A DNA stretch of 64,000 bases from Okamejei kenojei (Eukaryota). A model generated the notes under the pieces. That model searched no databases, was not told the origin of the DNA, and saw only the letters and a program-made list of their open reading frames with translations. Both the position numbers and the translations under genes were made by a program. Location: contig CM069140.1 in NCBI GenBank assembly GCA_035221665.1, forward strand, positions 42,098,001 to 42,162,000, in the 5' to 3' direction. How positions within the stretch are numbered: position 1 is the first letter of the stretch; every line of letters begins with the position of its first letter. Below, in pieces: positions 1 to 64,000 of this stretch.

Positions 1-17
1 TCTTTCTCCCTGGCGCT

Positions 18-93
18 CAGTCTCAAGCAGGGTCTCGATCAGCATGTTGTGGCCATCTTTGGTGTAAACCAGCATCTGCAGTTCCTTCCTACA
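18..93 (+). mobile_element. Internally deleted copy of the Penelope-derived short repeat (hammerhead-like family)
   Basis: cagtctcaagcagggtctcgatc joined to aaaccagcatctgcagttccttcctaca; these match the two ends of the family seen at 36755-36881 and 60412-60506. Confidence 0.6.
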
Positions 94-199
94 TACTATC
101 TTCATTAGTTCCTCAACATATTATTTCTCAATATTATAAGAGTACCATTTTCTATGCCATTTGATTATGTCCTCCACACCTTGACTGGTGATTTGTTTT

Positions 200-620
200 G
201 TATGTTAAATCCACCTTGATAATGTTTTAAACCTTACTACATAGACTTTTAAAGTCTAGATTAATACTATGTCCATTATCACTAACCATCTATGTTTTGA
301 AGTTTGCACACAACTTCCACCAATATTTTGTATCTATTGCTGTTTCGTAGCTCCATCTAAACTAATTTTACTCTGAGCTACGATCCTTTTGCTCTGTTGC
401 TTCTATCTTATTCTTTAATATTAGCGCTACAACTCCTTCTTTTCCATTTTATTTATATTTTCTAAATGTTAAGTATATTGAGATATTTATTTCCTAACCT
501 TGTTCAATTTATAACCAAGTTTCTGTGATGGGCTATTAGATTTTATAGATTTATTTCCGTTTGTAACACTTATTCACCTACCTTACTGTGAATGCTGCAT
601 GAATTCAATTAAAGAGCTTT
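200..620 (-). mobile_element. Highly degraded CR1-type LINE ORF2 N-terminus (APE endonuclease)
   Basis: Minus-strand translation with stops and frameshifts gives LNSCSIHSKVGE...LI(A)ITETWL, resembling the CR1 endonuclease start NARSIRNKVDEL...IAITETWL. Confidence 0.55.
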
Positions 621-3600
621 CCATATAATTTGATTCCCTGTTTTGATTCCAATTGGAGGTATATTCTTATGTTTGAATGCATCGTCATTTCTTAAGATAA
701 TCGTTTTTTTCATTTGCTACTTGCACATTGTTCTTTCTCTTTAAATTTCTCTACTTCCCCTTGCCTGAACTTACCCCACGTTAAATAATTGTGGATTGAA
801 GGTCTGGACCTGAGATATTTGTTTTTGATTGTGAAAGTGGGAACACAGATAGCATGGGAAAACTTTGAGAGAATAGGATGCTTCAAGCATATTAGTTTAT
901 TGATGATATTGAAATAAATTGAAATAAATAATAAGTCAATATTCCTGAATTTGATACAGATGGGTGAAGAGACATGCATGGCTATCAACAGGTGATTCCT
1001 TTCAAAACTGAAATAGTTATATGAAAGCACTAGGGCACCATGGAGAGGGGCTAGCATGTGTAGGTCTAAATGCCGGTGATAAAAACATGACATGAGTATT
1101 TTTTCATTATGTAAGAAATATTGGGATACAAAAGAATACATTAACAATTAAACATGAATAACAAATATGTGGCAAAAGAGTGGAAAGTAGAATAAAAAAA
1201 GAACGAGGACTTGAAATAGTTGAAAAACAAGAGCTAGATGTAAATAGATGATCATCAAGTCATCCCATGAACTATCGAGAGAAGATAGTTGGTAAGTGTA
1301 AAATTTGTAATTGTACAAAAATGTATTTGTTTAAAATAATTTTCACCCACGTGAAATTAGTTTGGAATCACCGTGTATAATGTTAGTAATTTTTGTCTTA
1401 ATTGCATGTTGGTAGCAATTTCTGGACCTGGCTTTCCCCCAATGCCAACTCAACCCCCGTGCAGTCTCAGTATTGTGAGATAGCTTTTTAGACATTCAGG
1501 ACAGGAGCAGAAATGTCTGAATGTGAAAACTGAACTCAATGCCTTTTGTCCCTGGCACAATTTCTATGGCCAATTCACTGAATCTGTCTCTCTTCTTTGC
1601 CACGTGCTTGCAATCTTGATACTCTATTTGAATCTGATATTCTAACAATATGTCTCTGCTATCACCAACACTTTCTACTTTAGCAACATCTTATTCTGCC
1701 TCTTTTCAGTCCCTTCTGCCTTTGTTATTGTTACACAAATTTTACAATTCCACTTCCAGTAAGCTTCCCATCTTACATGCTTCAAAACTCTTGCAAATCT
1801 CTTCGGATTATACCCTAACCTGCATGTTTTCATTCATTTTCAACCTGTGCTCACTAACTTGGCTCACCAGAAGAACCATGTCTCAGTTATATCTGGATAA
1901 AGTCTGATACCTTTTCACTTTCCCCTCCCATTTTCCGTAAATAACCTACCCTACTCCCCCCCCCCCCTCCACTGGTCCTATGATCTTTGCAAAACATATG
2001 CTCCCCCATTACAGCTAGTACCATATACTCATATATTATATTAAAATAGTATTATTTACAGAATATTTACATACAATAGGTACTTGTATTTATTAATTAA
2101 TTTATGGCTTCAATTTTGAATAATTATGATGTTAACTGTACCAAATGCATGATCTTAAACTCTGACTTTATCAACTTCAATGAAACCAAATGTTGAGAGG
2201 GGAGAGCAGTAAATGGCCATGACAACAGTGCTTATTTATCATGAGGCAAATTTCCATACATAGGTCAAAACATTTAAATGATTCATTTTTCTTTCAACAC
2301 TCTGTATCTGAAAATCAAATGCAACCAATTCCGAGCTGAAATGCACCACTTCACAAATCTAGCAGGAGACTTCCAGTTGTGATGCACCCTTCACCACTGA
2401 TGCGATTTCCGTTTCTATTGCACATGGTACAATTCCATTTGCTATGCCCAACTACTTATAGGGCATTGTGGGTTAACAAAGATTAAGATTTTCTCATGGC
2501 TGCACTTTCCCAGGACATTTGTATCTTCCGAGCTAAACTGAAATGTCCCTCACTTTGATAATTCATACACTCTTGCCCTCATCCACTTTCTCCACCAGCC
2601 TCTAACATATACACACATAACCAATTATGGACGATTGAACCCCATTGGTAATCTCCAAAACACCATTTTAGATTAATTGCCTGTGAAGGAGATTCCAAAC
2701 CCTACCCTTCAGTCCCAGAATCTACTCACTCCTCCCGAAAGCCTGTTCCGCCCATTGTGTGACTTGCCTAACATAGACCTGATGGCAAGTCATGGCCGTT
2801 AGTCTACAGTTGTCGGTGTTTATTTCCCTCTCAAAACTTCCTCTTCTGGTATTTGTCTCTAGTCCCAGATACCACATAGACATCTGATCACTGGGACTGT
2901 TTCTGGAAATGGTGAAACCTGCACAAACTCGATGGATTGCACCCAACCAGAACAGCTACAACATCTTTGTGGGGTGGGGGTGGGGTTGAATTTGCTGGTT
3001 CTTTTGGCAGAAGAATAGGACACGGAATAGCACCACATTAGAGAGTGAGGAACGGCTAAATATAGAAGGAAACTCAGTCCAGAAGTCAGACCATACGTTC
3101 ACTTGATAAGGCACATGGAAGGAATGCAAGGCTGAATTTCATCTATTTTAATGCAAGAAAATCTGTCAAGTAAAGCAAATGAATGGAGGGCGTTGATTTA
3201 TACATTGGAATATGATATTCTTGCTATAATAGATACTTGTTTGACAGTTCTATAGGACTGGCAACTCAAGATTCTCAGGTATTGAATTTACAAGTGTGAT
3301 TGGAAAGGGAAATGTGAAAGAGCAGGTAGCACTGTAACATAAATTAAGATGCCCATTAGTGCAGTAGAGAAGGGGAATATCCCAAAAGATTCTTCAAACG
3401 AGGCCATGCCTCCAAAATCCTGTTTCTTTCTGAGTAATGCTCACCTCCCTCATTTAACAAAATATTCACAGCCTTCCATTTTGGAGTACAAAATTACAAA
3501 ACAGTATTATTTGTATTGGAAATATTGTAAACTGGATTTTGTAATTATTACATTTCAAATTTTTGAATTGTTAACTTGGAACTGTTTACTTTCATGCCTT

Positions 3601-3986
3601 TCAATGGTTTATTATTATAAATGTGATTAGTTCTTTCAGCAAGAGATTTCGGAAAACTGTACTCTAGGTGAAAATGGCTTTGCATGGTATGCAACAAGGC
3701 TTCAATAAAGCTTTGTCTTAATAATCATTACTGAATGAAGCCTTGGGGTCCTTGGGATCCACGTGTATGAATGGGCAGGTTGAATATTTCATCCAAAAGC
3801 TGGGATCTCTACCAGTGATGAGTTGAAGTAGTAGCCTGTTTAATCCTCAGGAGTGGATCCTAACCATTATACATTTGTCATTGGTTGCATGTGCAAAACA
3901 TATTGATTAGGTTTACCACATGTTAATTGCATATTGAATTCCCGTCAAAATTTGATTCTTCTAAAGTCAGTAGAATACCCTCTTTG

Positions 3987-4118
3987 TAGAAACAAGGAAC
4001 CATAGATGTTGATTTTCCAAGGAAAGACACAAAATGCTGGAGTAACTCAGCAGGTTAGGCAGCATCCCTGGAGAACATGGATAGATGACATTTCAGGTCT
4101 GGACCTTTCTTCAGACCC
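3987..4118 (-). mobile_element. Penelope-derived short element (hammerhead-like family) with 15-bp TSD
   Basis: Perfect direct repeat AGAATACCCTCTTTG at 3972-3986 and 4119-4133; body gacacaaaatgctggagtaactcagc...cttcagac matches the 3' end of the PLE fragment at 59088-59180. Confidence 0.85.
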
Positions 4119-4142
4119 AGAATACCCTCTTTGGTTTGGTTG

Positions 4143-5540
4143 ATAGAAACATAGAAACATAGAAATTAGGTGCAGGAGTAGGCCATTCAGCCCTTCGAGC
4201 CTGCACCGCCATTCAATATGATCATGGCTGATCATCCAACTCAGTATCCCGTACCTGCCTTCTCTCCATACCCTCTGATCCCCTTAGCCACAAGGGCCAC
4301 ATCCAACTCACTCTTAAATATAGCCAATGAACTGGCCTCAACTACCCTCTGTGGCAGAGAGTTCCAGAGACTCACCACTCTCTGTGTGAAGAAAGTCTTT
4401 CTCATCTCGGTCTTAAAGGATTTCCCCCTTATCCTTAAGCTGTGACCCCTTGTCCTGGACTTCCCCAACATCGGGAACAATCTACCTGCATCTAGCCTGT
4501 CCAACCCCTTAAGAATTTTGTAAGTTTCTATAAGATCCCCTCTTAATCTCCTAAATTCCAGAGAGTATAAACCGAGTCTATCCAGTCTTTCTTCATAAGA
4601 CAGTCCTGACATCCCAGGAATCAGTCTGGTGAACCTTCTCTGCACTCCCTCTATGGCAATAATGTCCTTCCTCAGATTTGGAGACCAAAACTGCACGCAA
4701 TACTCCAGGTGTGGTCTCACCAAGACCCTGTACAACTGAAGTAGAACCTCCCTGCTCCTGTACTCAAATCCTTTTGCTATGAAAGCTAACATACCATTAG
4801 CTTTTTTCACTGCCTGCTGCACCTGCATGCCTACTTTCAATGACTGGTGTACCATGACACCCAGGTCTCGCTGCATCTCCCCTTTTCCTAATCGGCCACC
4901 ATTTAAATAATAGTCTGCTTTCCTGTTTTTGCCACCAAAGTGGATAACCTCACATTTATCCACATTATACTGCATCTGCCAAACATTTGCCCACTCACCC
5001 AGCCTATCCAAGTCACCTTGCAGTCTCCTAGCATCCTCCTCACAGCGAACACTGCCCCCCAGCTTAGTGTCATCCGCAAACTTGGAGATATTGCCTTCAA
5101 TTCCCTCATCCAGATCATTAATATATATTGTAAATAGCTGGGGTCCCAGCACTGAGCCCTGCGGTACCCCACTAGTTACTGCCTGCCATTGTGAAAAGGA
5201 CCCGTTTACTCCTACTCTTTGCTTCCTGTTTGCCAGCCAGTTCTCTATCCACATCAATACTGAACCCCTAATACCGTATGCTTTAAGTTTGTATACTAAT
5301 CTCTTATGTGGGACCTTGTCGAAAGCCTTCTGGAAGTCCAGATATACCACATCCACTGGTTCTCCCTTATCCACGCTACTAGTTACATCCTCGAAAAATT
5401 CCACAAGATTCGTCAGACATGATTTACCTTTTGTAAATCCATGCTGACTTTGTCCAATGATTTCACCACTTTCCAAATGTGCTGCTATCCCATCTTTAAT
5501 AACTGACTCTAGCAGTTTCCCCACTACCGATGTTAGACTA
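4143..5540 (-). mobile_element. Young 5'-truncated CR1 LINE
   Basis: Intact RT-coding frame; 3' tail (TTTCTATG)n read as atagaaacatagaaacatagaaa from 4143; 10-bp direct repeat GTTTGGTTGA at 4134-4143 and 5554-5563. Confidence 0.95.
4241..5524 (-). CDS. CR1 ORF2 C-terminal half (reverse transcriptase), 427 aa uninterrupted, 5'-truncated and lacking the endonuclease; not a host gene
   Basis: RT motifs QHGFTKGKSCLTNL, YLDFQKAFDKVPH, GVPQGSVLGPQLF, SKFADDTK; CR1 C-terminus RPHLEYCVQFWSP, RRLRGDLIETYKI. Confidence 0.9.
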   Translation of the reverse strand: MGKLLESVIKDGIAAHLESGEIIGQSQHGFTKGKSCLTNLVEFFEDVTSSVDKGEPVDVVYLDFQKAFDKVPHKRLVYKLKAYGIRGSVLMWIENWLANRKQRVGVNGSFSQWQAVTSGVPQGSVLGPQLFTIYINDLDEGIEGNISKFADDTKLGGSVRCEEDARRLQGDLDRLGEWANVWQMQYNVDKCEVIHFGGKNRKADYYLNGGRLGKGEMQRDLGVMVHQSLKVGMQVQQAVKKANGMLAFIAKGFEYRSREVLLQLYRVLVRPHLEYCVQFWSPNLRKDIIAIEGVQRRFTRLIPGMSGLSYEERLDRLGLYSLEFRRLRGDLIETYKILKGLDRLDAGRLFPMLGKSRTRGHSLRIRGKSFKTEMRKTFFTQRVVSLWNSLPQRVVEASSLAIFKSELDVALVAKGIRGYGEKAGTGY

Positions 5541-8500
5541 GTTGGTTGAGAGAGTTTGGTTGAGAGAGTGTTACCATGAGAGCACCCGGGTAAATTACCT
5601 CGGTTATTTAGTTAAAAAAAAAGTGAAGCCGTGGTTAATGCTATGTTAAGGTCTTTGTTCTGTGATTAGTCATATTCAGGTTGCAGATAACCTTGGAATG
5701 TATCTGTAGGTTTCTATTTCTAAGGGGATGCAACAACTTATTTTCAAATCATGTTCGCTAGGCAGCACTTGCATAGCACCTGATTGTTTTTAAAATATGT
5801 TTACATATACCAGAAAAGCAGCTGATGCATAGATGCCAAATATAATTTCAAATAGGAAATGTTGGCTGGATTTAGAATAAAACTTCCAGCTCACGCTGAT
5901 GAATAAAATTGTTTACATGCCATCATATCTCATGCCTTTATGTTTTGAAGCAAATAGGACATATGGTGGCCTTCTGTTGTACAGTTTCATTCTTGTGCAT
6001 TTCCATTTTGCTTTTGAGTTTAATAATTAATTATATTTTTGCATATTTTTTTCAAGATATTTGAAAAACAATTTTCTGTTACCCCTTTATTGACAAATTG
6101 TGGCAATATATCATGTATGGGGATATTTCAATGTAAAAATAGAACAGTCCCTTCTTAAGCTGCCTAGAACAAAAGAGACACAATAGTTATAAATATTTCA
6201 AAATTGTTGACGAGCTATTTGGACAGAAAATAAAAGGAACTGAACACATTACACTGGACAGCTGCAGCAGTCTGTGGGGAAAGTTGGTACAGATGGTAGA
6301 AAAAGTGGTAAAATAAAGTGCCTTATGGCTGCTGAATACAAAAAAGAGAGCGAGTTTCATTGGTCGGACGTAAGAAATTTGTTCCCCTGGGAGAGTTTCA
6401 ATACTCGTTGGGCCAAATTAAGGAAAATATTGCAAAAGATGGCAGTCGTGTTGATTTATTTTTTATAAAAGAACACTGGAGATTAATTAGTTAATATTTA
6501 TTCATTAAAATCCAAGACAATGATAATAGTTTCCTAATGAGGATTATAATAATAATTTTCACATTATTGTTTTTACATGTGTTTATGTGTTAGAGAAAGG
6601 GAGAAAAGTAGAGATGATACTAATGCAGCACCTACTTTATTTTATGTGGATTATGTAATAGCACAGTTTAGGTCCCGTACTGTTTACACAGTCCTGCAGA
6701 AAAGCATATCTCTTATTTTCTCTTTCATTGAACTAAGTTTCAGACTAGGTCATCTTAATAATCAGATTTAGGTGCTATACATTTATTTATTTGGAATAGT
6801 AATCAATTATCTTTAATGTGTTCTCCATTTAAGCTAAAGGTACCATGGGAATTTCTTGTAAACTTTGCATTGTTTTTTTTAAATAATAGGGCTTCACATC
6901 TAAAGCTTGCTCTTGCTTCCTCTTTTTCCTCAGATTCTTCAACTGTAGCCTTTTCAGCCAACGTGGTATTCCATTCTAATTTGTGAATGAACCAAAATTG
7001 CATTCATAGGTGTGCATATTTTATCCTCCTGCTGTTCTGAAATCACCCAGCTCATTTGCCCTGGCTTGAAATTGGAACTGAGTATTGCTGACCAGAGCCT
7101 AAACACAGTTATTCGTTAGTTGAGCCAAGTGCCAGAAAGAGTTATGGATCCAGAACTCAAGGGTTCAATAGAACGGATGGTGCATCAGTGTCTTAATGAC
7201 TAATGTGAGGTGAAGGTAGGCCTACTTTACTTGCCAGTACATCAATTTATATTTACCAGACAGTCGGGAAAGAATCTGAAAACATAATATCAATTCTGCT
7301 CAATGAAGGGAAATACTTACAGAAAAAAAGGAAAATCCTGGAAGAGTGAATAAGTTTAGAATTGATAAGGTTTTTCCCGCACCCATCCTCAGCAGTAATT
7401 GAAGTAACTTCCCAAGAACACTGGGACAATCAGGGAAATCACAAAAATAAAACAGATGGGGAAAAAAATGAAGAGTCAATTACACTTTGGAGCAAATATA
7501 CTAGTCAAAAGAGATGGTGTTTCTGTTATGATTATTTTACAGTGCTGTAGAATACGTTAACTATTATTATTCTGTTCATACTTCCTGATAGTTGTGATTT
7601 AAAGTAGTTCATTATATTTTGTGTAAGAAAAGATTGTGTATTATACTGTGTGTACCTGACGTGAAATTATGCTATTTGTTCTTGACTCCCACTACAATTA
7701 GGATAACGCTGTTAAGTATCTCTTCCAGATATTGCAAGCTAGGTAATAAATTGAGTTGAAGTGAGATTCATTCTCGAGACGTTGTTTCTATTTTTCTAAA
7801 AGGGAGTTATTGAGCAGAAATTTGTACCATGACAATTAGAATAAATAATTTAAAAGACTTAAAAATCTGCACTGTTTATACAGCAAGATGTTTTGGCACA
7901 TAAGGAAAAGATGTAAGGTAGATTGAGCAGAGGGGTGCTACCTAAATTATCCTTGCTAAGGTCACAACAGATGTAGTGTATCATGCAAGTGTTTTCTCAG
8001 CATCAATATGCTGTTCTATTGTGGGTAATGCAGTGTAATCAGATCAATACAACATTCTTTTTATCTGCAAAAAAAAAATGTCCTCAATGGGGAGTCAAAA
8101 TGCCCCTGGAGATGGGTTTTCCCAGTTGTCCACAACCCCCCCTCCCCTCTCTTTCTCACCCCCACCAATGAAAACCTTGTTAGAAATTCAAGCCCTCAGC
8201 ATAATTGCATTGGATTTTCAAAGAGGTGGCTTTGCATTGCTGGGTCTCTAGAAATGGAGAGAATACTACTGTATTTGACTGGACTAATTGGTGAATTTGT
8301 CTAGTAAAATGCTCCACATCCCACAATAGGTGAGAATTCAGTCTGTCCTTCTTTTGGTTCTAAGTGAACAATCACTTTTCTTCAGGCTAATTAAAGTGCT
8401 TGCAGATTAGTCGAGCAAAGACGAACTTGAGCCTACTTTTTATTGCAGGGATTGAGAGGAAATCTATAAACCAGCCCTGCTAGTTGCGGATAGTGGTCTG

Positions 8501-9595
8501 TATAAGAATGTAATTCATTTTGAAAATTATTAAATGTCATAAAACTTATATGTCTGTTTTTTGTGTGCTCTTAATTGGATGATTAATACTGGACTTTTTT
8601 CCCTGTGCACAGTCCCTCTTTCCAGATGGCAAATGGTAGGTCCCAACCCTCTTTGTACACAAAGAGGTCATGGTTCAAAGTCAAAGATACAGAGATACCA
8701 CAATAATCAATCATTGGAACTTGCCTGCTTGCTGTGACCAGCCAGGCAAAATTGAGTCTCTTGTTAGCAACAAAACTACAGGAGGGCTTGTGTGTTTTTC
8801 CTTGCACATTTTAAAGAGAAAGTGAGAAGGAGGATCCCCTTCTACATTTTACAGTAATAATTTATTGTTGAAAATTGTGAGGAGAACATTTGGTTTCCAT
8901 CACTATTCAGAATGGCAGTTAAAATGACATTCTTTGCAAGTCTTCAGTAGATAGCTTCTCATTTCACTCTGCGCAGCGTGCTGTTACTCTGAGCTGCTTT
9001 ACTAATTAAATTCAATTGCTATCCATTAGACTGATGGAATGAGAAGAATCTACAATGCAGCTGACTCAGTGCAGGTCTATGTGACCAGATAAAAGCTTCA
9101 CTGTACTGCTACCAATTCATTTTGATACAGCTATCGTCATGCAGTACTCTTGCCCTAGGCTTCAAAACAAAAATAGTGGCAATGCCGATACCTTTTACTC
9201 TTTATACCGCATAATTTAGTAATTCTTTGATGCATAAACCATTTATGCCCTATGCATGAAATATCTTATCATTATTAAATCTATTTTTCCACACGGGTTA
9301 TTGTAAGTGTTTTTTTTCCAGAATAACTGTTGTTGATTTTATGGTGCTGTTCACCTCATTGGAGTTCACTATGTGGTGACCTTCTCCATCGCATTCCTGT
9401 TCAAAGGTACAAATATACATGAAGACCATATAAATATAAATGAAGACCACATTTCCACACAAGAGCAGAAAATAATATCAGTGGGTGAGTGTTGGCAACT
9501 ATTGGAACTGCCCATTAGACCACTCAAGATTGATTTTGACAAAGATATGGTGAGAAATGGCCTGCCTATGGCAATGGATATTCATTAGAGCAGGA

Positions 9596-9675
9596 AGCAG
9601 TTCTGATGAAAGGTGATCAACCTGAAACACTGACCTTTCTTTTCTCACAGTTGTGATCTGGGCTGCCAAATATTG
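9596..9675 (+). mobile_element. Old PLE-derived repeat fragment with degenerate hammerhead-like core
   Basis: cagtt-CTGATGA-a-AGGT-gatca-ACCT-GAAA-cac at 9598-9630. Confidence 0.45.
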
Positions 9676-10444
9676 AAAGCTGGGTGATATTGTAAAATTA
9701 TTGCTATTACAAGAGAGTTTGGATTTAAAACCTATTTCAAGTGAACCTGTCTTGTCTCCACAAGTGCGGAATAACCTCCAGGCATACCATTAATGCCAGA
9801 AGGAAGAGGCCAGTAGGAAGGTTAATGACTTGAACTGGGATCCCAAGAGATGGCTGCAGTGCCAGGAATTTTCAGCAACCTCATGATAAGAATCTGGCCT
9901 TCAATAACAACTTTTCTCTTTACCCCTGCATTATCTGCAGGTTCCCCTTGCAATACACAAGTCCCTTGCTTCGCCTTAAGGGAATTATTCAAAAACACTT
10001 CACACTGCTTCTGTTTGCTGCACTGCAGTCTCGTATTTAGAGACCCTCATTTCCTCACCATGCAGAGTGTTTGAACTCTACTGGTGTATTTTCTAAAAAG
10101 TCTGAACCCATCTGTACACCCTTTCCCCTCTGGGGGAAGATATGGTGATTAGGGGTAAATTCATCGGCATGGTATGTGGCAATGCTGGAAACAATGGCAC
10201 AAAGGGTTTCCTTGGATTTATCCACTTTTAGATATGTACCATCTCCTAGCAATCACATATACATGATTACAAAACTTCAGAAGTCAAGCCAATCAATTAT
10301 AGAGATAGGCAGACTGGTTCTGTGTTTGCGGGGGCTGGGAGGGGGGGGTGGGGAGGGGTGGGAGCAGAGAAAGCTGGAAGAGTTGAGGGGCAGGACAAAG
10401 GCTGACAGGTAATAGGTCGATACAGCTGATGGGGCTCAGAGAAC

Positions 10445-10700
10445 AGAATTGAGCAATTTCCCTCTACTGACATTCTCCTCCACCTGGCACAGCTTGTCCT
10501 CACACCCCACAAATTCTCCTTTGATTGCTCTCACTTTCTCCAAGTTAAAAAGTGTAGTCATGGGCACTCGCAAGGGACCCAGCTATGCCTACCTTTTTGT
10601 TGGTTATATTGATCAGTTCTTGTTCCAAATGTACACTAGAACCTTACCCTAACATTTTCTCTGCTACTTTGATGACTAGAATGAGGCTGCCTCCTCAGGC
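10445..10700 (+). mobile_element. Penelope-like element RT fragment (pseudogenic)
   Basis: Frameshifted translation LAQLVLTP.KFSFD.SHFLQVK / VVMGTRKGPSYAYLFVGYIDQFLFQ resembles the PLE RT motif GVAMGTRMGPSYACLFVG that precedes RYIDD. Confidence 0.8.
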
Positions 10701-10704
10701 TGCC

Positions 10705-10880
10705 TGCATCTTTTGCAAGAGTCAGGGTGGGAGGAAGTTTAGTTCAGATAACTGTGGGAGACGATAAGTTTGTAGTCGACCACTCGATAGTCTGTCTCCT
10801 GTGTTGGAGACAGAAAAATCAGGAAAGGGGAGAGAGGTGTCGGAGAGGGTCCAAGTGAAATTGAGGGCAGTGTGTATGTT
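10705..10880 (-). mobile_element. Penelope-like RT downstream fragment, inverted relative to 10445-10700
   Basis: Minus strand reads ALNFTWTLSDTSLPFPDFSVS.TGDRLS...SHSYLN.TSSHP, the PLE RT region after the YxDD motif. Confidence 0.75.
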
Positions 10881-11129
10881 AACGTAATCAACTGGTTACA
10901 TCCTCTTTCTTGATCTCTATGCATTCATACGGGATTAATTCATCACAGCTAGTTAAGGGGCATTGGGGGAAGAGTAATCAAAATAGGACCATGAAATTAG
11001 TAAGAGAAAGAAAGTAGAACAAGCAGCAAAATGAGAAACAAAGTCCAACCATTCAGGCTATAAACGTGTAAATTGGAGAAGATTATGAGGTGAATGTGTC
11101 TCCCCTACAGACAGAGATGTAAGAAAGCA

Positions 11130-11815
11130 TACTTTTGAATAAAGAATGGCAGAGAAATTAAACAAATGAATTTTGCATCTATCCTATTAGAAGACCTTCC
11201 AGAAGTGATGGAAGACAACAGATTCAATGTAAATGCGAAGCTGAAATAAACTATTCCTTATGAAACAAAGAGTGTTTATGAGATTGAAAGATTTTTTACA
11301 AGTCCTAAGAACCTGACGACAAGCATAGCATTTTTTTTTGAAGGAAGAGGCTTTGGAGGCGATGAATATTGGTTGTCACCTTTCCTAAGGCTGATAACAA
11401 TAGAAGGAAAATACTTGAGGCTTTTCCCAAGGAAGTAGTGCTGGCCTCTGACAATAATAGGATTGTGCAAGTCCTATTATGTTCTTATGAAAGGAAAATT
11501 GTGTTTGACAATATTTTACATATTTTTAAGGTTATAATCTGCAAAATTGTGAATATGGAGTATCTTGACTTTAAGAGGTTTTCCAATAAAGTGTCACACA
11601 AGAGGTTATTATACAAAATATCCTAACTGAGAGGATAGTGAGCCTTTGGAAGACCGCTTTGCAAGAGTATAATCAAGACTGAGGTCGATAATTTTTTGTG
11701 ATCTTAAAAGTAAAGAAGATGAGATTAGTGCAGGAAAACGGTGATGAAATAAAATATAAACAATGATCTTGATGAATGGTGGAGCAGATTTGAGGGACTG
11801 AATGGCCCCATCCTT
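11130..11815 (+). mobile_element. Highly degraded, internally deleted CR1 LINE
   Basis: YLDFKRFSNKVSHKRLL resembles YLDFQKAFDKVPHKRL; CR1-like 3' end gaatggtggagcagatttgagggactgaatggcc. Confidence 0.55.
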
Positions 11816-11936
11816 GTCATGCTATGGAAACAATAACTACAATTATAACATTTAGTTCTTTATGTGCCTCTGTATTTTCCAGGATGTTTACGAAGAAACC
11901 CAAATCCAATATTACCTGTACACCAGCTATTGTAAT

Positions 11937-12034
11937 AGAAGGTAGACACAAAATACTGGAGTAACTCAGCAGGACAGGCAACATCTCTGGAGACAAGGAA
12001 TGGGTGATGTTTCAGGTCGAGACCCTTCTTCAGA
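11937..12034 (-). mobile_element. Penelope-derived short element (hammerhead-like family) lacking the terminal tail, 8-bp TSD
   Basis: ATTGTAAT at 11929-11936 and 12035-12042; minus strand reads CTGAAGAaGGGTCtcGACCtGAAAcatc. Confidence 0.85.
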
Positions 12035-13050
12035 ATTGTAATCTTAGGTACTGGGTTGTGGTTTTTGAAAATAATTTGTTGGAGTGGGAACCAATTGCCA
12101 CAGTGGATATCACCAGCATATTTTTCAGTGGAATTACCATATGCAAGTAAAGGCACAGCATCACTGCATTGCTAACTCATAAGGGTTTCCAATGATCTAA
12201 CACAAGGTAAAAGGCCGGTATTAAAGGAATTATTCTATCTTCAACAATGATATGTCTTCACTGTCCGGTCGACTTTGAGGATAATTTTATGCATTCATTC
12301 TGGTTGCTGATGCTCTGATCTTTTGCAAGTTGCAACATAATTCTAATACTAATATTTCTGAGTGAGTAAAAGCAAATGCATGAAGCAATGTTACTAACTT
12401 TCACTTCGCCCTTGAAACTTGAATATTTCATGATGAGCTTAACAAGGAAAATACATTCTAAATATAATGATCCTGCTGGATTCGCACAGCAACCATGCCA
12501 TTGTTTCCTTCCATGTTCCTTGGGGAAGGATATGCCTCTGTACAATATCAGCCAGTGTTATAACTAAGATGAGGACAAGGCTTGAAATTCTTAGTATCTT
12601 GCATTTACAGGTAAAGAATTGTGACACCATATCATCTGCATGAAACCACATTTCCTTTTCCTGTTAGGACTGGTAATTATATTTGATAAATTCAAATAGT
12701 GACCAGCACAAATCCACAAACTGTATATTCTACAAATTAAGATCTGCAGTTCTACTGATTTATTGTTAGATTTCCATTACACATGACATTGGGAATGATA
12801 ATGTATCCGTTTCTTCCATATGCTGGAGCAGAGCAAGTGGTTATTACAGGATTATTTTCTTACAGCATTTGATTTGTTTTACTCTGAAAAATATGTCATA
12901 TTTTTAAAAATTAAGAAAATTAAAATTGATAAAGAGTACTTTTAAAAGTTCTATGTGAACAGATTTCCCTTTGCCATCAAGAGGGATGCTTTATTTATAT
13001 TTTTTGCATTTGCCATAATTAAATATAAAAATCAAGGGTAGGAATATTTC

Positions 13051-13652
13051 TGTATATTACTAAAACTCTCTTATATCTCTCGTTTCCCTGATCCCTGAAA
13101 GAAAAAAATNNNNNNNNNNNNNNNNNNNNNNNNNNNNNNNNNNNNNNNNNNNNNNNNNNNNNNNNNNNNNNNNNNNNNNNNNNNNNNNNNNNNNNNNNNN
13201 NNNNNNNNNNNNNNNNNNNNNNNNNNNNNNNNNNNNNNNNNNNNNNNNNNNNNNNNNGATATTGAAACTACGCCAAAACGGTACACGATAGCGCTAACAA
13301 TTTTGCACCATCTTACTGACCATTGTCCTGTGGTCGTTTGTGTCAGGTTTTATTTAGATTGATGTTATATTTCACAAGTTATTGACTTTAAGAAATATTT
13401 AACAGCTATTGGGATCCTAATCCTTGCTGGCCCAGCTTGCAACAAAGTTGCAATCGAGGAACACTCAGTCCTTCCAGCAAGTTTTTAGCTGAACAGGAGG
13501 GGAGGGGGCAATTGCATTATTTTTTAAAGTCCTCTCAGGAAGAGGAGGAGGCAGTGCTGTAATATGGGGGAATGGGTGAGTGGTAGAATATTATGTTGTG
13601 GAACGGGTTGTGTTGGGGGACCAGGCCCGTGTGACAGGGCCAGTTGGTCTAG
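13051..13652 (+). mobile_element. Non-autonomous Helitron-like element (spans the gap)
   Basis: 5' t(g)tatattactaaaactctc; 3' end CTAG followed by T (13649-13653); both ends are shared with the copy at 49469-50538; no TIR or TSD. Confidence 0.6.
13110..13257. other. Assembly gap (148 N)
   Basis: Run of N. Confidence 1.
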
Positions 13653-13734
13653 TATGTAATAAAAATAGAATAAAACATAAAAAAATTATGTGTCTATTAG
13701 TTCTCCAAATAACCAGATTTCCATGCAAGGGATA

Positions 13735-14305
13735 CCACAAGCTGACGAGGTGGTGAGGAAGGCTGTTGGCATGTTGGCCTTCATCAGTAAGGGCATTGAG
13801 CATGGAGGTTGGGAAGTTATTTTGCAGTTGTATACAACATTCGTGAGGCCGCCCTTTGAGTATTGTGTTTAGTTTCGGTCACCATGCTAAAGGAAGGTTG
13901 CTGTTCAGCTGGAATGAGTGGAGTAAAGATTTACAAGGATGTTGCCAGGACCCGAGGGACGGGTTATAGGGAGAGGTTGAGCAGACTGGAACTTTGTTCC
14001 TTGGAATATAGGAGACTGAGATGTGATCTTATGGAAGTGAATAAAATCATGATGGGCATAGAAAGGATTTATACACACAGTCTTTTCCTATGATTGGGGA
14101 ATTAAGAACTAGAGGGCATTGGTTTAAAGTGAGAGGTGACAAAAATAATAGAGGGTGGTTTATATATGGACCAAGCTACCAGAGGATGTAGATGAGGCAA
14201 GTACAATAATAACATTTAAAAAACATTTGGGTAGTATATGTTTTGGAAAGATTCATGTAGATATACTCAAATATGGAAGATGGGAATAGCACAGATGGAC
14301 ATTGT
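13735..14305 (+). mobile_element. Degraded CR1 LINE 3' fragment
   Basis: VVRKAVGMLAFISKGIE...LYTTFVRPPFEYCV and YRERLSRLELCSLEYRRLRCDLMEVNKIM in shifting frames. Confidence 0.85.
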
Positions 14306-15104
14306 TATGGTTGGAAGGCAGATTGCAACAAATACCATTAGTTTGCTATTGCAAAAATATCTCAAGATGCTTCACGTTGTATTAATAATCAAAAATGAAT
14401 ATTAAGCCAAACAAGGAGACATGAGGTGATCCAATATGGGGATGAGCTGGAAGCCAGAGTTCTAAAAACTAAGTTCCCTCTTAGAGCTGTAGAAGCAAGG
14501 AGTATTACTGAGATAGGATCGCCAGCTTGAAACAATTGTACAACTAACAAGGTCAACCCTATTAATTGTTTCTCAAGTTGAATTTTGGAAGCTTGCTGTG
14601 CATAACGTTTGAGATGGAAAAATCGTTTACAACACAGATGATGAGTGTAGATGTATGCATAAAAGAACATTTCTACCCCTCTGAGCTATCGTAACACTCC
14701 TGGTGTTAACTGTGTTCATCTGTCACATAGAGCTGTAGTAAACAGTTAATATAATTTTTTTTGTTCTCGGTTTCTCACTATTTAAAATCCAAATTGCTTA
14801 GTTACTTATTGAACCAGGACAGATGGAGTAAATAGTTCCTTGATTCAGCATTAACACCACAACCTCAAGTTGATGGGGAAATTGTTTTCTTTTAATTTTG
14901 TTGTCAGCAGTGTACTGCAAGATTACAGATATTGGTTTGTTTGCCTAAACCCCTCACAATTAACAAACATTACAGTAAATAAGCATTATCATTATTAATA
15001 ATTAAAGCTGGGTCTCACAATTCAGCAGGTATATTTGGATGAATAAGAGGAACCAAGAAGCAGGACAGTTAGTGAAAACCTGAAGAATATTTTTATGAAG
15101 AGAT

Positions 15105-15375
15105 GAGAAACTGCAGATGCTTGAATCTTGAACAAAAAATCAAAGTGCTGGAAGAACTCAACAGGTCAGGCATCATCTATGGAGGGAAGGGGCTGATGAC
15201 ATTTTGGCTTGGGACTTCTTTAAATTGATATAGTAGTTGGACGATTGCTGGAAAAGAGAGGTGGGTGTGGGATACAGGTCGGGGGTGGGGGGGGCAATGA
15301 ATTGGCAGATGGGTAGAGATAGTGACAAATGAGACAAGTGGGTGTCAGATAAAGAAAGAAGAGAGTGAAATGTAA
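15105..15375 (-). mobile_element. Older Penelope-derived 3' terminal fragment
   Basis: aactgcagatgcttg...aaagtgctggaagaactcaacaggtcaggcatcatctatgga is similar to the family consensus and is followed by a purine-rich tract, as at 59180-59290. Confidence 0.55.
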
Positions 15376-15414
15376 TGCCTAATGTCCTTAACGGTTGGTT
15401 TTACTCTGGCAATT

Positions 15415-15600
15415 TGGTTTAGTTTAGAAATACAGCATGGAAACAAGCCCTGCGGCCCACCGAGTCCACACCGAGCATCGATCACACATATGTTAGTTCT
15501 ATGCTAACCCATCCTACGGACTAGGGGCAATTTACAGAGGCAATAGAGGATGATGAAAAAAGTGTATGTGAACCACTCCGTCACCTGGAATGACTGGTAG
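15415..15600 (-). mobile_element. HE1-like SINE 3' part (CR1-derived tail)
   Basis: gtttagtttagaaatacagcatggaaacaagccctgcggcccaccgagtcc; same tail as 43913-43975. Confidence 0.65.
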
Positions 15601-15720
15601 AGTGCTTTTACATAGGTTTTTTTTGGCATTTTCAAGCTCTCTTGTTTACTCTGCATATTCAGTTTAGTCTCTGGTTTCTCATTGTGAGGTTGTTTGAGCA
15701 TTTTTATACATGTAGCTTAT

Positions 15721-16642
15721 GCGGAAATCGCTATCAAAACATGGGGGGGGACACATTTCTTTGGTGGCCACGCGTATGCGCGGCTGTGGAGGCTTCGGCT
15801 GTGGGGCTTGTGGACGGTAACATCGTGAGCTGACCTGGTTGGTGATCGACTCCGAACTCCAGCAACAGCAGCTTCGTCCTCCCCAAATTATGTGGCTTGA
15901 ATCGGCCCATTCACGGGGCTTTTCATCGCCTGGCGCGGCTTAAAATTGGTCGGCGGTTGCTTCAACATTGGGACCCTCGATCGCCTCGGTGCAGCAGTTT
16001 GATTTTAAGCGGCACCGGGCGATGAAAGGCCCCGTGAACGGGCCGATTCAGCCTTTAGAAAGTGTCTGATACACGCTTGAATCAAAAGCTACAATGTGAT
16101 AAATAACACTTAAACAAATAAAACTGAAGCAAATAAAGGCAAACAGAAGAACCAACCTTCTGGGGAAGAGAGAGATGGAGAAAAAATACTAAATAACGTG
16201 AATGAGGGACTTGCCTGCAAGCCAGCCAGGAAACCCATTCGACCGAAGCACTTAATGACCTGACCCGTTTTATTCCGACACCCGTTTAAATCTTTCCTAT
16301 CGACCAATACATTCAATTATTTAAAATGGTAATTGTACCCGTATCAGACAGCTTTAAGAAATTCTCCGTGAATACCTTAAGTAATACTTGAAGGTCAAAA
16401 CACAATTGGTGACACATCGTTTAATACTATGTTAATAGAGACATAACAAGCGCTTAACAGTGACACCCCCACTGTCTCGCGGAAAGCGGAGATTTTAATA
16501 GATTTTTTTTTCACTGAATTTCAAAATCTGGATTACAAAACATGGGGGGGGGGGAGAGAGGATTGTCTCCCATCTCTCAAAACACTGGGGGGGGACGTGT
16601 CCCTCTCGTCTCCCGCCCCCCCCACCCGGATTTCCGCCCATG
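15721..16642. mobile_element. Non-autonomous DNA transposon, hAT-like, with a damaged left terminus
   Basis: Inverted termini gcggaaatc (15721-15729) and gatttccgcccatg (16629-16642); flanking AGCTTAT at 15714-15720 and 16643-16649; CpG-rich interior with a 48-bp inverted repeat. Confidence 0.6.
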
Positions 16643-18079
16643 AGCTTATTGCATTCATGTCCTGAATTTGTAATTTAAAATGCAGAAACATTTTAGTTTG
16701 AAATAATCTAGCGTGTAAATACATAAAATAGAAGAAAGAGAGGCTGTTTCTGTGAGTAGCATCTCAGTAGCATCTGGTCTCACCATCTTAGTGAGGTTTT
16801 TCTCAACCGCTTGCCAGGATGGAAAGGAGACTGCGTGGAAAGGTGAAAATGGTGTTGTCAGTGGTGAGCTGTACTCTCTTTATGTTTACTGCTATGTGAA
16901 TATTATTTTTAACCTGGCCCTGTTGACATCTGCTTGCTGTTATTTTTCAAGTGAGCCAGGAAACAAACAAACAATGTGTCTGCCTGAAATAAGCCACAGC
17001 TTATCTGCAGTCTGTTTGACCACGTTCCACTTAAGAGATCCAGTGCAAGCGACCTTTTGAGAAGCCCTGTCAGTCGTACATAAATGTTTAAGAAAGAACT
17101 GCAGATGCTGGAACTATGAACCATAGGTAGCTCTGAAAAGCAACCATAGATTTTATTTGAGGAGTCAAGAGGAGCATAAATATTTCTCTTTGCCTCACCA
17201 ACCGGTTTCTGCCAATTCATCTGTGCCAATCTATCCCTATTGTCCACCAACTACTTAACAGTCGACTTCCAACTCTGCTGCTTTCCCACCCCCTCCCCAA
17301 TGAACAAGCTGTCAGGTGGTGCTGGCAGCTTGCTGCAAAGATTCAAATTAGGCCCAATCATGAAGATTGCTCAAGCTCCTTTAGCTTCTTATATACTGTG
17401 TACTGATGATAAAAGTTGGAGCCTGTAGTTTTAAAATTGCCTGCACAGGAATGTGAGTTAAAAACTGGCTAGCCCTTCACACCACCAATATAAAACTTTC
17501 TTCTCGTATTCCATTGCAGTGAGGCGGATAAACACCCTGGATACAAAAGTCTGCGGTATTGCTTGTGCCATTCATTGCTGTCAGCTACTAATGCTGAAAA
17601 GATTGCCAACAATAGTCAAGCTGGAAACTCCAAAATAAAAGAGCATTAAATACAACATTCTGGAAATGACTGGGTGATGTTAATGATAGAAGTTCAAAAT
17701 ATTTATTTCAATTTCTCTTCTATTATTAATTGATAAAAATAATTGAATTAAAATAACCATGAAAGTTTGATACTTAGCACTTGAATGATCACATCACAGT
17801 GATCAGTGGGAGTTGTTTCATTATAATGATTTTGCATTGAACAATGGAATTACAAAATGTAATGGAGGCAATTGCACACTGAAAATATGTTAATATGGAA
17901 TAATATTAGATAGAATCCACATAGAGAATGCAAAAAAAAAGTATTCACATAAAACTAATTAACACAAAAACCATGATTTCTATGTCAAGACATTTTCAAT
18001 GGGCATTAAACAGGTATGGGAGAATATGCACAAAAAATTCAAATTCATTCTCGCAATTTATGACAATATATTTCACGCG

Positions 18080-18270
18080 CCCTTTTTTACGCAATGGATG
18101 GTGCATACAGGAATGTGTAGGCAAAGGAGGTAGCAGAGGCAAGTACATGGATCGGAAAGGTCTAGAGGGATTTGGGGCAAACACATGCAAATTGGACTTT
18201 CTTAGATGAGGCATCTTTCTCAGCATGAACGAGTTGGGCCCGAGGGCCTGTTTGCGGACTATGACTATGG
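18080..18270 (+). mobile_element. CR1 3' end fragment
   Basis: KYMDRKGLEGFGAN C-terminus and tail gagttgggcccgagggcctgtttg...ctatgactatg. Confidence 0.7.
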
Positions 18271-18687
18271 CACTACGACTGTGACAGGTCTTGAAAGCTT
18301 GCATTATTCTAGTGTTCCTGATACTTGTTGGATTGTGAAGCTGAAAAGGTTTCCATGATAATGTGTGTACAAGCATAAACCCATTAATTTAACTCATTAG
18401 CAGGTTTTACTCATTTTGTAGAAACTGTATAATGAGCAGGTTTCTTTTTGTTAATTAATAATATCAACCAGCTTTCCAAAATTAGTTGATACATTTTGAT
18501 ACACCTCTGTGACTTGCGGGCAAGTAGAATAAAACTGCCTTTATGCATTTCAAGTGTTTTATCATTGGAGTTCTGCAAAACCAGAGACTATCATAGCTAA
18601 AAAATATAATATAAAACATTATAATCTAGATCTCATTATCAGAAGTTTTAAAATGTTGAATCTTGTAATTGTTTTCTTACTTTTAAG

Positions 18688-18825
18688 GAAAATACTGTAG
18701 ATACCAGAAAGCTGAACTTCTCAGCAGACCGGAGAAAGGGCCTGTAGCCCTGAAACAGTATATCTTCCTTCGTTTCTCTACAGATGCTGCTTGGTTTGTT
18801 GAGTGTTAGCAGTATTTTGCAGTTG
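18688..18825. mobile_element. Old PLE-derived repeat with an internal inversion
   Basis: aaatactgtagatacc followed by ctgaaac...tttctctacagatgctgc...agcagtattttg; same layout as 23591-23722 but more diverged. Confidence 0.4.
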
Positions 18826-21800
18826 TGTGTTTCACTCTTTTAACACTATTTTCACAGTGTTTTATTAATACAGCATGCATGCAGAGAAATTGACTGAAAC
18901 ACTTTCTCTTTTGGGGTATTTTAACTGCTTGTGTGGTCAGGTTGACTGGTCCAGTTGTAGATGCACTATGTTACACTGCAGGAGGTACACCAAGTACAAA
19001 TTGGACCAAGGGTGGGAAATGAGGCACTGTGGTTCCATGCAGAAGAAATGTGCCACACTGGAAGGAGAATGCAATCAGTTTCAGCTGAAAGGACAGGACA
19101 GGAATAATAAATCTGTTGATACTGCAGAAAACAATATGGTGCTCCCCAAAGAAGGGTGATAGAGACTGATTGATGACAGCTCAAAGGATCACTGACTAAC
19201 TATAGCTTGGGGATTATGGATACCTAGCATTGCCATGTCATTCATGGATGCTGATGCCAACAATTGATAGTTTGTTAAAATAATCAGCTCTGTGGGCTTT
19301 TTGACTATTGTTGTTTCTTTTCCTTTGTTGAATATAACTTGTTTATCCTTGTCTCATGTAGCAACAACAAGTTGCACAATGGAGGAAGGAGAAGCCAAAT
19401 TCTGTCTGCTAAAGGATAATATTAAACTTTTTGTACTGAAAACAAGGTGTGGTTTATAACTGACCAGTTATTTAACTTCTTGACTTCGATCACTTTGAAA
19501 AGAGGAATGCTCGTGATAGAATTATTTTATTTCTGTCACCCAAAAGGCAATGTTAAGCTTCCAGGTTAAATAATGCAGTGTCTGAGGAACTGGTTTTTGG
19601 ATGAAATAATAAATCATGCCTTATATGCTTACTTTGTTGATTATTACAAATGTCGTGCCCAATAAAGAACATTGCTGTGCACCCCATGTCTCCAGCTAAA
19701 CCTGCTAAACAGCTTAACTGGTCACTTGTGCTTTGTGGGCTCTTTCTGTCCCCAATTGTTCTTCAGCCTGTTGCCTAAGATTCACAATAACATTTCAAAA
19801 ATATTGAGAGCATCATTTAAGTAGATACCAAACCAGCAAAACATAGCAGAGGTACCTGATGGAAATAGAGTGAGCTCACTGTCAGCCCATCTGCTGTAAG
19901 TGTTGAAACCAGAGGTGAAAATTGGGGAGGGACACATATTTTAATTGATTGATGGGAAATGCATTGTGATTATTGATTCCTCTGTGTTCAATGATGTTAC
20001 CAGGATGTTTCACTGAGCCCAGAACAGTGCTTGGTAATGCCTTCGTGAAGTGGATTCTGAACTTGAGCATGGCCAAAAGGATTTCTCGAGAGCTAGGTGA
20101 ACCCTCAGCATGTTTCACAGCTGTTGTGATGTGGATATAGTGGGCTACAAAAAATATATAGTGCACCCATCACTGAGATAAAAATATGAATTTCAGCCTC
20201 TGCAGCTAGTATTTCAAAATCTTGAGATATGATTGCTTGGATTTGATGACCTGTTTATGAAACCAGTGGAAGTATGACAAAGTAGGTTTTATATGCTGGA
20301 AGTTCCTTTTTCCTGGTGTATATGATATACCAAGAACATGTTCTGGCTCAAGTTCGATGGCTTGTGGTATCTTCTTTTAATAGAGTGGCAACATTCCTGT
20401 AAACTGGCAATTACCAAACTTCCTTGCAGGTCCAAGTAGATAAATTAATTAATTAAAATATTCGGCATGTGAGATATTTTAAAAAATAGGTGGCTTCCAG
20501 TCATGGTAAAATATAAAAGATTTTTAATAGTTGTCTCTATGCTTGTGGTACATTGGTTAAAAATTATAATTTTGTTTTCGGGAAACTTGATGAAAAGAGC
20601 AGGTTAATTAAGAATCCAGCAATCTTGCAGATACTTGAATTTGGCTTTACCCCAAAATCGGTCTTTTAAAAAATTCCTTGTCCTCGTTTAGTTTTGCATT
20701 CATCGCTGGTCAGTCTTGATACGCAGCATTGAGTGAAAGTTTCTTCATTTGCATATGAATCTCTATTCAACAGTTAATGTCCATTACAGACAGAACGCTC
20801 AATTCTTGTTTTCTGTAAGCCTGTTGTAAAATGTCGGTCTGTCACTTGCAATATAAAAAAGCAAAAATGATGGCATTTGTAAAAATGTTATCACCTCATA
20901 AACACAAATTGTAAAGACATGAAAGCGATCTCTGCCATGCTTTCAGTGGGAGTTAGTACAGCTGCCTTTTTTAAAAACGCAGTTGTCCAGATTCCCACAG
21001 CTCACTACCAGTAGACCAGTTTACACAAGCATATTTAATTCACAGTTCCCCAAATTAACATTTCATTTGCATAATATGTGATGCTTTATAAGACGTGGAC
21101 TTGCTCAAGAATTTCAATCCTTTGCGCATTTCTTTAAAATGCTCTTGAAACTTCAATAATTCACTTCAAACTAGGCACTTTTTTGTCTCTCCACATAAAA
21201 TTAGGCCACGTTTAATATATAGTCATCAAATTAATGAAACATTTGATGTTAAAGCCAGATTATTACCATTCCCAAAAGTCGAGCATTAATTGTTGCAGAC
21301 TGTGTTCACGACAAATGTGTGCTCGGAAATGTTTCTGCATTTTGTACAATTACCAGTGCTGGATCTGGGTCAAAAGTCAAGCTTTATAGAAATGCTGTTA
21401 CTGTTGCCTGGAAGAGTTTGTATAGAAACTAGTTAGTACTGCATGGGGGACTGGAAAAATAGTTTATGAAATCAAAATCAATTGTAGGAGGCATGCCATT
21501 GCTCTAACATCCTCGAGGCCACCCAGTCCTATATGTTTTCTTGGGTCTATCATACTTAGCCATCTGTGTGCTTGCTTCATGTGTGCAAACAGTTTTTAAG
21601 AAGGAGGAAAGATTGACAGCTACCTTAGCAATTGTTAAAGACATGGAATCACATGACTACACAGTCACCAGATCAGAATATATCTCTTATGCTGTTAAAT
21701 CCGGTGCAATGTGGCACAGGTCAATACAGAGATCAAAGGCAATTATTTGTAAAATCGAATTTTAAAAGCCTTTTTGAGAAACATTCACAGTAAATATACC

Positions 21801-22099
21801 CTGATAACTATTGGTTGGTATACCTGTTTGGAAGTGCATATCTTAGAACTCACACTTGGATGTTTCAAGGTTATTGTGAAAATTTCCCAAATCTGAGACA
21901 ATATGAACAGTAAGGGAGGTGTGGCAATTGTTAAATTGTACTCCTAATGGGAACTTGGGAGAATATAACCAGTAGGTCATTATTTAGCCTCCTGAGCATA
22001 TTTCAAATTGTTACCTTGGTTATTCTCTGATTCAATAATCCTGAATACCTTTAATTTCCGCTAGAATTACTGTTGCAATCAGAGAGTCTCTCCATCAAC

Positions 22100-22495
22100 A
22101 TCCAGTAGACACATGATGGTAAACTCTCCATTTGTCTGGATGAGTGAAGCTCCAATACCACCCAAATAACTAGTTGGGTCTAAAATGTGGAACTTAATCA
22201 GCTTTCTAAACATTTCATTTCATTTTCTGTTGGTGTACAGTGATTTGCAGTGTATGAATCATGTATAAAATACAGGTCTTGACTATTTTGACAACAACAT
22301 CAAAACTGCAACATCTTCCATTAAGTGCATGAGGCCTACAATTTCCTTTAAAGGTTACAACCATCCTGAATTGGAAAAATATTGCTGGAACCTTCACCAG
22401 AAAGGCTGCAAAGGATTATGAAGTTAGTTTGCTATTATTGTCTTCTCAAGGGCAATTACAAATGCACAATAAATATTTGTCAATGATACCTGATT
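22100..22495 (+). mobile_element. Ancient non-LTR retrotransposon 3' fragment (family not assigned)
   Basis: atgatggtaaactctccatttgtctggatgagtgaagctcca resembles the VMEYSPLAWMSAAP C-terminal motif of an old elasmobranch LINE (recalled, not searched). A similar relic may lie at ~43100-43560 on the minus strand. Confidence 0.4.
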
Positions 22496-23590
22496 CTTAT
22501 AAAAAGTATAGAATAGTCATGTGGGAACACCAGAATTTCTGTTTTAACCTGGAATAGGAATGAGGCTGACATGGTTTGAGTGTCATTAATAGGTGCAGAA
22601 TATTTAATCTATATCGTATCGGTATGTCTTCTGTTGCTTTGAGCTTGAAACTAATGACAGCCAAACAGTGGGCAGTAAAGCTCTCTTGATGGCAGAGGGC
22701 TAATGGCTTGGCCATGGAATTGCTGCCACAGCCAAATAAGTTAGTGGTAGGGATTTTTGGATGGGCCTCACAGTCCCAAAGAGAGTTAACTGGATGAAGA
22801 GGGACTATGGCTGGGAATTTGATAGAGCATTAAGAGTTCAATGGAATTAAATTCCATGGAAGTCGATAGATCTGAATTTTGAAGGCATAATACAAAGCTA
22901 CTTTTGCGTTATCGACCAGGGATAAATTCCTGCCTATACATTTTCTTTGGAAAAGCTTAAGGAGCACTCCTGGATTTCCTTGACATCAGAAAAATATATA
23001 TTTTAAAGAAAGCTTTTACATAAAGGAACTGTTGGGACCTCTTCTGGACTCCTGTTCTTTTTTCACTTTATTCACTTGAGAACATCACAAAACTTCCTCA
23101 CTCAGGCCAGCAGCTAAAACACTTATGGAAGTCTGTTGATCTCTTCAGTTTTGAACTGCAGAACAATTGAAGGAACCTGCGAGCTTCAGATGGGCAGACA
23201 ATACATATGCTGAGAAGGCTAATTGCAGTGTCATTATTAGAGATTTGATAATGGTGTCAGCATGTAAAGCCAAACAAAATGTTTGCCACTGTCAGCGGGA
23301 GCAGCCTTAAATGTATTGCTAAAGAGAAATGGTCAGATAAGCTCGTCCTTTAGGTGTAAGAGATATGATTTAATACAGGTAATTATGGGCTGCAGGACCT
23401 AATTCTTAAGGTAGCAGCTAAGATTCTGAATTGTTGATCCAAAGATATATTCAAATCCTGCCAGGGTAGCAAGTAAATACAAATACAGATTCTTATATAA
23501 ATCTCATATTGCAAGACAAAACTAGTTTGAGTAACTGTAACCAAGAATCTTCTGGATTGAATCATTATAAAAACCATTCTGATTAACTGA

Positions 23591-23722
23591 ATGTTAAGAA
23601 GGAACTGCAGATGCTGGAAAAATTGAAAGTCTGAAGAGCGGTCTCGACCCGAAATGTCACCTATTCCTTCGCTCCATAGATGCTGCCTCACCCACTGAGT
23701 TTCTCAAGCATTTTTATCTACC
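23591..23722. mobile_element. Penelope-derived short element with internal inversion and 13-bp TSD
   Basis: TCTGATTAACTGA at 23578-23590 and 23723-23735; the tail is on the minus strand and the hammerhead-like segment (gtCTGAAGAgcggtctcgacccGAAAtgtc) is on the plus strand. Confidence 0.85.
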
Positions 23723-23774
23723 TCTGATTAACTGATGTACTTTAGGAAAGAAAATTTGTCATCCTCACTCAATG

Positions 23775-24077
23775 GGTGGCATGATGGATAAAACCAATGT
23801 TTCACAGTGGCAGAGACCCGGGTTGGATGCTGACCTTGGGTCCTCTTGGTGTGGAGCTTACACATTCTTCCTGTGATCACGTGGGTTTCCCTCAGTTGCT
23901 CTGGTTTCCTCCCTTATTCCAAAAATGTGCAAGTTGGTTGGTTAATTGGTCACTATAAATTGCACATGAGGGGTAGGATCTAGGGGGAACTGATGGGAAT
24001 ATATGGAGAATTTTAACACAATATTGGATAGTTGGCATTAACCTGATAGGTTGAAGGGCCCGTTTCCATGGTGTATC

Positions 24078-24081
<4 letters not shown>
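23775..24081 (+). mobile_element. tRNA-derived HE1-like / V-SINE
   Basis: Head cagagacccgggttggatgctgacc (B-box-like); central gtgggtttccc...ctctggtttcctcc; CR1-type tail gaagggcccgtttccatggtgtatct. Confidence 0.75.
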
Positions 24082-24130
<49 letters not shown>

Positions 24131-24137
24131 CTCTCTC
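24082..24137. repeat. (CT)n microsatellite at the SINE tail
   Basis: ~28 near-perfect TC units with one interruption. Confidence 0.98.
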
Positions 24138-24382
24138 AGCCCTAAATGCAGTTCAGACCCAAAAACGTAGTCCTCATTTAAGGTCAAATAATATTTGATA
24201 TTAAAGTCTGGCATTGCCAGTAATTCTCATATCTTGCGAATGATAAACCAAAATAAAAATACCTTGAATTTTGACCTCAACGATTTGGAAAATACTGAAC
24301 ATTGCAAAAAAGTGAGAGTTTACTAACTAGTAATATTTTATTCCATGATGCTTCACAACCAGGCAATTACGTTTGGAGTCCG

Positions 24383-24546
24383 AAAGGAACTGCAGATGCT
24401 GATTTACATGAAAAAACACAAAGTGCCGGAGTAACTCAGTGGGTCAGGTGGTATCACATTGATAGATGATGTTTTCTTCCAGGTTCCTTGTTTATCCACA
24501 TCCTCCAGAAATGCTGCCTGACCCACTGAGAGACTCCAACACTTTG
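24383..24546. mobile_element. Fold-back copy of the Penelope-derived short repeat (diverged)
   Basis: caaagtgccggagtaactcagtgggtcagg followed by its reverse complement cctgacccactgagagactccaacactttg. Confidence 0.65.
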
Positions 24547-24732
24547 AACAATAGTTTTGAACGATAGTTTTTTGAACGATAGTTATGTTTGCAAGTACAG
24601 TGAACATTTTGTGCATAGCTGGGTCCCACAAACAGTAAATATAAATTATTTGAATTGTATTTCATGTAGATATGGAGAAAAGAGTATTGGTAAGGATACA
24701 TTTATTAAAAAAAACATTTATCTTTTATAAAA

Positions 24733-24830
24733 ACCACGGGATCTTTTCTGTTCACTAGAAAAGATATTCAGAGTCTCATTTTAACTTACGAGAGGTAACG
24801 GCGCACCAATTCCATAATTAATGCGTCTCC
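24733..24830 (-). mobile_element. Ancient DeuSINE (Deu-domain)-like fragment
   Basis: ccacgggatcttttctgttcac...gtctcattttaac resembles the reverse complement of the Deu core (from memory). Confidence 0.35.
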
Positions 24831-24891
24831 GGTGAGAGGTGACAAATATCTCACGACTTGTGACCAGTCTTCACATGAATGAAAAGACTTA

Positions 24892-25117
24892 AGGGCCTGT
24901 CCCACTTGGGTGTCTTTTGCACGTCACGCAGATGGCATGCGAAGATTTTGTACATCCCAAAATCCAGGGGCGTCGCGCGCGACCGCGTGTAATTGTCTAC
25001 GTCACCACGCACCATGCGCGCATCATGCGGGCATCACGTGCGTGTCACGATGCGCGCGTCATGCGTCATGATGCGTAAATGATGTCGCGTAAATGACGCC
25101 CAACTGGAACAGGCCCT
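24892..25117. mobile_element. PIF/Harbinger-type MITE
   Basis: TIRs AGGGCCTGTCCCACTTGGG and CCCAACTGGAACAGGCCCT; TTA TSD at 24889-24891 and 25118-25120; CpG-rich interior. Confidence 0.85.
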
Positions 25118-28100
25118 TTACCAAATCTTGCTGATCATTGTCCATTCTATTGATATCAATACTTCAATGGATAATTTTTGAATTTATGTTTTTATCCCCT
25201 TACATTGTATGATGAATTGCAAAATTTATTGCAATTTCCAAAAATATGTTGGGTTTTTTAAAAATGTTACCCTATAATATTGAAATTAGAATAGAAAATT
25301 TAAGGTATGGAATTCTGTCCTTCAAACCGAAGGCACTTAAAACATTAAAATGTCTGTACAAATTGGATTTGAGATTACCATACACTTGGCAGTTTCAATT
25401 ACTTTTATTTAAAGTCTGCAGAACAAAAGGCTCCCAGCAAACACATTGGAGTCTTCTCAGGAAAATTGACATGAGTTGCTTGAGAATAAAGATTTGCAGG
25501 ATGTTAATGGCTAAGGTACCTGCAAGACTTGTTCACAGATTTTTGAATATATATTTGCAAAAAAAAAGGCTTCTTATATAAGCTGAGGGAAAAGAAAATG
25601 CAAACATTAATTATTCACTCCACTTTGATAATAGCCTTGGGTTATTGCCTGTAATTTTTGTTTTGTTTTTTAATGAAGGAAAGACATAATTATCTTTAAT
25701 TTGTTGTTTCTTTTCATTGGAAGTTGCTGCTCGTGTTTTAGTTGGAATAACTTTGACAATAAAGGCACAATTACTGTCCAACCACTCCTCTCACTGATTT
25801 GTACATATATGTTTGGGCACATGCCAGCATTCTCTTAATGTCATTGCCAACAAAGTTTTTGGAAAACTGGTCTTATTCTTTTGCAGTGCAATGAAGAATT
25901 ATTCTGTTAATATTTTAGATTTTAACAGGTCCGTTTAACCTTACCTATTTTGAGTTGGTCAATAACCGATGAATTATGTTTATGCTTTAGCTTCAGTGAA
26001 CGGATGCACGGCAATAAATGGTACAGTTGAGAAAGGAGCGAGATGAGGCATTTCAACTAACAATAGGCTTTAAATTTTTTACTAAAGCCATTTCTCTTAA
26101 CATTGTAACAGAGTAGAGATATTTCCACCAAATGAAACTGCTTAGTAGTAAGATGAGGATTTCTTATGGGCAGCCGGTTACAATGTTTGGCATCATTTGA
26201 ATATAAATATCAATACTATATTATCGTTTATAAATTGAAAGTTAAATGTTGAGTGTCTACCACTCTCGGCAATCAATGAATGTCATGAAATGCTCCCCAC
26301 CTACTGGCACAAGGGACTTCTTAACGTCTTGTCCTGTGTATTTGATTCTATGAAAATCTCAGAAAAATGCTTTTGTAAATGTGGCCAGAGAATACTATGT
26401 AAATCATGATTAATCCATTCTGCTGCAAACAATTACAACTGTATTGTATACCTTTATGGCAGATGGGAATTACTTAATTTTTAAAGTCATACAGTTGAGT
26501 TTTAAATAAAAGATGGACTGGCTTTGACATAGCACATACCAAGTCTGTATGAACTTTGCATTTTGCTTTTCATTTTCAATGCCATTACTTTAAGAATATT
26601 GCAAATAATCTTGTTCATTAATTGATTTGTTTTAGATACCCTATTTTCTTTGATCTTTTTCCTTGCAGTCAAAATGACAAAGGTACTCCGAGATGGGATG
26701 TCATGGCTTTCCCTCTTAGTTTAGCAGCAACTCCACCTCTCCTGTGCCCACTCCAATCCTTTCCCCTTCCCTAAGTCAAGTTGCCACGGTTCAGAGGTGA
26801 AGGATGAACAATTTTAACTGTCTAATTTGCACTCAGTTTATGAACTGATACATTAAGAAAATAGATCCCCCAAAATGGAGCCTGTGTTTTTTTACACATG
26901 AGAAAGATATTGTAGAACTATTTATAATGGCCTTGTATAAAGTATCAGCACTTTCATATAGCATACATAAATCATTCCAAGGGGCAGTTAAGTACCGTAA
27001 ATCCATTAGATCTAATTAGGTACCCATGACCTATAATTAATTATGCTTTCCAGACACAATCTCATTAATATTATGACGTCATGTCTTGAAGGCATTCTTA
27101 ACTGTTAGATCAAAACACTTCAGGCAGTGAAATTTAGAGAAAAGGTACAGGTGAAACATTTCATCAAATTATTATTCAATTTTGTAAAGCTCGCATGAAA
27201 GAATCCTATTTTGACTGTAAACAATGGACCGGATAAAGGATTCACAGGCTAGGAGGCATTGAAGTCAGGTTGACTTCGTAGTGCAAGAGATCATGGCTGT
27301 CATTCCTCTTTGTACAAGAATATATCAGTGTTCGTGCCCCAGACACAAAGAAGGTTTATGGATGTACATTTTAAATTAAAAAAGCTATCTTTTATATTGT
27401 ATATAAATCTGCGAGGAAGTAGTTGATGAGGAAACAAACAACTAATTGGATGATGGCTGATCCCTGTTAACCTTCTTATTATTGTGTCTTGTTCTTCTGC
27501 TCATGATATGACTTTTTCAAAACTGCGTTGTGCCCTTCAGTGTCACAGAAAGAGCACTAGAAAAAGAAATCGGAGCCAGTAATGTTAAATAGTAGCACAC
27601 CACTGTATTGGGCAAGCATATTATTGCTTATTGTGTGTTCACATGTTGTGCACAGCATGCATTAATAAAATATAAAACATCAACTCATTTCAACCACTGG
27701 GCTTTGAATATTTTACTAAAATCTATTATTTTAACAGTATAATAACTTACTAATATTACCACCAAAACAAAACTGCCCAGTAATGAGATCTGGAAATAGC
27801 CTGACTGTCAGCTAGTTAAAATGTTTGTATATTTCTGAAATTGTAGGTTGTGCTGTACTTTATAAATGAAAGTCACAAGAAAACTTAGATTATTTGTTTT
27901 TCCCAATATTGTGGTGACTCGCTTTGGCAAGGTCTCCAGCAAAATCACAACCTGGCAAAATAATTACTCTTAAACTGTTTCAATAAAGACTAATTCTGAG
28001 ATGCAAAGCTTTCATTTTGTGGTTTGGGCTCTAGTTGACTTAGAAGTTGGATTAGTTAACTATATGCTATATATTCTTTCCCTCTGTTTTAAAGAGTTTT

Positions 28101-31100
28101 TCTTAAAACCAGTTCTAGATTTTAAATAATCTGAACTTTATGAGATTTATTTTGCTTTAATTGTAGGGATATCCCTCCGTATTCTATTGCCTACTGGTAT
28201 TCTTTTAAATGGGTTGGTGGACTTTTAGCAAAGTTAAAAGTAACGGCCTGTATTTTATTGATTGTTAGAACCATGAAGGTAGAGTGACCAGCACTAAATT
28301 CAAATATTTAAGGAAAGTGTTGGATTTAATATTTTAAATGTATCTAAGATAAGCTAATTTTGAATTTTGCATTAGTAGATTTTTTGGTATCCAAAAAAAG
28401 GAGGGAACTATTCATAGCAATTCTGTCCCTTCTCCTTGTGAGGGATTTTGTGACCACTATTATTCTAAATACTGCTGATTATGTTCCAGTAAATGTTTAA
28501 ATATTTTGGAATAGCATTTTAATCTATATTGGATTACATAAATGTATCGCTTAAATGGTGACTGCAAGGACTACGAAATAAAGGTAGGTACTTTTATTGA
28601 TGTTTACAGAGGCCTTAATGGAAACTGTCACAAATGTTGTGGCATTGTTCTGTACTATTGCTTTTGACATTTTTAGTGTCAAATCTTACAAATGTTCAAC
28701 AATAAGGCAGATTCTAAATGTAGCAATTCGAATTACCAAGCCCTCTGGATGAGGCACAATCCCTAACCTATGATTTTTAACTAAAATAAAAAAATAATTC
28801 CTTTAGAGTTTTTGATGCACTCAATATGGCTGTTTCTGATACAAAGTAAACTGCAACTAAAATGTTTCTAATAAAGGGACATGAGGAAGTGGTGTGAGAT
28901 TCAATTTTTATACAGTGGAAAATGAATGCCATACTTTTTCAAAAAATCAGTCATCGGAAAATTAATAATGCATTCTCTGTAGAAATGCAATAGATTCTCA
29001 TGTCAACTTTGGAAATAAAAAATAATATTTTGATTTTCTGCCCCAACTATGCTATCTTTGATTTGACATTTACAAGCAAAATCATGCCAGTTTCTCTACG
29101 TCTTTTCACTAGGATGGTAGCATCGGCCTATACTATTTTCAGTCTAGTTTCTGATCTGCGCTGGCTACTGAATCTACTGAATAAAACTCACAAAATTATG
29201 GTTGTTATGTTGGAATCCAATAAAGTACGCTGAAGTCGGTCTAAATACGGCTAAAGAGATTTTTTGAAAAGTTGGCGTTATTCAGCAGTGATAATAAAAA
29301 CAGTGAGCCTTGTTCCCCATGTCTTTGTTTGCCAAAATGCATAGCGCAGTCCTGGGCATATCATTAAATTTGCATTTTAATTTAATGAATACTGACGAAG
29401 GACGGAGAGTGATTATTTTTTACTTTTTTGTTAAGCAAATGCACAATTAACTTTTAAAGAGAATGGATTTCCTACATTGTGGATAGTAAATTTGGCTTCT
29501 ACTAAGTATTCATATAGACTTTTAGACATACTTAATTGGTCCTAAACTTTGTAAAGGCAAAAATAACAAACTGTTTACTGTCAAAGTTATTGTGTCTATG
29601 TAAAGTTACTTTTGAATTTTTAAGATAGATTTAATAACAATTTTTTTTGATAATGTTTTAGAAGTGCACATCTTCAAATTCCTTGTACACTTTTATTTTA
29701 GTGTTTATTTAACAAATAAAAATCTTCAACTATTGAGAAACGATTGTGGGAAAATGCATATTCAGCATTTTTTCTTATTTCTTGTTGATATTTATTATAT
29801 CTCAGTCGCAAATGCAGCACAAAATTAATTGTGAACAAAACATATCAAGATAGTACACTTGTGTTTAGTTCTTGAACAGCAACTTTATCGTAAAAGTATG
29901 CGCAGATTGGTCGGTTGGGTATGTGGTGAGTGTTTGTGGCTCAGAGCACAAAGGAATATAACCTAGATCAGGACTATTTATTGAGATAGAATAAAAACAT
30001 TTGAACCAGAAATAATTTGTCCTATAAATATGGAAGAAATAGAAATTATTCCTTGCAGGGTGCAAAATGAATTTAAAATCACTTTGGGAGATTCATCAGT
30101 ATGAAATTGAATAAATGGAGGAAACGTTTTGCAAATAGGAAGATTAAATGAAAATCACGATGGAAACAATAAAATTGCATCATTATCAAGGTGTTTGAAA
30201 TAATTTGCTCCTTGCCTCTTCCCTCACCCATCTGACTTTCAGTTTCATATCTAAATAATTCTAAAGTCCTGATACTCTTTGCATCCTGTTCCCTTTAAAG
30301 CGTTGCAACTGTATTTATTTAACCCTTTACATTTGCTGAATGTCCACGGAGGAAAGAGTTTGGCTTGCATTTTCTCGACAAAGCCATTCATATTTATTTA
30401 GGAGAGGAATTAACTATTTTAAATCTTTCTGTAATGGTATACTGATATTAATTTAGGATTTGAATTCTGATGTAGTAAAGAAAATATAAAACAACATTTT
30501 ATTGTTCTTCAGCCGCGTGCATTTACGCACATTTATTTTAGCATGCTCATTTTCATACAATATGTCCTGGAATCACTAGGCTAAACTCCTTTGTTGGTTT
30601 TCAAAAATTCAGGTAAATTGTACTTTATTTCTTTATTAAATGTAATATTTTTGGCTCAAACAATGGTTGTTTTTCTTACCGATTTTCAAAAAATGGCTTG
30701 GGAGGGATGTGGGTTTAGTCAACAGAATCTTTTATGTTACTTGTGTGTCACAACATTGGACATAATCCATTTGATTTGAAGTGGAGGTATTATAGACTGA
30801 CCAAACCTTTGAGTTTATGGGTCATTTCCACAGAATTCACCATTATTTGCTAATTACAGGCTTACATTATTTGTTTCTCAAGCTTTTCCATAGCACCCAT
30901 AATTGCTGAAATCAAAAAGAACTCGTATTTGTCATGAGGGGAATTTGATATTCCTATTTTCACCGCAATTTGTGATCATTCAAATATGCCTGAGGTAGTT
31001 GTGACTACAAAATAATGTTATTAATTTGTTTCATTGAAGTAATTTGTTTTTTTCATTGAAAGCATTGTTCACTTTCTGAGAAAGACTAATCTGATTTTTT

Positions 31101-34100
31101 TCCCCTAACTAATCAGTAGGTATCTGCTGTTCAAACCATGCTCAGATTTATCGAAGATTCGGATTACTTTCTGGAAATTTAAAAAGATAGGCTGAGGAAA
31201 TGTATCTCAAATTCCAAATATGTAAAAAGCCTTTTATTTAAAAGTTAAACTGGGTACTTTTTAAGAGGGCATTAATAGTTTCTTCAATGAAAACTTTTAC
31301 ATAATAGACAGTCATACACATCAAGTATTATATTAGCTAATTTTAATATTGAGTAGTTAACAATGACTGAATTTGTTAAGAAAACATTAAAATTGACAAT
31401 GGTCAATCGTAAAAAATATATTTTACATCAAAGTGGCCTTTACTTTTCTGGCCTGATATTAGTTTCAGAACAAAAGAACAAATCGAATAATTCCGCAGCA
31501 CATTTAATAAAACACAGGTGTTTGATGGGGCTCCAAAAGACAATTTAAACTGAATTTAAGTATTAATTTTATGAGTAAATGTGACTTGCATTGGATTCTT
31601 TTTTTCTCCAAGCCATGTACTGGAAAAAGATGGTTTGTGGGCCACAATTTCAATGAATGCAGATGTATGATGTTAACTGTTTTTTGCATAATACCTAACT
31701 AAGTTGTTCAACCGATTGCATTTAATTTATTTTTAGCACTTGTAGTTATTTTATTTGATGTTAGATTATTTATTAATAACAGGCACGAGGTAAAGTATTT
31801 TTTTAAATTTATCCCATGGTGTTACATAGATTACAGGAACATAACTTTTCACAGTCACTTATCTTAAAGGCTCGGTTTTATTTGTATATTTCTATATTAA
31901 TCTCCTTATCTAAATATGTTTTTGTTTATTGACAATGATTCCTTGTTTGTTGACTTGCAGCTAAGATAGCTTGATGTAATTGCTTTCTTGTATTTATTTT
32001 AAAAGCAGTAGTGAAAAAATCTGAATAGTTTCTTTATTTAAATTAATGTGTGCTGTTTAATTGTTCACTCATTGCATCAAGCTGCGTGTGAATGCATTGA
32101 ACCACATTGTTAGCTCTTTATATCCAAAAGCAAAAACTTGGATAATGCTGCGGGCATTTATGATGTTTTTAGGTTTTCAATCCATAGAACACAGGGTATT
32201 ATTTCATGGAAAAATATTGAGGGATTTTTTTTCAAGACATTCTCAATTAAATAAAAGTCAACTAGTACAGCGTCACGTCATTTATTTTTGGTAATTTGTT
32301 TGCATTGCATTATCTCCCTATTTTGTTTGCTCCTGCTTTCTTTTCAATATGTTCTGGGGTCAGTTACTTTTCAGTTTGATTGCAGGTCTTTTATTTGAAG
32401 TTAAGTTCTTTAAAAGATACTCTCTAGCTCGGGCCGCACTATTGCATATTTATTCCATACAGATTCCTTGTACTGTATTCTGTGGCTTTTGTAGAAGAAA
32501 GAGCAGATCTCAGACATAATCCAGCTGTGCGAGTGTAACCCTGGAATGAACGTGCTATGCAAGGCAGTAGATTATTTTTTAAATGTGAGACTCATACATT
32601 GCATTTCATCAAATTAAGATTTTTATCAGGGATGCTGTTATGAATCATCCATCATTAGTGTGTTTCGAGTTCAAGACATAACACACATTTGGTAATAAGA
32701 TTCATTGCTATTGTGTGTCAGCCTCGTATATGAAATGTCTGGAATATGTTCTAATTCAGATAAATAGCAAATGTGTTTTGAGTGTAGTTAAATAGAAATA
32801 AACGTATATGTTACAGTTTTGACTACAGTCGTTCTTCTATTGCACATTTATAACTGGGGAGAAAGTAAAAAAAAGTTTCAATGACTTAACACTGAGCCAT
32901 GTCAGAAATCTTGCATAAACAATTGATGTGTACAGTGCATATAGACCTCTCGGGCAAAGATTTTCCTTTGCCTTTCAGTCTGTAGTGGCCAATGTAAAAC
33001 ATTGCAACAATTTTCTGGATTGGGGGAAGAAGCAGTAAAACCTTTTAATTCAGGAACATTTTAATTTCCCCAAATTGCAATTGTTCAATGACTCTTTCCT
33101 GAATACCTAACATTTAATTCAGAGGTTGCAATATATCAGGAAGAAGTTAGTGTGTTACCCAGAACTCTTCATATTCTCTGAATAAAGTTAACATTCCAGG
33201 CTGTTTCTCACTGTAGTTAATTTCCTGTAATCCTTTCCCCCCACAATAAGATTAGAATTAAACCCTGACAGCAAATAGCCATTCTTCCAGTTCTCAGTCA
33301 TTTAGTTTACAACAGAATTCATGTTGACTTTGACTCATAATATTCAGCTTTGTTTATCACGGAAAGAAAGTATGCTGGACAAATATATTTGATCCTTGAT
33401 GTGAAAAACCTTTAGAATGCGATGGCCAGCAAAATATTCAGAGATTTCTGAGTGTTATATAAACTGTCAAAGCATGCCTCGTCTGTGAGTTGTCAGGCCT
33501 GTTAGCTATGTACCAAAATACAACTTTAAATGAGTGGGAATAAAGGAAAAAGCAATTGTAAAATAAAATTAAAAATTCCTGTTACATTTCTGTTAATAAT
33601 CCAAGATTATGCAGCAAATTTCATTTATTAATTAATCTGTGCAGCATCCATAGTGGCATGCGACCATGTTGCTCCGAGGTAGTTTTTATTATTTTTTTGC
33701 GAGTGTTTTAGCTGCATCCATTATAATAGGTTTGACTGAACTTTATTAGAAATTGGGTTGGACTAAAGGCTCCAATCAAATAAATTACTGGGCCTCAGCT
33801 TTCCTGCTCCAATTTAAGCACTTATTTTTCCAGTAAAACAGGCTTCAAAAGCCATGTTTCAAAGTTGCAGTTAAGCTCAAAGTCATAGTCACACGCACAC
33901 CCATACCCACCCCACCCCCTCCCCACCAGCCACCCCCACATCACATCTGATACTTAATCCATCATCTTTGTTTTCCCCAAACATCGTGCAAGCTGTTCTT
34001 GATGATGTTGGCATGGGTTTGAAACTGATGGTCCATCTGGATAGCGTGAATGTGGGCCAGGAAGAAAGAGAGATGAAGAGGGTGTGCGTGGAAGGACAGA

Positions 34101-36649
34101 TAACACTCAGCTGTCGGAAGACCCTGCGGTACTGTCACAGTCTGGCTGCCAATGTGATATTTGATGTTACAAACTTCTGCTTCATTAAAAATCGGAGACT
34201 TATTTGGTGTTTTAAAATTTTAAATAAGCATTGTTCGCCATATTTTGGGAAAAGCAGCTTTATTTCCTTTATTGACACACCAATGTTTTCGGCAGTGGAA
34301 TAAAAAGCATGAACTGCACGGTAGTGTGCATATTCAAATTTTAAACAGAACATTGTGTGTTGATATCCACAATCAAGCCTGATTCATAGTTTTGAATATG
34401 AAATGAAAACCATGCCTGCAAAACTGAAAAATTAACCTCAAGGAAAATCACATTTCCAGATAAATACACAGTTTTGCCATCAACATGGGCAGCGGCTTAT
34501 GGGACTCGCATTTCAGAGAAACCCTTTGAAAAAGTACATTTTTGTTGTTTCTATTTTTTTAATTTCACAGTTGAATCTCATACAATATCTGACATTTTAA
34601 AAGCACTGAGGCTTTTTTTTGTTACGTTGTAAAAGTGTTTGATAACTGTGCTAAAATAGGCTAAATGTTTCCATTTTGTTTAGCAGTAAAACAAAAATTC
34701 CCAGTGAAGAGAGCATTGCGGAATAATTCCATTGAATTTAATAAAAAGCAAAATCTTTTGACTGAAATATATTATAAATTACTTTGATTGATCATGGTAT
34801 TGGATTAACTCTTCCTGTTTTGCCCTTTTTTTTGCAAATGCGCAGCCAGTCTATGCTTGTAAATCGTAAGCTTAAGTTTCTGCAAGGCCTATTTGAAATG
34901 GAAGTGAACGGGTCCAGTTTTGCACGTACTTGTTATTCATAAACAAGCTGTGCCGAATAGTATGTTTATATTTCATTATCGAGACTGATGAATTGTTTCT
35001 TAACCCTTTTCATCCTGTCTTGGCCAGCAACTCCGCCAAAGCTCTCATCCCTTTCAGTGGATCTGGGAACCTAGCCAACCGCTGTTTGTCTTCAAAGAAC
35101 CCATTGATACTTACTAATGCGTCTTCCAAGACATGTTAGCAGATTTATAAATGGAGGTGTGTGCATTGACATCATGGTGCCTGCTCCTTGAGATTTTTGA
35201 AATTTAATTAAACATTTTGGAAGGGAGATCTCATTGTAAAGCCTAGTGCTGTTGCTGATCTTGTAATGTAGCATGAACTAACCCTGTTGACCAGCAGCAC
35301 TGTTTAAGGGAGCTGTCCCTTCAGCTTGGATTGCACTGAAGTTTGCTCACAGGGTGATAACACCCCTTGAAATGGATTACAATTGAAAATTATCAATCCA
35401 TTAAGGATCTACTGATCTAATCGAAAATAAAAAAAATACTATAGCGATTGAGTACTATTTTAAAATTTGTTGTGGATTGGGACTGGAACAATTTGTGATT
35501 TCCTTTTTGCTCAGCTCTGCCCCTCTATGGTGCCTCACCTATATGTTTTAACTATGTTTCCAGTTACCATGTTAGTAATCATTGTGTCTTGAATGAGCTA
35601 ATCTGTTTTTTAAACTCTGTTACTTCTGGGGTATATTACTCCCGAGGAAGTATATTATAAATGGCTTGGGTTTGATTTCATGTAATAATTCTTGTACAAA
35701 TAGAGTGGATGATTTTCATTTTTACACATTGCAACAATGACTACAGCTAAACAAATATTTAACTGTCTGTAAAACTGAGAAGTCCCGAGATTATAAAAGA
35801 TACTGTAAAATGCGGATCTTTTCTTTCTTCGTATCAATCTGGCATACATTAAACTCCAAATCTTTGAGGTAGAAGGTGTATTTTTATATGATTACATGTG
35901 CCCAATCTTGTTATTTACAATTTTCTTTAATTGGCCATAGTTTGTGTTTGTTTATTTTACTTGCTTTGAGGTCATTCAAGGAATAAGTGCAATTATCATT
36001 AGGTTGGCAGGATAATGTACTTTATAAAACACTATTGTTTGCTCAAAAAACTGTGATGAAATAGAGAAAAGGGAATGATAACTCAGAAAATAATTCCCTG
36101 CAATCCTTTTTGAATGCAAGACCCGATACTCATTATAATAGAGCAACAATCTTTCACAAAAGTCCCGTCCATACTGATTTTGAAGAAAGGTTAGAATGCT
36201 GTTCTTGCTCTTTCTTTGCTAAAATCGGTAAAGGCAGAAAGTTCTACCCCAAGGGGAATAAACGTGGTACTGTTTAGAATATTAGGGCTCAAAAGATTAC
36301 TTGGGCTGCTTAACTATGGCTTTTTGTTATTTTTAAAATCAATTCCATCATGTGTGATGGAGAACATATTCACACTTTGCAAAGTTTGTTCTTGGTTGTG
36401 AATTTGTCCAAAGCATGTAATAAGTGAAGTGATTTCCCATTTTTGTTTCTGCATATTTTTAAATCAATTTTTTAATATTTTAATTTAATCTCAGTTCACG
36501 TTATGTTGTGTATTGATTCTCTGTCTATCGACCATTTGTCCCATTTCTCCAGGAGGACAACGGATCTTGCACTAACATCAATGAAACTGGCAAAGTTCAA
36601 TTTTACAGGCCATTATGTTTTTCCTGAACACAAAGACATGGATTCTTCT

Positions 36650-36881
36650 AAGGTAGACTCAAAATGCTGGAGTAACTCAGTGGGACCGACCGCATCTCTG
36701 AAGAGAAGGAATGGGTGATGTTTTGGGTCGAGACCCTTCTTCAGACTTCAGAAATCTGAAGAAGGGTCTCGTCCCAAAACATCACCCATTCCTTCTCTCC
36801 AGAAATGTTGCCTGTCCTGCTGAGTTACTCCAGCATTTTGTGTCTACCTTCAATTTAAACCAGCATCTGCAGTTCTTTCCT
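36650..36881. mobile_element. Penelope-derived short element as an inverted duplication with 16-bp TSD
   Basis: AGACATGGATTCTTCT at 36634-36649 and 36882-36897; ~100-bp inverted arms centred on cttcagacttcagaaatctgaag. Confidence 0.9.
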
Positions 36882-37084
36882 AGACATGGATTCTTCTCAC
36901 GATTACATCTTCTTTCTAATGTCTTGCCCAGGCAAAACTCTAGAATGAGTGTTGGCATATCATCTTTAGATTGAATGTACAGTAGGCAAATCTGACCATC
37001 CACACCCATGCTGCACTTCTTTTGGGAGTGGAACTGCATCTAATTTCTGATTCCTCCACCAGATATATGGAAATTAATCTGTAA

Positions 37085-37182
37085 CTATCGTGGCTGAGAT
37101 AGGCGAACTCTGCATTAATCAGGTAATGAACCCAGGACCTTCCTGCTAGTACTACTCAACTGCCGAAGCCAGCTGAGCCATT
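37085..37182 (-). mobile_element. Ancient tRNA-derived SINE head
   Basis: Minus strand has an A box TGGCTCAGCTGG (37180-37169) and a B-box-like GGTTCATTACC (37132-37122). Confidence 0.55.
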
Positions 37183-37984
37183 AGAAGAGCATAAATATTT
37201 AATCTAGTCCTTATACACTTTGTAAAAGGTGGAGACCCAGAGGAATTTTCAATCTCATGAACCTAAGTCACTGCTGGTCCTGTGATAAGTACAAATCAAT
37301 GGCCTAGGGACTCCAACCTGTGGCCATCTGGTTAAAAAGCTAGATTTGAACTCTCAAAGCTACTGGGCTGCCCAAAGGGTATGAACAGATTTCATCTTCT
37401 TTGCCAGAAGTGGAATCTAGCATGATTTTAAAATGATTAATAAATCTTTAATTACCACAAAGCGTATCAATTATTAACAGATTAATTGTACATAATTATG
37501 ACTTATTCAGCATTGTAGCCACATAAACATGCTCACACTGTGCCAGAGCTGGAAAGCTTTCATTTGAGTGATGCATAGAATTGTATGCTGCAATTCTAAG
37601 ATATTTTAATGATTCTGAATAAATAAAATTAATTTGCCATGGGATTACTGTTGTCATGCAAGCAACTGCAGATGGATACACCATGCTTGGTGAAAGTAAG
37701 CTGGAATTGACTTAACTTTTTTCAAAAACCGTGACCCTTGTTCAGCACGAGCCAGAAAATAACAGTTCTCCCAGGTATCAATAGGTTTTATTTTATAAAA
37801 GCATAGCCTTTGTGGAAGAAAATGGCAGTTATTAAGGGGATGCAGGTGAATTTCATAGACACTTTGATTTTGAATGGAGTAATTAAGCCCAAAGAAAATT
37901 TTATGACTATTTATAGTCCAATGAAATTCCTCACACCCCTCTTCCTTTTATATGTGAATCCTAAAATGAACGGATTAATTAATT

Positions 37985-38098
37985 AATAATTTTATTAGCC
38001 AAGTATGTACACATACAAGGAATATGCCTTGGTGCGCCGCTCGTAAGTAACAACGATGTACAGTAAACAATTAAGATTAAAACATAAACATTAAAGCA
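37985..38098 (-). mobile_element. LINE 3'-tail fragment (Rex1/Babar-like)
   Basis: tttattagccaagtatgtacacatacaaggaa resembles the tail at 62823-62860; the polyA signal AATAAA lies on the minus strand. Confidence 0.45.
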
Positions 38099-40166
38099 TA
38101 TTACTATATTGACCCTTGCAACATAATGTTCTCAATTCAATTATCATGGCTAAGAAAAATCATGACAACACTTTTGTTTTCTTGAACAAAGGGCCAGTTT
38201 CTGTGGGAAACATCTGAAAAATATTCCATTTTAATGGGATTGGTGATATCATGATATTCTAAAACAGTTTTTCTGACCTGTGTTTTGCACAGTAGATTCT
38301 AGCATGCCTACCCCGTTTATAAAATATTTTTGGGAAACATCACATAATATAATTGCTTTGTTGCTGTTGCTGGTCTGGTTCTCAAAAGTATTTTTTTTTT
38401 TTTGCAAACTGACAGATACACAAGGAGATTGCGGTGGACAGTTCTTGGTTTTGTTTAATACTATTTTAAACCAAACCTGTTTCAAACTAGTATAACACTT
38501 ATTCAGCAGAAACCCAATCCATTAAAATACGACTTTTATTCTTCCCAAAAATGCTCCCTCAATTCACTGTGGTACTCTTAATATAATATTTTAGTACAGA
38601 TAATCATACTCTATTATGAAACTATGGTGAATATTGTCAGTTCCCAGTCTGGGGGATAGAAAAAATCTCTGAAAGTTCATGCGTATTTTTAACAATATTG
38701 CAGCGTATGCTAATGGAAACCATTTTAAATAGCAGTGAAGAAACAAAGCCATTGTGCTGTATTGACATATTGATGTAAAAAAGATTAACCTTGAAAGTTG
38801 ATATACCCGACTATAATAACAACTTAAGCCTTTGTTTTTCTTATATATAATGAGCTGGATTGTCGTGCATTTGGCCCTGCCCAAACTTGCCGCTCTGGGT
38901 TCCTATTCGTCGACACTAACGCGATCCACATATGAGGGGTTGACTGAACTGAGCTTCCATCCCTGGATTCAACGAAACGGGACGGGCTGTGAGTGCCTCG
39001 AATATTGTCGGCACCAGTGGCCTTTTGACGCTTGCAGCTGTCAAAAGCCTTTAAACTATATATAAATGCCACTAATGATCAGAAAGTTTAAACAAAATTG
39101 AAAGAGACTGAAATAGTTGTCAAAAATATAACATTAAATCTAATTAAATTGTGAGAGATTTTAATTGACGACATTGAGATAAAGAGTGTTAAATAAATCA
39201 CATGCTGATTCAAGGTCAGTGACTACATTCAAACAAATGAAGCAATGTGGATTGTGCCTGTCTTGCCTCGGTATTAGTGATTTACTGCAAAATTCATCCC
39301 ATGCATGCTCCATCCAATTTAATAATCACCTTAGTAGATATAAACTTAAGTTATAAGCACTTAGAAAAATGGATTGCTTGCCTTCAAAAAAAAAGTTTGA
39401 AGATTTGCTCGGTTAATTAGAAAATATTCTGAAATGAACATAGTGAGGAGTACCGATAGCCAACACAGTCCATAGTGTGTTGTTAACTGATATAAGCTGT
39501 TGTGATTAAAGAATTTGAGATCTTGCAATTACCTATATTATGGTGGATTATCATTTTACATTGGCTAACGGAGATGAATAGTAGAGTCATTATTTTGATT
39601 GGCTTCTAAACAATTCAAAATATCTAAGCAGCAAGAACCCATTTAAAATCATTTTGTGGCCCTCTAATGATTGTTGATTTGGAATTTAACGGAGTGCATT
39701 TTAAGGAATTTAAGGCTGCATTATCTTCCTTTGTCAGCTTCCATAGTTCTGTTTTAGGACCATCAAGAAGTGTCATTTAAAGCCTTGTGTGAATAGCATT
39801 CTGTCGCTGTTTAATAAATCCAGCTCTTATGTGGCATTTACTGCTGGAATTAAGGCAATTTTGTTTCAATTTCAAACCTTTGTTGCTGAAACGTTCGAAC
39901 CCTTTTCATTTCCATACTCTGATGAAAACTTTCTGCTATTTGAAAAGTATCATCGATAGTTGAGAAACTTTATTAGAAGATTTTATGTTGTTAATGACTA
40001 AAGGAGTAACCATTTTGCATGTGAAGATTAGGTGACGGTTGTTAAAATGGATGTTGTCATTTCATGATTTTACGAAAGAGATAAATAATTTCTATAAACA
40101 AAGAATCTCAATGCTTATCGTTAAAAGTTCCTCCAGCATAATGTTTTTCCCTGTATCCGTGCACGT

Positions 40167-40304
40167 CTTCTTCTTGCGTACGCCATGCACAACCTAAAGT
40201 TGTAGGACAACTTGTTCTATTTGATCTTATTTGATTGTGCACGCCGGGTTGATTGCATTCGTCGAAACAGGGCGGACCACGTGAAGGTTACAATCTTCCA
40301 CCCC
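40167..40304 (-). mobile_element. 138-bp retroposon (SINE-like) with (AAG)n tail and 11-bp TSD
   Basis: TCCGTGCACGT at 40156-40166 and 40305-40315; the minus strand ends ...tacgcAAGAAGAAG; no tRNA A/B boxes seen. Confidence 0.88.
40251..40304 (-). ncRNA. Candidate minimal HDV-like self-cleaving ribozyme
   Basis: Manual fold: P1 GGGGUGG/CCGCCCU (G1-U wobble), P2 GAUUGUA/UGCAAUC, P3 ACC/GGU, L3 UUCACGU, G plus mini-P4 U-UUCG-A, J4/2 CGAA with the putative catalytic C at 40261. Confidence 0.8.
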
Positions 40305-40974
40305 TCCGTGCACGTGATAATAATAAACCAATACAAATATTCATTTAATATCCTGCCTGGTCATGGATTACTCCAGCTGGATCTGGTTTCAGACTTCTCT
40401 TGTGCCAAAGACAGGTAATGGAGCAGCTCTTAATGTAGTCTGAGTTAGCTGAAAACCAATGAGAACTGGTGGTTTATTACTATCTGGGCCTGAAACTGTC
40501 CATGGTTACTCAGTCAGTTTGTGAATGCAGTCCTACATGCATTCTCAATTTATTTTAAAGGGTCTGGGTGTTTTGAACTGTTAGAAATGTTATATCTTGG
40601 TGTGAAAAGGAAACATTAAGCCATGTATGAGGTGCAGCATGGGCATAATTATGTAATTGCAACATGTTGCCAGATATTTAAACAATGACTACAGTGAATT
40701 TACTGTTTGAATGTGGTTTTAACTGCGGTTAAAACAGTTCAAATACCCCCAATTGGAATTAATTTAAAATATTGTAATTTTTTTTCTATTTGATCCCTTT
40801 TCTCAAAATAAAGCTTTACTGTTGTTAATAATTTGAGCTAAGGTTCCCATGTCAGGTTAACATTAATTTCGTAGATAGCTATAAGATATTAAGTAAGGCG
40901 AAACACTTCTGGGATGATCCTCGATCTGTGGTAAACTATCTTGGCTCAGCTCCGGTGGCATTAGGGACAAAATA

Positions 40975-42595
40975 CAGTGCCCTCCATAATGTTTGGGACA
41001 AAGACCCATCATTTATTTATTTGCCTCTGTACACTACAATTTGAGATTTGTAATATAAAAAAATCACATGTGGTTAAAGTGCACATTGTCAGATTTTAAT
41101 AAAGGCCATTCTATTTTAATTTTGGTTTCACCATGTAGAAATTACAGCAGTGATTATACATAGTCACCCCATTCCTGGGCACCATAATGTTTCGGACACA
41201 GCAATGTCATGTGAATGAAAGTAATCATGTTTAGTATTTTGTTGCATATCCTTTGCATGCAATGACTGCTTGAAGTCTGCGATTCATGGACATCACCAAT
41301 TGCTGGATGTCTTCTCTGGTGATGCTCTGTCAGGCCTATATTGCAGACATATTTTGCTTGTGCTTGTTTTGGGGGCTAGTCCCCTTCAGTTTTCTCTTCA
41401 GCATATAAAAGGCATGCTCAATTGGGTTCAGATCGGGTGATGGACATGGCCAGTCAAGAATTGACCATTTTTAGCTTTGGAAAACTAATTTGTTGCTTTG
41501 ACAGTATGTTTGGGATCATTGTATTGCTGTAGAATTAGTTTTGAGGCATTTGTTTGAACTTGAGTAGGTAGGATGTGTTTATACACTTCAGAATTCATGA
41601 TGCGCTACTACCATCAGCAGTTGTATCATCAATGAAGATAAGTGAGCCAGTACTTTCAGCAACCATACATGCCCAGGCCATAACACCCCCACCACCATGT
41701 TTCACAGATGAGGTGGTATGCTTTAGATCTTGGGTAGTTCCTTCTCTCCTCCATAATTTGCTCTTGTCATCACTCTGATGTAATCGTCATCTCATCTGTC
41801 CGCAAGACCTTTTTACATAACTGTGGTTGTTCTTTTAAGTACTTCTTGGCAAACTGTAACCCGGCCATCCTATTTTTGCAGCTATTTTTGCAGTGGTTTG
41901 CATCTTGCAGTGTAGCCTCTGTATTTCTGTTCATGAAGTCTTCTGAGGACAGTGGTCATTGACAAATCCTCACCTGACTCCTGAAGAGTGTTTCTGATCT
42001 GTCGGACAGGTGTTTGGGGATTTTTCTTTATTATAGATATAATTCTTCTGTCATCAGCTGTGGAGGTCTTCCTTGGCCTGCCAGTCCCTTTGCGATTAGT
42101 AAGCTCACCAGTGCTCTCTTTCTTCTTAATGTTGTTTCAAACAGTTGATTTTGATAAGCCTAAGGTTTGGCTGATGTATCTGACAGTTTTATTCTTGTTT
42201 CTCACTCATAATGACTTATTGGATTTTCATTGGCACAAATTTGGTCCTCATGTTGAGAAAAAGCAATAAAAGTTTCCAAAGGAGATGGAAAGACTGGAGA
42301 AAGACTAGGTGCTGAGAGCTCTCTTATACCTGCATTAAGGAGCCAATTAAATGTACATGAGCAATTACAAACACCTGTGAAGTTGTGTGTCCCAAACATT
42401 ATGGTGCCCTGAAATGGGGCGACAATGACACTGCTGTAATTTCTACATGGTGAAACCAAAATGTATAAAAACGGCCTTTAATAAAATCTGACAATGTGCA
42501 CTTTAACCACATGTGATTTTTTTTTTTCTATTACAAAACTCAAATTATGGCAAATAAATAAATGATAGGTCTTTGTCCTAAACATTATGGAACTG
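40975..42595 (-). mobile_element. Full-length Tc1/mariner DNA transposon (IR/DR type), inactive
   Basis: TA dinucleotides at 40973-40974 and 42596-42597; ~220-bp TIRs starting CAGTG; each TIR carries two copies of ccataatgttt(g/c)ggaca or its reverse complement. Confidence 0.95.
41231..42251 (-). pseudogene. Tc1 DDE transposase pseudogene
   Basis: MRTK...LGLSKSTV...GTGRPRKTS, VLRTDE, QQYNDPKHT (second catalytic D changed to Y), WPCPSPDLNPIEHAF, RRLQAVIACKGYATKY*; contains stops and frameshifts. Confidence 0.9.
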
Positions 42596-43911
42596 TAACA
42601 TGCACCAGCATAACTGAAGTAGTTCATTAAATTATAACTAAGCTCGTACTGCTCATTGTAATCAAGCATCGTCAGAACTGGATGCTTTTATGCAGGCCCT
42701 CTTTCTGGATAGCTTGCAATATACTCCATTCTATCCTTCACTAGACTTCATTCTGGCTTAAACAACCAAAGTTACACACGCGGTTCCCGAATTAAAACAG
42801 TAAACACGGGAGGTAAAAAGCAAGAAAAATTCAAGCAAGAAATGCTGAGGGAGGGTACTATTAAAGAACCTCGTTGAATTGCATCCTGCAACTGGCAAAT
42901 ACTGCAGCCTTAGTTCACCAGGGGCATTGTGAATGGGGCTTACGGTAGTGGAGAGAGCGTCCATCCAATGCCAGCTTTGTCTTGATGGTGCACAGTTCTA
43001 GGTTTTTTGGGGGAACTGCAATCCTCCACCTTTCCAGGGAAGTAACAAAAAATATTTTGTCATGACGCTAGTTCATGGTGGAAAAGCTGTGGTGAAACAG
43101 AAGGTGAACCAGTTGCAGCAGAATATTCATCATCTAATTCACACTTATGGTAACATTATCCACTTGGCTACCGCACTAAAACATTTGGTTTATAATGAGG
43201 TCCTAGGATGTTGATAGTAGGGGATTCAACAGCAGTAATGCTATTCAGTGTTAAAGGGTGTTGATTGGGCTCTTGTTTTTATGATTATCTTTACCTGGTA
43301 CTTGTTTGAATGAGTGTATTTATCTTTATCAGCTCACTTCTGATTATTGTTCCGCTCTTGTTTCAAGTGGGTATGGATGTGTCATTATCTGAGGAATCAC
43401 AATAGATCCAAACACTGTAGTGACTAGCAAAATGAGTACTTCCAAGCTTCTATTGGAGAGAGATTTTGTGGTGAAGCGGTTTATGGTTGCTTGGCCAAGA
43501 ACTTTGCCTTTGAAGAATTCTTGCTCCGAGACTACAACATTTGAATCTTCCTCACTCAACATGAAAATACTGCACAGTACAATTGAGGGTTTCTTCTGTT
43601 ATGGGGGCTTTTCCTCCATAAGGTAGCAATGTTATCAGAGACATGTATCAGTGGAAGGTAGATTGGCAAGGACAGGGTTAAGTTGGTTTTTCTCTTGTTA
43701 TGATTCTTTAACATTGAGCTACACACCCACTTTGGTAGCAGTGAACTGCAGCAATCAATAGACACTTTTGGTGTAGCTTTTGTGTGGAGGAAGCATGAAG
43801 GAAGTCTTTGGTGTTTTTTCTACATCAGTTTTAACATGGAAGAGTCCTGACCATCACCTAGTCATCATTAGAGAGTTTACATGCCTGAGTTTGATCTGAT
43901 GCCTTCACGAT

Positions 43912-44180
43912 GTTTAGTTTTAGTTGAGAGATACATCAAGGAAACAGGCCCTTCCGCCCACCGAACTGCGCCGAGCAGCAATCCCCGCACACTAACACTA
44001 TCCCACACATATTAAGCACAATTTACAATTTTACCAGGCCAATTAGCCTATAGACCCATAGCTTTGGAGTGTGGAGGAAAACTGGAGTACCCGGAAAACA
44101 AATGCGCATGTCACGAGGAGAACGTACAAACTCTGTACAGACAGTACCTGTAGTCAGGGTGGAACCCGGGTCTCTGGCGC
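43912..44180 (-). mobile_element. HE1-like / V-SINE
   Basis: Reverse complement has head gcgccagagacccgggttccaccctgactac, central V-domain-like ggtactccagttttcctcc, and a CR1-type tail ending in ctaaa repeats. Confidence 0.8.
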
Positions 44181-44390
44181 CCCTATCCCACTTTCCCTAG
44201 TTACTCACGAAATCTCCCGAGTTTCCCCTTGATTCAAACTAGGAGATGCCAGCCGTAGGTGCTCGGGGCTAGTTTTTTTACTCGTGGACATTTTTCAACA
44301 TGCTGAAAAAACGTCCCAACTTACCTGATGCCCCGAGTACCTACGGCTGGCATTACGAGCCGCTACGAAATATCTACGGACTCGCTACGG
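44179..44390. mobile_element. Truncated palindromic Harbinger-like MITE
   Basis: Starts gcccctatcccactt (cf. gggcctgtcccactt at 24893); 24-bp inverted repeat 44246-44269 / 44330-44353 around a central hairpin. Confidence 0.55.
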
Positions 44391-44607
44391 TGCCTAATGT
44401 TTGAGATGTCCATAGGACAGCTGTCTCAATTCTGGAATGAGCTCCCAGATGTGAGTGATCAGGAATCACTAAAGTTAATTTGGATTAGTGTGTATTTGTC
44501 ATGTTCAAATCCTATGCGTAGGTTGATTGTTTTATTATGGATTTTCATAAAGTTATGGGATGTGCATTTGAGTGGGCATTGAGTATGCCACAATATTATT
44601 AGTTTGG

Positions 44608-44797
44608 ACACAAAATGCTGGAGTAATTCTGTGAGACAGGCAGCATCTCTGGAGAGAAGGAATGGGTGACCTTTCGGGTCGAGACCCGAAACGTCACCCA
44701 TTCCTTCTCTCCAGAGATGCTGCCTGTTCCGCTGAGTTACTCCAGCATTTTGTGTACATCTTTGATTTAAACCAGCATCTGTAGTTCTTTCCTACAC
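44608..44797. mobile_element. Fold-back Penelope-derived short element
   Basis: Palindrome centred on tttcgggtc-GA-gacccgaaa (44672-44691); imperfect TSD attattagtttgg (44595-44607) and attattaaattgg (44798-44810). Confidence 0.85.
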
Positions 44798-44839
44798 ATT
44801 ATTAAATTGGAATTACTTACGTGCCAGACTAGATAAAAC

Positions 44840-45048
44840 AGTAGGTTTTCTTTCCTGGGGTATAGAAGTGACCTTGAGGTGTTTTACGTAACAATCCAGT
44901 AGTCCACATTACTGTTGCTAACTTATTATTGTAGATTTATTAAATTAATTGAATTTATTTCATTAGCTGCTATGGTGACATTTGAACTCGCTCTCTGAAT
45001 CATTAGTTCAAGTCCTTGGATTATTAGTAAAGTAACCGCTTATGCTAT
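44840..45048 (-). mobile_element. Old SacSINE1-like SINE fragment
   Basis: agctgctatggtgacatttgaactc...cattag...ggattattagt resembles the reverse complement of the SacSINE1 head (from memory). Confidence 0.5.
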
Positions 45049-47994
45049 CCTACTCATGCATTTTTCATAACTTTTTTTAAGTAATAATGTGCCATGGGGG
45101 ATAGCAATGTTTTCACATTGCTTAACAGGGTCACATTATGACTGTCAGCATTTGTAATATTTTTCAATTTGTTCTTAAGCAAATTTCTGCAAAGATTTTT
45201 AATATTTAAGTCTGAGAGGGTAAAGTGTTTATTTTATAAAATAGAGACATTTCATGTGGTTTGAGCACGTACATGACACAGCAGTGGAATGTGCTTGTAA
45301 ACTTGGTGGACCATGTGACTGTAAACCCCCTTTTAGAGTGGAGAGATTAATATGTATGATGCAGTGCTGCTGAGCTCTTCCCTAATGCACAGAAAGCTGT
45401 TTTTCATATATTGTAGCCTGGGAAAGCTCTGTACCAGCGAAGGCGTAACTCTATCTCTTTCTGAGTTGTTGCCAAGCAGATGTAGGGTCCTGGAACCTTC
45501 CCAGCAAACTTGACATAGCCAATACTTCTGTGAGCTGGCCTTCATCTCCTCTGTTCACTCAGTTCTATTCAAATGCCTGAAGTGTATAATTTATTTTCTG
45601 CTGTGGCAGGGAAGCTACAATTTGGTGTCCAATCCTCCTCAATGGCAACCCTGAAATGTTGGAAGCTGCTTTGAATTAACCCCCTCCTGGAATGCTAAAA
45701 TTGCAGAGTGTATCATTTTTTCATAGGCTGGCATAATGTTAATTTAATTATGAACAATTAAGAGCTGAATGCTAGCCTTTGAAGGAAGGATCATGTCAGT
45801 CAGTGGACTAAAATGTAAATGTAAAACACAAATGTACGCATTTTTTTAATTCACTACTTTTTAAGGGATCTTGACAATCTTACTGACCAAAATAAATTGC
45901 TGAAGTCACTGAAAGAAAGATAGAGTAATTCAGATGCCAAACACTGCTTGTTCCAGGACTGCTAATAATATTTTCTTTGATCCTTCAGGCATTTTAGCCC
46001 CACCCCCACTAATTGATTTCACCCCTGACTTCATAAGGCCCAGGCTGTATATAACTCTAAGCTTTGATGTCCCGATGTTTTGAGATTCCTCAGATATTGC
46101 AGTCTTCCTAGGCCCTACTTATATCAGAATTCCCAATCCTCCAAGGACGCAATCACCCTGAGGCTATATTCTCCTTGCATCCAGCTTCTTACAATCTCAA
46201 TTACAAACCCCTGCCATTCACTAGCCATCCAATTGGCCCATACCTTCAAGTGTGCCATTTTTTTTCTCACCTGCCTGCATCCTAACTCATGGACAACCCA
46301 GATTTTTTTTGCAATCTGCAGCTCCCTGCCCCTCATCCCCACCCTAAGCACTATTTCCCTCCCTCAGAACCTTCCTCCTCTATCCAGCTATTTTCTATCC
46401 CAGCAACAAGACCGCCTCACCTCTCCCAACAATCTGGCCTCGTTTTCAAACAACATGTTTATGATTTCAGTGGGAGCTGCAGTACAATTGAAATTAGCAG
46501 CAATGGTCCCAGGAATGAAACTTTTAGGCCAGATAGTGTTCGATTAAACTCACAACGATGTGGGATCCAGTTGTTTGGAACTCTTGATAGTTCGGAACCT
46601 TGATCTCTCATTTGTGCAGAATGAGATCAGGGGACGAGATTGCAGATGGAGTATGTAGGAACAGCCAGCAGTCCTGAGGATGGCTGGGGCTGGACTGGTA
46701 GCTGGTGTGCATCATTAGCCATGATTGGGTTCTGACATATGAACCGTATGCTGGAACCGGTGTTTGGAATAATTGTATGCTTCCTGCACTTCTCAAACTC
46801 ACTAGGTTCACTGGAAAATGTATTAAAAGTATATAAAGGTATTAAAAGAAGGAACATCCAATAGCCCAGAAAATCAGATGGTGCAGCGTGACCAAAGTCT
46901 CAAGAAATGTACTGTAATTTTAAATAGGACTGCGCAATCAACTGTTGTTGAACCGAATAGGTAAGTATTTATTTCATTATTACTTGACCCCAGATGCACA
47001 CTGGAAATAATTAGCTATTCATAACAGTTACCAGTTGTTGGTGTTCAGAATGAAATGTGCCTTTTGTCACAAGATTTTGGTAAGTTTGCCCAGTGATATT
47101 CCCAAACATTGCAAGTTGCTTTAATTATAGATCTACGGTGTGAAGGATTAATTAGTAGAAATGACCTACTGACCTCAGCTCTAAGAAAAGGGAGGGTGAA
47201 TTGCTTGGTTTGGTTTATCTATCGGAGGCTGATTATTTTCTCTCTCTTGTCACTTTAGAACTCTCAGTGCAAATATTTCTAAATTGCAGTAGTTTTGTGG
47301 CAGCCAACAATTCATTAACACTATAGCTATAAAGCTGTCAGAAACAGTGGATGTTCATCCCTCATTCCCAGGCTGGATTTACACTCAGACCTCTGGTGTA
47401 GAACTGGTATCATAATTCATGTCTTAAATCAATTCACTGTCTAATCCTTTCAAAAATTAACATTTTCTAGCCTGTTGGTATTAGCAAAATATTCTAGCAC
47501 TGAACAGTGCATCAAAATCCTGTGCTCTAACTACTGCACTGAATTATTTGGTCATTTTTCATAATGTATATCTTTACTAATCAAAAACAAAACCTGTAAG
47601 CAAGCTATTTTCTTTGGTGTTCTCCAAGCAAAACTGAACACACACATTCTGTTTTTTCTTTACTGATCTGTCGTTCAGTCTTGGGTTGTTTCTTGATTTG
47701 ACAACCAGTGTCTAACACAACACTGTACCCTTTACAGGTAAAGATATCCATGGAGGAAATTTGAATGAAGCATAACTTGGGGAGGAGATGACAAGGGCTC
47801 CTTTCTTGCCCTCTGTGCACTCACTGGGCAAGTGCTCCCGCAGTGGAAATTCACCCTTTTGATTTTTTTTTCATGAACAAGTGTACTTTACAGTTGCAAA
47901 TAAATGATGCAGTATTCCTCATATGAAGATGAAAAATAATTACTTTTGGGGTCTTCTATTCTCAAGCTTTGTTATACATTAAAGATCTCTTCAT

Positions 47995-48137
47995 ATCGGA
48001 TGATCAAGTCATATGTGATAGGACCAGAATTAGGCTATTCGGCCCATCAAGTGAACTACGCCAGTCAATCATGGCTAATCTATCTCTCCCTCCTAACCCT
48101 ATTCTCCTGCCTTCTCCCCATAACTCCTGACACCTGT
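47995..48137 (-). mobile_element. CR1 3' end fragment
   Basis: attaggctattcggcccatcaag...cctgccttctccccataactcctga parallels the young CR1 end at 4165-4280. Confidence 0.75.
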
Positions 48138-49327
48138 GGCAACCTCCACTCCATCATTGCTCTTTAATATCTCATGGACCATTCTCTTGCAAAGTCAGTT
48201 ACCTGTTGAATACAGAATTGTTTTAGTCCTAAAGCTCTGAGCAGGCTATCCTCGTGTATTTTCTAAGTTGCTGGAAGGACGTTGAAACATTGTCTTGTCA
48301 ATACCCAAATAAGAACGTTTAAGGTTTGACATAACTGTAATTAAATCTAAAATAGGCAATGTGGCTGCATGCAAGTTTTCAGGGGAATCTGAATTATGCT
48401 TTCACTGTAATTTTATCAATGAACATTATGCAATTCATTAGTCTGTTTGATATATTTATGTTGTTAATTGTCACCTGGCAGTAACTATGTGTTTTTAGAA
48501 ATAACTGCAATAATCAGATGTTATTATTTCCACGAATCTCACGAGATTTTAAATTGATCAATATTAATATTTTATTAATATATTTTTAGCAAAATCTTTC
48601 AAAGATTGGCAACCATTTTAATGGTGTCTATACATTGAAATACATTGTCATTCATTTGAGTTGGTGTTAAATCCCTATCAAATAACAACCAAGGATGGAT
48701 ATTACATGCTGCTTGTCAGCAATGCCCACATCCTTGAAAGCATTAAGTCATGTTACTTTTTGGTGTTTTATTATAATCTGGATACCTCCGTTTCAAACCA
48801 AATACCTTCACAGCATTAATGTAAAGAGAAAGTTGAATGCAGAAAGTACAAAACAGAAGAAATGCAAATTGGACAATTTAGCAATAGACGGTGTTGATTT
48901 TACATTAAGATGGGCTTCCAGAGCCAATCTGCACCAGCCTGTTGAGTTCCTGCCAATTATTTCTTATTTCAAACCGCATGGTGTGTTTTAAGTTCCACAT
49001 GCTATCCTTCTACCAAGAATGGCTATAATAGGGTGTGGAAATGATAGCTGGCAGATGAAGGGAGGGTGTCTCTTCCTGTACTTCCATGTTAATGGAAGTG
49101 GAAGGGAGAGGGTTTTAAAACAATAATACAACAAATAATTTGAAAACCCTCATTTTAATAGTCCTTTTCATAATGGATTTTGGTTATAGCGGATGGACTT
49201 ACCGATGGCTGCCCATGCCACCCCCGGCTTACTCCACTCCATTGGTTCTGATCATCCATGGCTCTCCCCTGACCACCAGCAGACTGGGGCCATCAACTCA
49301 CCTAGATTCTAGGCCCAGTACCAATTG

Positions 49328-49460
49328 AGAGTCTGAAGACGGGTCTCGATCTGAAACATCACCTGTCCTTGTTCCACAGAGATGCTGCCTGACCTGCTGA
49401 GTTAGTCCAGAACTTTGTGCCCTTTTGTGTATTAATCAGCAACTGCAGTTGTTTGTTTCA
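49328..49460 (+). mobile_element. Penelope-derived short element (hammerhead-like family)
   Basis: gtCTGAAGAcgggtctcgatctGAAAcatcacc...gatgctgcctgacctgctgagtt...cagcaactgcagtt. Confidence 0.75.
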
Positions 49461-49468
49461 GCTACTTA

Positions 49469-50538
49469 TCTTTATTTCACTAAAACTCTAATCTTGTGGT
49501 CTTTCGGTTTGCGTGTTTTTTCTATTTTTAGCGCTACGATTTTTCGTCAGGTTACTCACCGTTCTGTGCTGCGAGTGCAACAAGTTTTGTTCCATTCGGT
49601 GGTATATTGTAAAAGTTATTGAGGTTTAAAAATATTAAAAATTGCCCGTGCGCAGATTCCTTCAGTCAGCTCCACGCAGATTGGTCTCTTCTCCTGTCAG
49701 TCAATGCCACGGCCGGGATGGTGACACCCCTTCCTGCCCCACCGCGGTGGCCTGTCCCGCCTCACTCACAAACTCCTGTCTCCCCTCTTCACAGTAACTT
49801 GTCTATCGTCACCCCCACCACCGGCGGAGGCCGCGGAGGAGGGGGGATTCAGTGGAGGCCCTGGTCCCGTCTCTCTCCCTCATCACTCACCCCACTTACC
49901 CGCCCGCCCTCTGCGGCAATGGCGGTCCCGTCCCCCCGAGTCTCCTCTGCCGCCACCGTTGCGGTAACTCACCCTCACTGTCTTCTCGGAGGAGATTTTC
50001 TCCACCAGTCATCGAAACTCGTGGTGCCCACCGTGACGAACACTGACCATCCCCCATGGCCTGGCGGTGGCAGCGGGCGGGTGGTCAGGGCAGAGCAGGG
50101 ATGGGCCGAGTGGCAGCAGCGGGCAAGCAGGACGGGGACGGACCGAGCGGTGACTGAGCTGGAATGGGCAGAGGGAGGAAGGGTGAGTTGGGTTGCAGGG
50201 TGGCCGAGCAGTTTGCGTGCAGATACTACTTTTTATGGATGGAGGGAGGGAGTGACTGAGGGTCCGGGAAAGGAGAGGTGAGGGAGGGATTGGGGGAGGG
50301 GAGGAGAAGAGGGGAAAGAAGAGGGTGAAGAGGAGGTGGAGGGAGTACTGGGTGATGAGGGGAAGTGAGCCGTGCCTGTGCAGTTGGGGGCTTTGCGTGA
50401 GTGGTGCAATATTATGTTGGGGGGGATGGGTTGCATTGGGAGAACGGGTGAGTGGTGGAATATTGCACTAGGGAATGGGTTGCGTTGGGGGACCAGGCCT
50501 CCCGTGTCACAGGCACCCAATGGGCCCCACTTAGTCTG
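49469..50538 (+). mobile_element. Non-autonomous Helitron-like element with a GC-rich interior
   Basis: A|TC 5' end (tctttatttcactaaaactc); 3' region gggtgagtggtggaatattg...gggggaccaggcc...gtgt shared with 13570-13650; imperfect subterminal hairpin (ggcacccaatgggcccc) and a degenerate CTAG. Confidence 0.6.
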
Positions 50539-53500
50539 TACAAAGATAATATCTTACTCGGTTATAGTGGACAATCGGTAGTAACGAACAATTCCCCCCA
50601 CCCCTCTATGTTCCGTTATAATGTAGGCTTACTGTAGTGCTAGATTTATGTGTATTTTGCATATAAAGCAAGATTTATAATACAAATGTAGAAAGTTAGA
50701 ATGATTAAACATGATTTGATTGAAAATATCTAGATATTAAGAGAAACTGAGTGGATTGAGAAAACTATTTTGCTGGATGGGGAGTGTGTTCTAAAAATTA
50801 GAGCCTGCCTTTTCAGGAAAACGAGGAAACACTTGAGGATGAGAAATGTTGAACTCTTACAAACAACATTTGAATAAACTCCTTAATGGCATTTTTGATT
50901 TAAACTTTGCTCAAAGAGGAGACATTCGCGGTGGCATAGTTGCCTTAAATTCCCTCAAAGGCAGGAATGGAATCATAGTTTCTGGTGGACCTGACTTTAA
51001 CAGGTTGTGTGCCAATCTAAAATTAAAAAGGCAGCCAAAATAAAGGGGTGCAGCTGAAGGTGACTGCTTATAAATGCAGTAAACTGTGATTCTCTGTAAG
51101 GAAACCAGATATTATTTATGACTGTATTTAACTATGCAATTCTGCAGGAGGGTTCTAATGATAGATTTTACTGAAGGTCAATTGTACATGGTTTGGGTCC
51201 AGGTTCTTTTTCTTGATTAACTTTAATCAAAACGCATGAATTCCATGACCGCAATAAAGCAAATTTTCTGACAAATGAAGACTGTCTTAACAAGGCTGGC
51301 CCATCTTAGCCAAACCAAAGCTGAGGTAAAGTGATGTTTGAAGCCTCATTAAAGGCCTCAGCATGAAGTCCAAGGAGGGGGAGGGGGAGAACGATGAAAC
51401 GGTACGCTGTAAAAATAGCCCTTCTTTAAATTTAATCAGACAAATTATATGCAACCCAGTAGCTACCCTGGGAATGGCTTAAACTCAATAGATGAAAGGG
51501 CTTCAAAAGGACCTAAAAGAACAGTCAGATGGAGGGGGAGGGAAATCTGAAAGAAGAAGAGTTCTAATTTACACGAAGGCATGGTACCTGCAATGACCAT
51601 ATCATGTCTGTGACAAACTATGGGATAATATTAAATGCTGAAACTCAAGGCATCATGATTTGAAGATAATGTCACTCAAGCTGATTTATCAGGATTATTC
51701 AAACATATGCATTCAATTATACATGGAGTAGTGTGATGTTATTGTGTTTCTTTTGTATGTCTAATCCTATTTGTTTTAAGCTTAATGTGAATGGACCCCT
51801 AAAAATTAATTAACAGACAAATAAATGGTATTTTCCTTTTGCTGATTCTCTTGAGAGAGTTTTTGTGAGGTTAGACTTTTCGAGATGACGCAGGGGACAG
51901 AGCATTCATGATTGCAACTAAAGACCTCATGGGCATCTAGACCAGGTGATCATTGTATTACCGTCCTTGTTGAATAATCTACCAATATATCTTTGGAATG
52001 TTTGCAGCTCATATGAACGCTCATTTGGTCTATTCAAAATTGGAAGGAAGAAAATAAGGTGAAAACTTATGGTTGGCCCTGTGCTTTTCTAACTATTTGT
52101 TCAGGTCACTTCCTCCCCATCTTTTGCAATTTAGTTTATTATCCACTCGTTTTGTGAATGTAGCTATTTGGTCCAGCAGCCACATGGTCCAGCAATGGAC
52201 AATCTGCTTCCTGTAGCAGATGATTCTATATGTATAGAAACTTGATCATGTTTGCAGCTACATGAAACAAAATATCTGTTAATTGAAGCAAATTATGTCA
52301 GACATTCATCAGTACTACAAACTGCACTCTTAAATGTTTGGAAGGAAGCAAGTTGCTCTTCAAAAACAGTGGAAAAACTATTGACTGATTTATATTCAAG
52401 TCTTTAAAAGCTCTTCTGATGATGCAGCCTGTCCCTGTTGCTCAGAGTGGATAAAATACCACGGGACGCAGATTTAACATTTTATCTTAAACTATAAGAA
52501 AATGTGATAATATACTTTGTTCTGAGCATTATTAGGATCTGGAATTATATGTGTGAAAGAGCGCCTTTAAAAGAGGCACTTGAGAGAATAGAGTTTGCAA
52601 TGTCTACCATGAGCTGGTGTAGACTTAATGATTGGCTTTGTTCTGTGCAGCAACAATTATTTGAAAGAACATTTGAAGTTTTTGGTCATGACAACATCGC
52701 TTTTCCATTATTAACATTGAAAGATGTGCCTAACTTTATTAAATTTGCTATGCCTCCTTGCTAGTTGGATAAGAAACCTTTATCTTTTAATTATCAAACA
52801 GGATTTTCTTCCTGGACCACCTATCAGCAGAATTCAATGGCAACAAGACGAATAATGATCATTACAGATGATCATACAGTAGGTTACATGAGATTTGTCT
52901 GGTTGAGCCTTAATGATGAAAGCTGAGCTTGGGAAAAGAAAGGGTGGAAAAGAAACAAATTGATACTGATCCGTAATACATATAGTGGAGGAGCTGATGT
53001 CACAGTTGTATAATTCTGTAATCCGGGTAGAAAACCTGTAGCATTTCTGTTAATTATTTAACGGGTTACAAGTTTCTTATACAGGAATAAATATATTTCT
53101 CCTTCAAGAATTTCCATCAACTTGTCAATACATCATAGCACCAAGTTGTCAAGACCAAAACGTTCAAATATAATTTCAAAGAATTATTAAGGCACAGAAG
53201 GAGGCCATTCACCTAATCGAGTGTATGCCAGCGCATGGTGGACCCAACAGATTTTACTCTCTCAGGTTGGCTGTTTAAGTCACTTTTGAAGGCACTGGTT
53301 CGCACAATTATTGTTAGAAGTCACTCTGCACCCAGCTCTCACACAATAACAGATATTAGCATTGCATCTCTACCATTTAGTGACTGTGGAGAAAGACTGA
53401 ACTAGTCTTGTCTATGAATGATGTCACAGACTTGGCAAACTGCTCAGGAATCAGCTGCTTGCAAACCAAGTGTGGTCAAAGCCACCCAGAGTGGAGAATG

Positions 53501-56500
53501 TGCGTCACAATTTATGAATATTGGGTCTGTTACTTGGCTTATCAACTGAAAAGCCAATGTGCATGAACTGTGTTTTCACTGTTTCTTTTGGATGCAACCA
53601 CAGCAAGCAGGCCTTTAATCTAATTCTTCTCCATTATGTTTTTGCGTGAAGATGTGTTGCTTTTGTCAGCCATGGGATTCGCCATGGGACCTGCATTTCC
53701 TCTGTAAGGATGTTCTGTGGGATGGTTCTGACAGTGTAGTTATGCTGTAAATCCAGCATTATTTAACATCAGTAGAATATTTGTTAGGTTTTTTGCAGAT
53801 TACCAATTATAAGACCTCGGAATATGATGCATTATTGTAAAGATTTGTGCCCAAGACCTAGCAAAATGAGAAAAGCTAAAAATAGAAATTTTATTTGCAT
53901 CATTATGGTATAATTGTAATTTAACTATTTTCATTACTATCAGTGTAATGATTTTAATCAATGTACTTTCAAGGTATTTTTCCTTGTGATAATACTAATT
54001 TGGTAAAATTAACAGCAAACTATGTAAATATTTTTTTGCAAGGAAGGTCATAAGTGTACCAGCTGTTTGTTATGATGGAGCAGCAAACATTATTTGTGGT
54101 TTGCTTCTTTCAAGTTAAAAAGTTTTATTCTCTTGCTGTGAAGCAAGAATGATTTTATTTTTAACCCACTCTGTGATAGGATGCTTTTGTATAGAGCTTT
54201 ATTAAATAAATCAATAAATTAGACCATGATGGAACTATGTGTAAAATTAGTTACGCAGCAACTCTAATATACAACAAGAAACCTCAGGAGTAACTGGTTA
54301 AACATCACATTAGTGGTATAATTATTAGATTAATTTTATTGCCAACTAAAATGGATTAAAGAATACAGGGTCAATCTAATAGTATCACATTTTGATTTAT
54401 TAAAAATAGATTGTGTCCTTGGGTATGACCCAGACTGTTTGTGTGGGAGCAGATTCATCCAAGAAAAGGATTAGGACTTTTAAAAATGACTTTTTTGAGC
54501 AAAGACTGTTAAAAATTAGATATAAATTGAACTAATATGCCATTAAACCGCCTACCATTAATTTAGTAACTGTTGTTTCCACTCGAGTCCATCAAAGGAT
54601 TTAGTGTTAGACTCAGTATCAGACTCAAAGTATAAAGTTGTTATACATCCTCTTAACTTTAAAACTTCCTGCAACCAACACAACTTATGAAAGCATCATC
54701 AAATGCAGGCTATCCTGCATTTCTTTAATATGATTATGTCATTTTAAAATTTTGATGCTTACCAAAATTAACTTTGAGTCCATGCTTCCTTGGTTCACTG
54801 CCCTCTGTATAACTGCAATTTTCCAAACAGAGGCAGTAGTGCTTCAGCGAGTTAATCTTATCCTTATTAAATATTCTGTCATAAAAATACGTTCTGATAA
54901 AGGGCATGAGGTAGAAAGTAAGTATGTGCATTTGTCTCAAATAATACAACACCACCAAACAAGGTAAAACGGGTGTAATCTCTCCCAGTTTCACATATTT
55001 GGCTGCTCTGGCTTTTCTACTTTAAATTTAACCATTTAATCAAATATAATTGAATTTACAATTTGTGTGAGTTGGAAACTCTCTTTTATTTACTAAAAAG
55101 TGAATGTGCAACTGGGCAATCCATTTTCATTACTCTGCTTAGCACCATTCCCTATCCAACAAATCAAAAGATCCTACATCTTGATCAGTACAAATTTACT
55201 TAGTCCTTTGAAATGCAATGTCAACTTTATAATCAAACATACAACTGATCTTGTCCAGTTTTATTTTAGTCATATGTCAAAACAAGTATGGAGCTCAATT
55301 GATGGTCACCATGAATATCTTCTTCGGCCTCATCGTGAGGTGATGAAGGTACAGTTATTGTTGGCAGCCTACAAGGTTATAATAATCTGTGCAAAAGTTA
55401 AACAAAAACATAATAATTGTGAAGAAAAATTATAATGTTGTGAAATGTCCAGTTGTTCTAACACAAGAAAACTTGGTCCAGTGTTGAGTATCCTTTTGTG
55501 TGCTCCATAGAGACAGACTTTGAAATATAGCAGGGGTTGTGGTCTTCAGTTATTTTGTTTTAAATGAGTCGCAAATGATCCTGATAACCTGCAGTTGAAA
55601 GTGGCTCTGCTCCTTTGAACAGAGCAGTTACAACTTTGAGCTCTATTACTGTTAAATGTTCCCATGGTTATTTGGCTTTTGGGCAGTATTTAGCTAAACA
55701 AATTTAGCTATGCTTTTAAACTCAATCCTGGGAGCTTTCAGGTGAGCATACGTCGCTGATATAGATGTGAAGGATTTGAGCAACAAAGTGATTTGTCCTG
55801 TAATCTAGATATAGTCACTGTTCACTTTAGTTAGTCTGTCCAAGTAGTATGCCTAACATGATTACAGTTTGCTTAAGCAGATTAATTAACATTTTAGAGA
55901 TAATTCTGCTGGCAAGTCTGCCAAAAGAAAACACTGCAAACTAGTTTGTTGCTTAGTGACCCTTATGATTGTTCAAAAATATTAATTAATAACTAAGTTT
56001 GGTGAAGTAAGTAAGCATAAATCAATAGCTTGCAGATTGAAAAACTAAACTTGTTAAGATGATTTCCGGGGAAATAAGGTCATTTTTGGCCATTCATTTT
56101 GAACACTTTGGAAAAAGGTTTTAGAATTCTAAATATTGTGTTATTGTAAATTGTGCACAATTGGAATCAGAAGATCCTAAAGCCATATTTAGTGAATTGC
56201 AATCATCCACTATGCCCATCTGAAATAAGTCAAAGGTCTTAAAAAGTCAAAGACCCTACAAAGTCTACAAGATTTTCATATTTAGGGCCCCAAGATGTGT
56301 TGTTGCAATTTTTCATGGAAATGAAAAGCCCCAATTCCACCAAAAACTTGAAAAATCATTATTTCGGTAACATTTTCCAGAATTCATATTCCATCAGAAC
56401 ATCTGTGCCCTTAATCTGATGTGTTTGTTTTACTCTTGTAAAAAAATATCAATAGGGATTATGTTATTCTTGCACAGGTAATTTTGATAGAATGTAGTGA

Positions 56501-57496
56501 TTCAACTATTAACTAATTGTGGCACACGTTGCACTTGCATTTTAGGTTATGTTAAAACAGAAGTCACTGTAGGAAAGACAAGTTTATCTCCTTGAGATCC
56601 AAAAGATACAAACAGATTTTATTGGTCTTCCAGGTGCAGAAGACACCGTACAGAATTTTGCCTAAACATTAAAACCTGGCATTACTTGCTGCAATGGCCC
56701 CAGTCAAGTGATGGCTTGAAGGAGGCAGCAAGGGCAGAAGCAAACCCTGGAAGAGCAGTGCTGTTTTGTCAGCTGCAACATCAGTTGCGGGGACTCACTT
56801 CTCAGAGGAGTGCCCTTTTTGGAGGAGACAGAGGCAGGATAGGGCTCTGGAGGCTATGGGGAATAAAAATACATACTTATTCAGAATGAATGCAGGATAT
56901 GATTGTCTGGAGAATAGTACCTTTCTCTTCTGGGAAGGTGATTAATCTTCAAGAACAGGGTAGAAAATTTAGCTGGAGGTTTGTTGTGATTTTCCAGCTA
57001 TTCATTTAATTGTTGGAAAGCTGTTTATAGCTTGTTCATTTTATGCATTGGAAACAACAGTCTGCAGCTAGAAAAATGCAGATGTTTGTTGTAAACCAGA
57101 TTTTGTGGTTGGCCTGTTAAAAAAAAAAAATACACAGAGGCTTTTAAAGGCTAATGCGACCTCTAAGTGGTATATGAGAGCTTTCTCAGACCACGTAATG
57201 AACACTCCAAAAATATACATAAAAATATAATGGCAACTCTTCTGACCTGAATGGAAGGAGCAACATTAGGTGATGACATTCTAGAACTGCATTGTGTTAT
57301 TATGGGAAGATATGTGCAAAAATGGCACTTAGCACAAATGTTTTAGGCATTGTAACTTGGGGAAGGAGTGTAACATGTGTTGTTGAGGTCAGGCCACAAA
57401 GTCTGCAAAGCCTATAATAATGGAATGGAGATTATTATCTCATCCATGTCCATTTGATATTGTAGAATTTGGTGACGGGCAAGAAATAAGAGCAGG

Positions 57497-58180
57497 AATT
57501 CGAGCCATAGAGTGACACACCGTGGACAGAGGCCCTTAAGCCCAATATTTTCCCCTTCACCTTAAACCTATCTGCTCTGGTCCACAATTCACCTACTCTG
57601 AGCAAGGGAGTCTGTGCATCCACCTGATCTATTCCTCTCATGATTTTATACACCTCTATAAGATCACCCTTCATCTTTCTGCGCTCCAAGGAATAGAGTC
57701 CCAGGCTACTCAACCTCTCCCTTTAGCTCAGGCCTCTAGTCCTTGTAAATCTTTTCCGTACCCTCTCTAACTTGACAACATCTTTCCGATAAAACGGTAT
57801 CCAGAACTGAACACAATACTCTAAATACCCCAGAGCCCAACCATTCGCTGTGTTGGTCTTGCCCATGTTAGACTTCCCAAAATGCAACACCTTACATTTC
57901 TCCGTATTAAATTCCATCAACCATTCCACAGTCCACCTGGCCAATCGATCAAGATCCTGCTGCAATTTTTCACAACTATGTTCACTATCTGCAAAACCAC
58001 CTACTTTTGTATCATCAGCAAATTTGCTATTCTTGCCATGTCTGTTCTCATCCAAATCATTGATACAGATGACAAACAGTGACGGGCCCGGCACTGAATC
58101 CTGAAGCATCACTAGTCACAGACCTCCAGTTCGAGAAGCAACCTTCCACCATCACCCTCTGCTTCCTTCCAAGAAGCCAA
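57497..58180 (-). mobile_element. Degraded CR1 RT fragment with internal deletions
   Basis: QDSVPGPSLFVICINDLD...SKFADDTK...KCKVLHFG, then a jump to YLEYCVQFW; LYSLERRKMKGDLIEVYKIM; tail at 57497-57545. Confidence 0.9.
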
Positions 58181-59087
58181 CTGTCCAGATTTCTATGAAG
58201 TTGTTCCTGTAAGGCTAATCCTGAGGAGTTAGCGTGTTCCTCCATAGTGAGTACATGGTTGTTGGTCTCAAAACCATTTTCTGCTTGATCCCCATAACTC
58301 TTTAATTCCCTGTAGTTCACAAATGGTCATCTGACCAAAGAAGAAAAGATGTAGTTTAATAACAGAATTATACAATACATAAACTTGCTCTATCCCTTGA
58401 AGTCTACACAGACCCACAAACATCTATTTCCCTTAATCCCATGTTCCCACGTTCCCATAAGCTCCTCAAGCCATATCCCCCCAGATTCATGCACAACCTA
58501 CATTTTTGGGCATACTCATGCACAAGAAGGAATTAACAGTGGCTAATTGCTTACCAACCTACATTTTTGATGCTGTGATTTTGCCAAATGCCTCATAGTA
58601 TGTCATGTTTAGGATGCATCACAGTATTAAAGAGGTGAATTAGCCTGAGGTAATTATGAAAGAATGAATCTTTAACCTAAAATACCTGCTCAGCCAAGAA
58701 TTATTGATGTGGATGATCAGCCAGAATCGGATGGCATGGTGGTAGAATGTCCATGAGCTTAGAAAGATGAGGGTTTATTAGGAAACTGGGGAAGCAACTA
58801 GATGCTGGTTTTGAGACCATACATCTTTCTCCAGAGATTATGCACCTGGAATTGCACTTTGTCCAAAGTACCCATGAATGGCACATAACAATGTTAATGT
58901 ATATAACAAGAGAATGCAACCCACTAATTCCCTGCTGTTTATATTCTGCCCTGAGGACACGCAGAATGGAGAGCCAACCAGCTATCGCCCGAGACAAATA
59001 TTATGTCCATTGTTAATCTCTATGCCTTTCTTATGCTTCATATAAGTACCTGACTAATTACATACTAGAACAATACTAGAATAATGT

Positions 59088-59921
59088 AGACACAAAATGA
59101 TGGAGTAACTCAGCGGGACAGGCAGCACCTCTGGAGACAAGGAATGGGTGACGTTACGGGTCGAGACCCTTCATCAGACTGATGTCGGGAGTGAGTGCTA
59201 CAGAGATAAAATGTAGTCAGAGACAGTAATATTGTTGGGAAAACTGGGAAGGGGAGGGGATGGAGAGAGAGGGAAAGCAAGGGATACTTGAAGTTAGACA
59301 AGTGAATGTTCATACTGCTGGGCTGTAAGTTACAAAATATGAGGTGCTGCGCCTTACTCTGACAATGGAGGAGGCCCAGAACAGAAAGGTCAGATTGGGA
59401 ATGGGAGGGGGAGTTAAAGTGCTGAGCAACTGAGAGATTAGGTACGTTTAGGCAGACTGAGCGGAGGTGTTCAGCGAACCGATTGCCGAGCCTGCGCTTG
59501 GTCTCGCTGATATACAGGAGTCAACACCTGGAACAGCGGATACAGTAGATGAGGTTGGAGGAGGTGTAAATGAACCTCTGCCACTCATAAAATGACTGTT
59601 GGGGTCCTTGGACGGAGTCAAAAGGGGTGGTAAAGGGACAGGTGTTGCATCGCCTGCGGTTGCTGGGCAAAGTACCTGCGGAAGGGATGGTTTGGGTGGG
59701 AAGGGACGAGTTGACCAGGGAGTTGCAGAGCGAACAGTCTGCGGAAAGCAGAAAGGGGAGGATATGGGAAGATGTGGCTGGTAGTGGGATCCTGCTGGTG
59801 GTGGCGAAAATGTCGGAGGATTATGTGCTGTATGCGAAGGCTGATGTGAAGATAAGGGGGACTCTGTCCTTGTTACGAATGGGGGGAGGGGGAGCAAGAG
59901 CGGAGCTGCGGGATATCGAGG
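59088..59921 (-). mobile_element. Penelope-like element 3' part: Cys-rich linker, GIY-YIG endonuclease (pseudogenic) and terminal repeat with hammerhead-like core
   Basis: A minus frame not in the ORF track reads NRRRCNTCPF...SSNLIYCIRCSRC*LLYISETKRRLGNRFAEHLRSV; cagtCTGATGAagggtctcgacccGTAAcgtc lies at ~59182-59149; possible TSD agaa(t/c)aatgt at 59078-59087 and 59922-59931. Confidence 0.88.
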
Positions 59922-60381
59922 AGAACAATGTTCCAGCTTAATCATGAAAAATATAACGGGATAGAAACCTGTAGACATAATGTGTCGGAAGGAACTGCAG
60001 ATGCTGGTTTAAACCGAAGATTTTGCAGTGATATACGTACATTATATAATGGTATACCTAGTGACTAATTTTGTTTCACTTTATTATTACTGTTTGGAGT
60101 AGATAATGATGATTGTTTCCAGTTTTTTAGGCTCTATAAAACGTGAGAAAACAAAACAAAAATGCTGTAAACACACAGAACTATGTTTGGAAACAATTCA
60201 GCAGTTTCAGTTTAATGTGTGAGGCACCAACTTCCCGGAACAGAAATATTCAGTGGAAACATCGAACTTCTTGGGCTATGATTATATTACAATTACAAAG
60301 AGACTTCTGCTAATATCAATCATAATGGCGAATTGGAGTGGAACAATCTTAGATTGACATGAGTTTATCCTCTTTGATAGT

Positions 60382-60506
60382 TGTTTAAGAAAGAACTGCA
60401 GATGCTGGAAAAGTCTGAAGAAGGCTCTCGACCCGAAACATCGCCTATTCCTTCGCTCCATAGATGCTGCCTCACCCACTGAGATTCTCCAGCATTTTTG
60501 TCTACC
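60382..60506. mobile_element. Penelope-derived short element with internal inversion and 13-bp TSD
   Basis: CCTCTTTGA(t/g)AGT at 60369-60381 and 60507-60519; same tail-plus-inverted-body layout as 23591-23722. Confidence 0.85.
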
Positions 60507-60887
60507 CCTCTTTGAGAGTGTTCATTTTCATATTTCCTTCTAAAAATGTAGTTCTAATGTCTTCTTTGGTAATATAAATGCAAAATGTACCTACCTACTC
60601 TCAAGTCATGAATATTGCTGTACAATTGTTACATTCTGACAGCAGTTATTTAACTGACAAACTGTGGCGCATCAGGATAATACTACTTTCCTCATTCTTC
60701 TCCAGTATTATCTTGGGAATACTGCAATAAGTTTAAGTTTTTTTTTTCATGATTGGAAGGATCATTCATTTGAAGCTTTATTCAACAATGATGCATTTTA
60801 GCCAACACTTTTCTACAAAGGACAGCAGGAATTTAAAATATATATATTCTGAGTTGATGATGCACGTTAAAAAATTGTGATTTTCAT

Positions 60888-61403
60888 CTAGTTTAGTTTA
60901 GTTTAGTTTATAGTGAAAATGTGTATATGTCATGTGTATAGTGAAAAGCTTTTGTTTGTGTGCTACCCAGTAAATTAAACGACTATACATCATTACAATC
61001 AAGCCGGCCACAGTGCACGGATAAAGGGTACAACATTTAGTGCAAGGGAAAGTCTGATTAAAGATAGATCAAAGGTCTCCAATGAGATAGGGTGGGTCAG
61101 GACTGCACTCGAGCTGATGAGAGGACCATTCAGTTGCTTGATAACAGCTGGGAAGAAACTGTTGCGGAATCGGAAGGTATGTGTTTTCAAATTTCTGTAC
61201 CTCTTGCCGAATGGAAAAGAGGGAGTGACTGGGATGAGACTGATCCTTGATGATGCAGGTCACCTTGCCAAGGCAGCGTGAGTGTAGATGGAGTCAATGA
61301 ACGAGAGGTTGGATTGCATGACGGTTCGGGCTACGTCCGCAACTCTCTGAAATTTATTGCAGTCCTGAATGGAGCTGTTTGCAAATCAGGCTGTGATGCA
61401 TCC
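60888..61403 (-). mobile_element. Rex1/Babar-like LINE 3' fragment
   Basis: IIKDQSHPSHSLFS...KTHTFRFRNSFFPAVIKQLN C-terminal motif; (CTAAA)n tail on the minus strand. Confidence 0.75.
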
Positions 61404-62299
61404 TTATTTCCAAATCTGGATACACCAGCACAGCGTTTCCTCCTAAAATAGAAAACATGCCTTTGTTTGAATCTTTTTTATTTAATTGGGTTTATTGAAA
61501 ACTGTAAACATTTCCTGGCACCCATAAAAATGTAGAATGGGAAGAATCCACATAGCTTTTTTAGCCAATGCTTAAGCTTACTATTGAAATTAATGGCCTG
61601 CTCTAGTCCCTGTTAACCTTGCTCATTAAGGAAAGGTGTCCATAGGAGTGATCCAGGGCTTCCTGTCGGTTTAAATCACTATACCATGTCCAATTTGACC
61701 TTTTTGTTGGAAGCCTCCTGCACTGTAACAACAAGGCTCAACACTTTGTAAACAGCACTGTCTTTATGGCCAAGATAAGACTCTAACATTTTTAACAACT
61801 CTGACTTGAAGGGTCCAACAGGCGCTGGAAACGTGACAACTCTTATGTATTGCTTCAATACAGTTCTTACACTCTTAAATCCACTGCCGAGCAAGATTTT
61901 TACTGAACTGCATCCAAAAAAAGAATTTCACTGTACCAGCGTACATGCGACAATAAAGCACCATTGAACCATCTTCTGTCTCTACACATTGCAGCCTTCC
62001 AAACTTGATATTGAATTTCTAACTTTAGGTTACTGATCCTTCCTTCTGCATTCAAACTGCTCATCTATGCATGTCATAATTTTGGCTCAATTTTGATTTT
62101 TCCATTAGTATAGTCTGGCCCACTGGCCACATCCCACAACCTTGCACATTACACACACAAAAGTGCTCCTAAATACTACTTTGACTGCCTTCCCCACTAA
62201 TTGATTAGTTCTCACCCTATTCACAGATATTTCCTTTTCGGATTCATGTTCATTCCCATACCTAATTTTCTATTCGAACTAACTTGGTTTTCTTGCTTT

Positions 62300-62390
62300 C
62301 CAGTTCTGATGAATCCTCTGAGAGCTGAAACATTAATTGTTTCCCGATCCTCAGTTGCTGCCCAACTTGCTGACTGTTTCCAACATTTAT
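62300..62390 (+). mobile_element. Old PLE-derived repeat with hammerhead-like core
   Basis: CAGTT-CTGATGA-...-GAAA-ca-TT-AATTG; stem I flanks are complementary and stem II is decayed. Confidence 0.45.
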
Positions 62391-62809
62391 TACCTTTTAG
62401 AATGGTCCAGCTAAAGACAATAAAGATGTTGTTGACCAAATTTGTCAGTATCTAATATTGCTAGCAAGCAAGCATAAATGTTTAAGTAACCTAGGAGCTA
62501 CTGTTTAGTTTAAATGTATTGAAAAAGTATAACAAATTTAGATAATTAGGAAGACAGTGAACATGTTGTTTAGTTTTCCATAAATTATAACAAAATATCG
62601 ATCATCAATATAAATGGTTACATTCGTTTTTGATGGACAAAATGTTTAAGGGTTGGATTGAAAACTGATCTCGAGACATAAAATTGCAGAAAGAACTGAC
62701 CTAAGGAAATGCTGATAATGAGAACAATGGAATGTGAGATAACACATTATGAACATTTTATGAATTCAAGTTAAAAATTGCCAACTTTAAGAACATGTGT
62801 ATTGGCAAG

Positions 62810-63255
62810 AGAATCAAGAGCGTTTTATTGTCATATGTACCCAAACGGAGCAATTAAATGTTTGCAACCAAGGCAGTTCGGAGTTTAGTTGGAGTTCATA
62901 GTGTTCAATAGCCTGAAGGTTGTTTGGAAGATGCTATTCTTGAACCTGGATGTTACAGTTTTCAGTATCCTATACCTTCTTCCTGATAGCAGGACAAGAA
63001 AGAGAACATGGCCAGGGCGGTGTGGGTCCTTGGATGATGCTGGCTGTCTTTTTGAGAGCGCCTCCGATAGATCCCTTTGATGATGGGGAAATCAGTACCC
63101 ATGATGGACCAGGCAGTTTTCACCACTTGTTGTAGTCTGTGTTCCTGGGCATTTGAGTTGCCGAACCAGATCATGATGCAACCAGTCAAGATGCTCTCTA
63201 CCGCACTCCTATAGATGTTTGAGAGAGTATTCTTCGACTTACTGAATCTCCTAAA
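62810..63255 (-). mobile_element. Rex1/Babar-like LINE 3' fragment
   Basis: ESILTGCIMIWFGNSNAQE...LQQVVKTAWSIMGTDFP...SGRRYRILKTVTSRFKNS in shifting frames. Confidence 0.8.
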
Positions 63256-64000
63256 TAATGAATGAATCTACATTTTGTTTGACAATGACTCTTGCCGTAT
63301 TAGTCTATTTCTTGCCATAGTAATCTACCTTCAGTATTTGACATATACAGGTGAAGAATACTGCAGATTCCCAGTAACTTACTTGGCTTCTTTGTGCTTG
63401 CTTCAAATTGGCATTCCTGACTGAAATGTCAACATACTTCTAATGTTGTCAGGCTGCCCAAACAATGAAAATTGCCCAGGTTAACCACAATCCAACTTTT
63501 TCTGACACAGTAATTCTTTTGACAATTTTTTTAATCAACCAATATGGGAATGGAATGAATTTTAATGAAATATAAGTGTCAGAGACTACCATCTCTTAGA
63601 ATTATTGAAACTAGGTCAAAATTCCACACCTGTTCTCCAAAATCAACTTTTATATTGTTAGAAGCAACGAAAGGTTGCCTGGCATCCAACAGGTGGTTTG
63701 TTTGCCGGTGCCAATTAAGTCATTTAAACAATTTACAGGTATTTTTTAATACAGCATAATCAGGTAATTGGCACTGATTTGGATTACAAGTCGATGGCAG
63801 ATAACGTTTATATATGATATGGTTATTATAATATACATCTTATAAAATTAAAAGTAATGTGAAAAAAAAAAATTTAGGGATTAATCTCTGCATTGGAATT
63901 GCATTCTAAGAAACATGGGAACTAGGCATGGGAACCATTGCAAAAGGAACGGATAATTGAGGAGATAGGTAATCAGAAGGAGTGCTTTGGTATTTTATAC

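Follow-up and report, generated by a model that had tools for sequence, protein, structure and literature searches.

A 138-bp Vingi-type mini-retroposon of a skate, with a predicted P4-less HDV-like ribozyme at its 5' end

The window (the whole 64,000-nt stretch of Okamejei kenojei contig CM069140.1 that was analysed) carries a 138-nt segment that runs on the minus strand from 40304 to 40167 and is bounded by identical 11-mers at 40156-40166 and 40305-40315. The corresponding empty site was found in a contig of sequencing run X13, from another organism, which joins position 40155 to position 40305 and whose flanks differ from the window at 36/613 letters. This contig skips 149 nt, that is 138 + 11, with the 11 letters fitting both sides, and therefore fixes both the insertion and its target-site duplication (TSD). 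The perfect 11-bp TSDs that a preliminary description of this DNA had proposed around a 138-bp insertion were thus borne out, as was its placing of G1, the predicted cleavage position, at the insertion's first nucleotide: the TSD abuts G1 and the limits given by the empty site agree. The features of the locus, in element order, are:

40305-40315, no strand: TSD on the element's 5' side, directly abutting G1 (identical 11-mers; empty site)
40167-40304, minus strand: 138-bp bipartite non-autonomous Vingi-type element (family matches, parent LINE, empty site)
40251-40304, minus strand: predicted P4-less HDV-like ribozyme of 54 nt, with predicted cleavage 5' of G1 (40304)
40298-40304, minus strand: 5' strand of P1, partner 40269-40275 (7/7 pairs; two-sided changes at 4/7 across five families)
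40289-40295, minus strand: 5' strand of P2, partner 40251-40257 (7/7 pairs; two-sided changes at 7/7 across five families)
40276-40288, minus strand: P3 (3 bp) and the 7-nt loop L3, UUCACGU (3/3 pairs; one two-sided change across families)
40262-40268, minus strand: G-U after P1 and a 5-nt stub replacing P4 (16-43 nt here in sister families)
40258-40261, minus strand: J4/2 CGAA with the predicted catalytic C at 40261 (CUAA in the parent LINE; from sequence)
40226-40250, minus strand: remainder of the parent LINE 5' UTR, element nt 55-79 (matches LINE copies L199, L205, L206 and L207)
40211-40225, minus strand: junction, probably a short duplication of the 5' UTR end plus 5 further bases (another source is absent in three LINE copies)
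40167-40210, minus strand: 3' end of the parent LINE, comprising last codons, stop, short 3' UTR and tail (LINE 3'-end matches)
40194-40196, minus strand: stop codon of the parent LINE, element nt 109-111 (coding stretch of L125)
40167-40175, minus strand: (AAG)3 tail (sequence)
40156-40166, no strand: TSD on the element's 3' side (identical 11-mers; single copy at the empty site, run X13)

The earlier suggestion that an active copy could cleave host transcripts crossing it found no backing in a scan of 87 among the 199 stop-free frames of the window (62 aa or longer): it revealed no host exon, could miss short exons and had as its sole find a Tc1 transposase HTH fragment (41885-42136, minus strand). 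This fragment lies between the inverted repeats of a Tc1-like DNA transposon remnant at 41057-42523. Elsewhere the window holds a 456-aa CR1 RT open frame (4241-5611, minus strand), whose protein shares 89-94% identity with entries of Leucoraja erinacea and points to a skate-like cartilaginous fish, and several copies of an abundant ~200-bp palindromic repeat (e.g., 36650-36850 and 44605-44758). Contigs of run X6, taken to be RNA only by guess, cover just the repeat at the window locus and give no ends, strand or level.

The first 54 nt of the element are predicted to form a very small HDV-type ribozyme that would release the element from longer RNAs. The fold of the window copy held as previously drawn, a nested double pseudoknot with a 7-bp P1 including the G1-U pair, a 7-bp P2, a 3-bp P3, the 7-nt L3 and the catalytic C at 40261; beside G1-U, P1 contains a U5-G wobble, and P2 one U-G. 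The drawing needed correction at P4, which had been described as reduced to a UUCG loop: the 7 nt after the 3' strand of P1 read GUUUCGA, and the short stub has at most one closing U-A pair, so that we call the fold P4-less. All HDV core bases, namely G1, the U..C..G of L3, the G after P1 (P1.1), the catalytic C and the last A of J4/2, are present in the window copy and are the majority letters in 76 full-length copies of the family, as judged against a core consensus that agrees with the printed CPEB3 core. A descriptor built on the HDV consensus matched once in the window, as compared with 0.01 matches per shuffled window (100 shuffles). The suggested Rfam lookup returned no ribozyme match, and hence no HDV-like family, for the window copy at E ≤ 10, and a single family copy reached only 16 bits (E 9.7); the Rfam threshold is a convenience of the database and no structural criterion. 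Nested-only folding, which cannot score the pseudoknot, gave 0.77-1.0 for P1 and only 0.06-0.14 for P3, and when the native 50-nt leader was included, the TSD was predicted to pair with the 3' strand of P2. The activity of the window copy in place is uncertain because of this weak P3 and the pairing of the TSD: the copy keeps all pairs, yet may misfold where it lies.

The element shows no head of the SINE kind. Neither a Pol III A box nor a B box was matched by four regular expressions for these boxes, in line with the earlier note that Pol III boxes are lacking, and Rfam gave no small-RNA match for the element, whose head is instead the 5' UTR of a LINE; a SINE in the strict sense, with a head from tRNA, 5S or 7SL, was rejected on these grounds. 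The (AAG)3 ending was present as described, at 40167-40175. The remnant of the 5' UTR (nt 60-69, 40236-40245) is predicted to form a stem with the 3' end (nt 114-123, 40182-40191), and an A-to-G change at nt 61 of the short family extends this stem to 10 bp as compared with the LINE.

The parent was found with a ribozyme pattern that excluded the middle of the short element and gave 288 matches, 30 of which were read. One of them, L125, is flanked by a TSD and carries, beside the same ribozyme, coding sequence for a LINE C-terminus and the last 39 nt of the element; this coding sequence led to a LINE family (family A) colinear with protein P0001, a single ORF of 1,019 aa that has an APE and an RT domain but gave no Pfam match to RNase H. 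LINE 5' ends located through the N-terminus of P0001 share nt 1-77 of the element, and the same LINE copies match both nt 1-77 and nt 95/100-138 (e.g., L225, L226 and L230). The LINE copies measure 3.0-3.1 kb and have in common with the element their first ~77 and last ~44 nt; L225, with TSDs on both sides, spans 3,043 bp and has the G1 start as well as the tail of the element. The autonomous LINE sharing both ends that the preliminary description had proposed to look for was thus found as an APE+RT LINE, in decayed copies such as L225. The family-A LINE copies checked are broken, with longest stop-free frames of 178-414 aa in three of them. A forward 5' end is present in six LINE copies; G1 is the start in one of them and nt 8-39 in the rest, and two further copies have the 5' end inverted. 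Copies in which the ribozyme end lies in the opposite orientation to the 3' part include L167, L169, L174, L232 and L234.

Since it is a single-ORF APE+RT element without RNase H, the parent is Vingi-type by the anatomy given for Vingi in PMC13708176 (a compact single ORF with APE and RT and no RNase H). An RT tree of 20 rows, which included no labelled Vingi or Ingi protein and from which 7 picked loci had been dropped for matches shorter than 150 aa, placed the parent with P0001, arthropod single-ORF elements and the sister families described below, apart from RTE, CR1 and Nimb (100/100). An RTE parent was excluded: the RTE loci examined (30 of 150 matches reached via PF20049) share only the (AAG)n tail, and the RT tree separates RTE. 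Nimb-, CR1- and L2/CR1-like LINEs (reached via PF14529, 40 of 150 matches examined) share no ends with the element, and a 15-nt match within Nimb ORF1 was judged to be chance. The genome also holds an RTE family ending in (AAG)n (L132-L161) and a two-ORF LINE family with RNase H (L031-L068), one copy of which has a 1,276-aa open frame and which we take to be Nimb-like. Protein P0002, from the eel Synaphobranchus kaupii, agreed at ~75-90% with L225, L230, L188 and L184 in many unbroken blocks; agreement with the parent LINE was lower across frameshifts, and that between P0002 and P0001 just 56-71%. This likeness of eel and skate LINEs is likely to reflect horizontal transfer between fish lineages.

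Because both of its ends derive from one APE+RT LINE whose ORF was deleted, the element is, on its sequence, a bipartite non-autonomous LINE like NARTc, RIME, the R2 SIDEs and Vingi-N, and no true SINE. What had been proposed was a promoterless SINE-like family borrowing an ingi/Vingi- or RTE-type LINE. A multicopy, non-autonomous, ingi/Vingi-type family with an HDV-like 5' end is indeed what was found; the parts that fell away are the true SINE, the RTE partner and the borrowing of a foreign LINE, for the element arose by internal deletion from its own parent, which also handed down the ribozyme.

The family is abundant. A 30-place 3' pattern had 2,762 exact matches in the 2.76-Gb genome and the 37-nt ribozyme core 1,147, with no match for the reversed control of either, and a 3' pattern with the private bases of the window copy matched that copy alone. 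The family comprises at least 2,762 copies; a rough overlap estimate, based on the exact core being also present in 4/90 copies picked by their 3' end, gave ~26,000 (interval about 10,000-94,000), to be read as an order of 10^4-10^5. The repeat was present in sequencing runs of at least six organisms. We read the first 90 of the 2,762 3' matches, which lie on one contig, were picked blind to their 5' end and include two duplicates of one insertion. These comprised 87 short elements and 3 LINE 3' ends. The alignment started at nt 1 in 64/87 of the short copies, at nt 1-4 in 76/87 and later in 11; 66/87 had TSDs of 8-17 bp, and the tails counted 1-11 triplet units. In 61 of 76 copies the TSD ended 3 nt or less from G1, as compared with 8/754 mismatched pairs used as control. 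The check on copy number and 5'-end uniformity put forward in the preliminary description was therefore answered by a multicopy family in which 76/87 copies start within 4 nt of G1. Target-site specificity was rejected, the flanks of the copies being unrelated; the GTGCAC word in the TSD of the window copy is no rule in the TSDs of other copies. At L116 and three further places, the first bases of the element recur in reverse complement after the ribozyme core, as in locally inverted copies.

Inserted copies appear, from their substitutions, to decay neutrally. All pairs and core bases were intact in 15/76 full-length copies, and at most one pair was broken in 28/76. The catalytic C, which sits in a CpG in the commonest form, was T in 12/76 and decays at the CpG rate. 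Selection on the ribozyme after insertion was unsupported (CpG decay of 21% in the ribozyme and 22% elsewhere); non-CpG divergence was 3.6% in the ribozyme as compared with 5.4% elsewhere (p = 0.0006), where the rest includes subfamily variants. Variants recur at nt 8, 15, 32 and 45, and each of them agrees with the fold, which argues for constraint on the source copies and none on the inserted ones. Given this apparent neutrality and the broken state of the parent copies examined, the family is likely old or dead.

Four other Vingi-type families in this genome start with different HDV-like folds. The descriptor matched upstream of APE in 15/50 Vingi-type loci, as compared with 0/50 reverse complements and 0/500 shuffles; 0/18 family-A LINE loci passed it, these being mutated, truncated or without a 5' end. 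The limits of the elements fell within -8 to +4 nt of G1 in 8/8 copies of family B, 6/7 of family D, 3/6 of family C and 1/3 of family E. The P4 region measures 16-43 nt in the sister families and 5 nt in family A. Rfam HDV-like models scored 26-34 bits on three sister 5' ends, below their thresholds of 44-50, with E-values of 0.006 and 0.018 among these sub-threshold matches. Across the five families, represented by one natural copy each, 84/85 helix cells pair, a share inflated by the choice of rows with a descriptor that demands pairing. The covariation in P1-P3 that had been named as a check was present in these descriptor-picked rows, 12/17 pairs changing on both sides. With the shuffle controls, the matches upstream of APE and these two-sided changes, we rejected a chance fold.

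One of the other Vingi-type LINEs has given rise to a second short family, with 326 exact matches to a 35-place pattern, which also starts at G1. Short elements made up 23 of the 30 matches read, 20 of them with a TSD. This second family (L325, L326, L350 and others) measures ~195 bp plus (AAG)n, with a median pairwise identity of 99% (n = 18); by its sequence it is much younger, and the better candidate for an activity test. As it derives from another Vingi-type LINE and likewise starts at G1, the ribozyme-headed short design arose at least twice in this genome. In both short families the base preceding G1 is often T (39/64 family-A copies, as compared with a 29% background, and 15/23 copies of the second family), either within the TSD or as an extra base; one possible cause is a non-templated A, added at the end of the cDNA, that pairs with the target.

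Taken together, the element is most probably a deletion derivative of a Vingi-type LINE, in which a predicted P4-less ribozyme would free the source RNA at G1 and the APE-RT of the parent would insert it by target-primed reverse transcription. A source copy would be transcribed within a longer Pol II read-through RNA; the ribozyme would cleave before G1 and so define the 5' end; the APE-RT protein of the parent LINE would then bind the shared 3' end with its (AAG)n tail and insert the RNA at unrelated sites, leaving TSDs of 8-17 bp. Because the RNA is short, most copies would be full length and keep the ribozyme. In this sequence of steps, cleavage, the transcription source and mobilisation in trans are what we infer; what was observed is the structure and parentage of the element, the number of its copies with their uniform 5' ends and TSDs, the empty site and the covariation across families.

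Uniform starts at G1 could also be set by transcription. The proposed lack of a promoter is borne out for Pol III boxes only. The element retains ~77 nt of the parent 5' UTR, and in L1Tc the corresponding 77 nt double as a Pol II promoter, this L1Tc/NARTc hallmark acting as promoter and ribozyme (from the part of PMC4035085 consulted); an internal Pol II promoter like L1Tc Pr77 might thus start at G1, with the ribozyme secondary, and a promoter would be compatible with cleavage too. That each of five families, with differing helix sequences, starts at its own G1 or close to it indicates, however, that a conserved structure and not a conserved sequence marks the start, and we consider this explanation unlikely. 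Somewhat less likely still is that the P4-less fold of family A no longer cleaves and was retained as a protective or protein-binding 5' structure. HDV-like folds shield R2 template RNA from 5' decay, according to the excerpt of PMC13708176, the P4 region is far shorter than in every sister family, and P3 is weak in nested folding; yet the catalytic C, the G1-U pair and the L3 core are majority letters among the copies, the recurrent variants at the four positions named above all suit the fold, and in vitro activity is on record for P4-less ribozymes (theta ribozyme preprint, in part).

Of the explanations considered, the least probable by some way is that a different LINE, for instance an RTE with (AAG)n or another Vingi-type family, spread the element after the death of its parent. 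RTE copies and other Vingi-type families here also end in (AAG)n, and the family-A LINE copies examined are broken, but the 39-44 nt before the tail are common to family A only, and the pairwise identities of ~86% among LINE copies and ~88% among short copies are consistent with overlapping activity. The reading as a deletion derivative mobilised by its own parent is the one we carry forward.

A related 5' end links Vingi to a mammalian gene. The gharial element Vingi-2_Gav (nt 2-74, printed in the supplement of PMC5786205) and the elephant CPEB3 ribozyme (supplement of PMC8233481), compared by eye, agree at 38/40 positions over the stretch from P1 through the P4 base and at 14/14 of the last positions, the main difference being the tip of P4. 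Both share L3, the G-U and J4/2 with the skate element, and its helices differ from theirs. According to the consulted part of PMC8233481, the CPEB3 ribozyme is not found outside mammals, and a link between Vingi and CPEB3 was not found proposed in the literature searched. The near-identity suggests a possible descent of the CPEB3 ribozyme from a Vingi 5' end and makes its origin directly testable. On balance we lean towards the broader view that Vingi-clade LINEs as a rule begin with an HDV-like ribozyme, that such ribozymes repeatedly founded mini-retroposons in skates (P4-less in family A, in thousands of copies, possibly cleaving) and that the CPEB3 ribozyme is a domesticated Vingi 5' end.

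The element by itself is a good example rather than a new principle, the design of a ribozyme head and a LINE tail being known. It does place a P4-less HDV-like ribozyme in a retroposon of a vertebrate, where natural variants number in the thousands, adds Vingi-type LINEs to those whose 5' end is defined by a ribozyme and, with its 138 nt, marks the minimal natural cis ends of a Vingi-type LINE, a clade now used for RNA gene-insertion tools (PMC13708176, in part). The literature searched, with Repbase and Dfam outside the comparison, held no description of the skate family, which may already be catalogued, and no statement on a Vingi ribozyme, a result limited to partial texts; Ruminski 2011, Kojima 2011 and Webb 2009 may cover ribozymes of fish or of Vingi-like elements. 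RTE, Ingi, Vingi and R2 are known to make bipartite non-autonomous LINEs, and the excerpt of PMC5786205 that says so lists ribozymes for six clades, Vingi not among them.

Several known systems resemble the skate element in part. The internal deletions of Vingi-1_EE (Kojima et al. 2011, as cited in the consulted part of PMC5786205) are the same kind of TSD-flanked vertebrate remnant made of the 5' and 3' ends of a compact single-ORF Vingi LINE. NARTc, RIME and SIDER of trypanosomatids, in the L1Tc/ingi clade with its Pr77 ribozyme, are likewise short and carry a ~77-nt 5' end with an HDV-like ribozyme at +1 (PMC4035085, in part), whereas the skate element has a vertebrate host, a parent without RNase H, an (AAG)n tail, a length of 138 nt, a P4-less 54-nt fold and thousands of copies. 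The R2 SIDEs and R2/R1 hybrid SIDEs of Drosophila also join a 5' HDV-like ribozyme to a LINE 3' end (PMC3414825, in part); these are rare and site-specific to rDNA, whereas the skate family lies genome-wide at unrelated sites and has an APE-type parent.

Among ribozymes, drz-Mtgn-1 and the theta ribozymes are likewise P4-less, with a compact double pseudoknot and the catalytic C in J4/2, but come from metagenomes and from gut phages beside tRNAs, whereas the present fold heads a vertebrate retroposon; the theta motif was absent from the human, mouse and protist genomes searched there (bioRxiv 10.1101/2023.06.13.544163, in part). The mammalian CPEB3 ribozyme, in its printed elephant sequence, has the same L3 UUCACGU, the G-U after P1 and a CGAA-type J4/2, but differs in its helix sequences, has a P4 and is single-copy and intronic; the Rfam CPEB3 model gave no match on the element. 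Set against these systems, the joining of a ribozyme head to a LINE tail is known, whereas ribozymes in Vingi-type LINEs and a P4-less form in a vertebrate are, as far as the literature searched shows, new.
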